Part shown: piece after piece, positions 1-64,000 of the stretch
Numbering within the stretch: position 1 is the stretch's first letter
Layout: each line of letters opens with the position of its first letter
Assembly: GCA_904063045.1 (NCBI GenBank)
Contig: CAJFCJ010000013.1
Span: forward strand, 1,346,156 to 1,410,155
Length of the DNA: 64,000 nt
Direction: 5' to 3'
Source: Dimorphilus gyrociliatus
Taxonomy: Eukaryota; Animalia; Annelida
Notes under the pieces: model-generated
The model's input: the letters and a program-made list of their open reading frames with translations, nothing else
Database searches by the model: none
Told to the model about the DNA's origin: nothing
Translations under genes and position numbers: made by a program

Positions 1-2370
1 TAGGAAATGCGACAATAATAAAAAAAAAACTCACAAGTTCAAAGTCACTATTCTCTCTTGACAAAGGTATTTGTCGGTCCAACGCTATCTGTTATTATAT
101 AAATAAATATACAAAATTAATTTTATTGTATATACAAAGAAACGATAACAATTTTAATTATTCTTTCTACTCGACATAATAATTAATTACCTTTTTGAAA
201 AATTGAAATGATAGCATCTTTTCAGCAGAAGGCCTATTTACCGGATTAGGGCAAAGCATCTGAACAATAATCGATTGAAATTCGGGCGAATAATCTAGAT
301 ACGATTAAAAATAAACATTAAAATTTTAATATTAATCAAAGTAGACAAGAATTTTGTTTGTTAATATTTGATAAAATTTCGTTTACTGTTTAGAAAATGG
401 TGTGGAATTTTTCCAGTACGTAAATCATGCCATGCGGCTCCTCTTCTTGGTAAATTTAAATTACCAGCCAATTCTAGCATAGACATCCCCAAACTAAAAA
501 GAGGACAAAATGAATATGTATTAGTATATATATATATATCTCTGAAAAACTTACCTGAATATATCGGCTTTTGTATTGAAGCTTTCATTCATAACTTCCG
601 GTGCCAAGTATTTTGGATCACCCTCTTGAAAATCCGTATCCTAAAAATGAAAATCAAAGAATATGAGTAATAAGAGTAAAGATAGATATTAAGGGGAAAC
701 ACTAAAAAAAAAATCATTGAAATTTTGTCACGTTTAACGCAATTCATCTGTCTGATAAAGCATAAATAAAAGCTTTTTCTTAGAACTTCCATCAGCTATT
801 ATATTTAAAGCTCTTATAGAGGTCTCTTTCAGTAATATGCTTTAACAAACAATACGAATAGGTTAATTAAACAAGCCAGGAAGATAAAGAAACAAGAAAG
901 AGAGTCTTACTTTGTCTGAATATAGATCGTGCATTATACCGTAGTCACCCAATTTGCAAATTCCGTTTAATTCGATGAAAATATTCTCTGGTTTAACATC
1001 TAAATGCACTAGGCTATGGCGATGAAGATGACTTAGAGCCTATAGTATTAACGAGAGAATAATGATTAAGTAAAAAAATAAAAAGTGATTAATCGACGTT
1101 TTATATTTACTTTAAGTAGATCAATGAGCCAGTAGCAAAGCTCAATCTCCGGAATTGACTGTTCCCGACTCACATATTTGTCCAAACTGGCATAGCACAA
1201 TTCTGTTTGAATGAAGAAACGTCTGTTCTCCTCCCAAGCTCGGAAAAATTTCACACAATTGGGATGAGATGGAATTCTATTATATTTATCAACTTCCCGC
1301 ATCTTTAATTTCCTATTGAAAATTCACTAATTATTTCTACGAGATAAGAATTATTACGTAATCTAATTACCTATCAAAGTTTCCTCTAAAGCAGTCTATG
1401 GTACGTTTTATGGCAAAAAGTTCCCCTGTAGTTTTACTACGAACTTTGAACACCTACAAGAGAACAAATAGTAATGGAATAGAAAACAGAAAAAAGAAGA
1501 CAAAAATCTTATCAAAGTACCTCCCCAAAAGATCCATTACCGATTCGTGATAAAACAATAAAATTTTCAGATAATATTGATTTATTTTTATTCAAGGTAT
1601 CAATAGAACCTTCTTTCGGTGAATTAAGCTTTAATTTATTCTGAATTTTAGCTAAAAAAAATTTGAATTAAGGAAAAGTCTAGGTAAACAACTGAAATTT
1701 GTTGATGGTATTACGCAATATGATAAGAAACATCACAAGATGAACGTTCCCACGCTGTTGACGCAGCGTTAACAATGCTACTAAGTTATACCACATTGGA
1801 GGTTCCACTCTCGAATTGATAAAATTAAAAGTTTTAATAGAAGATTAATTTTAACGGTTGAAAATCTGTTGATAGATATGACTAAGAAAGGATACGTGAC
1901 AAATAAGTGGTTCCATTTTTTCGTCTTTTCTGTCTCAACAGGCGGCTAACCGGCGGTGCACTTCTAATTAACTTGGGTGGTAGTTCTTGATGAAGTCTTA
2001 TTTCTTTTTCCTTAAAAAAAATAAAATATTATCCGCCATTTTGACATCAGTGATAAGGACTTGTCTTTTCGCCTAAGACTTAATTTACCCCATACGTTTC
2101 TTATTACATATTTTAGTCGCACTATAAATATATCATAGGGAATATTAATATAATAATATTAACGAAATATTTGACAGATAAACAGCCTTTTTATAAGATT
2201 TAAGACTACATATATAACTTGGAGGTGTTGACAATTTGAAGATCCTAGTCGACTTAAAATAGAAATATATCAATTTTAAAAATACATACCCTTTTCGTAG
2301 ATAGAACTTCAGGTTCCAGCAAATATGTAGGTATTGGTCTCGGTTTTGGGTTTGGCGTTTTCACGTCCAT
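1..2370 (-). CDS. PKMYT1: Membrane-associated Tyr/Thr Cdk1-inhibitory kinase Myt1 (Wee1 family); multi-exon, 3' end lies beyond the window start
   Basis: Manually spliced exons give [16 protein letters not shown]..., [43 protein letters not shown]...[18 protein letters not shown]...KADIFS|[15 protein letters not shown]. These match recalled Myt1 kinase subdomains. GT-AG introns. Confidence 0.85.
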
Positions 2371-3049
2371 TTGATAGAAAATTAGTATAAAATAACTCGT
2401 CTTGTATCAAACTGGCGCCATTTATTCAACTAAATAACTGTCCCGCACTAACTGTGGGAAGAAAATTATATCTTGCTAAAAAATAAATAACTAAAATTTT
2501 ACCTTTAATTACAAATGTTGGTTTATATAAAATATTTTATATAAATAGATACTTTTAAAAATAGAAAAATAATAATGTAGAAAAATTGGTGCTGATCTGC
2601 CGTAAAAATTTTTTTGGCGGGAAACGGGCGCTATTATTTTTGGGAAAGATTTCATTATGCCTGTGACACAGTCCAACGAGTGAAATTTTTTAATGAAGGG
2701 TCAGCTAGTAAACGATATGTATTTAATTAATGCAAGTAAGCCAGTATACATTGCGATTTACAAAAATTTATGTTACACCATCACCATTCTCCTACTGCAT
2801 TATTAATGTATTCACAACTTCATTTGACGACATTTAAGAATTAAAAGAAAGAGGAAAAGTGTTATATATTAACAAAAATAAATTAGTCTGCTACAAGGAT
2901 ACATTTTAGGCAATATGTAAATTCTTTATTAAACTAAAGCAGTATATTTTCGAATATATAACAAAACATACCATTAAATACGGAAAGAAATGGCTATATT
3001 ATCTCTAAATATATAACAGAGAAAAAAAATACAGACTGGACGAAAATAG

Positions 3050-3432
3050 TTAGCTTTTATGTAAACAATCAAATAAATTCTTGCCTTTACAAGCTGTACG
3101 TTTCCCTAAGACTGGAACTTGCTGCTTAGCAGAGGATGCCGATATCATTCTTGAGAAGTATTCATCATAGCACTGTAGTCTAGACATATTGTCTGGACAC
3201 TTAATCAACGAACTCCTCTTCTCAGTTTTCTCCTGGCACTTTTTACCCTCACAAAGAGTCTCTACAACCCTTCCAAATGGATTGAATCGATATTCTATTT
3301 AAAATGAACTTAAGTTTAGCTTTCAAACGATAACCGGAAATAAGAAGGTATCAACTTACTTATTTCAGATGCTGATAATAAAATACCAAGATTTAAAATC
3401 AAAAAAGCAAGTACAATTGGCCATTTAAACAT
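3050..3432 (-). CDS. Secreted neuropeptide-like precursor, 105 aa, two coding exons (3432-3360, 3294-3050); not in the ORF track
   Basis: MFKWPIVLAFLILNLGILLSA (signal-like) + SEIKYRFNPF-GR...EKR-SSLIKCPDNMSRLQCYDEYFSRMISASSAKQQVPVL-GKR-TACKGKNLFDCLHKS*. 65-nt GTAAGT..TAG intron keeps the frame; dibasic and Gly-amidation sites present. Confidence 0.8.
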
Positions 3433-4423
3433 TTTTTATATCTGCAACAAGTACAAAAATAATCTTATTTTCCTCGTTGAAGATAACAAACGAATATATT
3501 AAATATAACGTTAATATAAAGGAAAAATATCATTAAATAAACAACTATACCTTTGATTTGAGCAATGTTGTCCGAAGAATAGATTAGCTAGGTCTGACTG
3601 GCGTTTATATATACACAGTATTTAAGAGCATGTGTTTATATGCTGTACATTTATATCTATATCTATATATACTATATATAAATATGCATATATACTGTAT
3701 ATATATATTGGAATATATAAATTTATATATATATATATTCCAGACATCAGTCATACTCAACACCTATTGGATAAAATATATATAAACGTTTGTTATAAAT
3801 ATTCATATTTTAATACTATGGAAGACAATTTATAAAGAAGTATTTATCGACTTCAACTAATGTGAAATCCTCCAATATTATAGTATTATATAATTAAATT
3901 TGTCTGAAATCTAAGCTAATGATTTATTAATAGTGTAAATACTTTCTATATTTTTGTTCTAAATATGCTTTTTTTTTGCAAACAATCATGTTGATTATGG
4001 GTTAAATAGATAATTATAATCATTTTTATAACATATACATACAAACATACAAAGATACGTACAGTGTATACAAAATCCATTCTAAATAATACTTATTATT
4101 TGGTGTATCAATGCTTATTCTTTATTTTATTTGCATAAATTAAAGCTATGCGTTTCTCTTCTTTTTCTTTCGAAAAAATTATACATAATCTGGTACAGTG
4201 ACCTTTTGTAGAGTAAAGTATGGAAATCTATTGAAAAAGAATACTTCCTTTGAAAATAATTTAATTAAGAGCAATTAAATATGAGACGAAGGAAAGGTTT
4301 AATAAAACAAGTTAGAAGATGACTTTGTCTGTTTAAATTCCTTCATAACCAAGGTGAAATGTTTTTTAAAAGATACTTGTAAAGATATATACAATATATA
4401 TATACAGTATATATATATATATA

Positions 4424-5854
4424 CAGTCCCAATAAAATATCTTGAGCAGGGTTGTCCTTAAAGTGGAAAAAGTGAAATATTTACCTAAAATGACTTGCTT
4501 AATTATTTTTTTTGTTTAGAATGAAGGATAAGACATTTATACAACTGAATTTAAAGATAAAATTCATTTAAAATTTTTTTTTACTTTCCAGTAATTTTTA
4601 ATGACAAATTTTTACAAAAGTGGAGGAGGTAAAATTTCTGGCAGGTATTTCAAATAATGTAAAAATTCCGACTTGACTCGATAATTTATCGCATATCCTT
4701 TATTTTGGATGACAAGACGGCATGTCTTTTTTATGGAGCTATATAAATGTTTTATATAGTCTTCAGGAATCAAAAAAAATTCCTCTTCTATGATAGCTTT
4801 CAAATCCTCCAGATTTTTTGGAATTCTCTTGTAATCTCTTCATTTGAGCAATGCCCAGAGATTCTCTATTATATTCAAGTCTGTACTCTGTGCTGGCCAG
4901 TCTTTTAGATACTTTATCTTGTTTCATCTTAAAAAAGATTTAGATACTTTTGAGGTGTGGCATCATGCTCCATCCTGTTGAAAGATGTTCTCTGTCTTAT
5001 AGCAGGGAGGTAGATACTCTTTTAAAGTTGAGATATATTTCTCTGAGTCTATTGATTTAGAGCAATATGCCAGAGCTCTGGAACCATCATATTTGATGGC
5101 TCCCCAGATCATCAGCTTACAGTCTTGGGTCTTAAAACTGCTCCTGATGTTTCTTGGCTTGTCCTTGTCCTCTCATTTACATCTGACTCTGACTCTCTGT
5201 TTAGGAAACAGGTCAAATGTTGTTTCGTCGGAAAAAATATAACTCTCAAGCTCATCCTCCTTTTTTTAAGGGTTTTTTTTAGCAAAAAGAATTCTCTTTT
5301 TTCGATTCCCCAATTTTGCTAAAGGTTTTACTTTTGCCACGTAGCTTTTTAATCCATTATTGAATAATATCTTCTTAGCAGGAGATAAACTCACCTTATC
5401 TGCTATGGCCCATTGGCTATAAGCTTGTCTAGCTGTATAAAAGGGATCCTTTTTTTAAATCATAATAAGATTTCTCTTGTCTGCTTCTGAAATCTTTTTG
5501 GGGCGGCCAGACCTGGGTCTGTCCTCCATAGTAAAATATTCTTTTTTCTTTTTTAGATTGTACTGAATAGTACTGCGAGCAATTTTTAGCTCTTTTGAGA
5601 TCTTTACTTGGCTTAACCCTCTTCTGTCCAGTTCCACAATTTTCTCTCGCATCTCTAGCCTTATTTTACCCATTTTCAAAGTTTTGCAATAATTTGTTTC
5701 AAAGAATAGTCTGACAGTACTCAGGAATGTCATAAAAAATTAAAAAAGTGGGTTCCTATCTAATTAACATCTAACTTTTTGCCAGGAACAGGCATCCTGC
5801 CAGAAATTTTACCACTTTAAGGACACCCCTGCCCAAGATTTTTTATTGGGACTG
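4424..5854 (-). mobile_element. Tc1/mariner DNA transposon, full length (1431 bp), decayed
   Basis: 48-bp terminal inverted repeats starting CAGTCCCAATAAAA (4424-4471 and 5807-5854, 4 mismatches), TA on both flanks, internal transposase remnants. Confidence 0.95.
4680..5673 (-). pseudogene. Tc1-like transposase pseudogene
   Basis: HTH region MGKIRLEMREKIVEL...RSGRPKKIS; catalytic motifs IFSDET, FQQDGA, WPAQSTDLNIIENLW; several in-frame stops and at least one frameshift. 3' boundary approximate. Confidence 0.9.
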
Positions 5855-7464
5855 TATATAAATAGTGTATAGATATACCAATGTACTATATAAATTTTGT
5901 ACTGTATACAAATTGATATAAATATCTTAGAAATGTTATTTAACAGGAATGTTCATTAATTGATGCAACTTCGTATATATAACTTAGTATGTACACTGTA
6001 TGTATGACATATTTTAGAAAAATTTCTTATTTTATATATAATTATAAAGATAAAGCTTTCTTTCATCTCAACAGTTTGTCAAGCTGAATTTTTGAAATTC
6101 ATTTATAAGAATTTAGTTGTATTCTTTCCAATAACAATATATAGTATATCATCATTTTGTTAATAATAAGTTTATGCGGCATATGAACAACGCATATAAT
6201 CGTATTCTGTCTGGATTTAGTGTCACTAGCAGATTTCAGTTGATTAATACTGCTGGCAATCAAGATTATAGAAGCAGTTTTTTGTCCAGAATGGGAGAAA
6301 ACACAATTAAGAAGTTTGTAGGAGGTGTGAGGGGGAGTAAGGAGGACAGAAAATACTCTCAGTGACGTGGGAGTAAAGTAAAAACATTACGTCAAATGGA
6401 GAGTGAATTGTGTATTATTATTATTATTATTATTGTTATCTATTTAATTTTTGTATAGCTTCTTGACAATAAAAATCACTGCTTCTATAATATAATTGTT
6501 GAAGAACTAGTCTAAATAGTTTTCTTTTCATATTTAGTAAAAGCGTATTCGAATTTAAAATGTTCTCCTTCTGGAACGTTTCGGAAATACTAAGATGTGG
6601 TAGATATATTGAATTTTTAGACAGAATAAATACGTGATCACCATACGGAAAGATTAGCTTCAGTCTTATTTATGACTTATTCATCATCTGCGTTAGTAAG
6701 ATAGAAGAGACAGATAGCCGTAGAATTTAGAATGTAACATACAGCGCCGCCTAATGGTTATAAGCTATTTACAACATTACGTGTATTCATATATTAAATG
6801 TTATTCTATCTTTGTAGAATATAAGAATTAGACATATACTGATACTAATAAATATATAATAAAGTTATACAAGTTTCAATACAAATATACTGTTTGTAAC
6901 TTATGATTCGCATATTCTTTTGCCTAACAGAACTCAATACAAAATACATACGAAACTATTTATAAAACAGATGCAGCAAAAGGCATTTTTATAGAAACAG
7001 CAATAAGCAGGCAATTTATAGCCACAATTCTTAGCACCATTAAATTAATGAACTTAAACTTAAAAAAAAAAAATAAAAAAAAAAAAACAAGAATTTTGTT
7101 TCTTTTTTTTTTTTAAATTATCGTCAACTAATACTTTGGAACGGAATATAATAATGAATTCCCATATACGACACAAGCCTAACTTAAAGTATCTTTCCTT
7201 TTCTTTCTCTTATATGTGTAGGTGTGCATGTGCATATGTACTGTTATTAAATGTACAATTGATTAGTTTAAACGAATATTATGTATATAATCTATTTTTA
7301 AATTTTGGAAGGATACTTTAAGGAACAAGAAGCACGCAGCGGAAATACATGGCATTGAATTATTTTTACAGAATTCCATCTCAGCCCCCCCCTTCTCTTT
7401 TCGAACTAGACAAAAGTAAAGAAAAAAAAATGCAGTTTAAACGTTAGCAAGATTAATATTAAAT

Positions 7465-9852
7465 TTAAATGGACGTTGAATTTTCACTATCGCTTTCAAC
7501 GCCATCATCTACAAATGGTATTTCTTCTTTGTTTAAGCGTTTAATAGTTAACCAGTTTCCGGTTTTATCTCTTCCTTGAATAATTGGAGCGAGGTATTGA
7601 TAGGAGACGCTATCCTTTAAATGACAAGCTAATTTAGCTAAATTCAATTCCACTAGTATAATCTAGCAAGAAAAAACAAAAATTTATAATTAGTATTTTA
7701 CAATATAAGTAGATGTGCAATATATTTTCTACAGTATATATAGCATAGTCTATATATAAATAAGTAAATAAAATGACGTAATACCTTTCCGGAAGTGCAT
7801 AGTGCAATCGGTGTTGATGATTGTGAACAAAGTACTGTGGAGAAGACTATGCTATCCGATATTTGTTCGCAGTATAAAAAATTCGAACTTTCTATATCGT
7901 GTATATACAATTTTCCATATTTCGTAAAAACGTATAAAAGTCCTAAATGCTGACTAGCCTGAAAATACAAAAAGAAAAAAACTTACAAATAAAAAAGAAC
8001 ACTTTGTGGAGTAGAACTCTTTTTTTTTAAATAGTAAAAAGTTGATTTATAACCTGAATAGAAATAGGAAAATCATAGTAATCTGTCGTATCGTGAAAAG
8101 TAATCTCTTCAGAATGGCTGGACAAAGCGTAATTTCCGTTTTGATGAGGTCCTAATTCTATAATATATACTTTGCCGAATCGACTTTGTTTATGTCTGGT
8201 CGCAACCGCCAGAATGTTGCTTTCCTTCCTGTTACCTTCGAATTGATAACGGAAGAAATGCACTGCATGGGCGGAAATGCATTGACCTAAATTATAGTCC
8301 TGAGAAAACAACTGTACAACTCCTTCGATGTACTCCTCCTATTGATGTGAAAGAGGAAATAGTAATTATAAAGTTATAAAAAAACCATTTAATAGTAGTC
8401 TTAAGCAATAAAACAAACGCATAGAGATAAAAAATAACAATAATAAATGCAATAGATTGATATCAATACTAGAAGAGTAAAGTAAACAGAGCGAAGCGGG
8501 CACTTAAAACGTCATAGAGAGTTAATGACAGTTTAATCATTCTATAAATCATAGAAGAAATAGGATATTTAATAGTACTAGTAGTAGTAAAAATAAAGAG
8601 ATATTAAATAAATTGAGAGATTTAAGTGCTCCTAATTGTCAAAAACTCTCTATGCATTCACTTTCCGTTTTCCCTCCACCTAACCCTTCCCCCAAACTGT
8701 TATTTTTTACTTTCTCCAGCTCTCTGTCTTTTCTTACTAAAACATCTTATTCGTTTACAAACCTTTGCTACTAGCGCTGTTAGAGCAAACCATTTATTAT
8801 TAGGAGCAACTTCGAAAGATACAATCTGCATGTCGGATAATCTTTTAGCGACATTCAATACTTTTCGAGGCTTATCGTCTGAGAAGAGAAACAAATTTTT
8901 TATTTGTATGTCTATTTACTTGGAAATAAAAATAAACAATAAAAAAGAAAGGAGAGAGAAGACCCACTCCTTCCTAGTACTTACTTTTATGAACGTCCCA
9001 ATACCAAATATCATCACCAGTAATGAAAGCCAAAACATCATTGTTTATCCATAACCAGAATTTTATAGATGATTGGCTCCTTATCCTCCTCTTACTTTGC
9101 TTGTTAATTATACGGGATCGATGATAAACGACAATATGTTGTTTATCTGTTGGTTAATTAGTTACATTATCATTTCCGTAGGGGATATTGATTTGTATGA
9201 GCAGTTCCCGCATGGGAAAAAAATTAATATAATGGATAGTTACAATAGCTCCTTTCGCCACTGAATCGATATTTCCTACTATTATACTGTTAAAAATCGA
9301 ACGATTCTTTTGTATTCTTTAACATATTTTTTTGTCGTCCATAGTTTATCAATAAATATGTTGTAAATTTATGTACATATATGAATACAAAATGAAGATT
9401 AACCATAAAATGGCAAATTACTCAAGTTAGGCTTTCACTAAGCGATATTTGATATTGTATAATACAATGGTTTCCAATTAAAATTTCTATTTATTCATTT
9501 TTTCTAAAATACTTACATCTACAAGCAATAAAGTCTCCAGCAGGACTTATTTGAGCTAATTCAGCTTCTATAGTATACTTTTGAATTCTAGGTTGATTTC
9601 TTTGACTTGTAGGATCGAATGAATAAACTTGACTGTTACACGTAGTATTATTCGGTTTGTCAACTGTTATACACATATATTTATCGCTCGTTAAACGAAC
9701 ACGAGACCACGTTAGCCTATCCTTTGGTATCTTATAATCCGGTAGCTAAAAGGGAAAATATTTATGTAGTGGGTTAATAAATAAAAACAAAATATCCTTA
9801 CGTCGTGAAGTTCGAACGTTCTTATTGGCGGTGAAGGCTCATAGCCTTGCAT
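7465..9852 (-). CDS. Clathrin heavy-chain terminal-domain (beta-propeller)-only protein, about 400 aa, 7 exons
   Basis: Exons translate to PPIRTFELHD|LPDYKI...LTSDKYMCI, IKFWLWINNDVLAFIT...WYW, KWFALTAL, EGVVQLFS...ISAHAVHF, KVYIIELG, DFPISIQ, LLYVFTKYGKLYIHDIES. These are collinear with CHC residues ~1-380 as recalled. Stop at 7465 after an acidic tail. Confidence 0.8.
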
Positions 9853-9988
9853 TGTTACCGCCTCAGATTTTCACTTCCTTCACATAATTCTCTTAGTAAC
9901 TACTTTTTTACGACACACAATACATAGGCCTAAATTATGCTTCGAACTGGTTGATCTACCAAGCTGTGCTAAAAACATAAAATTCAAA

Positions 9989-9999
9989 GCGCATGCGCA
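9989..9999. promoter_or_regulatory. NRF1/Ewg-type site upstream of the clathrin-TD gene
   Basis: GCGCATGCGCA about 140 bp upstream of the ATG at 9852. Confidence 0.5.
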
Positions 10000-12443
10000 A
10001 GGCCGTTGTTACAACTGGTAATAAAAAACCAGGGTAATCTTTCGCTCACCCTATTGTTTTTTCCTTCATTATCGATGATCTTTTATTTTTGTATTTTATT
10101 TTTAATTTCCTTCGAAAAGAGTATCGAAAATTTGCAGAAATTTGTAATCTGATGACATCGAATTGTATACAAGAAAATCTATAAATTAAAATTTCAATTA
10201 TTTATTTAAAGTTAACTAAAAGTTGTCTATAAATCTAGTCAATTCAATAAAAGAATATAAAAAAAAAACAATTGAAAATATCTCTAATTTAAATTGATAT
10301 TTGATTATATAACTACTTTTAATCGTAATATAGACAATAAATGCATGATAATGATATGTTAATAATACTTTTTATGGTATTTAAAATAATAATTGATAAC
10401 TTTTATATGTAATTTTTAAAGTCTTTAAATTTTTAATGTTATATATATTTATAAACATCTTTCTTATTTCTTGGTTAGATTTTTTATATAAAGTACAAAA
10501 GACCGAAGATAAAGAAGAAAGAAAGAAAGAAATAAAGAAATAAAAAGTAATTGACCGGAAATGATCTTACCGTTGATGCTAGCAGTTTTTATCTTTACTT
10601 ATATTACGTAAAATATGCATTTTGGATTGGTATAATAGATTTTGTGTACATACTTACTATAATATGATATTATTATCCCTTACATAATAGTAGCCTTATA
10701 TTCACTCAACTAAGTTAATTGAAAAGGCCTACAAAAGAAATATTTAGGTCTCTCTATTGTTTAATTTGGTGTATACTGTATATATATATATATATTATAT
10801 ACTGTATATATATTAAATTTGTTAACAATTAGTACGTTATCAATGATGAATTGTTACATTTTATAGAACTGAATTATTGGTAAATTGTTTAGTAGATATA
10901 CTACTTATAATCGAGATAATACTGACACAACTAATGTAATTCTCTTTTCTACTCTCTATTAATACTAATTTATCTATTATATTGACAGGTTTTTACTGCC
11001 TTTTTCCTATCTACTATCATTCTTTCTAAGTAATTATATTAAAGAATAGGTAGAATACATTAAGAAGTGGAAATTTCTTCATCAAATCTAATAAGTAATT
11101 TTCTCTATTAAACTACGTAAAAACCTATATACAGTACATTTATATATATATATTTTCATTCCAATATTTTTCCTTATACAGTACAAAGTATTAAAATATA
11201 TTAGATATGTAAATTAGCTATAGATGGCGTCTAATATTCCATTCTCTATCCTTTTGTATTTAATGTTACGTATTCTTTTTGTTACAGATATTTTATCTTT
11301 TGTATATAATTGACAATTCGCTTCTCCCGCTTTTAGATATTTTTACTTTAGTGTACTATATATACATACGTGCATGTTTACATACATACATGTAGGAATA
11401 GAATATATACATTTACATATTTATTAATATTTAGGTAATGTATTTAAGATAAGATTATACAAACTCCCGTGCATATATTTCGAAAAAGATAAGTGGGTAA
11501 TGGTACAAGATTTACAGAAGAATATTTTAGGATCACTTTATTCCTTATTACGAATAATATTCGTATAGGGCGCTGTAGACGGGATTTATTTTTCATTATA
11601 GCCGTCGCTCGCTTCTTTCGCAGTTCAATCTCAACTTAAAGTAAGCTTCTGCATTTGATTAATTCATCTTATTTATTATTTTATTGTTACCTTTAGTCCG
11701 ATTACGTAAGTGTAATGTATTACATCTTTATAAGAATATATAAATAAAATTGCATTTGTAAAATATTAACATTTGTTCGTTCGAATTGGTTCCGTGTCGG
11801 CGATCGGTATGTTTCTCTTTTTTTTCCTAGCCCTTTTATGTCTTAATCTTTTTCCTATCTTTCAAATAGAAAGTTTAAAACTTTCAACTTCAGATATACA
11901 GCATTTAGTTATTTATGCTTTTTTTCTGTTTCTTTCTCTCTCTCTCTCGCTCGCTCTCTTCTCGTAGTTCTTGAACGAAAAGAAGGAAAAAGTTCCATTT
12001 CGACAAGTAGATGAATAAAATGAAGAGAAAGCTATATGACAATCAATTACGTTTTGCTCTTATCGTAAAGAAAAGGATAAATTAGTACGGTTAGATAATC
12101 AGATTGAAGAGTTCTTTTATATTTACATTACAAAAAGTGAAAAAGGGGAATGGAGGATAGAATTAGGAAAGAAACAATAAAATCTTATTAAAAGCGTATG
12201 TTTTTATTTTTAAAAGACATTCAAGATATAGACTTAAAGAAATAAAAGAGTTAAATTGATTTAGTCGTTCACAGGTTACAAATAATAGGAGAAAGAAAAG
12301 TAAAGAAAGAAAGAATAGGAAGTAAGCTAAAAAAAATTATTTAAATAAATCAAAGTTTTCGACAATATGCTGTATATCTTTGATCTAATTTAATTAGCAA
12401 CGTGTGTCTTGGTGTGTTTCTCTTTCACCCTATTGTTTCTAGA

Positions 12444-12665
12444 ATGAAAATTATGCATTTTGCTCTCCTTATCCTCATCCTTCTCGCTCCGGCTACTACG
12501 TTTGCTGTCTCCGCATCCAAGATGAACGAAATCTGCCTTTCCAGTTGTAATTCAACACCCAAAAATTGTCAGCTAGTTTGTCAGGATTACATACGTAATT
12601 CACTAAGATTTGGTAAGAGGAATATGGATTTTAAAGGTCAAGGAATTATTTGTTATAGAACTTAA
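12444..12665 (+). CDS. CCRFamide-type neuropeptide precursor 1 (73 aa)
   Basis: Signal peptide MKIMHFALLILILLAPATTFA, then C-x3-C-x6-C-x3-C and ...NSLRF-GKR. ATG follows an acceptor (ttctag|aATG); candidate non-coding first exon ends at 11640 (aaa|gtaagc). Confidence 0.8.
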   Translation: MKIMHFALLILILLAPATTFAVSASKMNEICLSSCNSTPKNCQLVCQDYIRNSLRFGKRNMDFKGQGIICYRT

Positions 12666-13357
12666 AGATTTTCCCTTTTTTTCCCTTCAATTAATTTTCA
12701 TATTGTAAAAAAGAAAACAAAGTAAAAAAGAAGAAAGAGATGATAACTTTTTCTATTTTTTTCTTTTTTCTTATCTACCCGATAATTCCTTTTTAATTTT
12801 TATCAAATGCCGATCGCCGTTCGTTTAGAAAAATGAAGAAAACTATCTTTGATATTTGAAAATATTATGTGACTTTTTAGTTCGTTGTATATCTTGATTT
12901 TTTATCTCTATGCTATTCATTCACAAAAAAAAACGATTAAACCTTTCTTCCCTTTTTTCCTCTTTCTTCGTTTCTTGTATTTACTCTGTCATTCTCTTTC
13001 TTTCTGAAGATGTTTCTGTCCTTGGTACAATTATTTCCTTTTCTAGGACTATTCGTCACTTGTCTATATTCCCCTCCTATCTTTTCCTCCTCCTTTCTCT
13101 CTCTCTCTCTCTCTCTCCCTCTCTCTCCTCCTTCTCCTCCACCCTTTAAATTGCTTCATGTCTTTTCTATATCTTGACGTCTGACAATAGACTCTTTTTT
13201 CTCATAGTTTTTACCGTATCTCTCATTCTTGCCACAACTTAATTTACAATCCCTCCTCTTTCGATTCTGTTTCTCTTTTCATCTACCCTGCTCTTTTCAC
13301 TTCATCTAAATATGGTTATATTTTATCTAATTCTAAACGGCATCTCTACAATATCAG

Positions 13358-13627
13358 ATGGCGTTCAGAAAGTGCTTATCTGCTGGTGGGATTCTCCTAT
13401 TCTTAGTTTGCGCTTCGAATGTTGATAATTTATTCGCCATGGCTTTATGTTCTGGTTGTGAAAATAAGAACAACTGTCAAGCTTGTTTCAAGGAATATTT
13501 ACCGAGATTTGGAAAGAGGGATGATAGTAACTTTGAGAGTCGCAGAGCAAGTCAAGAAAAGAGACTCGATTTCTTCAATCTCTTGAAAGTGTATGAAAAA
13601 TTGAACGAAAATGAAAATCTAGATTAA
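13358..13627 (+). CDS. CCRFamide-type neuropeptide precursor 2 (89 aa)
   Basis: Signal-like N-terminus, C-x2-C-x5-C-x2-C then EYLPRF-GKR, further KR site. ATG directly after cag acceptor; AATAAA at about 13666. Confidence 0.8.
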   Translation: MAFRKCLSAGGILLFLVCASNVDNLFAMALCSGCENKNNCQACFKEYLPRFGKRDDSNFESRRASQEKRLDFFNLLKVYEKLNENENLD

Positions 13628-13703
13628 ATGTTGTGTTAATATGAAAATCTGTAAGAGAATATTTCAATAAAACAATAGTGTGGAAAATTGTTGATAAGCA
13701 AGC

Positions 13704-16554
13704 TTATTTGTTAGGTTTATTTATGAAACGTAAATTCAAGTAGGCTAAAATTCGAAACAATAATATATAGCCGATTGGCGCCACAATGTTAAGCCATAGT
13801 GGCATAATATCTCCCTGTTTCTCGACAATATCATCTCCGCTTATTGTATTCGTACTATTGGTTTTGCAAACGTTAAATGCTGTTTCATTGGACGGAGCAC
13901 ATTTAAGAGGATCCCCGTATTTATATTCAACTATAAACAATCCACCAAATCCATAGCCCATCAAAGAGAGATATCTTAGCCATACTATGGCTTTTGGTAG
14001 TTGGCGAACGAACCATCCGCCAGCCAACATATTTGTCAACATAACTATGGCAGTACTTGCGAGCAAGGTTTTGAAATCCGTGAAAAGAGTTCCAAGAAAG
14101 ATTGCAATACCTTGAGCAGATATAGTTGTGAGAATTGTTAAGGCGATCCACATAAAAAAGTTTCCAGCACTGGGCATCAAATTCATAACCCAGTACATCA
14201 AGATCAATTGGCCAACAGGCTTAATCAAATGTAAAGGTATTTCGCTAATGTATTTAGCCATCATGAAAGCCGATAACCGGTAAGCGCCGGATGATCTTTC
14301 TCTATTGATTATTTTACACTCTGTCGGATCTAATTTAAAGTAGAAAACAAAAATGAAATAAAAAAAATGACTATTATTTAAAAAAAAAAAATGTCAGCAA
14401 ATTTACTTACATGAAGTAATAGATTGAAAAACAGCATTGAATTGGGTGTGTATGGCAATGAAGAATATCTAGAATAAAAAAAAAATGGAAAAATAATAAG
14501 AATCATTTCCTTAAATTAGAAATTCTTTGAGAAGATAAAAATTAATTGGTTTTAGCGAGGGACTTACAGCTCCAGTTCTATCAGCAAGTCTTTCCTCAGT
14601 TCTTGGTATTCTAAACCAAAATATCGATGCTATCGCGGCAACTAGAAATGTCTAATAAAAATGAATTCTTTTTGTTAATTCTCAGAAAAAAAATAACCAC
14701 ATCTTGTCTAATACTTACAAAAGTTAAATGTATATTACTTAGCAGTTGACCTCTGGCTGATTTGAAATTTCGTTTTCCAAGGGCAAGGAATTGAGTTACA
14801 AAACCAGTTGGCCACTTCAAGTCTAATTCATTGCTTCTATTATTTCTTTTCTCATCATCTAAACATGTATGTATTTCAAAAAAATAAAAAAATAATATAA
14901 GAAAAGATTTATTTAAGAAGGAAATAAATTTATCTTCTTGTCTAACCTTCGACAAGTGTACTGGAAGACTTCTTCATTTCCGTTTCCTCACCAGTCTCCG
15001 CATCTTGTGTTTGTAATATATTCCTTTAAAGAAAAAAATGATTCATATAATTATAGATAGAAAGAAAATGATGCAATAAATATGATATGAACATTAAACA
15101 CTGTATATATAGTTTTATTCCCCTAGTACTTATGTAATTTTTTGTATTTTATCTTTACGAAAAAAAAAATTAACCTATTTTCATAAGCTTCTAATAACAC
15201 TTTCTTTGCATCGGCGTCTTTAGCTTGCTCAACTGAAGAAAAATTATAGAATCAACTATAATTATCGTTTATTTGTAACAAATATTTAACCAGAAAGAAT
15301 TTACCTGCTACCTGTCATTCATCCCATGAGCAGATAGCTCTTTCTAGTTTAGTAAACATTTTGTATTGTGGACAGTTTGTATACAAAGTCGACTTACGTA
15401 AATGGTCAGCGGGATTATAGTTGGCTGAACAGGGTAGACCAATTTTTTCGAAATAAGGAACAACGTGAACTCTATCACCGAAATATCCTAACTGTATATA
15501 TTAAAAGTTTTTCTAATTGTTATTCACTTATTAATAAATGAATATATGTATAAAAGCATTTTTTATTACCCTTCCATCGACTAGAAGCATTATGTTATGA
15601 AACTTTGAAAATATATGACTACTTGGTTGATGAATAGTTGTTATAATCGGTAGACTTTTTGTTGATGAATATTCCTCTAAGGCTGCAAATAAATCAGTGG
15701 CAGCTCCTGAATCTAATCCAGTAGTTGGTTCCTAAAACATTTTATATTACGTATATTTAATTATTATAATACAATATCAACCAACATCAAGTAACATGAG
15801 TTTAGGATTGTTAAGTAGTTCGCAAGCTATACTCGCTCTTTTCTTTTCACCACCAGATAAACCTCTCATACTAACTCCTCCCATAACTAGGGTAATTAAA
15901 AATGATTAATGAATTTTCTTTTTTCTTATTTTATATGTCTTTACCAGTATCAATACAGTTCGTCAAGCCTAATACTTCAACAATTTCATCAACTTTCTTA
16001 AGCTTTTCCCTTTGACTCATACTGTCCGATAACCTTATTGTAGCGGTAAACTATTTATAGGAGGAAGAAAAACAAAATGAATTAATAATGTACTATAAGT
16101 GATATGGAATTCTTCAAATAGAACATTTTTAAAAAACACATACTGTTAAAGTTTCTCTCAGTGTTAACGCCTCGAAGAACAAATCTTGCTGCATTACGTA
16201 GCAAAATTTCCTTCTTATAGATTTATTAGGTACTTTTCCATCAACTAGAAGTTCGCCTGTATAAGAACATTGACTCCTTCCAGAGAGAATATTCATTAAA
16301 CTGGTTTTTCCTGCCCCACTTGGCCCTAAAATAGCTAAAATTTCCCCTGGTTTACATTCTCCTGATACATTGAAGAGAATTTGTTTCTTTTCCTTCTTTT
16401 TGGTCACTACTGACGCATTTATATTCTGGAACTGGAGGTGAAAACCTTGTTGTATGAGTTTTTTTCGTTCTTTTCCATCTGTTTCATCTAAACTATTAAA
16501 AAGAAAATGATATTTATTTTGGTAGTCAATGCGGGCTTTTATATTACAGATCAT
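13704..16554 (-). CDS. ABCG (white-family) half-transporter; start codon uncertain
   Basis: Walker [10 protein letters not shown], signature LSGGEKKR, Walker B MLLD|EPTTGLD, H-loop TTIHQP, C-terminal membrane domain (ORF 13704-14264); NBD-TMD order typical of ABCG. Confidence 0.92.
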
Positions 16555-18006
16555 TTGACCCAATTAATTTCGCTAAATAACTCATTTGATAATCTTTAGG
16601 CGGCCTTTTCTGAATTTTTTCAAACCGGAACTGTGGTGCAATACCGAGAGTAGACTCAGGGTGTCAAGGACGTTTCGTTAATATATTAGGGTTTATTAAG
16701 ATACGCCATCTCACGGTCTAAGACGTCTCTCACTTAAATAATTCTTTGTAATTTCTTTTGTATTGTAATATTTTAAAACAAAATATTGTGTCATCGAAAA
16801 TATTAGAACATTTAAATCAACATAACTGCGTCATTACTATCAAATCTAAAGCTAATATTAATAGAAAGCATGACAGAGATTGATCGTTTCATTACGAAAA
16901 TATGCAGAGTCATAACGTATTAGTGTATTACCTAAAAGCTTGGTTATCGTGGCCTTGATTTTTCTCATCTACTGGAATGTGATATATTGAAGATCTTTCC
17001 ATAGTTGAACACTAAAGTGATTATGAACAATTTTATTAACAGTAGAGTAAAACTATTGAACAGATCTTCTTTCGTTGAAGAAAGTTTAGATATGTAAATT
17101 CTTTCTCTATATATATTTCTTTATAAACTATTAGCCTATATGATAAGATTACTTATCTATTTCTCGCAACATATTGTGCAACAAGAGTCAAAAAATATCA
17201 CTTTGACATGTGAAAAATAAGAGAGCTAGTACAACGGATCTGTACATGCCGAATATTGCGAAAGAGATTGCAAATAGGTCAAGTTCTATTTTGTTGGAAT
17301 TTATAGAAAACAAACTTATTCTACAAAGTGTTTTGTTTATGCTAAAAAGTAATCTTTAATCCCATTTTAATCAATAATAATTAAAGTAGCATTACTACTT
17401 TAAAATTAAAATTAAATAGAAGAAAGAATAATTTTGTTCGAACATATTTTGTTCTTTTTGTGGAATATGCTCAAAGAAAATAAAAAAATTGTATTCTTTT
17501 CATATTTCTTTGGTTTATAGTTGCAAAGTGTTTTCATAATTCTTTTCTTTATGATTATATCACATATACATATAATCTATATATATATATATATGAATTA
17601 TAAAGAAACAGATAAAATAAGTGAATAGTTCTTTTTATGTTGCATATAGAGATAAATTAGAAATGTTCAGAATATATATATATGTTAATATTATTGAATA
17701 AAACTTCTATTGTTTTCAAAAGACCACTTGATGACTTTTTTATCTTTTATGTCACAATTACATTTTAAATGTTGAGATAAAGACTAATTTATATTAATAA
17801 ATGGTAACGCATTTAGATACAAGGAGACAGGCAATGGCATTGATCTTTAAGTTGTATAATAAAGTCTATAAATTTGTAATTTCCCTCAAAAATAATTTAA
17901 TCATAAAGCATTATCAACATTCATCTTATCAGTGTCATTGACCGAAATAAGCTTGAAAAAGAAGAATCCTTTTATTCTCTGGATAATAGATATAGATTTT
18001 TCTTCT

Positions 18007-19673
18007 CTAAACAGTTTCATAACAGTCAGACAATCTTCTGGATGCTCGTCGTAATTTTAACCTTCTACGTATTTCGGTATCGATATCGGAACAAGTTGCT
18101 AATAGGAAACAGGGTAGAAATAGCAGTACCCAAGGCCAACCAAAACCAAATATCAGAGATTTTACATCCGTAAAGATATGCCAGGGTTTTCTTTCTAAGA
18201 GTAGGAAAAGCATATTTAATCAATGAATAATCTTTTTCCTCTTAAACATACCTTTAGGTGCTTCTTCCGTTGGCATTTTCCAAAGAAAGTTTTTCCTATT
18301 GATTTTTGCATCAGTTGTTAAATCTGAGATTCTTGAAGATTCTGTTGACGTCAACTCACTCATCGTCTCCTTTTTATATAATTGACTAATTGAACTTTTC
18401 CTAAAGGTTCTTCCATTCGACACTGTTGTTTGTTTTATAGTTGTTGGGAATTTTGTATCAGATTCTATTGAGGTTAGATTTTCAGTTTTTTGAGCTTGTG
18501 TTGTTAAAATACCATGAGTCATAGAAATATTTTGCTCTGTTGCCGATTCTATAGTTGAACTTCTCTTCCAAGAAGATGTAATAATTGAGGACAAAAGTCC
18601 TTGAGAAGTCGAAATAGCTTGTTTTCGCCTCGTTGAAGGAAAAGTCGATAATCTTGTCGATACATGGAAACGTGAACTTTCCAGGGTTTGAGAACTACTT
18701 TCAATCTTCAGACTGGTTTCCTTCTCCTTATCAGTTGTTGTTTGCCCCATACTAGTTGTAGTTTGGCCCAAACTAGTTGTAGATTCAGGAATAGTAGATT
18801 CACTTGTTGTATGTTTGCTACTTATAAGTTCAGTTGTCGTCGGTTCAGTAGTTGTAGATTCAGTGGTCAAAGGCACGGTTGTAGTTTCAACAGTTGGAGA
18901 TGTAGTTGGAGCTATTTAACACGTGCGAAAAAAGTACAAATTGTAATTTTGCCTGTCAACGTTTTCAAGTACAAACCTATTCCTTCACATATGAATTGAG
19001 TCGATTTATAACAATTACCATCATTCCAGTAGTGTCTATTGGCCAATTTAAGCTTATTATATGAATAAAATTCCCTCATGTACTCAATGCAATCTCCGTT
19101 ATCGTTTGGTTGGACATCGCAGTCTTGAATGATTAATTATCTTATTATATTTCACAAGCATTTAATTGAAAATTATTTACATTTAACGCTTGAACAATGC
19201 CCTGGAAACCAATCCAGAAAAGTGAATGGAATAGGTGTCTCATCCTCCCATCTAAAGGAATTTGACATTTTTTTATCATTACCGCTTATCCAATACGTTT
19301 TGGTTGATTGGCTAAAAATCTCTTGGCGAATAAATTCAGCTAGAATAAAAATACCTCAACTTTAAAAATAATTAACCTATTAAGAAGCAGCTCTACATAC
19401 CTTCTTCAGTGCTATCTATTCTAAATAGACCGGTATAACCATTACTTCTACAGGTATTTAGAGCGGTAGACCATGTTAAAGAATTACTCGAAATTGCGTA
19501 TTTCTTGCCAAATTTTTCCAATAATTTATAAACTATAAGATAAATATACCAATTGAATATTTCTATTTATTTATGATAATAAACAAACCATCAAGATTAG
19601 CCGCTTTTCCAGTATATAAGACGAAAAAGAAAAATATGTAAAAAGAAAGAGAAAGAAATGTCCATTTATCCAT
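18007..19673 (-). CDS. Type I membrane C-type lectin with Ser/Thr-rich mucin stalk
   Basis: Signal exon MDKWTFLSLSFYIFFFFVLYTGKAA; CTLD with LTWSTALNTC, YWISG, FRWED, WFPG, QPN...DC, WNDGNC...FICE; T/S-rich ORF 18220-18876; TM SLIFGFGWPWVLLFLPCFLLATC; tail ends YETV*. Confidence 0.85.
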
Positions 19674-20232
19674 TATTCATTGGGAATTCATGAGAAAATG
19701 ACTATCGTTTAAAGTTATATTTTTTCTTTAAAATTCCTAGAGATTTATAATGTATATGCTGGTAAAAAATCCATAAAATAGATACTTTTCCTTTTAGAGC
19801 GTTAAATCTTGTTGAATAAAAGTATTGGCAATGTATATATTTTCTAAATTAATAAGTCCTTCTAATTATTGAATTACTATTTTCTTATAATTCTATAAAT
19901 ATCATATTTGTTTATTAATTAATATACGATAAATATATACATAAATAATGTATATATATATAAGTCATAGATTCGCTTATATAACAAAAAGACATACACA
20001 TTTACAGATATGAATATATTCTACTTACTAAACAGTTTAATTGCAGAAAGAGAAAAGATCATGTAATCTTCATCAAATTGCTGGGTTTTTTTAAGTATAC
20101 AAAATGATTCACTTATCTTTTCTTTTTCTTCTCTCTTTTAAAAAAACGACAAAATAGTAAAAGAGATTGAGAAGTTCTGAGGAGTACCGTTGCGTCACGT
20201 GGAATATTTTATCCTGTTTCTCACTGTTTACC

Positions 20233-20277
20233 CTCTGTGTCTCTGTCTCTGTCTCTCTCTGTCTCTCTCTGTCTCTC

Positions 20278-20368
<91 letters not shown>
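20233..20368. repeat. (TC)n / (TCTG) microsatellite
   Basis: Long pure TC run about 20286-20368 with degenerate flank. Confidence 0.98.
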
Positions 20369-20372
<4 letters not shown>

Positions 20373-20608
20373 CCGCATCTCATTCTTACTCTTTCTCTTA
20401 CCCATATCTCTCTCTTCCCCACTCATTCTCTCACTCGCTCTCTCTCACTTTAGTCAATTGAACGGCAAGCCAAAAGCTGATATAAACATTAAAAAAAGCT
20501 ATTTTCTAAGATAAAAAAAAATTAAACAGAATTAAAGTTCCCGACACCACCCCTTCCCCTTCGCCCCCTCACCCCTTTTTCGTAGGGTTATCTTTCTTTG
20601 GCGAACTA

Positions 20609-21734
20609 TCAAAGTCTAGGTTTTTTCGCTTTTCTTCCTTTGTCGCGTGATTTTCTGTACTTTTTACATTTAGATTTAAGTGTTTTTCTATTCAATGACT
20701 TCATCCACTTTTTCTTCTTATCATAACTAATAATATGTTCAACGATATAGCTTCCCTTTTTTCTAGATCCAAACAGCAATTTCAAACCGCTTTTTATACC
20801 TCTACAACCATTACACCTTAAGATTAGACGCTTCTTTCTTAGTTTTTTCGATCCTTGAATTAACTTCCTTTTCGAGGATGTTTGTAAGACCTTCCTCGAA
20901 TTAATATTAATCAATCTGGTCCTTATCACTGCAGAAAAAAAAGTTTGCAAATTTATAAAGACATTCTTTCCAGTAAAATTGAATTATTTTTTATGACAAA
21001 CAATCTTTTTTTAAATCATGATTCGAATTCTAATAAGTTTTATTACGCCGTATCTACTTTGTTACTCTTTTAAGTGAAAGGCTTACGGAATTTTGAGGAA
21101 CATATCATCCTATTTGAAGGCTTTGTATTCATTTCGCATTCACCGCAAGAATTATCTGGAAAGTGAAAGAAGAATTTCATTATTAAGGTCGAAAAAGGAA
21201 ATAACTAAAATAATTACTGTTCATCTTTTTAATGATACTGTCGGTTGGTCTTACGGCTATACGTGCTGTAGGAGTGGTCTTTTGTGCTGCTTTTGGTGCC
21301 CTTACACAAGGATCCTTTTCCTCAAATTTGCTGCAATTCAAAATTACTGGCCAAGAATACCGATGCTTTTTCATTATAGGTTCACAGTGTCTTCTCGTAT
21401 CCTCACATAAACTTCTGCAAGGTTTTACTAAGGGATCGAAGCAGAGTGGAGCGAATAGAGTACATAAGAAGAGTCTTGTATGGGGAAAACAATTCTGATC
21501 GACAAGCTGAAGCCATATAGTTGACTGGGAAACAGCTTCGGGTACTGTCTCATGATCCAAAAGATTCGGTAAAACCATTTGAGTATAATTCAAATCCTTG
21601 CATAGTGACATATTTGATGGTATGTCGATGCAACGCCTATTTGAACGTATTTCTGAAGACATGGACCAATCTTCCCATTCTGCCGAAGCCAACATCCGTA
21701 GGCCGATGGCAATGAAGAACAGCAATCTATGCAT
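20609..21734 (-). CDS. SFRP1/2/5: Secreted frizzled-related protein (sFRP1/2/5 type), 3 exons
   Basis: Signal peptide; frizzled CRD (CIDIPSNMSLC..LPNLLDHET..FLCTLFAPLC..PCRSLCE..WPVILNCSKF); basic NTR-like C-terminal domain; no TM segments. Confidence 0.92.
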
Positions 21735-22783
21735 AGTTCTCTCTTTAAAAAATTCTCACGCCGACTGATATCAGTCTAGTTTCTCAATTTGGTCAGCGGC
21801 CAATCAGCGAAGCCAAACCCACGGCTGTTTGCAATCAGTAAAGTTTTTGTAAGTCTTCTTAAGTTTCGCCCGATTGTTTTCTTTTTATTATCCGGTTCCG
21901 ACCTAGACAAACAATTTAGAATAGGGGAATAAATAAGAAAGATTTTCCGAATGAGGGTAAAAATTAAATTTTCCTACTAAATCATGATGATATTTAACGA
22001 GATATCCCATGCTTGATAGCACTTTTTCATTGAGAATATGATAATTTACTTTCTTATTCCCTAATTATTTTATTCATTAAATCTTTCCTATCTTTTAGTT
22101 TGTAAATATCTAAATAAACAATATATCTTTTAAACAGACAAACGAATAACCTTAGGAGTTACTGACAAACTGACATTCGAAGGAAATCATCACTCTGTTT
22201 TAGCGTTTTAAATTACTCCAATTAGAGAGTTTAAATAGCTTAACCTTCCTAGTCAGTCATATTAAATACATTAATATTATAATCAATGTATTTTTATATA
22301 GTTTTTTCATAGAGACTTTCTCTTAGAGAACTGAAATAACGAGACATACTAAACACGTTGAATCGTGTTTAAGAACTTCCTCTTACCTTCTCATAATGAA
22401 CAAGTTCTATATATAGAAACTTTCTGAGTATCAAACTTAGATATAAATTCTAATAAATGAGAAAGAATGGAAAAATCTGTCAGAATAGGCATATGTATTA
22501 AATCAAAGGCAAAAACGTGCCTATTTAAAATTCTCCAGAGTGAGAATAGCTAGAATATCAACTCCAATTTTCAATGGATGTACTAATGTACAAGGGATTA
22601 TTAAGATAAAGAGCTTACTTAACAAAAGAAGAAATATGATGGGAAGGAAAAGAAAAAGAAAGAAAATGAAATGATTAACGTTTTTTTCGCCCCAAATACA
22701 GAATAAAACTCCAAAATGCACTTGTGATTATTTATATAACAATCTGTTTATAATACGCTAAAGTACATACAGACAGAAGTGCG

Positions 22784-22784
<1 letters not shown>

Positions 22785-22818
<34 letters not shown>

Positions 22819-22860
22819 GCATACACACACGCATATACATGTATATATATATATATATAT
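22785..22860. repeat. Compound (CA)n/(TA)n microsatellite
   Basis: Direct reading. Confidence 0.95.
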
Positions 22861-24023
22861 AATAGTTTGTCAAGCAGAAATTATCTTTTGTTAAGACATG
22901 CGAAGTGTTTGTTAGATAAATTGCACTTTACTATCAGTTTATATTTTTATGCACTCAACGAACTTGACTGACTAGGTAACTGTGTACAGATGATGAATTG
23001 CTCTGTAACACTTTCTGACAAACTAGAAAGATATACCTCATTAATAGAAAACTTATATATTACTTCTTTTTACCTGCTCCTCTACAAACGCCAAGGTAGT
23101 ATTGAGTGAGCAAGAATGCAGAATAGAAATAATTAACGCTTTCCCTGCTAACGTTGTATCTAGGGAATAAATTTTCCCTTTTGTAAGACAGGGCATCCTA
23201 TGAATCCAAAATAATGAAGCCTAAAGCATTCTTTCGGGAAAAGGAAAGAATTCAATAATTAAAAAACTTTACCTAATTACCCAAACTCTTCTCTGAAGTG
23301 CGCATTTGTTTTCTTCATTCTAATGTTTACTCATGAACTTTTCCATCAAATTCTCTTTCTTTTCCCTATTTATTCGTTTTAATAAACAAAACAAAAGAAA
23401 AACAACTTGTCAACGTAAAATTGATTTGAATAATTAACTTTTCCGTTATTGAAGTTTATTAAAGAAAAGTGTGAAAAATTAATGAGAGGCACTTTTAAAT
23501 TTCTTTAATTTTTTCTCTTCGCTTCTCTATCTCAATCTTCCCCTTTTTTAGTCTATCTATCTCATTTTATCTTACTCACCCTCTTTTTTCTTCTTTCAAT
23601 CTTTCTACAGTCTTAATTAGTGCCAGATGCTTAAATTGAATTAATTTAGTAAACTTTCGCTTTAAAAATGTATTACGTAATCATTCGGTTAAAAAAGGTC
23701 AATCGTTTTAATTTTCTTTCTTATTTATTTACTTATTTATTCTGGACAGTAGGCCTATATTTCTTCTCAAAAAATAAAAAGTATTTTTTTTATAAGCAAG
23801 TAGAACATGAGAATTTTTTTTACTATTGTAAAAACAAAACAACAATATTCATTTAAATAAATATTTACTTAAACTATATCTTCGTAAACTTGTTTATCAT
23901 TTGAAAAAAAATAATAATTTATCCTTAACTTTTTTCTTATCTTTTATTATTTTCTCTTTTTCTCTCTTTACTGGATCATTTGAATCATTAACATTTTGTT
24001 TATAGAATAGAAGATGATATTGA

Positions 24024-24054
<31 letters not shown>

Positions 24055-24419
24055 TGATTGGTATAATTAACGTTTACGCATTTGTTCTATAAAAAGAACA
24101 TAGAACTATTAACATTCTATAAAGGAACCCCATATTGCGCAGCTGCTACTATAAGCGTTACTTATATAGGAATACGTTAAGTAAATATTATGCCGCCATC
24201 TACATTACAAAATATAAAATAGAGTAAAAAGAGCGTCTATTTAAATTAAAATCAAAATCATATTCTTTATATAAAATTTATCATAACTTTTGTTTTTAAA
24301 AAAAATGTCCAAAGTTGTATGGCTAAACAGGTTTTTAAAAATACGAAAAAGTGTTTTCGTAGTTACAACTTTCCTATGCTCACTTTCTTACCTTGCTTGT
24401 ACGTAGATCATAGTCAATA

Positions 24420-26844
24420 ATGTCTCAAAAAGTGGGAAAACACAATAATAAAGTCTATAAGGTCGTTTTAACAGGTGGTAAGTGATCAATTTTTTATTAT
24501 ACTTTTATTTCCCAATGACATTAGATTTTAAAAGAACGTAATTATGTAGAAAATATATTAAAAGACTTTCTTTATCGGCCACGTGATCTTTTATTATTAA
24601 AAGTATCAGTTTAGTTTGATAAATATTTGTTCTTAGTCAAAACTTCAATGACAACAAATAAACAGAAAAATGTATCGATTTGATTATTATCTTATCATCT
24701 TTACTTTGATATTTGATAATATGAGATTTCATATTTTGGTTACCTATGACATTGATACATATATTGATTTATCATTAAATTCTTTAGGACCCTGCGGAGG
24801 AAAGACTACTGGACAAGTAAGACTATGTTCATTCTTTGAGAACATCGGTTGGAAGGTTTGTATTAAAATAAAATGGATTTTTAATATTTTTAATCACCAT
24901 TTTCCTTCTTTCTCTTCAAAAAAAAGGTGTATAGGGTTCCCGAAGCGGCTAATACTCTCCTATGGTATATTGTAAATTATTTATAATTAACGAATAAGTT
25001 AAAACTAAATCGTCTTTACAGCGGAGGAGTTAAGTTCACGAGTTTATGTGAAGAAGAGAGTGTGTTAAACTTTTTGTTTTAAATATTCTTTATTTACAAA
25101 AGCATTTCTCTCTTTAGTTTACAAATTTCAAGAAAATCTTGTGAAAACAATGTTACAATTAGAAGAAACATTTTTTGAATTGGCATCAACTTGCAATCAG
25201 AATTGCCTTGTAATTTGTGATCGTGGTGTCATGGATGCTACGGCCTATATGAAACCAGGACAATGGGATCGAATGAAGGAAACAAACGAATGGAATGAAG
25301 TTGAAGTTAGAGATAGTAGATATAATCAGGTTATACACATGGTTTCATCTGCACTTGGAGCTGAAAAATATTATTCAATTGATGGTCATGGTTGTCGATC
25401 GGAAGAATTAGATTTCGCAAGAGCATTAGATCAGGCAGTAGCCAATGCATGGGTTGGACATCCTTATTACGACGTCATTGATAATACGACAGACTTTGAA
25501 CGCAAATTGTCCAGGATGATAGATTCCGTTTGCAATCGTTTAGGAATTGATGTTAGCGATCGTTTAGGTCCGAATAGTAAAAAGAGAAAATTCCTTATTC
25601 GTTCTACACCACCAGAAGAGGTAGGTTTAAAATATTAGTTTTCAAACATTATTTACATTTTACTTTTGTATCTTCAAAGGCTTTTGAACAATTTCAAGAT
25701 TTTATTGTTGTTCACGACTATCTCGTAACATTAGATAATAAGCAGCAAGCAAGAGTTCGACGCAGAGGTCAACACGGTTAGTAAAATTTTGATTATTAAG
25801 AAAAAGAAAGTGAATTGATAACTTCAAGGTGTTGACGATAATAAGATAATATTATTAATAGTAGAATTTCCTAATAGTTATGTTTTTAAACCTATTAAAA
25901 TTACACACGCAAAAAAGACCAAATATTTATCATTTCGTATGTTAGTTAACCGGAAGAACGAAGAATGGGACATGGAGACAGGTAGGATATTAACTATCCT
26001 TTTATAGAGGGACCTAAGCCTACAGGTGGTTTAGCCATAAAACAAAGCAAAAAAAGAAACCGATTTCTATTTTGATATATTTATTTTTCCCACCTTTATA
26101 AAATTAATACTTGTTGTAACTATTCTTCTAGCGTTTTCACTCTGTTATTAAATTATTCTAATTTAATTAGCCGCATAATGCGAACTAACCTTTTATTACG
26201 CTTGGAAAATTATTATTTTTACAAGAGGATTTGGTTTAGATTAGATCTTTTCGGCATGTTATTAAATTTTATTTTATACATATATATATATATATGTACT
26301 AATATACTATCTATCAAAAAATTTACTAGTAAAATAAGTAAAAAAAATTTAAGATTAAAGAATATCACCGGATAATCAACTTTCATTATCATTAACAGGA
26401 CATTGGACTTATACACATACTATTCGTAAGAGTGTTGTTAACGCGGATTTAGTTGAAATTGTTGAGTCAAAAGTTCAAATTTCATCCAGGGAATATAAGC
26501 TTTTAATTGCTCAAAGAGATAATTCACACTATACTGTGTACAAGAAAAGGAGGTGTTTTCTATGGGGTAACCAATATTTCCAATTGGATTTTTATCAACC
26601 CCCTTGTCCAGCCAAATGTGATGATCTGATCATTTTGGAGACTTACACTGCCAAGAGTGATAATTTGGATCTTCCGTACTTTTTGGAGGTTGAAAAAGAG
26701 ATCACAACTGATAAGGCTTACTCTATGTATAATCTCTCTAAGAAGAGCGACTCCTCTTTCGAGAATAAAACAAATAGCGTAGCTACTCATTATTCAATGG
26801 GTAATTCAAAAATGAACGGAACCGCAATCGATACCGAAAAATAA
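24420..26844 (+). CDS. Ttd14: TRPL translocation defect 14 homolog (P-loop NTPase + CYTH-like domain)
   Basis: [19 protein letters not shown]|[47 protein letters not shown]|[28 protein letters not shown]; matches recalled Ttd14 motifs. Confidence 0.85.
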
Positions 26845-26991
26845 TTTTATTAAAAAGACGTATTTTTTTTATCAAATTTCATTTCCATTTTATTTAATAT
26901 TGAATATTTTCATTTTTAATTGTGAATTGAGGCTGATTGATTGACGCTTTAAAAATTTTTCATTGCATTAGTCTAAACCGTTGACTTCATT

Positions 26992-28807
26992 TCATGAGTA
27001 AAGAGATTCGTCCGAATTATCTGAGGATGATGGCCTATAATAAGGTACTGGCCTTTTCCTTGCGCTGTTTACCGATTATATTTAAGTTTTATAAGGTAAT
27101 GTCTATATCTGACTATTGACAATTAAGAAACGTACCTTATTGACAACAAATGTGCTTAACCAAACATGCAAAAAAAAATTTTAAATGATGAAAGGGGGAA
27201 AAAAAACTGTATACCAAAAATTTTGTGCCATTTTTTTCTTATTAACAAAGAAAATTGAAAATAATAGGATTAAACAAAATAATACCTCTTTACGACAAAG
27301 ACAAGCACCAGGATACCAAGAAAATAACATAAAAAAATGCAGAATAAAATTTTAACAGTACGGCATGCGTCAAAAATAAGTGATAACATAATCCATACTC
27401 ATTTCTTTATACTCGCCTTGTGATGCGACGTCTATCTAAATGTGAAGGCGAATGTGGCCGACGCCTAATAGAGGGTGACCTAGATCGGGATTTACTTTTA
27501 GAGCTCTTGTAGCTTTTTCTCGTATGCTTTGACTTCTTTCTTCGTTTCGATGTCTTATGACGTCTTAACGAAACAGAGAGAGATAAAGTATATTAATTTT
27601 TTTCAAAGACTGTTTTTGATTCATACTTTTTAGATTTATGTCTTGATCTTTTTGACTCGGATCGTCGTGATCTAGATCTAGAATAAGATCTGGATCTTGA
27701 CCTGTATCGAGATTGTGATCGGGATCGTGATTTAGATCTCGATCTAGATCTGGATCTAGAGTATGTTCTAGACCTCGACCTCGAAATTGACCTGTAGGAA
27801 GATCTTGAAGGAGACCTTGATCTGCTGTAGCTGCAGCTGACACTTTTGTTCCCATTTCTAAGTCTAGAAAGACGTCTGTCAAAAAGTATAATAATAGATT
27901 CATATAGAGTAAAATATGCAATTATTTATACTTCTTTGAACGACTTCGCGATCTGCTTCGACTTCTATTGTTATCACTTGGTACATCTCTGTAAATAAAT
28001 TTACGTATTAATATCCTAGTAATAAGTAACATATCTATTTTACTATCCACTCAAAAAACTGTTAGCAAAGCAAAAAAAGATCAATTAATTGTTACTGTAA
28101 TTAATTTTTGTACGGATTAGTCGCTGATGCACTACGGCTATCGATTTATTCGTAAAAAATGTATAAAACGGTAACGTCTTCAAATTTTGTTTATATTTTA
28201 ACCGAACAGCAGCTTTACTTACTTACCGAAAATAGTAACAGTCTGAAGTTTAAAAATAAATAAGAAAACGATAATAAACATTTAATTATTCAACAAATGT
28301 ATCTTACAACATAAATTGTAAGACGTCCAGCCAAAACCATAACAATTAAAATATATTGATAGATTTCGTAAAGAGAGTATACTACTAATAATAAAAATTA
28401 ATATTAACCGATCATTATTCATCTCTTCAGATAGAACATTTAACTTTCTCTTTGTCGAACTAATGAAATAGATAAAAAAATTAAAAACATTTCTTAAAAA
28501 TATTAAATAATAAGACTTAACCTTCCAGATACTGAGGAATTACAGCTTCTGACATCTTCTGAGTTATTATTCATTCGTTTATTATCTCTATTAGTTGAAG
28601 AAAAAGAACTTTAATACGTGTTCGGATAACAAAACCCAAAAAACAAACTTTTTTGAATATTCTTTTTGAGCGATTTCCGTCGATTTTCTGTATGATACAA
28701 ACATTGTATTAACTAAGAGAAAAAAATATTTGAATAAAAAGAAAAATTTTTTTTTAAATTACAAAAAGACGTACACGCACAGTTATACTTATCTGATAGT
28801 GCGCCAT
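26992..28807 (-). CDS. Small SR protein (241 aa, 8 exons) ending in an eMIC / SRRM3-4-type C-terminal domain
   Basis: Exons 28807-28789, 28712-28649, 28587-28522, 28459-28409, 27988-27932, 27875-27627, 27563-27417, 27064-26992 splice in frame (726 nt). RS repeats followed by RRRPHSPSHLDRRRITSARKRPVPYYRPSSS, close to recalled SRRM4 RRDSPSHLEARRITSARKRPIPYYRPSPS. Confidence 0.88.
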
Positions 28808-29862
28808 ATCGAAAAGTAATTTTGAATAAACAATATATTAGTTACGTGATTCAAAATTAAAATTAGTTTAAACCGTCCATCTCACCGCCTAATCAGGAAA
28901 ATTCCCGCGAAAAAAAGGACAGTATAGTCTAAAGTTACGAAAATCCGCAAGAACAATTAACTTGTAAGGATACGGTACATACATAACTTTAAGTGCATAT
29001 ACATAATAATTGTGGAAAATCCGTTTGGAAGGCATATTTGAAATATTATTTCAAGAAATTTATTTGTTTTACAAGTGGAGAAAAAAAAGTCGTAGTAGTA
29101 TTTAGCCAGGATGACAGATGATGGAGAAAAATAGAAAAATAAATATAAAGTGATAAATTAGAAAAAAAAAAACAAGAAAGAGCGTGTTCTTAATCACTTC
29201 AATTAATTTTCTCTCGTAAAAACCTTAAAACCTTTATGAGAGTCAATAGTTAAAATTTCAAAGAGAAAAGTTATTTGAAAAGTTAAAAATACAAAATTTT
29301 AAATTTAAGAAAATATCAATTAAAAGAACATCGCTTCAAGGAACACGCTAGTTCAAGTGTCTCTAAGAACAGGCATAAAATTCGAGTATGGTGGAAGCAT
29401 TCTTGGTTGTTTTAAAATAGTATATCGTTTTATCATTAATTTGATTATTTTCTTTTACATCAATCGTTTAGATTCCACCGTATAGGAATTAAAACATGCA
29501 AACAAACAACACTAATAATCATTCGTCATGCACCAATCATACTCTTCAGCACCATAATCTTTTTTAAAGTTCGCATACACACGCACACACATACACCATT
29601 CAACGATTAATCCAATCTTATTACCTCAAAACAATTGGTGCCTGCTATTTATAAGCGCAGATAATAGGAAAAAATAGTACTATTTAATGTCATCAAAATT
29701 AGTTTCATTAAATTTAAGTCTGAACGGAAAGAAATGATGAAACAAATAAGACAAAAGTTTTTGTGAACAATATATAGAGCATGCTTTTCTTTAATAGACG
29801 TTTTCTATGTGTTCAGATATACTTACAAAGTAACAGTCGATATTTCAGATCTTTGACTCTCA

Positions 29863-30788
29863 CTAATAATTATACAGCCTATTTATTATGTTTGAATAAA
29901 TGAAAATGTTGTAATTACCCAGATAAATTTTGTATAGCACTTGTTCTAGATGAATCAGAGTTATTTCCTTCGTTATCATTACTGAAGAATAAAAGAAATA
30001 CATAAGAATGAAGAACTGTTATAGAGATCACTTACTCTTTTCGTTTGTATGAAAAATAAGGCTGAAATACAAGTTGGTTGACTGGAGGATTTGAGTCTAC
30101 GTATCTTTGAAATATTCTGGCACTGTTAGAAAATGAGTTATTTAATCTAATCCAGAGTTTTCTGAATGGGGAATGAACATCATATTCCGCCTGTTGTAAT
30201 GCTTTAACACAACAAGACACGAAAAGTTCTATTAACGAGGGTTCCACAGGCTTCATACTGCTCAACTGCAGAGCAGCACCTGCCTGTAATCCTCTTAAGT
30301 AATACATTAATCAAAAGTTTCTGATGTCGCTTAAGTGAAATGAAAGAAGAAAGTTGCATATGGTGCACACTTACACTACTCGACCGCTAGGGTCTACAAC
30401 GACGTTGCCTTTAATCGCATTTTTGTTCTCCAAAAGTGCTTTGTATTTTGCTACCTTTTCTTTTTCTTCATTTTTTGACATTCTAAAATTATGAAATTTC
30501 TATATGAAATGCCTTTTAAGGAAAAATGTTATAAATAATGGCGGAATTTCTATTATTCTATCAAGTATCCTCTAAGGAAGTTGCTATCGAAATTCCGTCT
30601 AATTTTTATTTAAAATATAATTACTCGTTTCTTTTAAGTGATTTACAGAGATTGTCGCATTTATTTATGATACGCTTCGAGAGATGCTTTTCAAATATAG
30701 AAAGGAGAGCAGATTGATCAAATTTTTCTGAATGTATTTTGAGGAACATCTTGTGGTTATCACAATTTTTGAGATCACCGTTCTGCAT
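29863..30788 (-). CDS. Unidentified multi-exon gene, about 205 aa
   Basis: Five exons splice in frame (MQNGDLKNC...KRNE|MSKNEEKEK...DPSGRVV|GLQAGAALQ...FRKLWIRLNNSF...KRKD|NDNEG...LSG|LYNY*); no family recognised. Confidence 0.65.
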
Positions 30789-30932
30789 ATTCGCTCTGTG
30801 GGTATTCAAACTATTTTTTAATATAACATGCTAATTTTAGGAACATACTTTACGCTAGAACTAGCGCCAAACAATATTTTACTTGCTATTCGGCAGTTTA
30901 TATGAAGATATTGGCTTAATGGTTTATTCAAC

Positions 30933-30944
30933 TGCGCATGCGCA
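30933..30944. promoter_or_regulatory. Perfect NRF1/Ewg palindrome in a bidirectional promoter
   Basis: TGCGCATGCGCA between divergent starts at 30788 (-) and 31133 (+, UQCR10). Confidence 0.7.
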
Positions 30945-31132
30945 AAAATGTGTTATAAATGTGTTTTCGTATAAGAAAATTTATCACTTATCCACAAAAA
31001 CATATTAAAGAGTATTCTTAAAATAAAAGGTGATTGTTTTAAATGCTATCATTATATTAAGTAAACCCATGTTTCCGCTTCCTGCCCGTTAAAGTCGTTC
31101 TTTGAAGGAGGCACAAGTAACAAACTGAGACA

Positions 31133-31380
31133 ATGTCGCAATTTTTGACTTCTCTATACCGAAGTACCTTGAGGAGGACTTCTACATTCACTTTGGCGAT
31201 CCTTGTTGGTGCATTGGGATTTGAAACTATGTTCGATAAAGGCGGTGATAAGTTATTTGAAAGATTAAACCAAGGAGTAAGTTGACCTCTCATGTTTTCA
31301 ATGAATTCCTAATTCCGTATTTTGCACAGAAACTATTTAAAGATATTCTGTTCGAGTTGGAACAAAAAGAAGAAGAATAG
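31133..31380 (+). CDS. UQCR10: Cytochrome bc1 complex subunit 9 (QCR9), 64 aa, 2 exons (31133-31276, 31330-31380)
   Basis: MSQFLTSLYRSTLRRTSTFTLAILVGALGFETMFDKGGDKLFERLNQG|KLFKDI...; not in the ORF track. Confidence 0.92.
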
Positions 31381-31520
31381 GCATCATCACGAGATAATTT
31401 AATCAATCTGCTCGTAGAATATAAACATTTATTTTCAATATACTATGTACAGAAGATTGACAATAAAAGATAATTCATAATTTTCAAAAATTGTTAAATT
31501 CGCTTATTAAAGATCAGAAT

Positions 31521-33092
31521 TTATGATAATTCATGTGGATTTGGTGAAGTTGTGAGGGGATCGACATTCTTACTCTCAAGTGAAAACGGCGGAATTCTAC
31601 ATTCAAAACTTGAGCCGTCTTCTCGTTCCATTTTAAAAGTCCCCCACATATGACCACTGGGAGCTTGGAGTGAAATGTGACTTGTGTACTGGAAAGCAGG
31701 TTGCGTTTTCGTAAATACAGGTTCCTAAAATAAAAATTGACTAAACATCTATAAATATTCAAATTAAGGAAGATGAAAACCACCTTGCCAACAATGCCTC
31801 GACCTCTAACTGTTTCCAAAGTGCCAGATAATGAAAATATTCGCCAATGTCTTTCTCTTAATTGAACGTTCCCTGTTCCTAATTTTTCTAATCTAATGCA
31901 GTATCTCCACTGCAAAAAAAGATTATTTTTATTTATGAATTTATTAAAAGGAGTAATATTCAAACACTTATTTACCCAATATACGTATGTCTGTTGCACC
32001 TCCTGCAGAAATTAATCCATTAAAGTAATATAAAAAAGTTATATCAAAATTTATAATAGATTTTGTACCCTGGATCCAATATAAAATGGCATAACTGTTA
32101 CTCGCATATTTTCTGTAGTTTCTTTATGTACATCAGTCAGCTCTAACCAGGGATGATTCTTTCTTTGCCATTCTATTTTGAAAGAAAAACAAAAACATTG
32201 ATGAATGCAAAATTTAAGAAGAAAAAAGTTTTGGACTTTAACCTCTTAGTGTATCGGTTGCAGACCAAATATGTGACTCTGGAGATGTTTTCTTCAAAAA
32301 TCTCTCAAATAGATGATTTTCTATTGGACTTGTCTCTGTAGACTGATAAGGCAGAATATCTTCGTGACTAACATAATCTAATCCTGGTATAGAGTATAAG
32401 GTTCCCCTACTATCTTGACTACTTAGAAAGGTAACTGATTCAGTTCCCACTCTCTGTAATGAACTTCTTTATTCAAATAATATGATACTAAAGTATAGAC
32501 AGACTATATGAGACATGTCTCTTGTGTCGATTAAAACTTGATAATAAGTATGAGTTCTTCCCTTGACGTCTTTTGGAGGAGAAACGGACGATTTATCCGC
32601 TAAATCATTTCCCTTTCTAAGATCACTCCTTTGAGTGAAATAAAATGTATTTTGATAAGTATTTTTGCAAAATATTTTAATTATCTACATACGCTACATC
32701 ACCTTTAGTAGCAAGATCTCTGTCAAAAACTTTACCAACCCAAGGAAAAATAATGACACCTCTGTAACCAAATATCCGATGAAGGAATAGCTGTAATGTT
32801 CAAAAAGTGATAAATTTCATTAATGATTAAGCCAATGGTACCTGTCCAGTTTCATATTTCTCTTGAAGCCTTGGCGCTTCTAGTAGACCAACTTCGGCCA
32901 ACCTTTATCGAATAAAAAGAACTACTTTGAAAAAAGTATTGCACAAGTGATCTCTATCGTTAAATCACTATAAATAGTATTTGAATATATCCACCTTGAA
33001 GCCTTTCTGTTGCATGTCATAAAAATACATCTAGTGAAAGTAAAAACTTGTCGATTTAATGAAAACATTCGGTTTTGTAAATGTACAATCAT
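31521..33092 (-). CDS. POLDIP2: Polymerase delta-interacting protein 2 (YccV-like + ApaG/DUF525)
   Basis: Presequence-like N-terminus; LAEVG...KYETGQ|LFLHRIFGYRGVIIFPW; WRYCIRLE..VQLRERHWRIFSLSGTLETVRGRG; HMWGTFKMER..RIPPFSLES. Confidence 0.93.
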
Positions 33093-33395
33093 GTTTTGTT
33101 ACAATGTGAAGGTTCCACACGACAATATGAAATAAACTGGTAAAAGAAAGATGTTCTCTCTGAATCTTTCACCTTTTTTTTTACGTCTATAACTGATTGG
33201 CTCAGTTACCGGTTGGAAATCATTGAGATTACATTAAAGATGTCACGATGAATAACAGTTGAGCAGTTATACAAACTTTTTTCCTTAGTGCTTTAAACAT
33301 TCCATTAGAAGAGTTTAGTCAATATTCCTTATTGTTTAAATCAGTTTTTTTCAACGATTTTTATTTATTCCAAGAAACTTTGAGATATCATTCGA

Positions 33396-36300
33396 ATGAA
33401 CGTAAGTTTTTTTTTCAATACTTTTCTCACTTTAATTAATTTAATTCTTTCCATATAGAACTCAGATAATTGTAATGTTCATAGTGTTAATACATCTCTA
33501 GCCTGTCAATACATAAAATATACTCAATCTTGTATCTCGAATGATGGATATATCGATTATACTCAGTTTATTTACTGTGACTTTAATGGTTCAGCAAGAT
33601 TTTTAGGATTAGTTCTTGTTGTAAGTAACAGCTAAAAAAAATTATTATTTTTTCCTAATTAATTATTAATTATGATGATATCTCAATCACGTAGATATTA
33701 TGGTGGCTAGTTCTTTTCATTTCTCTTGCCGTTGTTGCGGATGATTTGTAAGTAATGATTTCATCTTTTTTTCATTATTTTTAATGCATTTTAAATTTAT
33801 AAATATTAAAAAGAAAGTTTATTTTATAAAAAAGTGAAATTTTATGTATAGATAAATATGTTTTATTATTCATATGTTAACAGTTTCTGTCCGTCTCTTG
33901 TTATTATATCAAAAACCTTGAAACTCAGCGATAACATTGCTGTAAGTCAGATAATATTGTTTAATCGTTTATTAAATCATTAGAATATAATCATTTTCTA
34001 CGACAGGGCGTAACATTATTAGCTTTTGGAAATGGTAAGTGAACATTAGTATCAATCAGTCATACTAACGTCGAATAGTGACGTTGATACGACGTCATAA
34101 ATTGACATTGATAAGATGCCAATTATTGAGAATTATTTATTTTCAGGAGCCCCAGATGTATTTTCATCCATATCAGCCGTAAAGAGTAGCCATAATGGTG
34201 ATATATCATTAGCTCTTTGCGCCCTAACAGGTGCTGGAGTCTTTGTAACAACGGTCGTTGCCGGCTCAGTTGCTTTTGCGAAACCTTTCTCCTGTATGCA
34301 AAGGCCTTTTTTGAGAGATACAATATTTTTTATTGCTGCAGCCTGTATGACTTTAGGATTGATATGGAATGGAAGAGTAACACTTATTTGGTCTTGCTGC
34401 TATCTTGGATTATACATATTTTATGTTATAGTTGTTATAGCGGCAAGGGCCATACGAAAAAAATGGCAGAGTACGCAGAAAGATCCTCTCTCAATTCAAA
34501 GCGATCCTTGTTAGTTAAATTTAAAATTTTTTTCCCTAAAATGTAATTGTCGTATAGATGGAAAACTTGAGATCTTCAAACAAATCTTAGAAATGATACA
34601 TCATTATTAGCTAATATTCTCACGTTGATGATGTATTAAATTACATTAGTCTCTTATGTTTCTATTTCAGTGGTAACGGCAGATGACGAAGTAACCTTCT
34701 CACAAATTACATTTAATGATACCTTCGTCCGTCAATCAGAGGCCGAGGGTCGTAGCGAAAATAATGATGACGTACCACTTTTGAGTGTGAAAGATCCTGA
34801 ACAGAAGGGATTCTTAATCTTGTTGATAAACGGTTTAAAAACTATTGATTACGAAGAGTTTAAAGAGAAGCCGATATATAAGAAAATTTATGATGTGGTT
34901 AAGTCACCGGCCTTATTCGCTTTTAAATTAACGACACCAGTTGTTGAGGAAGATAGTTGGAATAAACCTCTAAGCTGTTTACAATGCGTTATTGGAACAA
35001 CATTTATAATCTTTGCAGCAAATTACGAAGGTTTGTCATTACCTTAGGGTTCTATAATTAGAATTATTAATTATTATTACTTTGTTATATATAAAGTGGC
35101 ATTAACCTACCTTGGTGGAAGATTTCCGGTGTTTGTAATTTTTACAACAATTGGAATATTGTTGGCTGTCTTGGTGCACTTTACATCAACTCTCTCAGAG
35201 CCTCCTGTATATTATAAAGTAAGATAAATACCGCGTCATAAATTAGCATTATTAGACTATTTATCATTTTTTAACAATCTATATATACTTTTCTTAGGGT
35301 TTCTCTTATCTGGCCTTTATTGTGGCCATCTTATGGATTAATACAATTGCTAATGAAGTCGTGAATGCTCTTAGTGCAATTGGCATTTACATACATATAT
35401 CTCCGGGAATTCTTGGCTTGACTCTTCTGGCTTGGGGAAACTCTCTGGGAGACATGATAGCCGATATTGCTATGGCCAAGCAAGGTTTCCCAAGAACAGC
35501 TATATCAGCTTGCTTTGGTGGCCCTTTATTTAGTAAGCTCTCTTTTTTTTTTCTTCCTAAATCAGTATGAATATTTTATTTATTTCGATATTTAAAATCA
35601 TAAAGCGACAACAACTTTAAAGTTCACCTTTTCAGATCTGTTACTAGGCCTAGGTGTGCCTTTTCTAATCAAAGTGGTACGACATGGAACCCTGACGGTG
35701 AGTCATACAAATTTTCACCGATGACTAGCTGTCATGTAACGCTTTAAATAGAAAAAAATTACAGACATCTCCCAATATTAGCATGTAGAACAGAATAGGA
35801 GAAAATATTCTTTATAGTCATTGTATACTGTATAAAAAGTAAAAATCATAAGAACGACAGCAGGAAAATTATTGACCAATGGCGTTTTCCACTGAAATGC
35901 AATAGTAATAATAATAATCATAATCATAATTATAATTATAAGAGTAATACTAATATATTCTATAACCAGCTAGAAGCGATACAGAATTTATTTGTTTATT
36001 GCTTTGTATATCGCTAATCTGATATTTGGAAGATGGCATGCAATAAATAATTGAAATAGTTTTTAGAGTGGGGATCAATATTATATCTTTATAAACATAG
36101 ATTGATATCTTTTCATAAAAGTAAGAAACACCATATCTTACAAAAGGTGATATTGGGATCGCAATTTTATACTTTACTGCAGATGACTCATAAAGATGTT
36201 CTCAAAACTCTAGCTACCTATATACATTTCGCTTGTACTTCTTAGGTACATTAAGGTTATTAAAATGAAAGGAAACATAACCTTAAAAATTATTTATGAA

Positions 36301-36912
36301 TATTTTATAAAAATACAAAAAGCCAACTATTTTAGTAATATTGAAACGGTATAGAATAACGAAAATGGTAGATAACGCTTTTCCTAATAAAAAAAATGTG
36401 AAAATTTATGATTTTATTGCCAAATATTTAATAACTATATACATACGTAAATGCGTAGTTTTACAGTAAAATCAATGTTTAATATAAAACTGATGATCAC
36501 GACAAGTTGAATTATCGTACAGGTAAAAAATATTAAAAAATTGACTTTACATTGTTATTAAACTATTCTTCTGAGAAATATCTTGAAATATTCTTTTGTC
36601 CCCGAAGATTGAATATTGAAAAAGCGAAGAATAACCTAACCCATTGAATACACACAAAAATATATCAATAAGATTATTTACAACATTTTTAACTTATTTT
36701 CATAAATTCTTAAATGATTTTAATTTTTTCAGCTCAAAGTAACAAAACTGCAGAAAGTTATGGTTGGGAGTTTGATAGCTTCAATCACTCTATCTTTTAT
36801 AATGGTTCCATTGATGAAATTCAAATTAGGGAAAATATACGCACTAATTTTGTATGGATTTTATGTAATATTTCTATTAATTGTTATTCTTGTTGAATTG
36901 AATGTGATATAA
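33396..36912 (+). CDS. SLC8B1: Na+/Li+/Ca2+ exchanger NCLX (NCKX6-like); start codon tentative
   Basis: GYIDYTQFIYC; alpha-1 repeat GVTLLAFGN|GAPDVFSS; RPFLRD; alpha-2 repeat GLTLLAWGNSLGDMIAD..SACFGGPLF; last exon 36733-36912 with two TMs. Confidence 0.9.
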
Positions 36913-37031
36913 ATTTTCTGGAAATAGATTATTTTACAATACAGACTTGAATAAATATATTGGAATAGGCCTACAGTTTGGCCTATAACAACTCTGTTCA
37001 GCTTTCCCAGCAGGCGCTAGCATTAGGCAGC

Positions 37032-39951
37032 ATGATTCTAAAACTCCTTATTTTTTGTAAGCTGGGAATTTTATTTTATTATTATTAACATTAATAATTT
37101 ATTAATTATTATTTCTACGTATAAAATACATACAAGCATGAAATTTTGATCAAATTTAAATAGGTAATTTCGGATTGTTTGCCCTAACATCAAGTGCAAG
37201 CGAGGCAGAACTTCATAAGCGTTTTAAAAATATTCAACCGGCAATTAGGCCTTTAAACGAAGGATTAACATCTGTTTTGGAAATTGATTTAGTATCACCA
37301 AAGGTCATGGATTTGGTAAGTACAAATATTATATTTATACAATACGCAAATACGAAACTTGGCTGCTAGAAAGAAACTGACTTATCGACGTATTGACTAG
37401 TAAATAATGAATTTCATACGATATACCTGTATAATATATACTGTATATGCTATGCTTATATAGTATGTAAAGGACTTTTATACCTTGTAGTCTACTAACT
37501 ACTAGCTCTTTTTATTCATTTATAAAGTAACAACTATTACCAAACTATATACCTTTAGACGTTTCTCTCTAGTCTTTCTTTCCGTTTCCTGCCTTTATCC
37601 TCTCTTCTATTTACGTTTATAAGGGGAGAGGATATACTGTATATTTTATACTTTCGTATAACACATATACATATAGTACGTAGATTCTATTTGCTTCTTT
37701 TTTATTGTATTTGTTATTACTTCCCTCTTTCATAACGCCTACAAAACAGGTAGAACATAAGAATCTTTTAAGGGTCAATAGTTGGCTACGTCTAAAATGG
37801 AAGGATGATCGCTTGAAATGGTCAAAAGAGGATTTTGCAGATGTGAATACAACTCGGCTACAAGTTCAGAATATTTGGACACCCAGAATTATTCTTTCAA
37901 ACATGTAAGACACTTCAAATCTGCTTAAACTTAATTTCTAGGTTTTCTATCTTTCCTTCACCCCTTCACACTCACTCTCCTCCCTGAAAAACACGCTTAT
38001 TAAAATAGAGAAAAGAAGAAGAGAGGGAAAAGAAAGAGAGAGAGAGAGAAAAAAGTAATCATAATCATAAAGGGATTTTTCATCAGTCTTTTCTTAATTA
38101 ATCTCTAATGTAATTATTTTTTTTCTCTCACTCTCTTCCTTTACCCTAATCTCCCTCCATCTTCTTTAAATAAGTTTTTCTGATCCTCTCTCTCTCACTT
38201 TCTCAATCATCACCTTTCCCTTGATATATAATATATGTGAGTATAGGTGGTGTATATACAGTATATATAATGTATATATCATGCAAAACCTACATATACG
38301 TTATATACTAATATATATATATATATGTATTGTGTAAATAGAGAGGATCCTAATTCCTTAAGATTTTACAACTAAAAAATGTTTGGCTTTCTTCTAAACA
38401 TCATATTTTGTTTGCTATTTCTTCTCAAGTTTATCATGCACAATACTGCTTTAAAAAATCGATTAGGAGGTCTACAAGCGTTTACCTATACAGTTGTATC
38501 TAACTATGGCTGTATAGGTGAAAAAAAACCAGATATATGCAGAATATACAGTATATATTTTAATGACCTCAATAATATGGTCGTTAAATATATATATGTA
38601 TATATACAGTATATATACTGTATAATATTTCAATATAAATGCAATTAATATAAAGGGGAGAAAGATTTACTAGAAATTTGAAATCCTGATGATAATAGAG
38701 TCTCTTGGGCGTCTAAAAGCGTCATTGTTGTACACCAATTGTTAAGGACTCTATAAAAAGTCGAAAGTAAATAGGTACTCATATTGTCAAGTGATTGTTG
38801 ATAGGTTTTATGTAATTTTTTCATTATATATTTTTTCTTCCTCGTTTTCAAAATTCTAATTTCTTCTTTTTGTTTGTTTGTTTGTTTTAGTTTGTTTTTT
38901 TTTTTTTTTAAAAAATATTTATAGGGCGGATACAGAATCTCTTGTTGCTTCGTCAGCATCTGAAAAATATTTAGTACGTGTTACTAGTGACGGTGATGTT
39001 ACTTGGACGTATCCAGCCATCTTCAATGTTGACTGTCATTTTGAATTTTGGAGATTTCCTTACGATACGCAACATTGTTGGCTACATTTTACAGTTGTTG
39101 ACTATTTATCTAATGAACTAAAGTTTACTATACCGAAAGGTATGAGGCAAACGCACAAAATTGAAAGTCGTGAATGGATAATAATGGAATTTAAACCATT
39201 TGTAATTAATCCGGACCAAGGAGGAGAAAATTATCCAGGTTTAACGTTTGTCGTTTCTATGAAACGGAAATCGACCTACCATTCAGCAGTTTATGTTACT
39301 CCCTGCATCTTTACTATAATGATGACGTCTCTAATATTCTGGATACCAAGCCATATTAATGATAGACTTACTATTATAGCGTTACTTTTTATTACAACAT
39401 TAATACTGTTTATCTCTCTTACGCAATATCTTCCAGTTTCAATTGGTTCTATTCCAGCATTGGCGCTATATTATCATTTCACCCTATTCTTTCTGTTTTT
39501 TGTACTATTTATCAATATTATTCTATTGAATATTAAAGATAGAAAATTCAAGACCGAAAGCGTTCCCAATTTGTGTAGAAAACTGTTTTTGGGTAAACTA
39601 AGGACTCTTTTCTGCGTTAGAAAGTTTCAATATCTACCCGTTGATAGTTCGGGAGTAAATTCAATGAGTAGAACAATGATAAATGCCGATGATTTATTTG
39701 ATAACGAAGCTCTTCCAAGATCACCAACCCTTTCGTTGGAGAAGACGTTAGAAGATATAAGGAAGTACTTAAGAGTTTGCGCTCAATTGCAAAATAACCC
39801 ACAGGCGAGCAACAATAACGAGAATGCTACATCTCATAAGGAGTTAGTCGACAACGAATGGAACCAATTAACGACTGTCCTCGAGAGACTTTTCTTTTGT
39901 TTCTATATCGTTTTTAACGTGATTTTGTCGATAGCTCTATTATCCCATTAA
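37032..39951 (+). CDS. Cys-loop ligand-gated ion channel, divergent nAChR-like non-alpha subunit, 4 exons
   Basis: Signal peptide; RP motif; WKDDRLKW, IWTPRI; Cys-loop CHFEFWRFPYDTQHC; four TM helices in exon 38925-39951; no vicinal Cys in loop C. Confidence 0.9.
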
Positions 39952-40631
39952 TATAAAAATATCTATATATATATATATATATATATACTGTATATAACAG
40001 TATACATATATATTTCATGTTTTTCTATTACTCATACAATCCACGGAAGAAAGATAATCCTGCGATAAAAGATCATTACTTTTCTCTTTATTATGACATT
40101 TTTCAATAAAAAGTTATCATTTGTTGCATGATAAGAAAAATAGATAGTGCATAGGTATATTTAAAATGAAAAAGGGATGAAAGAAAGAAAGAAGAAAGAG
40201 AGACGGACCGTGGGAGGCTAAGTAATAAATATAAATGTTTCTATTAACAGCCTCTCTTTCCCCTTTTGCTGTCTTTCTCCTCTCTCTCTCGCTCTCTCTT
40301 CCCTTATATATCCGTCTAAAAATATTTTGCTGATATATACAAATGCACCTAGAAAGTACGTTATACAACCGTATTCCTTAAAAAAGAATATTAAATCAAG
40401 ACTATGCAAAAAATAGGATTAGCAAAAATGTAAAAGTAGAAGAAAAGTGTGTCAAATAATTTTCACTTTTTTTCTGTTTCTTTATGTTGTTCTTGCTTAT
40501 TTGCAGGTTAAAATCTATATTTAATTCCTGATTGCAGCCTATCTGCTATATAGGGCTTGTTGCAGGCAGAATGACAAAAGGAATAGCCAGATAGGTACGA
40601 ATGTATAAATGATATTTGTCTTAGGTATGTT

Positions 40632-48217
<7,586 letters not shown>

Positions 48218-48341
48218 TTTAATAGTAGAAAGTTTATTTCAAATCAACATCTAATTATACAATAAAGGCATTTTTTTTCAAGTTCTTCCCGAATGGCAAT
48301 ATTTACACTGCGGCCATGTTTAGGGCACATGTCCATACTAA

Positions 48342-48350
48342 TCACGTGAC
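48342..48350. promoter_or_regulatory. CLEAR-like E-box upstream of the class II PI3K
   Basis: TCACGTGAC about 125 bp upstream of ATG 48217; function inferred only. Confidence 0.4.
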
Positions 48351-48560
48351 TTGTGTTTTTTTTTAAATTTTGTTCATTAAATTACTAAATAATTTACTTT
48401 AACTCGAATTTTAGAAAATAATTATCTTAAATGTGTACGTGTCCTAAAAATTAAGTTTATTATTATAACGACATCTATCGGCCTTAACTCTTTGGCGCCA
48501 ATTCAACATTACAAAAATATACGTTGTTCAAAATTCTCTGCATATATTTATCTCAATATA

Positions 48561-50641
48561 TTAAATATTTTTGAACTTTTTAATTAGGTCTGATTCGTCC
48601 TCGTCAACTTTCGCAGCTTCAGTTTCAGAACTGTCTTGTGAGTTGTTAAGACTAAATGATTCTAAAATTTTAAATTTTAAATTAAGAGAAGAAATGAATT
48701 TTTTATCACAACCTGAGGCTTCAGATGCAGTAGCAGTATCAATGTCAAATTCCAGACTCTCGCAATGAATACCTAGTAAAAAAAATACAATTGTATAATT
48801 TGGATTTTTTTAATTTAAAATGTAACGTAAGCCATTAGATTAAGAACACTTACTGCAATCACCAGCGGATACGTCCTCGTCTAATCCGACTTTTGTCTGT
48901 GGAGAGTTTTGAGGAGATAATCCCATCATTCTGTGAAAATTAAGTCATCTTTTAATACTAAACAAAAGGAATATTTTACCACTATATCGGTTAAAGCATC
49001 GCTTACCTCTGCAAGTCTTCCTCTTTTATTGTGGTTGAGAGTGCTGTTTCACGTGTTTCGTTGTCAAATTCAAAGCCACAGAACATCTGAGAATTTAACC
49101 GACAACATAAACAATGTTGTATACCGTTAAATCTCAGATATACAGATTGAGGGAAAGCATCAGCGGATACATCTAAACATTCAGTCAATCGTCTGTTTGA
49201 TAAAAAAAATTCTTTAATAGTACTTGAAATGTCTTATTTCATATTTTTAATACTCATGGCTCAGTCCGTCGAAATTGCTTTTCTGCTCAGAGTTCTTACA
49301 TCCTGTTGACTGATGATTCAAGATGATTGGCGAGTTACCCCCAGAACCAAACTTTTCAAATTTCGAGCGATATTGGCAGGATGTAGGAAGACACCAATGA
49401 TAAACAGGAGAAGCACAATCATTTGTATCATTCATGTATGAAACTGCATTAAAATTAACTGGTTCATATTTTACATTAGCACACTGTTGATTCGATGGAC
49501 TGGCACCATGATCTGTTGGATCTACTACATTCTCATCGTTATTCGGGACAATTAAGCTCTCCTCAGTTATTGTGACTACTTCGTTCGTTTCATTTTCTGG
49601 AGCTACTTCTTGATCATAGTTATTCGGGACAATTAAGCTCTCATCACTTATTGTGATTATTTCACTCTCTCCATCTTCCGGACCCACTTCTTGATCACTG
49701 TCACTTAGGACAATTAAGCTCTCATCACTTATTGTGATTATTTCACTCTCTTCATTTTCTGGATCTTCTTGACCACTGTCATTCAGGAAAATTAAGCTCT
49801 CATCACTTATTGTGATTATTTCACTCTCTTCATTTTCTGGAGCTACTTCGCTCCCATCATTATTTGTAGACAACACGCCGCTCGTCACATTGCTAGTTGA
49901 AGCTACTCCGCTCTCACTGTTATTCAGGACAATTGTGATCTTATCACCCATTATGACTATTTCGTTCTTTTCATTTTCCAGGGCTACTTCTTGACCATTG
50001 TTATTCAGATCATTTAAACTCTCCTCATTTATTGTGACTACTTCATTCTTTTCATTTTTCGGAGCTACTTCTTGACCACTGTTATTCGGGATGACATTAC
50101 TCTCATCAATTTTTATGACTATTTCACTCTCTTCACTTTCCGGAGCTACTTCGCTCTTACTGTTATTCGGGACAATTGTGATATCATTGCTTTCCGTGAC
50201 AACTTTGCTCTCTTCGTTTTCCAGTGCTACTTGTTGACCGTTGTTATTCAGTACATTTAGACTCTCCTCATTTATTGTGACTACTTTGTTCTTTTCATTT
50301 TTCGGAGCTACTTCTTGACCACTGTTATTCGGGATGACATTACTCTCATCAATTTTTGTGACTATTTCACTCTCTTCATTTTCTGGAGCTACTTCGCTCC
50401 CACCATTATTTGTAGACAACACGCCGCTCGTCATATTATTTGTTGGAGCTACTCCACTCTCACCATCTCCTTCAGCTACAATAGGTTCATTTCGGCTCGT
50501 AGCTTCAGTTGGGCTCCTACATCTATCAATCTCATTAATACGAGCTTGTGTTGAATAGCTCGTGTCAGAGTTCTCTGGTTGGAGCATTTCGCTTAGAAAG
50601 TTTACTACTCCACCTACTGCAAATAAAGAAAAAATAAACAT
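48561..50641 (-). CDS. Acidic low-complexity protein with about ten 27-aa repeats carrying SIM-like motifs; 4 visible exons, start uncertain
   Basis: ORF 49247-50641 plus downstream exons (about 49190-49010, 48930-48855, 48772-48561) that read in frame to a stop at 48561. Confidence 0.7.
49530..50460 (-). repeat. Coding tandem repeat, 81-nt unit with higher-order duplication
   Basis: GGAGCTACTTC recurs 81 nt apart (e.g. 50304 and 50385); unit EVAPENEESEI(V/I)T(I/K)xxES..PNNSGQ. Confidence 0.9.
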
Positions 50642-51237
50642 ATATTAGTATTTTTGGAGTCTAAATGATCAAAAAGATATCATAATTTGGATAGAAATGG
50701 AGGGAAAAAAGCAGCTTGTCATTACGACATGCCACTATCAGCCATGGCGTATTTTGAAAAAAACGTTAAATTAAAAGTTACTTTTCTATTGATGACCTTT
50801 TTCTTCAGAACCCATTTTAATTCAATTGAATAAAACTTCTTAAGTAAATTTTCACATGAAATATTAACTTCTAAAACTATAAAACATTCAACTTACTTCA
50901 AAGTTATACGATTTAGTTTGCTCTTTTCAGGACAGTACTAGTTTAGGGCATGGGTACTGGGATGGCGCCACTGAATTGGCCAATCATCATCGCTTTCATA
51001 TCCTAGCCATGGAAAATACACCATGGACTTTACTAAATTTGATTTAACGAATGATATTAAATTAATATTAAAAATGGATTTAATACAACATTGTATTTTA
51101 TTAACAAAAAAATTTTTTTTAAATATTTTGTTTTTACCGCCATAGAAAAATTCACCGGTCAAGAGGCGGTTTCTCTGAAAGGCGACTGTATATCCAAAAA
51201 CTAATTTTAATTTTTAAAGATATTTTAAGAAGACATT

Positions 51238-52309
51238 ATGTCACGCCAAGCTTGTTTGATAGTTCTTAGCTCAGCCATTGAGGGTATTAAATGAATACAT
51301 GTCAACTCTTAATAGTTTCAGTGTGTTTAATATTTCTATTATAATATCGCTCAGGTGTTAACATACAATCATTTATGCAAGCCTTTTCATTGCTTAATAC
51401 ATCGTTTAACATCGACTTGGCGTCACCGAACGTAAGTATTGATAAATAGAATTATTAAATTTGAAACTGTCAATATAAATTTTAAAGGGACGATTAGGAG
51501 AATTTATAGGTTTTTCAGAAGAGGCTCATAAATGGTTGGCGGACTTTAAAACTAAACCCCAAGCCACTCCAATTATGTTGAAAAGCATTTCTGGTCAATA
51601 GATCAATTATTAAGAAAATTATAAACTATATTTAAATCTTTCAAACAGTTGACAAATACAGTGCCTTAGTAATTCCAGACGCTCCTGGAGCTCACTTTGA
51701 TTTGGCTCATGACGAACATATGGCGGAGATTCTCCATGATTTTATGCGAGAAAAGAGTATGTATTATATAATTAGAAGTTTAAGACTAAATTAGTTGATT
51801 TAGAATTGATTTGCGCTATCTCAAACGGCGTATCTGGCTTATTCCCCGCCAAGAAGAACAACACCTGGATATTTAACAGTTATAGTATGACATGCGTGAG
51901 TAGCTTTTGGCATAATGATAAAATATTAATATTTTAAGGAAAGAAATTATTTAATTAGCGATAATGGTAAACTTATTTTTTTTCTATATAGACTCCTTTA
52001 GTCGATTTAGTACGAGCGTCTTTAGTTCAAGATACCCGATTGACAATGCCGCAAGATTTTATTGTATTTAACGGTGGCTCTTACGCACCTTCGTCAAGTT
52101 CTTCTACTACTAAGGACAGTAGTAGAAAACTTCATGTTGTTATCGATAATAATCTAATTACAGCTGCCACCGTTCAATCCACTTTGATTGCTATTCAAAA
52201 TGTCATTTTATTATCAAATCCGCAGTAAGCATCTCTATATAAAATATGCTAAAAAAATATTTACAAAAAACTTCTTTTTTCATTTTTTAACAGAATTTAC
52301 AAAAGTTAA
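51238..52309 (+). CDS. GATD1: Glutamine amidotransferase-like class 1 domain protein 1 (PDDC1; FERRY Fy-5), 7 exons
   Basis: MSRQACLIVLSSAIEG|VNIQSF..FNIDLASPN|..YSALVIPDAPGAHFDLA..|LICAISNGVSGL..WIFNSYSMT|..HVVIDNNLITA; matches recalled GATD1; mostly absent from the ORF track. Confidence 0.88.
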
Positions 52310-52343
52310 GGAGAAAACCTTTGAAAAAAAATAAAATTTCCAT

Positions 52344-53469
52344 TTATTTTTTAGTTTTACCCAATCTCCCAAGAGCTCTGCCAACTTGTATTTTCGTTTT
52401 AAAAGAACCCCATTTAGATCCAGTTTTAGTGGTCTCTTTTACCGGATTTACAAGCTTAACGATCTTTTCTGCTGGCGAAAAATAACTCATTTATTTGTCA
52501 ACCAAACAGTAAATGTTGATGTAAAAAATAAAACAACTTTTTTTGTATAAATAATAAGTAAAAAATTTAAGATATTAAATAAGTACGTTTAAATATTATC
52601 AATTGAATATAATACGTTATTAAATAAACGAATATAGGATTTAAAATAGATTATTTAGAAAGTTATTTAAAAATAGCTTGAGTGTGTATTTATTAGAAAA
52701 TAGGATTTGTAGAAGAGAATAGGGGATTGGTTCTACTTGTATATCCATTAAAATTATCTTGTATTAAATACTGGTTTAAGAGTAACAATCAATTTCTTAT
52801 AATAATTAAAGTTTTATCCATTTTCAATTTATAAATATATTACTAATACAATATTAGTATTTTTTTAAATAAGATTCTTCTTAAATACCTTTTAATCCAA
52901 TATCAATTTCTTCCATATTATTTAATAAACAGGTATATTTAGAATCTGAATATGTGATTTTTTTTATTTTTTGAATAAATATAAGTGATAGATAACACAC
53001 AAAAATATAAAGTGTTACACTTACTTTGACATTTCATTAGAATGTAGGTTTGACGAGGTGTAATAAATGAATTTACGTATTCATGGGCATAACTCTGAGA
53101 TGACAGGTTTGTTAATTCTCCATTAGAATTAAGTAAATCGATAGTATCTAAAAAAAAAAAATTAAGAAAGCTCCAACAAATATCCGTGTTACCTTAATTA
53201 CACTCCTAATAATCGAACGTTTAAATAAATATTAATTAAACAAACCTTCCTCTTTCACGTTGCAAGTTCGTTTTATTGAGTGTATCAAAAATTTACCTTT
53301 ACAACAATTCGTGAATAAAGCTTCACTGTTATCTGTCAAGAAGGTATTTATATATTAGCATATTTAATTAAAATTAATTAATTGATTAATTAAATAATTA
53401 ATTGGCGCAATGATTTAAATAAAAATGATACAAACCTCCGTACTTAACGGTGAAGAAGCTGTCCTGCAT
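52344..53469 (-). CDS. C22orf15/CXorf65-like small protein, 5 exons
   Basis: MQDSFFTVKYG|DNSEALFTNCC..SIKRTC..|DTIDLLNSNGELTNL..YAHEY..TPRQTYIL|..YTCLLNN|..GKTKK*; all junctions GT-AG and in frame; family recalled from the FxVKYGD, IDL and TYxL pattern. Confidence 0.7.
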
Positions 53470-54334
53470 TATATAGAAAAAAATAGGTAATTCCTTCTAA
53501 GTGCTAGTCAACGAAACTATTACAGGGATTAACTGATCCTTAATTATAAAACTAGTAACTATTCAAGCCATGAGATTAGAACGTTTCGCGAGGAACGCAG
53601 AGTAAAAACTGACAAGAGAAATATTGACTACGAAAATATTATGATAAGAGTGAAGGCGAATAAGGGAGGGGGGAGGGATTTCGTTGACGGGGGTGTGTAA
53701 ATGAAGGGGGAAGATTGTAAGAGAGAAAAGTGTAAAATAGAATAAAGTTCAAACAGAACGCCCACCAAGGTTTACTAGGAAAATGTTGAATCGGCAACTA
53801 TATATGTTTTCCTATATTCTTTGATCATAACGGTCACTTAAGCAATCCAAAGGATAAAGTGGTCTTTTAGTTTGCCTTTAGTAAATAATTATTATATCTT
53901 CTTGACTGTTGTCTATTCTTTACCAGAATCTCTTAGAGTCTAGTAAAACGTCTCAGTAGAAAAATCTTATCAATAAAACATATATTTAATATTTTTATAT
54001 CAATTCATATTTAATAAAGAAGTTGATCTCTTTCAAGTTTTTTCTTTTTTCCAAAGAATTACAATTAAACTTTTTCTCTCGGCTTCGTAGAAAAAATATT
54101 GCGTTTCGTCTTCCTGAATAGAATACTTTTTTTTCTATAAAGCTCAAACATAGAATAAAAGTTGAATTTCTAGCAATATATTGTTCTGTGATAATTCCCT
54201 ATAAGGTTAATTATCAGTTCTTTTCAGAAGATTGATACATAGCAATTATTGTAACTTACAATAAAAAGGGAGCATTAATTTCAAGTTTTTTTTCTTAATT
54301 TTTTACTTATTCTCCTACTCACTCACTCATTCAA

Positions 54335-54379
54335 TCTCTCTCTCTTTCTCTGTCTCTGTCTCTCTCTCTCTCTCTCTCT
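54335..54379. repeat. (TC)n microsatellite
   Basis: Direct reading. Confidence 0.9.
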
Positions 54380-55781
54380 GTATAATAGGGTATCTTTTCT
54401 TTACTCTACATTCTCTATCCTTTGTTCACCTCATATCTTTTTAAAAGAGATTTTATAGTCGATAGATTTATTAGAAATCGTAAGGTGAACGGATTTAATA
54501 GAACTGAGAACAAAATCGCTCCTGTTAAGCTTTACGACTTAACTATTCAAATTATTTTTAGACGATAAATATAATCCGTATTTTATTAATAAATCTTACT
54601 ATAGATCATGTATTCTATTAGTCTATTACTATCATCTATATCAGTATGTCTACATCATGCCATTCTCTTTTCGACTGACATCTGGTGGTTACGAAAAAGA
54701 AATGTTCCATTCTATTCATCTTTAAATTAAAAGTTAATTAACTTTATCCAAAGTGAAAATATTCATGAAATAATAATAACCCCAAGTATCACCTAGGGAT
54801 AAGTAAATAATTATCACTTTTGTCATTATATCCTATATTTACACAATTTTGAAATATTAATATTTAATACAATTTCAAAATAGAGAAAAGAACGTTTGGT
54901 ATTATTTCTAAAAATACTTCCATAAAAAGAAATTACTGTAACAAAAAAACAATCCTTAGAGGATAAATCTTTTATACTTTTATAAAGTAACATAGTGTAT
55001 AATAAATTATGCAAGGAATTATATATCGTAAAGATTCCATTTTGGAATTTCCAAAAAAAAAGAAGAATAAAAAACAAGGTGAGTTAATACTTTTCACTTT
55101 ATACACTGGATTAAATGTATATAAAGAACATAACTTCTTTATTAGATTTTACTTTTTTTAGAAGTTAACAAAAATTTATATTAAGGTGTACAATGATTCT
55201 TTTATTTATATACAATATCTATATATCTATATATCTATAGTTACGATCTAAATAACAGTTTTATTGTACAAAAAGGCCTTAAATTAACTTCTTTTTCTTT
55301 ACAAGTGAACATTGTTTGAAAAGTTCGGTAGGTCTCATATTGAAAACATACTTTTTAAGAAAATTAGAGCTTTTCTTATTAGAACTCAGTTGGCAAAAAA
55401 AAAAACATGGCTACCATACTAGACGCATTAAAAAAATTAACGTACTCAAAATATGTTGACCTAAATAGGCATTTTTTTAGGGAACTATTTTTTGTCTTTT
55501 ATAATGTTTGCTTAAAAAACACTTTTTACAGAGCGAAAAACACATCTAAACCGACATATATATGTTTAACAAGCACTTGGCTTATAATCGCCGATTATTT
55601 ACGATAAAAAAATCTTTAGTTACAAAACGTTGATTTATGTACACTACGTAGAAAAAAGGTTAAATAAATATTGTTCAATGTATTATTTAAGTCGTTTTTA
55701 TTCAACTAATAAGTTTATTAAGTTAATTGCGAAGAAAAAGAAAAGAGAAATAGGTTTATATTTCATGTTTGGTTTCTGTTT

Positions 55782-58700
55782 TCATAGCTCTATTAAATCA
55801 TTGACTATATCGGCTAATCTGGGATAAGAGGACATTGTTTGACCATAACAGATAGTGATAGATTTGTTTTTTCCTTTTAAATCAGTCATAACAGCTTGGC
55901 AAATAGATGAACTAACATTCTTGCAGTGGTTTACCTCTAAAATGGTAATGCTATGCAAGTCCTTCAATGGTTCTAGAACTTTATTTGTCAGTTGATGGCA
56001 ACCAGTAAGAACAACGTGACCAAGGTGTTTTGCTTCAGTCATACCCGTAAGAACATTGTCGGAAACTTGTGAACAATAGGCTAACTCGAGTTTGACTAGA
56101 ATTTGCATATGACGCACAACATGATAAACTCCAGAGTCCGTAATATCCGTTCCGCTTAGCGAGATTCCCGAAATGAACTTTAGTTTTTGACTGATAGCCG
56201 TCAATGACGGCGTTGGAAGTAGTAAGCGAATAGCATCGTCGTGTAATCCTTCCATCCAGCTAAGGTCTAATGTTCTTAGTCGACTAGTGTGAACCTTGGC
56301 CAATGCCGAACAGCCAGCCATCGAATTTGAACCGATGAACAAGTGTTCCAGATGTGGTAATCTCATAAGTAGCCATTCTAATTGTTCCCTTGAAACATTC
56401 GTATTGCTCAGATTAACTGATAAAGGCTGTCGTCGTACAATACCAGTTAAGATGAAAGTATTCAATGGCCTACCAGACACATCAATAGAATACCAATATC
56501 TCCTATCCATTAGCCATCTACAAAATGCTTTGCACGCACACATTGTATTAACTAACGATTTTTTATCCAAGAATTCGAATATCCTCTGCCATATTTCCTT
56601 TTCAAAAACATGGTAACCTCCTCCTTTCTGTTTCACGTATAGAGGTGGCGGTACTATAGGTGCAGGCCTAACTACTACCTCTGATAAACGATTTGCGTTT
56701 AAGTATTCATTTAAGGACAAAATTTTCGGACAAGGAGTTGCCGCTTCAGGTGGGGATGGTACAGAAGCAATTCCATCTTCGCTAACTGGATTATCTCCCG
56801 TCCACGCTTCCTTGTGAATTTTTGAAGAATTCTTTTGACAAAATGGACATTCCCAAGACGCTGGCAGGTCTTCACATAATCCACCAGCTGGAAGACTAGA
56901 GTCTTTTGCATGTATACACCGAGGATGGGATATTTTCCAGCAGATTGAACACTCCATGAGTAAATCGTTGGCTTCTTGGATATCGTCCAAATAAGGCGGA
57001 GCCTCGCGCCCCTCTCCGGAATCGCAATAGTAACAGGCCGCCGTTGACGGAAGTAGAGGCGCCATACACTGTCTAGATATACAAGTCTGTTTCATTCGTC
57101 CAGGGCCTCCGAACTTTCTCATATCTTTACAGAAATGACATTCACCGCAATCAGTACGAGTACACGGTTCGCATTTCTTACATCTGACCCTACGATGATG
57201 ATGACTTCCCTTGCCCTTATCACCTATTTGAGATTCAACACCGTTACTTCCGTTAGGTGTATTTGGACCCAATCGATTAATGCCCTTTGACCTTTTCATT
57301 ATTCTACTCCCAGTACAGCTACTATACATGTTGGACATTCCCCGACCTCTCTATATGTAGGTTAAACTCGTCTTAATTAGTGTATTAATTAAAAATTTAA
57401 AAAATCAATAAATTTCCTTTGTTTACCTTTCGAGCCGGCCAAGCTAAAAGTGGTTCGTCGCTTATAGCTAATTCTGGAGGATCATTTCGATGTTGATCGA
57501 CAAGTTCCTGTGTTGTTTAATTGATTAACAAATTAATTAGTTTTTAACGTGCAATACCTTTAATTTCTTTAATAATTGTGGAGCGTTCCGAACTTCGCTT
57601 GGTACATGGCGTTTATTGGACGGTAAATTTTCAAGCCAGTTTATTAAAATATCAAGACCTTCTATCTCGAAGGGTGTCATGTAAATTTTCTTGGGAACTT
57701 TCGGTTTAATTTCCTTAACGTCCGGAGATTCTTTGGCTTCTTCTTTCAAATCTAAATCGTTCAATGTTTCTTTTTTAATTTGAGTCTGAGTTTCACTTTC
57801 GGTAGATCCGTCTTCTTTTTTTATTTCTTCAGGTGTACCCTGATTTTCGGGCGTTACCGATCGTAACGGTGGATTTAATAGGAGACTACAATATCTTTCG
57901 GCACAATACCACATCATTTCGGTAAAAAATGGAAATTTGAATTTGTTTTGTACTAAGGTACGATCCTCCAAAGAAGCTATCTCTATTTGTAAAGGAATAT
58001 TGAAGCTATGAAGGAAATTTCCTCCGAATACAAGGGAATCTTCTGGGGTATAAACGCCGTGTATCCACCCTGATAGTTCGATAAAGATCTATTATTATAC
58101 TCTCTATGATTGCTAAGATAGATAAAAAATTTTACCGGTTGGAATGAAGAACGTCCACCCAGCTGACAAACGTACTCTTTGGCAATCTGGAACGAGATCA
58201 GCGAAAAATTGACGATTTTGTTTTCCAGACATTACCCAATTTTCGTAAATTTGTAAATTTGAAGAAGTGGGTGGTATCATCCAAAAAAATTTGGAACCAT
58301 GCAGAACATGGTACCAAACTGATGTACCACTCATATCTATGTGAAAATCGGTGTAGCATCCTTTAACACTCATCAAACAGTATTTTTGAACTTTTGGATA
58401 TTTCATTTTGTCCAAGGCATTTGTACCTTCGCTTTGTGAATCTTTCAAGTGAAGAGGCCAAACACAATCGACCCAGTCAATTTGTCTTATAACTGTAGGT
58501 TGTTCAACATATGTAGATAATTTTGTATGGCTAAATTCCAAAGAAATAACGTTGAGCAACTTCGTTCTACTTTCAGGTTTCGTATAGTATTCGATCCAAT
58601 CTTTCACCGACATATGCAAAGAATTTTGGCTCTCAACATCCATCACGTCCAAGATTCGTCTGCCTCCAACGCATGCCTTTACGTCCATTACAGTGAAATT

Positions 58701-59027
58701 CTTACTGGGTACTCTTAATCCTAAGCCTGTTTTGTCCTTGACTAGTATTGGTGTAGAGAAGCCGTTCTTTTGAAAGTAGCATATCCTTAGATCGGGTCCT
58801 TTTAACTCTTTTATGTGTTTATGGTTATATGAATTTGACTTCAGTTTTTCTTCCATATTGAAGTCTCTGCCGCGCTCATTTTCTGAAGGCGTTTCGCTAC
58901 GATCATCGTATACAATTCTTTCAGTTGATCGCTAAAAAAAAGATTCAGAAATTTGAAATTATTAGTTCACGAATATAAAGATTCGTACCAAATTTCGGCC
59001 GCGAGATTTTTTCTCCTCTTCCCCCAT
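55782..59027 (-). CDS. KDM2A/B: Lysine demethylase KDM2 (JmjC, CXXC, PHD, F-box, LRR)
   Basis: JmjC YTDFHIDMSGTSVWYH; CXXC RRVRCKKCEPC..CKDMRKFGGPGRMKQTCISRQC; PHD; F-box IWQRIFEFL; LRRs. Confidence 0.96.
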
Positions 59028-59303
59028 ATGTTAACTAATTTTTATGCAGATCTCGAATTGCAATCGGTTCTTCTTTGAAAAAATCATTAAATGCAATAAA
59101 ATATATTTTATAAAAATAAGTTAAAAACCATAAAAATATTTTTTAAAAACCGTTATTTTGGAATAACAAAATATAAAAGGTATTGTGGGAAGGGTCAAGT
59201 TCAAAAGGCGAATGAAAACTGGTAATATTATAAATGTTTTACTTGAAAAAGTCTTCTTGGATACGAGAATAATAATAATAATATAAAGATAACGTTCCAT
59301 TAA

Positions 59304-62300
59304 ATGACAACTCCTGAACCCAGCGCCAGAGATTCTAGAGAAAACTCTAGAAATCAAAATGTATTTTTTCACAGATGTATCTTTAGTTTTTAACACATTA
59401 AAGTAAAATTTAACAGACTTCAAGCTCTACTTCATCAAAGAATGATCGAGTGCGCTACGAACCAGAGGATCATTTAAAAGGACCAAACTATCTATTACAA
59501 GTATCTAATTATTCAGATGCGGTAATTTTAGGAAAGGGTAGTAAATTTTATTTTCACCTCATAGATTTTGGGTGAATATGTCAGGGATAATGATGTGGAG
59601 AAAGAATTTGATTCCATGTGCCATAAATTACTCTCTGCAGATAATCTGCCAAAAAATCCTTATCCATTCTTGACAAGAGAGATGAGAAAAGCGGCTGAAA
59701 AGTATACAATATACAGTTTTAATGTAATAAAATGTTACCTTTTTCTTTTTGAACTTTATAGACATAGGCTGAAAAAATATCACGAAGATGAGATATTTCA
59801 TATTTGTAGTAAGTTATTTTTAGAAAATACTATTTTATAGAGAAAGAGGTTGACTCCTTTCCAAGATTAGAGTAGTATTAATTTAATACAAATTGATTGC
59901 AGATCGTTATTACGAAAAGACTGTTTGTAAGAAAATTTTTAAAGGAATTGGGTCACAAGATGTTCCTATATACGGTTTAAGAGTTCTTATGAGCATCGTT
60001 AATCCAGATAGTATGGTTCAATATATTAAAATTTTGAAAGAACTTCAGCCACCTTACTATTCATTAACCCAAGCTAGAGGATATTCTGTAAGCTAATTGA
60101 TAATTTTCAATTGTAAATTCAATAGTAATATTCACCAATATAACTTTATTATTAATTAGAACCAGGCTATAGTTTGTCTAACTGGAGCGACAATATTTGA
60201 AGGAAGCTTTATAAAATCGTCAAAAATTATTGAAACTCGCATGGAATATATTGTTACAGGTGAAGAATTAGATGAGGTAATTCGGAAAGGCAAAGGGGGA
60301 GGAAACTAGTTATTTTCTATTAAAAACAAACAAACAATAACGAATCATACAGGCTCTGGACATTTTCGCAAATAGCGTTGCAAATCATATGGAAGTATTA
60401 TTAAAAAACAGTCGACATATTTTACTTCGTACGTTGTTAATGTTATAGAAACGTTTGACAAATATTCATTAACGTTGCGTCAATTCTTTATAGACGTATT
60501 AATGCCAATTCGGAAGTTAAAATCTTCTATTTGGACAATAGAGACATTAAATTGGAGTCAAGTTACAGAAGATAGGGTACGATAGAACGATTACTTTTTC
60601 TATATTATTTTTAAATGTTGACTTTTTGTTTTTTATAAAAAACAAATTATAATAGAATGACTTTGTAAAGATGATAATAGCAGCAACAAAAGAAAAGAGA
60701 GTAATAACAATAGAAGTAAGTTACTTATACAAATTAATGTATTATTCCTTTTAAATAATTCTCTTCTCAAAATTAAAGCTATGCTTTAGATTAGCTAATG
60801 AAAGATTTAGACACGGAGAGGTGCAATACTTTCTTACTTATGTAAATTCTAATGATGATAGTGGAGATAATAGATTATTCACATTTGGACAAATTCCTTT
60901 ATCAACAATTCATACAAGTATATTCCACGATGTTACTAGCGCAGGAGCTTACTTTAATATATTAATTGATGATCGTAATTAATAAAATAAATTTTATTGA
61001 TAAATCATTAGAAAACATATAATCAGTTTCTTTTTATCATTTAGATATGGCAATAAACGACACATCAATAGATCCTTACGCATGGCAATATACAGATCCG
61101 ATTAAATCATATTTTCAAAGTATAGTTGCTAACGATAATCCAGTAAGGTTTTTTGATAGAAATATAGCAAATCTATTTCTAATGCTTTTAAAAAGGTTAT
61201 TAATTTATATGTTTGTTTATTTGTTTATTTTTAAACAAATTAAAGAAAATTGTTACTCAATTATTAATTATTTTCGTAATAGAGGAGAAGAAAATGAAGA
61301 AACTTTAAAGATGACAAAAATAACTATTGAAATTTTTAAATGTTTTCAATCGTTAGCAGTTAGCTTTGGTCATCTTATGCATAAGAACATTATTATTCGG
61401 CAATTAATTAACTTTTATGGCGATATTGTACGTATTTATCAATTATATTTTATTATTAACAAATGGGAATAGTATCCATCGTTTCTCATTTTCTTGTTTG
61501 GTTAGTATTACAATTCGCCAGCTATAAATGGTATGGTTGATGAATATGCAACAGAATTAAAGAATCTACTATCGGAGGAAGGATGGTTTGTTTATTATTG
61601 AATGAATATTCATTATATTGTATATACTATATTTAACCAATAAGGATAAAAAGATGTTCGAATGAAATATCGTGCGCGAAAAGATGGCTAAGTATTATTA
61701 ATAATTTATACGAAACATCTGAAAATGGAGAACTTAGGATACCTATAACAGCAGATGTAAATTATATACAGTAGAATATAAGCTTTCTTATAAATTGCAC
61801 TAAAAATACATTATCTTTACTCTTAAAGACTGCAGAGATATTTAAGGAGATTAACGTACAATGTCTTCCTCTCCAACTTCTATTTATTGACGACGTAATG
61901 GGCTGTTTAGACGAATTATTCGTAATTAACTCTTATTATATATAATAAACACTAAAAAATAAAATCTATCCTTAACTTTTAGGGTCTACAAAGTAGCATT
62001 AAGAATGCTTTTAATAAGAATGACCAGAGTGGTTTAAGTCTACCCGTTTCCCCAGTTCACAAAGATTTATTATTATCGAATTTAATAAAGGATTGTAGTA
62101 CAAGTTTGTAAAAAAAAAGAAATAAAAATAGAAATGCATCAGTTCAACTATTTATAAAAGAAACTTTAATTAACAGCTATGGACGTCAATTCAGCCATGG
62201 AAAAGGATGGTATTAATAGTGACATTGCTAAAGAAACAGTTTTAATTAGGGTAAGTAACAATTTTTTATTTATTAAATAGTGATGGAATATTAATAGAAA

Positions 62301-64000
62301 TATAATTTTATAATTAAACAGTATATAATAGACTCCCATTTAGACATTGTTTGGACAGAGACACAAACTGATTTTATACTAAGCGAACGAGTTCTTCCGA
62401 AAAATCCTTTTGTTATTTTTCTTGATCATTTCAATCAGGCTAATTACAAGTAAACTCTTTATTTTCTTTATAAGGGAATTAATCATAGAAACGAAACAAT
62501 CTAATGTTTGTAGAGCAATTCATTTTGGCATGTCCGAAGAGGATATCTTAGAGATTATCGATGAAAATAAATCTCTTATTGAACCTACGGACGACTACGA
62601 ATTAATTTATAAGACAAACAATAGATATTTTGGTAGATATTTTGCTTTTCTTTTATCGCGAGTTTGTTTTTGTACATTTGGAGGTTGTCGTTTATTTTAA
62701 GGTCTAAAACCAGCTCTACAATATCTAAGTAATACCGAATTGAATGATATATCTGGTGTAATAAATGAATTTTATGATACGAATTCCCGGAAAAAGGATG
62801 GGTTGTATACAGTAAAATATCTCTTTAAAGGTCTAAATATGATAAAATTTCCCTAATCTACATTCTATTCATTAGGTTCATAAATGCCAAACGTTTGGTT
62901 CGCACCAAATTATACATAGTGCAATCAACGGTCATCTCTCTGATTTTAATTTAAGAGATTATATTCTTATTACTGGTCCTGATCGCTGCATTATCGAAGG
63001 TTGTGAATTATACGCTAACGAAGGTATAGTATTATTGTTTGTTAAAAAAAAAAATTTATTGACAAACTAACTAAAATGTAATAAAAATTTAAAAAAAAGT
63101 GGTGGATGATTTACATAGATTGGTTAATTTAAATTCAAAACCAATTGTCATTGGTTTATACTTGGACGGTGAACATTGGTCAATAACTTCGATTAGTGGA
63201 AAACTTTACGCATTACAAACAGAGCTAAGGAGGGTTGTAAGCGAAAAACGTCAAGTATTTACTGTTGTAAGTAATAGACTTTAATAATTTAAAATACTAA
63301 TAATTCTTATAATTACCATCATTCCCTTAACGATTATTATATAGTTTTACATCTATATATCCTGGAGATATGTTCGCGTGACGAAATATTATGACTTGTA
63401 TTATTTATCTAATAATGAGAACAGGTTAGTTAGTGTAACTGTTTCCTATTATTATTATTATTACTATTAACTATTTATATTAAATTACAATAGTCTCAAG
63501 TTTCAAAATTCGTCCTCTCTAACCATTTATGAAAGTATATTCTTTGATTATGATGAGGTAAATATTTATCTTACTCTATATGTTTATTTATATTATCTAA
63601 TTCGAACAAATATTCTACGATCAGGCGGTTCGTTGCGTTAGTGAACTTATAAGGCAAACACCCTATAGTGTACCGATGGCTAAAGAGGTAACGAATCGAT
63701 TGGACTCGTTAATAGAAGATAGCTTTAAAAATTATCAATATTCCGAGCTGTACCATCATTTAATCAGTCGCTGCTCTATACAGTTTAATCGTTCAAGGTT
63801 AATAGATTCCTGGCGTTCTTTAAATAGTCTAGCCAGCGAATTTAAATATCTTCAAACAATGAGTCAAAATCTTAACGAATTAATCTCTCATGTACTAAAT
63901 ACACAATCCGATGAGGATGACGTCAGCCTAAATAAAATGGAAGAGTTAAAATTACGATCGTTCCTTAGAGGTTTTTTGGTGAAAATGAATATTTTATTAG
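59304..64000 (+). CDS. Large uncharacterised multi-exon gene, continues beyond the window end
   Basis: Chain of short GT-AG exons from MTTPEPSARDS...; early segment EYVRDNDVEKEFDSMCHKLL..PKNPYPFL resembles a Dpy-30/RIIa docking motif; downstream exons not fully resolved. Confidence 0.6.

Follow-up and report, generated by a model that had tools for sequence, protein, structure and literature searches.

Leucokinins carry a C-terminal F-x-x-W-[GA]-amide, usually in several copies per precursor. Peptides of the calcitonin/CGRP/DH31 type combine an N-proximal disulfide ring, a helix and a C-terminal amide within ~32 to 37 residues and are freed from a precursor at dibasic sites, with G-[KR]-R at the end. 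Melanin-concentrating hormone (MCH) is a non-amidated C-x8-C ring at the extreme C terminus of its precursor. Elevenin (L11) is a single, non-amidated ring peptide of ~17 to 20 residues, and its post-ring motif, length and amidation are unlike those of the product described below. The annelid Dimorphilus gyrociliatus, whose genome has short introns, has been presented as having a "canonical" neuropeptide complement (PMC7854359). The portions of that paper and its supplement considered here include a true leucokinin precursor with several copies (...F-x-x-W-A-G-K-R), two precursors each of calcitonin-like and DH31-like peptides, dozens more for other amidated peptides, and 7B2; the calcitonin-like peptides have rings of x7 and x9, and no elevenin entry appears in those portions of the list (PMC7854359).

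The window analyzed here (the whole stretch of 64,000 nucleotides of D. gyrociliatus DNA) is AT rich (~30% GC) and has the character of animal DNA with ordinary metazoan genes; it is neither human nor viral and has no relation to toxins. On its minus strand lies an apparently unannotated protein-coding gene for a small secretory precursor of the prohormone type, whose main predicted product is a 36-residue peptide with an N-proximal ring. In outline, this peptide is like calcitonin/CGRP/DH31: it shares the ring, the helix, the predicted amide, the length and the dibasic mode of release. The resemblance concerns only how the product would work. There is no match to the Pfam Calc_CGRP_IAPP model, the ring starts from residue 6, and the end is a Leu-amide rather than a Pro-amide; unlike calcitonin/CGRP/DH31, the family to which the window gene belongs has multi-copy precursors and Leu- or Val-amide ends. 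MCH resembles the product in ring size alone, since no Pfam Pro-MCH match was obtained and the ring peptide of the window gene has a predicted amide and is followed by a further peptide. A preliminary description of this DNA, made from the sequence alone, had noted a loose likeness to kinins at the N-terminal peptide. That likeness is empty. The peptide shares with leucokinin only a short Phe-containing stretch followed by Gly; it ends F-N-P-F, occurs in one copy, contains no Trp and no F-x-x-W-[GA]-amide, and its Gly is not conserved.

Gene structure and predicted precursor

The preliminary description placed a two-exon gene at 3432-3050, joined at 3360/3294, that the open reading frame track had missed. 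Our reading of the minus strand matches this model exactly. Two exons give a 104-codon frame, the split codon A/AA (Lys) fixes the junction at 3360/3294 in phase 1, and the open reading frame lister returns only fragments of 38 aa and 52 aa. Within exon 2, the frame meets a stop two codons 5′ of the acceptor, and exon 2 therefore has no upstream start of its own. All peptide strings quoted earlier (SAS-EIK-YRFNPF-G-R, the 36-mer and the tail) are present in the translation. The features of the gene are as follows.

3604-3611, minus strand: TATA-like box TATATAAA, ~170 nt 5′ of the ATG, inferred from sequence
3432-3430, minus strand: start codon ATG, read from sequence
3432-3360, minus strand: coding exon 1, with 24 complete codons and the initial base of a split Lys codon; aligns to L003:4509-4567 in a related worm
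3367-3432, minus strand: predicted signal peptide of 22 residues, with n-region MFK, a 16-residue hydrophobic core and c-region S-A-S
3359-3354, minus strand: splice donor GTAAGT, read from sequence
3295-3359, minus strand: phase-1 intron of 65 nt, GT-AG, ending AAATAG; in-frame stops on read-through
3050-3294, minus strand: coding exon 2, with stop TAA at 3052-3050; under purifying selection
3269-3292, minus strand: N-terminal propeptide motif YRFNPF, then G-R; the preceding E-I-K spans the splice
3215-3268, minus strand: first ring unit of 16 residues, C-x4-C, plus a K-R site; the paralogues have C-x8-C, then R-R
3107-3214, minus strand: main predicted product, 36 residues, with a C6-C15 ring (C-x8-C), Y-D-E-Y-F and an end in ...V-P-V-L
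3098-3106, minus strand: G-K-R, amidation donor and dibasic site, invariant in 4/4 dinophilid genes
3053-3097, minus strand: C-terminal peptide of 15 residues, C-x7-C; Cys spacing kept in the orthologue, peptide absent from the paralogues
2925-2930, minus strand: AATAAA polyadenylation signal, 120 nt 3′ of the stop, from sequence only

The predicted signal peptide has a mean Kyte-Doolittle hydropathy of 2.95 over its best 10 residues and sites compatible with the -3/-1 rule after residues 20 to 22. It had been proposed that the first peptide follows the signal peptide directly and begins at S. The string is there; since cleavage after SAS fits the -3/-1 rule at least as well as cleavage after SA, the first peptide may instead begin at E. 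Upstream of the ATG, a short noncoding leader exon is possible, ending at a GT at 3550-3549 and joined to an acceptor AG ending at 3442; the relative's contig also has ...tttgcag shortly 5′ of its ATG.

The precursor has six Cys in three pairs, spaced C-x4-C, C-x8-C and C-x7-C in the translation, as had been described. The second pair would form the ring of the 36-mer, in which the ring and the post-ring motif read C-PDNMSRLQ-C-Y-D-E-Y (3199-3158); the peptide is near neutral (pI 7.8), and two Tyr flank its D-E pair in a sulfation-like context. Its calculated average mass is 4096.7 Da as a linear free acid, or about 4093.7 Da once one disulfide and the C-terminal amide are taken into account. 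The 2-Cys peptide reported after the 36-mer was recovered as the 15-residue C-x7-C tail. An N-x-S glycosylation sequon lies inside the C-x8-C ring (3170-3196) and is invariant in 4/4 dinophilid genes. The terminal ring unit of three more distant relatives (P0004, P0009, and P0010) also has N-L-S, at a different ring position. Given this conserved ring sequon, the product could carry a glycan instead of being a simple peptide.

Modeled with AF2, the exon 2 protein gave a mean pLDDT of 50.6 and a pTM of 0.32 with no packed domain. Helices were predicted at residues 5-13, 17-27 and 38-53, and moderate confidence was confined to the region of ring plus helix (residues 31-50, helix 38-53). A low-confidence model that lacks a compact fold is as expected for a processed precursor.

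Conservation in a related worm and in a paralogue

An orthologue of the gene was found in a related worm. A word search with exon 2 returned a single relative, P0001 (94 aa), an unspliced gene call on Logan contigs L003/L004/L005. Read on the contig, the orthologue agrees with the window gene in its start and in the site of its stop. Its signal peptide is similar and ends S-A-S-E; the donor, again GTAAGT, interrupts the matching codon, and the intron, of 163 nt, is in phase 1. Collinearity extends along the 9.2-kb contig L003 and window positions 30-7708, and the alignable islands around the gene are exactly its two exons. Exon 2 compared with the orthologue gave a pN of 0.171 and a pS of 0.706 (saturated), for a dN/dS of ~0.09; identities at the first, second and third codon positions were 0.84, 0.82, and 0.51, and shifted frames gave ratios of at least 1. 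The most constrained part is the 36-mer core, with the lowest dN/dS (~0.06), and the C-terminal C-x7-C tail evolves fast (pN 0.35). The stretch of exon 2 upstream of any internal start codon is constrained too (0.18), as would be expected only if splicing to exon 1 precedes translation of exon 2. The conserved frame, the selection and the synteny are far beyond chance; on this comparison, the gene is real.

We searched the 77.9-Mb, 349-contig D. gyrociliatus assembly (G000) for further copies. One paralogue was found, on contig C8 (L002), with an MFK... signal peptide, an 88-nt phase-1 intron and one further coding exon. Its own orthologue, P0002 (101 aa, on L013), is present in the same related worm with the same layout, and the two are under purifying selection (pN 0.19, pS 0.78). 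The paralogue is like the window gene in its two exons, phase-1 intron, N-x-S-R-L-Q-C-Y-D-E-Y core, [KR]-R site and G-K-R, but it is only 41% identical overall, its first ring is x8, a true K-R follows its N-terminal piece, and it ends ...R-I-V and stops right after G-K-R, without the 2-Cys tail. A profile of the ring unit (A2) found only these two known genes in the worm's genome; a weak third match, on C41 (L020), proved to be a class A repeat of the LDL-receptor type and was set aside. The same genome gave no match when searched with P0010, one of the distant relatives described below.

In the alignment of the four dinophilid genes (the two paralogues and their orthologues), the invariant positions are R8 (the final Arg of the N-terminal piece), the N-proximal set of four Cys, the [KR]-R that precedes the ring peptide, the core I-x-C-x-x-N-x-S-R-L-x-C-Y-D-E-Y and the closing G-K-R. 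The preliminary description had made its reading depend on conserved cleavage sites and Cys spacing in relatives; the ring-peptide sites and C-x8-C are kept in 4/4 genes, and the KR/GKR boundaries and amidation Gly given there for the 36-mer recur in the other three dinophilid genes. The first ring spans x4 in the orthologous pair that includes the window gene and x8 in the pair of paralogues, and the internal G-K-K of the first ring unit is not conserved.

The amidated decapeptide that had been predicted directly after the signal peptide did not hold up as a conserved product. The orthologue retains YRFNPF and its Arg but carries Gln in place of Gly, so that Q-R stands where the window gene has G-R. 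Both paralogue genes have a canonical K-R at the alignment position of this Arg, and cleavage here is plausible; the window gene has a lone Arg at the site, lacking the basic residue that normally stands upstream. Judged from the alignment, amidation of the YRFNPF piece is no family feature, and the ring 36-mer, rather than the FNPF peptide, is the predicted conserved product.

Relatives with multi-copy precursors

A profile built from three exon 2 proteins (A1) was scanned with HMMER against 1.84 billion representative proteins. The matches were as follows.

P0001, 94 aa, E 3.8e-42: the orthologue
P0002, 101 aa, E 1.9e-15: the paralogue's orthologue
P0003, 773 aa, E 2.3e-12: eleven matched stretches
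P0004, 282 aa, E 4e-4
P0005, 178 aa, E 5.7e-4: borderline

The distant relatives are multi-copy precursors of two kinds. P0003, P0007 and P0008 have up to 20 units in which C-x8-C is invariant, most of them followed by [FL]-D-[RKQ]-[YH]-[IV]; P0003 and P0007 have 20 C-x8-C units each, of which ~15 to 17 have [FL]-D-x-[YH], with KR between most units. P0004, P0009 and P0010 have four C-x8-C units, a short K-R-M-Y-F-G-P-G-K-R element and a terminal 36-residue ring peptide that ends ...R-F-V-G-K-R and precedes a 2-Cys tail, an order of elements that matches the C-terminal half of the window precursor. The two kinds are linked to each other by a collinear alignment of P0010 with P0008 (3e-10). On the 596-kb contig L015, the large P0010 exon has a signal-peptide exon 5′ of it and an intron in phase 1, indicating a gene structure common to P0010 and the window gene. 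The contigs of the distant relatives come from metagenome or SRA assemblies of 31 to 58% GC; among the genes that neighbor P0003, P0004 and P0010, the only recognizable sequences were retroelement reverse-transcriptase fragments.

Several features tie the window gene to these precursors. Homology to P0003 is significant (E 2.3e-12 with A1 across the 1.84 billion proteins). Across 47 aligned units, Cys is invariant at columns 5 and 14, and the x8 ring is followed by [FYLM]-[DE]-x-[YH], which in the window gene reads Y-D-E-Y. Units are bounded by dibasic sites, and the terminal unit ends in an aliphatic residue and G-[KR]-R (F-V-G-K-R or F-V-G-R-R in the distant relatives). A signal-peptide exon, an intron of matching position and phase (phase 1) and the remainder on one exon are found in the window gene and in L003, L002, L013 and L015, each of which has an equivalent of the signal-peptide exon. 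The link to the P0004/P0010 group, taken alone, is weak (E 4e-4). The window core unit aligns best to the penultimate P0010 unit (hhalign E 4.4e-4), and at an hhalign probability of 33% a one-to-one correspondence of units is uncertain.

The multi-copy precursors have 4 to ~20 units, unlike the dinophilid genes, which have one canonical unit and one reduced unit (C-x4-C in the window gene, C-x8-C in the paralogue). They also differ in their short motif, which is [FY]-x-F-G-P-G-K-R in the multi-copy precursors and YRFNPF, at the N terminus, in the window gene. From these comparisons, the window gene is probably a one-copy, miniaturized member of an unnamed family that has multi-copy precursors in other animals. 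A more specific proposal, that it is the miniaturized dinophilid form of an old peptide-hormone family, multi-copy in several lineages and acting through a still-orphan receptor, is tentative; we would give it slightly less than an even chance.

Three features of the database sequences themselves are recorded here. P0005, from a JGI metagenome, consists in part of five tandem 19-residue repeats (K-C-Q-P-H-M-G-K-H-R-C-Y-K-E-R-S-K-L-V) without dibasic spacers, in which C-x8-C is followed by Y-[KE]-E-R. At L022:1895-3821, on a contig with 3x coverage, the P0008 gene is preceded by an overlapping 187-aa open reading frame in another frame, which probably represents the N-terminal half of this multi-copy precursor, separated from the rest by a frameshift in the assembly. 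The P0010 gene is present on two contigs of one assembly, L015 and L016 (~50x and 24x), with the same neighbors and reverse-transcriptase fragments upstream; these contigs are probably haplotigs or a recent duplication.

None of these sequences led to a described family. Pfam searches gave noise only, both for exon 2 (no match even at E values up to 10, including the calcitonin, MCH, CRF and ELH models) and for six relatives. Searches of PDB sequences with profiles A3 and A2 returned nothing relevant, and no relative was confirmed when metagenome_contigs was scanned with A3. The relatives returned by word searches, for which exon 2, P0003 and P0004 served as queries, all lack names, and a cluster look-up supplied none. 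In the ESM Atlas, exon 2 had no usable match; for P0010, the nearest language-model neighbors were all neuropeptide precursors, at a subthreshold score of 0.8. A full-text literature search on the family motifs found no relevant paper. The motifs are also absent from the available portions of five spiralian neuropeptide catalogues, the kind of collection against which a check had been suggested: the published D. gyrociliatus list (PMC7854359) and four others with no true match (PMC8557429, PMC3890597, PMC6425005, and PMC5747525), which are Platynereis, mollusc, nemertean/brachiopod/phoronid and Platynereis-connectome supplements. Two occurrences of a motif in these supplements are chance strings in unrelated proteins. 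The earlier statement that the precursor could not be assigned to a known family is thus borne out as far as described families go, but it overlooked the wider, unnamed family with multi-copy precursors.

Proposed processing, alternative explanations and genomic surroundings

The explanation that we favor is that the gene, if spliced as predicted, encodes a 104-residue secretory precursor of the prohormone type whose main product, the ring 36-mer, would signal outside the cell, most probably as a neuropeptide or peptide hormone. We put the probability of this explanation, including membership in the multi-copy family, at roughly 0.6. The exon 1 signal peptide would direct the precursor into the ER, where neighboring Cys pairs would each close a local ring. 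Proprotein convertases would cleave at two places, behind the conserved K-R (3217-3215 region) and behind G-K-R, a carboxypeptidase would remove the basic residues, and amidating monooxygenase would convert ...V-L-Gly to ...V-L-amide. The main product would then be a peptide of 36 residues in which a C-x8-C ring near the N terminus leads into a helical Y-D-E-Y-F... segment and, at the other end, an amidated aliphatic residue. Of the remaining pieces (YRFNPF, the small one with C-x4-C and the tail with C-x7-C), all would be by-products or minor products. The 36-mer would be released extracellularly and act on a postulated receptor. The genome contains nine P_proprotein (P-domain convertase) loci and several Cu2_monooxygen loci, and 7B2 has been published for the species, so the standard processing route is available.

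A processed and secreted peptide need not be neural. The product might, for instance, be a pheromone, a factor of reproduction or of the egg coat, or a defense peptide of glands or mucus, cut by convertases in nonneural secretory cells; the signal peptide, KR sites, rings and amidation Gly would fit any regulated or furin-type secretory polyprotein equally well, and precursors of ~20 copies are known among nonneural secreted peptides too. We consider this unlikely, given that a family-wide C-terminal Gly-Lys-Arg is typical of amidated bioactive peptides and that the 36-mer, at a pI of 7.8, is not cationic as annelid antimicrobial peptides are; the neuropeptide precursors that neighbor P0010 in language-model space add weak evidence in the same direction. 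It is less probable still that the gene is a highly diverged member of a described ring-peptide family (of the calcitonin/DH31 type, elevenin, MCH-like or similar). Its architecture of ring, helix, amide and ~36 residues is that of calcitonin/CGRP, short peptides quickly lose detectable similarity, and the x7 and x9 rings listed for D. gyrociliatus calcitonin-like peptides indicate a flexible ring size. Against these points stand the lack of any Pfam match at E values up to 10 or of a PDB peptide match, a ring that begins at residue 6 rather than 1 to 2, the Leu-amide in place of a Pro-amide, and KR-separated multi-copy ring units unlike those of the families named; moreover, the portions of the catalogues considered lack the motifs in all five cases and already assign two calcitonin-like and two DH31-like precursors to this species.

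Six Cys within ~80 residues and helices predicted at 5-13, 17-27 and 38-53 might also suggest a small, unprocessed, Cys-stabilized secreted protein in which the dibasic sites stay uncut and the Cys pair across segments. That reading is very improbable. The AF2 model has no packed fold (pLDDT 50.6, pTM 0.32), [KR]-R and G-K-R are invariant, the third Cys pair is absent from the paralogue and the first ring shifts from x8 to x4. Such gain or loss of whole neighboring pairs supports local rings over a cross-linked fold, as do relatives in which each of the 4 to 20 KR-bounded units has exactly two Cys, which points to independent local rings. We give hardly any credence to a nonfunctional locus, that is, a chance pair of open reading frames or a decaying pseudogene. 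It would account for the gene's absence from the available part of the published neuropeptide list and for the lack of a D. gyrociliatus product of the gene in a collection of 5.8 billion protein clusters, yet dN/dS is ~0.09 with saturated synonymous sites, the locus is syntenic, and across two species and two paralogues the frame is unbroken and the start, the stop and the splice sites are preserved.

The ring 36-mer as an extracellular signal remains our preferred explanation. The window gene and its paralogue are missing from the portion of the D. gyrociliatus catalogue considered here and, within the reach of our searches, from public protein sets; the exon 2 word search of the 5.8-billion-cluster collection returned no spliced product from D. 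gyrociliatus or the relative, although a product of 104 aa is of admissible length. Short two-exon peptide genes are systematically overlooked by annotation pipelines, as this gene shows. If the peptide is confirmed, it would add a family to the list of spiralian, or wider, signaling peptides, supply a candidate ligand for orphan receptors, and exemplify how genome miniaturization can cut a multi-copy prohormone to a single copy.

The surroundings of the gene have features of their own. In the interval from its AATAAA to where conserved coding sequence of the downstream gene sets in, a 71-nt block (2773-2843) is 83% identical to L003:5297-5366 and is better conserved than the coding exons of the window gene; it may belong to the downstream neighbor as a UTR, promoter or small-exon element. 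On the other side, in the spacer between the gene and the next conserved block, minus-strand open reading frame fragments at 4600-5733 resemble a Tc1/mariner-type transposase (helix-turn-helix and DDE parts), and this stretch has no counterpart in the relative's contig. The downstream neighbor itself (30-2500, minus strand) is strongly conserved with L003:5661-8379, and its open reading frame fragments contain protein-kinase motifs, ...LGDYG among them, that by eye look Myt1/Wee1-like.

Follow-up and report, generated by a model that had tools for sequence, protein, structure and literature searches.

Does a 404-aa gene on the minus strand of this Dimorphilus gyrociliatus sequence encode a stand-alone clathrin head, or is it a remnant of an ordinary clathrin heavy chain (CHC)? 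The clathrin terminal domain is among the best-studied peptide-docking hubs and is normally discussed as the foot of the triskelion. Assembly of triskelia and lattices needs the leg (CHCR) repeats, the light-chain region and the trimerisation domain of a full CHC of about 1675 aa. The best explanation of the locus as a whole, to which we assign a probability of about 80%, is a stand-alone clathrin terminal-domain protein gene that is intact, under selection and probably expressed.

Gene structure and neighborhood

The window, by which we mean the whole 64 kb of DNA analyzed, is AT-rich animal DNA with a GC content of about 0.30 and compact genes. A frame scan of its minus strand gave a 404-aa gene of seven exons (E1 to E7) that runs from position 9852 to position 7465, with GT-AG borders throughout and consistent phases, as expected from the seven in-frame exons and roughly 400 aa of the sequence-only reading. 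Comparison sequences were obtained from public assemblies. L002 (of which L001 and L003 are partial copies), 10.3 kb long, is the orthologous region in the genome of a related worm. L004, from another relative, is an intron-less contig of 1346 nt that codes for P0123, a 90%-identical ortholog of 404 aa. The features of the locus are as follows.

9989..9998, no strand: palindrome GCGCATGCGC, an NRF1-type site; exact match, ~44 nt upstream of the 5' end of L004
9853..9945, minus strand: 5' UTR, to the extent reached by the relative's contig (L004 bases 1-143 on 9945-9803, 92% identity)
9802..9852, minus strand: E1, 17 codons from the ATG, found by frame scan; 98% identity to L002, both having a GTAAGG donor
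9517..9745, minus strand: E2, blade 1 region; conserved Trp where CHC has F27; gap-free in L002
8985..9146, minus strand: E3, clathrin-box groove region; PDB match to CHC 96-132; family profile 100-141
8763..8878, minus strand: E4, W-box residues and the Trp equivalent to CHC W164; family profile 146-181
8054..8338, minus strand: E5, arrestin-box region, blades 4-5; PDB match to CHC 177-265, E 2e-9; pN 0.013
7785..7958, minus strand: E6, blades 6-7; PDB match to CHC 271-307; family profile 278-334
7465..7662, minus strand: E7, last strand, short helices and disordered acidic tail, with the stop at 7467-7465
7468..7527, minus strand: acidic Ser/Asp/Glu-rich tract of the last 20 codons, ending T-S-I-COOH in the manner of a class I PDZ ligand
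7418..7464, minus strand: 3' UTR, to the extent reached by the relative's contig (L004 bases 1109-1345 on 7664-7418)

The acidic tail and stop codon that had been read at the end of the gene are both present and are conserved in relatives. An open frame at 9318-9157 in intron 2 was considered as an extra exon and rejected, as its phases do not fit, neither CHC nor the family described below has a counterpart, and L004 skips the region.

Two further elements of the neighborhood had been pointed out, a promoter site of NRF1 type and a transposon. The palindrome GCGCATGCGC has two matches in the window against 0.07 expected. The copy at 9989-9998, together with ~90 nt after it, is nearly identical at the L002 locus despite a dS of 0.8, and it would act as a promoter element of the gene. 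A Tc1/mariner-type HTH ORF is found at 5458-5733.

Absence of the clathrin leg

A tblastn search with a 1625-aa CHC found only terminal-domain exons in the entire 64 kb, so that the lack of leg repeats first noted downstream of the gene extends to the whole window. The leg, the light-chain site and the trimerisation domain are all lacking, which means that the 404-aa protein should be unable to form triskelia or coats. By established clathrin knowledge it would be a non-assembling monomer.

Clathrin identity of sequence and fold

Window exons were tested singly, and whole-protein Pfam, PDB and folding tests were carried out with P0123. When single exons were compared with PDB sequences using phmmer, clathrin was the sole family matched by E3 (CHC 96-132, E 0.07, top-ranked), E5 and E6 (CHC 271-307, E 4e-3); E2, E4 and E7 searched alone gave no clathrin match. 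The three matching exons fall on CHC in order, and P0123 aligned to CHC1 residues 6-327 (phmmer, E 2e-40), in keeping with the collinearity with the CHC terminal domain that had been proposed. The Pfam check suggested along with it did not succeed. Searched exon by exon, the window gave only a chance HDNR match (E 0.016) with neither Clathrin_propel nor Clathrin-link reported, and in P0123 neither of these two domains rose above the gathering score. Clathrin_propel was above the cut-off in seven of the 10 family members scanned, and no other Pfam domain was found in them.

An AlphaFold (AF2) model of P0123, built on a 36-sequence family alignment, had a mean pLDDT of 87.6 and a pTM of 0.87. 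It comprises a propeller (residues 10-345), two short helices (347-367) and disorder from ~370, with pLDDT below 50 from about residue 374. In a Foldseek search of the PDB with this model, the first 39 chains (plus two partial ones) were CHC terminal domains with E values of 1e-35 to 1e-30, TM scores by target of 0.85-0.94 (best 0.91-0.94) and rmsd of 2.0-2.2 Å. The alignments cover 356-366 columns, and the solved constructs have about 349-363 residues. The next folds, G-beta and WDR91, lay far behind in both measures (E 1e-11, TM 0.4-0.5), which rules out an unrelated, generic WD40 propeller. An ESM Atlas feature search returned CHC fragment clusters only.

The 404-aa protein is thus a clathrin heavy-chain paralog in which the terminal-domain propeller is followed by a short helical stub and then by an acidic tail. 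The sequence-only reading had also included the start of the linker. This part stands structurally, in that helices 347-367 of the ortholog model probably represent the very start of the linker, but not by sequence, as E7 has no significant match to CHC.

Conservation, splicing and selection

In a global alignment of the window with L002, all exons are gap-free, every splice site is preserved and the stop lies at the same position. The introns show 1 to 133 gap columns (at least 38 in five of the six) and 67-75% identity in five of the six. The window and L002 proteins share 90% of their amino acids. Blocks of L004 coincide exactly with the seven exons and extend over 93 nt of 5' UTR and ~45 nt of 3' UTR, and its split codons give N at E3/E4, as the window predicts, and H at E2/E3 vs Y in the window. 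L004 terminates at the same stop as the window gene, so that three taxa share the codon position of the stop (TAA in the window, TGA in L002), and E7 has the same length in all three.

Counted exon by exon, dN/dS was 0.060 at a dS of 0.81 between the window and L002, 0.050 at a dS of 0.90 between the window and L004, and 0.052 at a dS of 0.48 between L002 and L004. Values of 0.05-0.06 at dS of about 0.5-0.9 are far from 1 and, with the gap-free exons of the relative, uphold the intact frame that had been read in the window. The gene is real, intact and under strong purifying selection. It is probably expressed, judging from the spliced, transcript-like contig, which is that of a relative.

These data also bear on whether the locus is an artefact, that is, a truncated or mis-assembled canonical heavy chain or a decaying fragment. 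Against such an origin stand the shared stop codon position, the presence of both UTRs on the spliced L004 contig, a dN/dS of 0.05 and a 64-kb window free of leg exons. In addition, the protein is only ~25% identical to CHC and does not have the near-identity expected of a fragment of the canonical gene. Because exons and stop are conserved, L004 is spliced and dN/dS is low, a pseudogene, a mis-assembly and a truncated canonical model are excluded for practical purposes, and the chance that we give to an artefact of any of these kinds is negligible.

An old family of short terminal-domain proteins

A phmmer search with E5 against 1.8 billion representative proteins returned 67 matches, among which the best full-length ones were 340-430 aa and outscored canonical CHC. 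This search with one 95-residue exon was the sole exhaustive search for the family, and the groups listed here are accordingly a minimum range. Word-index searches with P0007 and alignment A1 added few members, and a mixed alignment, A2, found P0123. Family members have 369-403 aa with a propeller and a short helical end and no leg, an architecture into which the window gene fits with its 404 aa. In databases they are named 'clathrin heavy chain 1-like', '2-like' or 'hypothetical', and all are automatic predictions. Members were found in the following groups (names as given in the source).

Annelids: Owenia, Ridgeia
Molluscs: Physella, Biomphalaria, Aplysia, Elysia, Haliotis, Littorina, Octopus, a chiton
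Nemerteans: Lineus, Tubulanus
Brachiopod: Lingula; priapulid: Priapulus; myriapod: Strigamia
Chelicerates: horseshoe crabs, scorpions, many mites
Echinoderms: Patiria, Antedon; hemichordates: Glandiceps, Ptychodera
Vertebrates: lampreys, caecilians, sea turtles
Example members: Lingula XP_013398554.1, Petromyzon XP_032823741.1, Limulus XP_013786453.1, Physella XP_059169269.1

Exons E2 to E6 all match a profile of this family, in order, with E2 on profile positions 18-90. Their family scores are about twice those on the CHC terminal-domain profile (126/57/33/33/29 bits vs 65/33/3.5/17/9), with E5 at 126 vs 65, E2 at 33.5 vs 3.5 and E4 at 29.4 vs 9.3. E7 showed no match to the family profile at the C-terminal helix, which is of the type basic-x-x-x-I-A-x-R-L-E-K. 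A comparable I-K-R-L-N-K stretch, invariant in the three taxa, follows an insertion in E7. The worm protein is among the most diverged family members, and it is its C-terminal helix region that carries this insertion.

In a tree computed by a quick method with six out-group rows, and with E5 alone representing the window, all 24 short-family rows including the window formed one clade (SH-aLRT 100), whose stem has a length of 1.07 changes per column. This clade is separate from vertebrate, insect and nematode CHC heads. Within it, ambulacrarians, vertebrates and protostomes split roughly like the species, and the window E5 lies beside Owenia. On these comparisons the 404-aa gene is an ortholog in an old bilaterian family, which would have split from canonical CHC before the phyla diverged. 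The original description of a CHC paralog reduced to its propeller is therefore right as to the paralogy and the terminal domain alone, but the reduction is not a local one, and the ortholog survey that had been called for produced relatives of ~370-400 aa in many phyla, which group together to the exclusion of CHC.

In UniRef, some family members take their name from the linker core motif. This would favor orthology between the invertebrate gene and vertebrate CLHC1 (clathrin heavy chain linker domain-containing protein 1). We hold this to be very improbable, since none of the exon-5 matches whose names were looked up is CLHC1, and the vertebrate members, from lampreys, caecilians and turtles, carry the name clathrin heavy chain-like.

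No paper describing a clathrin paralog with the terminal domain alone, or linking such a protein to PDZ domains, came up in literature searches. A published survey of CHC credits the lamprey with a single CHC-encoding gene (PMC6548504). The lamprey member of the short family has 376 aa, and its existence makes that published gene-family history incomplete.

Peptide-binding grooves

The residues that define the four peptide sites of the terminal domain were taken from Table 2 of PMC5182127 and counted over 23 family rows; the window and P0123 were read by HMMER alignment. In the arrestin box, W164 is present in 23/23 rows and Q192 in 22/23, and L183 is hydrophobic in 23/23; the window keeps all three. 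In the W box, Q152 occurs as Q or E in every row and I154 as V or I in 20/23, and the window has Q and V. At the clathrin box, 10 of the 23 rows have Q and nine have E for Q89, and 19 have F or Y for F91. The window has V for Q89 and Y for F91, a reading that is less certain than the others owing to an adjoining 4-residue insertion where the fragment alignment is shifted. P0123 has I for Q89, and the position is hydrophobic in the window and in two other annelid-like rows. In the Royle box, F9 is aliphatic in the family and T in the window.

Changes Q89M and Q89A and changes of F91 are listed as disrupting the clathrin box, and Q89A with F91K cut capture of the AP2 clathrin-box motif (PMC5182127). 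As Q89 is V and F9 is T in the window, canonical clathrin-box binding may have been lost in the D. gyrociliatus protein. Residues that are retained, such as W164, may have been kept for folding rather than for binding. From the residues at these sites we infer that short linear motifs are still bound by the propeller, with arrestin-box or W-box motifs likelier ligands than classical clathrin boxes.

The grooves bear on two other proposals for the function of the gene. In the first, the free propeller is a dominant-negative decoy that soaks up clathrin-box motifs (of the form L-hydrophobic-x-hydrophobic-[DE]) in AP-2, epsin and amphiphysin and so damps coat recruitment. The fold is indeed that of the adaptor-binding domain, all parts needed for assembly are lacking, and most rows of the family have Q or E for Q89 (19/23) and F or Y for F91 (also 19/23). 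However, Q89 is a hydrophobic residue in the window and the two annelid-like rows, some changes of Q89 are cited above as disrupting the clathrin box, and a pure decoy leaves the conserved tail (see below) unexplained. We regard the decoy as improbable, and in its simple form, directed at classical clathrin-box motifs in D. gyrociliatus, it is doubtful on the residues seen there. The second proposal is a role outside trafficking, with the propeller reused for other peptide recognition, for example at microtubules and the spindle or in a tissue-specific structure. The long stem of the family from CHC and the only partial conservation of the sites would agree with such a role, as would solved complexes whose titles show the same grooves with GTSE1, HURP and TACC3-related ligands. 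The grooves that are kept are nevertheless those of endocytic adaptors, and we give this role only a slim chance.

C-terminal tail

The P0123 model ends in a disordered acidic tail of ~35 residues. Between the window and L002, E7 has a pN of 0.042 vs a pS of 0.59, and constraint on the tail equals that on the propeller. All three taxa have the same five final residues, and T-S-I-COOH ends the proteins of the window and L002 as well as P0123. Ends of the form [ST]-x-[VILF] occur elsewhere in the family: mites and a scorpion have an acidic run followed by I/V-T-R-L, an abalone has S-T-L, both hemichordates have T-T-V, lampreys T-A-V and caecilians T-S-V. Such an end is expected by composition in ~4% of cases and is seen in at least five of 17-20 lineages, with a binomial p of about 5e-4 to 1e-3 that is rough, as the lineages are only partly independent and unverified gene models supply some of the C-termini. 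It is absent from most molluscs and from the horseshoe crab, echinoderm, nemertean, priapulid and turtle models, some of which likewise have unverified C-termini. The PDZ-ligand-like end is not a defining feature of the family. In the worm, the T-S-I end has the form of a class I PDZ ligand, and tethering to PDZ proteins through it is put forward as an idea only.

Proposed function

For the stand-alone terminal-domain protein, the function we favor is that of a module, soluble or tethered to a scaffold, on which short linear motifs dock, a proposal that we place a little below even odds. The arrestin-box and W-box grooves would be used for docking instead of the classical clathrin-box groove, and the tail, with its PDZ-ligand form, would place the propeller on PDZ scaffolds. 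A propeller so placed could hold, or compete for, peptides of the endocytic-adaptor type while building no coat.

A broader scenario is offered tentatively, as one that we consider on balance unlikely. The bilaterian ancestor would already have had a monomeric, non-coat clathrin head, PDZ-anchored and capturing arrestin-box and W-box motifs, which regulated local endocytosis or signaling without recourse to lattice formation, and the gene would then have been lost repeatedly. We know of no short-family gene in the usual model organisms, and repeated loss there would explain why the family has been overlooked.

The stand-alone terminal domain is a conserved and strongly selected gene across many animal phyla, including lampreys, caecilians and turtles among the vertebrates, and its conservation as a stand-alone gene means that the terminal domain has a function that does not need the coat. 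The family is also a natural experiment on the grooves, with arrestin and W boxes kept and the clathrin box drifting, and the PDZ-like end offers a directly testable link to PDZ scaffolds. The proteins themselves are already public as automatic predictions.

Comparison with known systems

The terminal domains of CHC17/CLTC and CHC22/CLTCL1 (residues 1-330 and the start of the linker) have the same seven-bladed propeller fold as the worm protein, and canonical CHC shares its arrestin-box and W-box residues. Unlike canonical CHC, the worm protein has no distal or proximal leg repeats, light-chain site or trimerisation domain, its Q89 and F9 are changed, and it has a disordered acidic tail of its own with a PDZ-ligand-like end. 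CLHC1 (C2orf63), a short clathrin-related vertebrate protein of about 586 aa without the coat-forming leg, is longer than the 370-400-aa family, and by length and names the two would be distinct. Papers found to mention CLHC1 do so only in passing. Nematode proteins of Pristionchus (572 aa) and Caenorhabditis angaria (639 aa) resemble the worm protein in having a clathrin propeller without a leg. They fall outside the short-family clade, by canonical CHC and without resolution there, and these terminal-domain-only proteins are probably the result of independent truncation or partial gene models. The 'clathrin heavy chain 1-like' and '2-like' proteins, by contrast with these, share the length class, the architecture and the clade of the window gene.

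Genomic setting of the gene

The genes flanking the clathrin-head gene, which encodes the 404-aa stand-alone terminal-domain protein, are ordinary animal genes. The transposon that the sequence-only reading had placed downstream of it was recovered as an open reading frame matching a transposase helix-turn-helix domain of Sleeping Beauty/Tc1 type with an E-value of 8e-9, a match that falls short of the Pfam cut-off.

Features around the clathrin-head gene (window positions)
5458-5733, minus strand, open reading frame with the transposase helix-turn-helix match
13707-16563, minus strand, ABCG-type transporter
21186-21734, minus strand, Fz cysteine-rich-domain protein
38878-39948, plus strand, Cys-loop receptor subunit
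43153-43872, minus strand, PI3-kinase
55785-58856, minus strand, KDM2-like JmjC-CXXC-PHD-F-box protein

Possible promoter region

The palindrome of the NRF1-type site upstream of the gene, GCGCATGCGC, occurs in two exact copies in the window, against 0.07 expected at the window's GC content of 30%.

9989-9998, first copy, exact match
30934-30943, second copy, exact match

Because the copy at 9989-9998 and the ~90 nt that follow it are nearly unchanged in the orthologous locus of a related worm, despite near-saturation of synonymous sites, sequence conservation here points to a core promoter or 5' UTR.

C-terminal ends and extensions in the short family

Many of the bilaterian propeller-only proteins of ~370-400 aa (the short family) that lack the PDZ-ligand-like end ([ST]-x-[VILF]; T-S-I in the window protein) carry, after the R-L-E-K helix, a Cys that is conserved one or two positions from the C-terminus. 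These are mollusc, nemertean and scorpion proteins (P0008, P0081, P0105, P0126-P0132 and P0087), with ends such as ...E-K-V-I-C-P, ...E-K-A-I-C-Q and ...K-T-L-C-R, and the Cys is possibly a lipidation or redox site. Some predicted members have long low-complexity extensions, either real or artefacts of the models: the 1087-aa model P0002 of Owenia fusiformis has ~700 residues C-terminal to the propeller, and the ~684-aa models P0094 and P0089 of house-dust mites have inserts and an N-terminal extension.

Occurrence in public sequencing runs

In a coral metatranscriptome run, 19% of the words sampled from the gene region (7400-9900) were present, which suggests that reef samples contain the worm or a close relative, together with the clathrin-head transcript.

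Comparison with nematode propeller proteins

An older Pristionchus model of 971 aa fuses a PDZ domain to a clathrin propeller; it may be a merged gene model, but the pairing is curious in view of the short-family tails that resemble PDZ ligands. Nematodes have legless clathrin-propeller proteins of 572-639 aa, P0104 and P0066 in Pristionchus pacificus and P0108 in Caenorhabditis angaria, which fall outside the short-family clade and stand, in unresolved order, beside the canonical clathrin heavy chain. They are separate from the short family and likewise lack the leg.

Follow-up and report, generated by a model that had tools for sequence, protein, structure and literature searches.

A conserved 19-nt exon-like unit within the eMIC-splitting intron of a Dimorphilus gyrociliatus splicing regulator, and its probable role as an off-switch for eMIC production

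We analysed a 64,000-nt stretch of DNA from Dimorphilus gyrociliatus (GCA_904063045.1, CAJFCJ010000013.1:1346156-1410155), which we refer to as the window and in which all positions are counted from the first letter; its G+C content is roughly 30%. On the minus strand, the window contains a gene for a microexon-splicing regulator with the Pfam SRRM_C (eMIC) domain (PF15230). Exon 3 of this gene (27417..27563), which encodes the first part of the domain (...SRSRSPSIRRRPHSPSHLDRRRIT-S) and is delimited by the RNA joints 27563>27627 and 27417>27064, on its own matched positions 9-55 of the 67-position profile with a score of 29.8 bits, above the gathering cutoff of 27, and profile positions 57-67 were matched by the last coding exon (26992..27064; (S)ARKRPVPYYRPSSSDNSDESLYS followed by a stop), whose start is given by an RNA joint. 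Because the match to PF15230 is spread over these two exons, the eMIC domain is split by an intron at about profile position 56, as the original prediction had it. The intron (27065..27416) is 352 nt long, in phase 2 and of the GC-AG type, with the donor AAG/GCGAGT and the acceptor aaacag/CGC on the minus strand; in the productive form, in which it is removed, translation ends ...RRRITS/ARKRPVPYYRPSSSDNSDESLYS and a stop. GC-AG introns are a rare type. Assignment of this intron to the U12 type was ruled out, GCGAGT being unfit as a donor of that type. The remaining introns of the gene measure 61, 62, 56, 63 and 420 nt, and the joints in RNA contigs agree with the gene model at these introns; the proposed contrast between 352 nt here and about 60 nt for most of the others therefore holds, with a second long intron, of 420 nt, as the exception. 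Six-frame translation of the window yielded nothing convincing for the cwf21 motif.

Inside the 352-nt intron lies a 19-nt exon-like unit, CACATTTGTTGTCAATAAG (27136..27154, minus strand), which is present as a single copy in the window. It is preceded by a candidate 3' splice site AAG (27155..27157, with the AG at 27156-27155) and followed by an internal 5' splice site AAG/GTACGT (27130..27135). Read along the minus strand, a run of nine T residues (27178-27170) overlaps TGCATG (27170-27165), so that the transcript would carry a U-run and then UGCAUG over 27165..27178, and tttggttaag follows; the TGC stands at -16..-14 from the unit, with 13 nt between them. The layout that had been read from this strand, a T-run, a TGC upstream of a 3' splice site, a 19-nt unit and gtacgt, was thus recovered in full at 27178-27130. 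The gttaag hexamer at the acceptor of the unit is also the confirmed acceptor of the exon that starts at 27563. The 50 nt that lie 5' of the acceptor (27157..27206) form an AG-free zone with 76% pyrimidines. The UGC near the acceptor and the AG-free pyrimidine zone agree with the features listed for eMIC targets (PMC8797185), and the length of 19 nt falls inside the range of eMIC microexons (3-27 nt); a unit of 19 nt nevertheless shifts the reading frame, and the frame preservation that is usual for eMIC microexons is therefore absent. A second GCAUG, without the UGC, occurs in the island ACGCATG (27364..27370), a 7-nt run that is identical in a distant relative (see below) and has diverged flanks; its GCAUG is located 47-51 nt 3' of the GC donor. 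The count of GCATG in the 352-nt intron is 2, compared to 0.146 expected. Neither AATAAA nor ATTAAA is present on the minus strand within 27416-27065, and the unit is thus without a poly(A) signal of its own.

Donors were scored with a generic 5' splice-site matrix whose frequencies follow the human consensus. On this scale, the internal donor AAG/GTACGT scored 9.96 bits, compared to between -1.5 and 2.9 bits for the five confirmed GT donors of the gene and 7.1 bits for the GC donor, and is the strongest donor in the gene; the prediction of a strong donor is upheld by this comparison. Scores equal to or above that of the internal donor were found at 25 positions in 128 kb (both strands of the window), or 0.2 per kb. 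A full signature, for which such a donor had to be accompanied by a pyrimidine tract, by an AG located 3-27 nt 5' of it and by a TGC within 5-32 nt of the AG, arose in 0.31% of 200,000 first-order simulated 352-nt introns. Only one other instance of the full signature exists in the window, at plus-strand position 35698, and it coincides with the end of an ordinary exon. Several other identities for the conserved block that contains the unit were considered and rejected. A dispersed repeat was ruled out, as the window has no second copy of the block. An RNA structure or RNA gene was ruled out on account of a fold z-score of 0.17, a consensus fold of -2.3 kcal/mol and the absence of covariation; searches against Rfam returned no family, and the miRNA matches that came up in the RS exon were below threshold and are taken as noise. 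Recursive splicing was ruled out because the junction of exon 3 with the unit, AAG/CACATT, regenerates no donor, and because the intermediate that is seen has the wrong order.

Conservation of the unit was assessed at two distances. In a data set from a coded organism (organism A), positions 27128-27178 contain at most one difference, compared to 9 differences in the 63 nt 3' of the unit (Fisher p = 0.02). The segment 27179-27276 is unalignable in organism A. The distant relative was traced by a search with the terminal exon of the convergently oriented neighbour, which led to one Logan protein that is 72% identical, and its four contigs (L001-L004, from SRR23372228, SRR23372229, SRR23372216 and SRR31984834) also carry the eMIC gene. 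In an alignment of the whole gene, identity to the relative was 56% over all introns and 40-48% in the four small introns; the intron identity of 56% shows that these contigs are not contamination from the species of the window. The eMIC-coding exon is 73% identical, with 10 of 24 third codon positions retained. Two further contigs (L005 and L006), reached through homologues of the neighbouring AAA_28 gene, lack the eMIC exon.

Comparison with the relative shows that the unit is identical in 19 of 19 positions in all four contigs, and that the conserved core block around it (27128..27178, minus strand) is identical in 49 of 52 alignment columns, to be set against the 56% for the introns; conservation in related species had been proposed as a check on the original prediction, and this outcome speaks for the unit as a selected splicing element. 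Together with GTACGTTT, the unit is identical in 27 of 27 positions, and the longest identical intron run, AAGCACATTTGTTGTCAATAAGGTACGTTT, extends over 30 nt and consists of the AAG, the 19-nt unit and GTACGTTT; when the intron columns were shuffled 20,000 times, a perfect run of this length was never reached. A 12-nt identical run, TTTTTTTGCATG, covers the area of the U-run and UGCAUG, and the AAG of the candidate acceptor is kept. The context of the GC donor, AAGGCGAGTATAA, is identical as well, and the GC donor stays GC. The relative also retains an in-frame TAA 3' of exon 3, both GCATG motifs and a long, AG-free, pyrimidine-rich stretch, and ACGCATG belongs to a set of about eight short islands of conservation within the 352-nt intron. 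The stop of the shifted frame has another position in the relative; because the shifted reading frame is not conserved, selection acts on an RNA element and not on a peptide. The 19 nt constitute a genuine splicing element under strong selection, not a cryptic site that arose by chance.

RNA evidence was drawn from assembled Logan contigs of four runs, in which rare forms are lost and depths are crude. X1 and X2 are marine or coral metatranscriptomes, and X3 and X6 come from coded organisms A and C, respectively; that X3 and X6 are RNA is a guess, and the source lineage is about 10% diverged. The productive joint 27417>27064, with CT..GC ends, was present in 4 of 4 runs (X1, X2, X3 and X6), which confirms the GC-AG intron. 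The joint 27136>27064, which ligates the donor of the unit to the last exon with GT..AG ends and removes a sub-intron of 71 nt (27065..27135; 66 nt in the relative), was found in one contig from X6 (327 nt, depth 20), the short side of which measures only 21 nt. Upstream of the joint, this contig retains 262 nt, through 27155-27178 and the remaining intron into exon 3. It shares its ends (27445 and 27044) with a 57-nt contig from X6 that contains the productive joint (depth 14.4), such that the two resemble the branches of a bubble. A 71-bp genomic deletion in organism C could mimic this joint but is unlikely, given that organism A, with the same haplotype, has the 71 nt. In X3, whose haplotype is that of X6, a contig that spans the whole intron has a depth of 80.7, compared to 85.9 for the productive joint, and X1 contains an intron-bearing contig (27162-27446); in both X3 and X1, the intron-bearing contigs are about as deep as the productive joint. 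X1 additionally retains the 56-nt intron of the gene, and long introns are in general retained more in Dimorphilus gyrociliatus (PMC7854359), so that retention of the 352-nt intron may be non-specific.

Of the two joints named in the original prediction as marks of a cassette, one, 27136>27064, was thus observed (X6, one contig), and the other, 27417>27154, was absent from the contigs of the four runs; because contigs lose rare forms, this absence is weak evidence. Among the JGI metagenome contigs, there were 0 matches to a productive or cassette junction (the end of exon 3, 0-30 nt, and the start of the last exon) and 0 matches to a conserved 24-mer. For the peptide of exon 3 (48 aa), a word-indexed protein search returned no candidate, and an exhaustive search returned one unrelated repeat protein; such protein searches are blind to isoform-specific peptides, given that assembled contigs break at splice bubbles.

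The predicted effect of internal-donor use on the protein follows directly from the sequence. Removal of 27135-27065 deletes the sole acceptor that places ARKRPVPYYRP in frame, and no complete eMIC domain would therefore be encoded by the resulting transcript, whatever happens upstream. When the intron upstream of the unit is retained, read-through of exon 3 gives RRRITRRV and reaches the in-frame TAA at 27407..27409 (minus strand), 271 nt before the 27136>27064 joint. Inclusion of the 19 nt as a cassette would instead end translation with ...RRRITSTFVVNKRKEKASTLL and a stop at 27037-27035, inside the last exon, with loss of ARKRPVPYYRP, and the frame shift and loss claimed for inclusion were reproduced by translation. 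Under the rule that a stop more than about 50 nt before a later junction triggers nonsense-mediated decay, the retained form qualifies and the cassette form does not: with its stop in the last exon, exon-junction-dependent decay is not expected for the cassette form, and its mRNA is predicted to be stable. The description of the unit as a poison exon is consequently apt for the retained form, with its TAA 271 nt before the joint, and fails for the cassette form.

We conclude that competition between splice sites probably makes the 19-nt unit an off-switch for the production of eMIC, irrespective of what sets the switch. The only productive splice has to bridge the 352 nt between a GC donor (27416) that is conserved but weak and the terminal acceptor, and the unit offers a near-consensus GT donor 71 nt from the same acceptor (66 nt in the relative). 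An intron of 71 nt is of a typical size for this genome: the median intron of Dimorphilus gyrociliatus is 66 bp, and short introns are the ones that this species splices best (PMC7854359). After use of the internal donor, as in the joint in X6, the acceptor before ARKRPVPYYRP is gone and a complete eMIC can no longer be encoded. Two outcomes could follow. In one, the upstream 262 nt are retained and translation would stop after RRRITRRV; this form, the one observed, may be subject to decay or be detained in the nucleus. In the other, the AAG at 27155 would also be used, giving a 19-nt cassette that shifts the frame to STFVVNKRKEKASTLL and a stop, in a predicted stable mRNA.

How the unit is regulated we infer; the U-run, the UGCAUG by the acceptor and the GCAUG after the GC donor point to a putative trans-acting RNA-binding protein. 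Use of the unit or its donor may be the default state, and in neuronal cells a candidate protein of the Rbfox or Elav type would block the unit and aid the GC donor, an arrangement by analogy to flies that we hold to be possible, if short of probable; complete eMIC would then be made only in cells with the neuronal RNA-binding protein, through Rbfox on the GCAUGs or Elav on the U-runs. Rbfox sites follow a position rule, whereby an upstream site represses and a downstream site enhances an exon. Under this rule, both conserved sites, the UGCAUG directly 5' of the unit and the GCAUG 47-51 nt 3' of the GC donor, would favour the productive splice, although ACGCATG is just one of about eight short conserved islands, and U-runs are frequent in AT-rich introns and hence uninformative. 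Default use of the unit is made plausible by the combination of the strongest donor with an intron of an optimal 71 nt, and the non-productive contigs are about as deep as the productive ones. In flies, Elav/Fne promotes skipping of the poison exon that lies in the corresponding intron, and non-vertebrate eMIC expression is restricted post-transcriptionally (PMC8797185). The original prediction had proposed a negative feedback loop, in which the eMIC protein itself would bind the UGC and promote inclusion of the unit, such that high eMIC leads to less full-length eMIC. We consider this loop unlikely. The unit has the published architecture of an eMIC target (19 nt, a UGC, an AG-free zone, a weak AAG and a strong donor; PMC8797185), which is kept in the relative, and the sole spliced non-productive form has lost its downstream intron first, as is the case for most SRRM4-dependent microexons (10.1101/2022.08.15.503947). 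The 27417>27154 joint that would mark inclusion is absent from the contigs of the four runs, but should inclusion depend on neuronal eMIC, samples that probably represent whole animals would be expected to lack it. Most eMIC microexons keep the frame, whereas the 19-nt unit shifts it; moreover, were the transcript already committed by the internal donor when the acceptor is selected, activation of the acceptor would leave the productive output unchanged. The UGC sits within a full UGCAUG of the Rbfox type and the second conserved island contains a GCAUG without a UGC, which makes control by a neuronal RNA-binding protein at least as likely as self-feedback. A self-regulatory exon or loop of eMIC was not described in the literature searched, and it is doubtful that the activator that serves as master of neuronal microexons in the eMIC programme limits itself by way of a microexon, with a product that lacks ARKRPVPYYRP.

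The abundance of intron-bearing contigs, which match the depth of the productive form in X3 and X1, together with the absence of the cassette joint and the high conservation of a unit whose shifted peptide is not conserved, would also be consistent with a decoy exon that recruits U1 and U2AF, is rarely spliced in, stalls the flanking sites and detains the intron in a nuclear pool. Conserved decoy exons within retained introns occur in mammals. Here, however, the internal donor is spliced to the last exon in X6, and retention may reflect the length of the intron in this species, or unspliced RNA or DNA in the libraries (X1 keeps a 56-nt intron), and we regard a decoy as quite unlikely. Selection for some different role of the block, as a transcriptional enhancer in a long intron or as an element of the transcript of the convergent plus-strand neighbour, is very improbable: intronic open-chromatin peaks in Dimorphilus gyrociliatus do lie in unusually long introns (PMC7854359) and the neighbour gene ends about 290 nt away, but the edges of the block are splice signals, minus-strand splicing uses its donor, the ATTAAA of the neighbour is located at 26849, directly after its stop, and the Rfam and structure searches of the block were empty. 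AG and GT dinucleotides are plentiful in AT-rich introns, and the site was picked after the sequence had been viewed, as could be held in favour of a cryptic exon that arose by chance and has no function. With the full signature present in 0.3% of simulated introns, a 30-nt perfect run found in 0 of 20,000 shuffles, and the internal donor used in RNA (X6), this explanation was already disfavoured and is hardly credible. Splice-site competition at a selected unit remains our preferred reading.

By analogy, such an off-switch would resemble the poison exon of the fly Srrm234 gene, combining a fly-type eMIC gate with the unproductive-splicing control of an SR-related regulator. In Drosophila, the eMIC-coding exons of Srrm234 (CG7971) have between them a proximal exon that acts as a poison exon or as an alternative terminal one and is skipped under Elav/Fne (Torres-Mendez et al. 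2022, PMC8797185). In both genes, an alternative exon lies inside the intron that parts two eMIC-coding exons and its use blocks translation of the distal eMIC, which in the present gene would likewise amount to a post-transcriptional gate on non-vertebrate eMIC output with U-rich motifs nearby. Unlike the fly exon, the unit described here is 19 nt long and microexon-like and has no poly(A) signal of its own, the productive donor is a conserved GC, the upstream part of the intron is retained in the form that was seen, and the candidate motifs are UGC and UGCAUG.

Genes for SR and SR-related proteins carry ultraconserved poison exons or unproductive splicing, as far as these are described in 10.64898/2026.09.14.751627, which cites Lareau et al. 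2007. Within the bounds of that description, the present gene shares with them an RS-rich splicing regulator as host, a non-coding alternative exon whose inclusion truncates the protein, and a nucleotide conservation of the unit that exceeds that of the third positions of the gene's own codons; it differs in the length of the unit, which at 19 nt is far below the typical length, and in the stop of the cassette, which lies in the last exon, with a downstream junction in the retained form only. The neural microexons controlled by eMIC/SRRM3/4 are likewise 3-27 nt long and have a UGC near the 3' splice site. Their pyrimidine tract is long and free of AG, their acceptor is weak, their donor is strong in the mammalian pattern, and their intermediate has lost the downstream intron first. 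They nevertheless add a few residues where the unit shifts the frame, and the host here is the regulator's own gene. With mammalian decoy exons, the unit would share its place as a conserved exon-like element in an intron that is abundantly retained in assemblies and rarely gives a cassette, except that at least one data set shows its donor joined to the last exon.

To our knowledge, no gate on the output of eMIC has been dissected outside vertebrates apart from the Elav-controlled poison exon of flies. Should a spiralian have a second gate of different structure, built from a unit the size of a microexon, UGCAUG motifs and a GC donor that is weak but conserved, this would point to an old and general use of regulated splicing within the region that codes for eMIC. 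The dose of eMIC is important, as neurological or developmental defects arise in flies from its loss and from its misexpression alike (PMC8797185). Were the self-feedback true after all, the unit would form part of an ultraconserved homeostatic loop, and the eMIC programme would have its first described case of self-targeting. The element itself is small, at about 50 nt, and its bounds are sharply drawn by conservation.

The best conserved non-coding sequence at the eMIC locus is a block at 28760-28890 (minus strand) that is 93% identical to the relative, a distant species whose eMIC gene lies on Logan contigs L001-L004, with 100% identity over 28876-28832 (minus strand). This block includes ATGGCGCAC, within which an ATG starts, in the window, an upstream ORF of 23 codons; its TGA stop shares letters with the start codon of MNNNSEDV (AATGA). 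The exon after the block is 39 nt long in the window vs. 40 nt in the relative, where the same ATG stands in frame with the eMIC ORF.

Farther upstream, the eMIC exons might be joined to another gene. Contig 9 of X2, a marine or coral metatranscriptome run, carries 9 unplaced letters past 28688, and these are identical to the last letters of an exon lying upstream (...AAAATTTATCTGG followed by gtaatt; 29919-29928, exon end at 29919, minus strand). With the eMIC side of the junction at 28687-28688 (minus strand), this 9-letter match implies a GT-AG intron of 1,231 nt and an in-frame fusion that joins the upstream gene to the eMIC exons, ...AIQNLSG/KSTEIAQ.... The upstream gene (30481-29919, minus strand) has no Pfam match; its exons are also present upstream in the relative, where the fusion reading frame runs into a stop.

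Within the 420-nt intron 28408-27989, we identified a second exon-like unit, of 16 nt (28227-28242, minus strand), in which ACTGTTACTATTTTCG is preceded by cttcag and followed by gtaagtaag. Around its counterpart in the relative (L001 7742-7757), the pyrimidine tract, TTCAG and GGTAAGTAA are all retained, and just 9 of the 16 exon letters are shared. Judged from the sequence, splicing in of the unit would yield ...NNDRLLLFSRCTK*, an early stop with three further junctions downstream, and such a predicted stop is the classical poison-exon pattern. No joints using 28227-28242 were seen in the assembled contigs of four runs. Apart from the 19-nt unit at 27154-27136 (minus strand), the microexon signature (a strong donor, an AG 3-27 nt upstream, a pyrimidine tract and TGC) has one match only in the window, at 35675-35703 (plus strand), which we rejected as a microexon because an ordinary exon has its 3' end there (ttttcag, ATCTG...CCCTGACG, gtgagt).

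In X1, the other metatranscriptome run, a contig retaining the 56-nt intron 27876-27931 (minus strand) has a depth of 10.4, vs. 5.5 for the spliced joint. Unspliced RNA or DNA is thus common in this library, which limits the meaning of intron retention elsewhere.

In the last coding exon (26995-27063, minus strand), 19 of the 23 third codon positions are identical to the relative, compared to 10 of 24 in the preceding eMIC exon; this difference suggests that the last exon may be under additional RNA-level constraint, for example because it contains splicing signals or is overlapped in antisense by the 3' end of the neighbour. Within the 352-nt intron, 83 unalignable letters stand in place of 27179-27276 (minus strand) in organisms A and C, and the flanks align at ~90% on either side.
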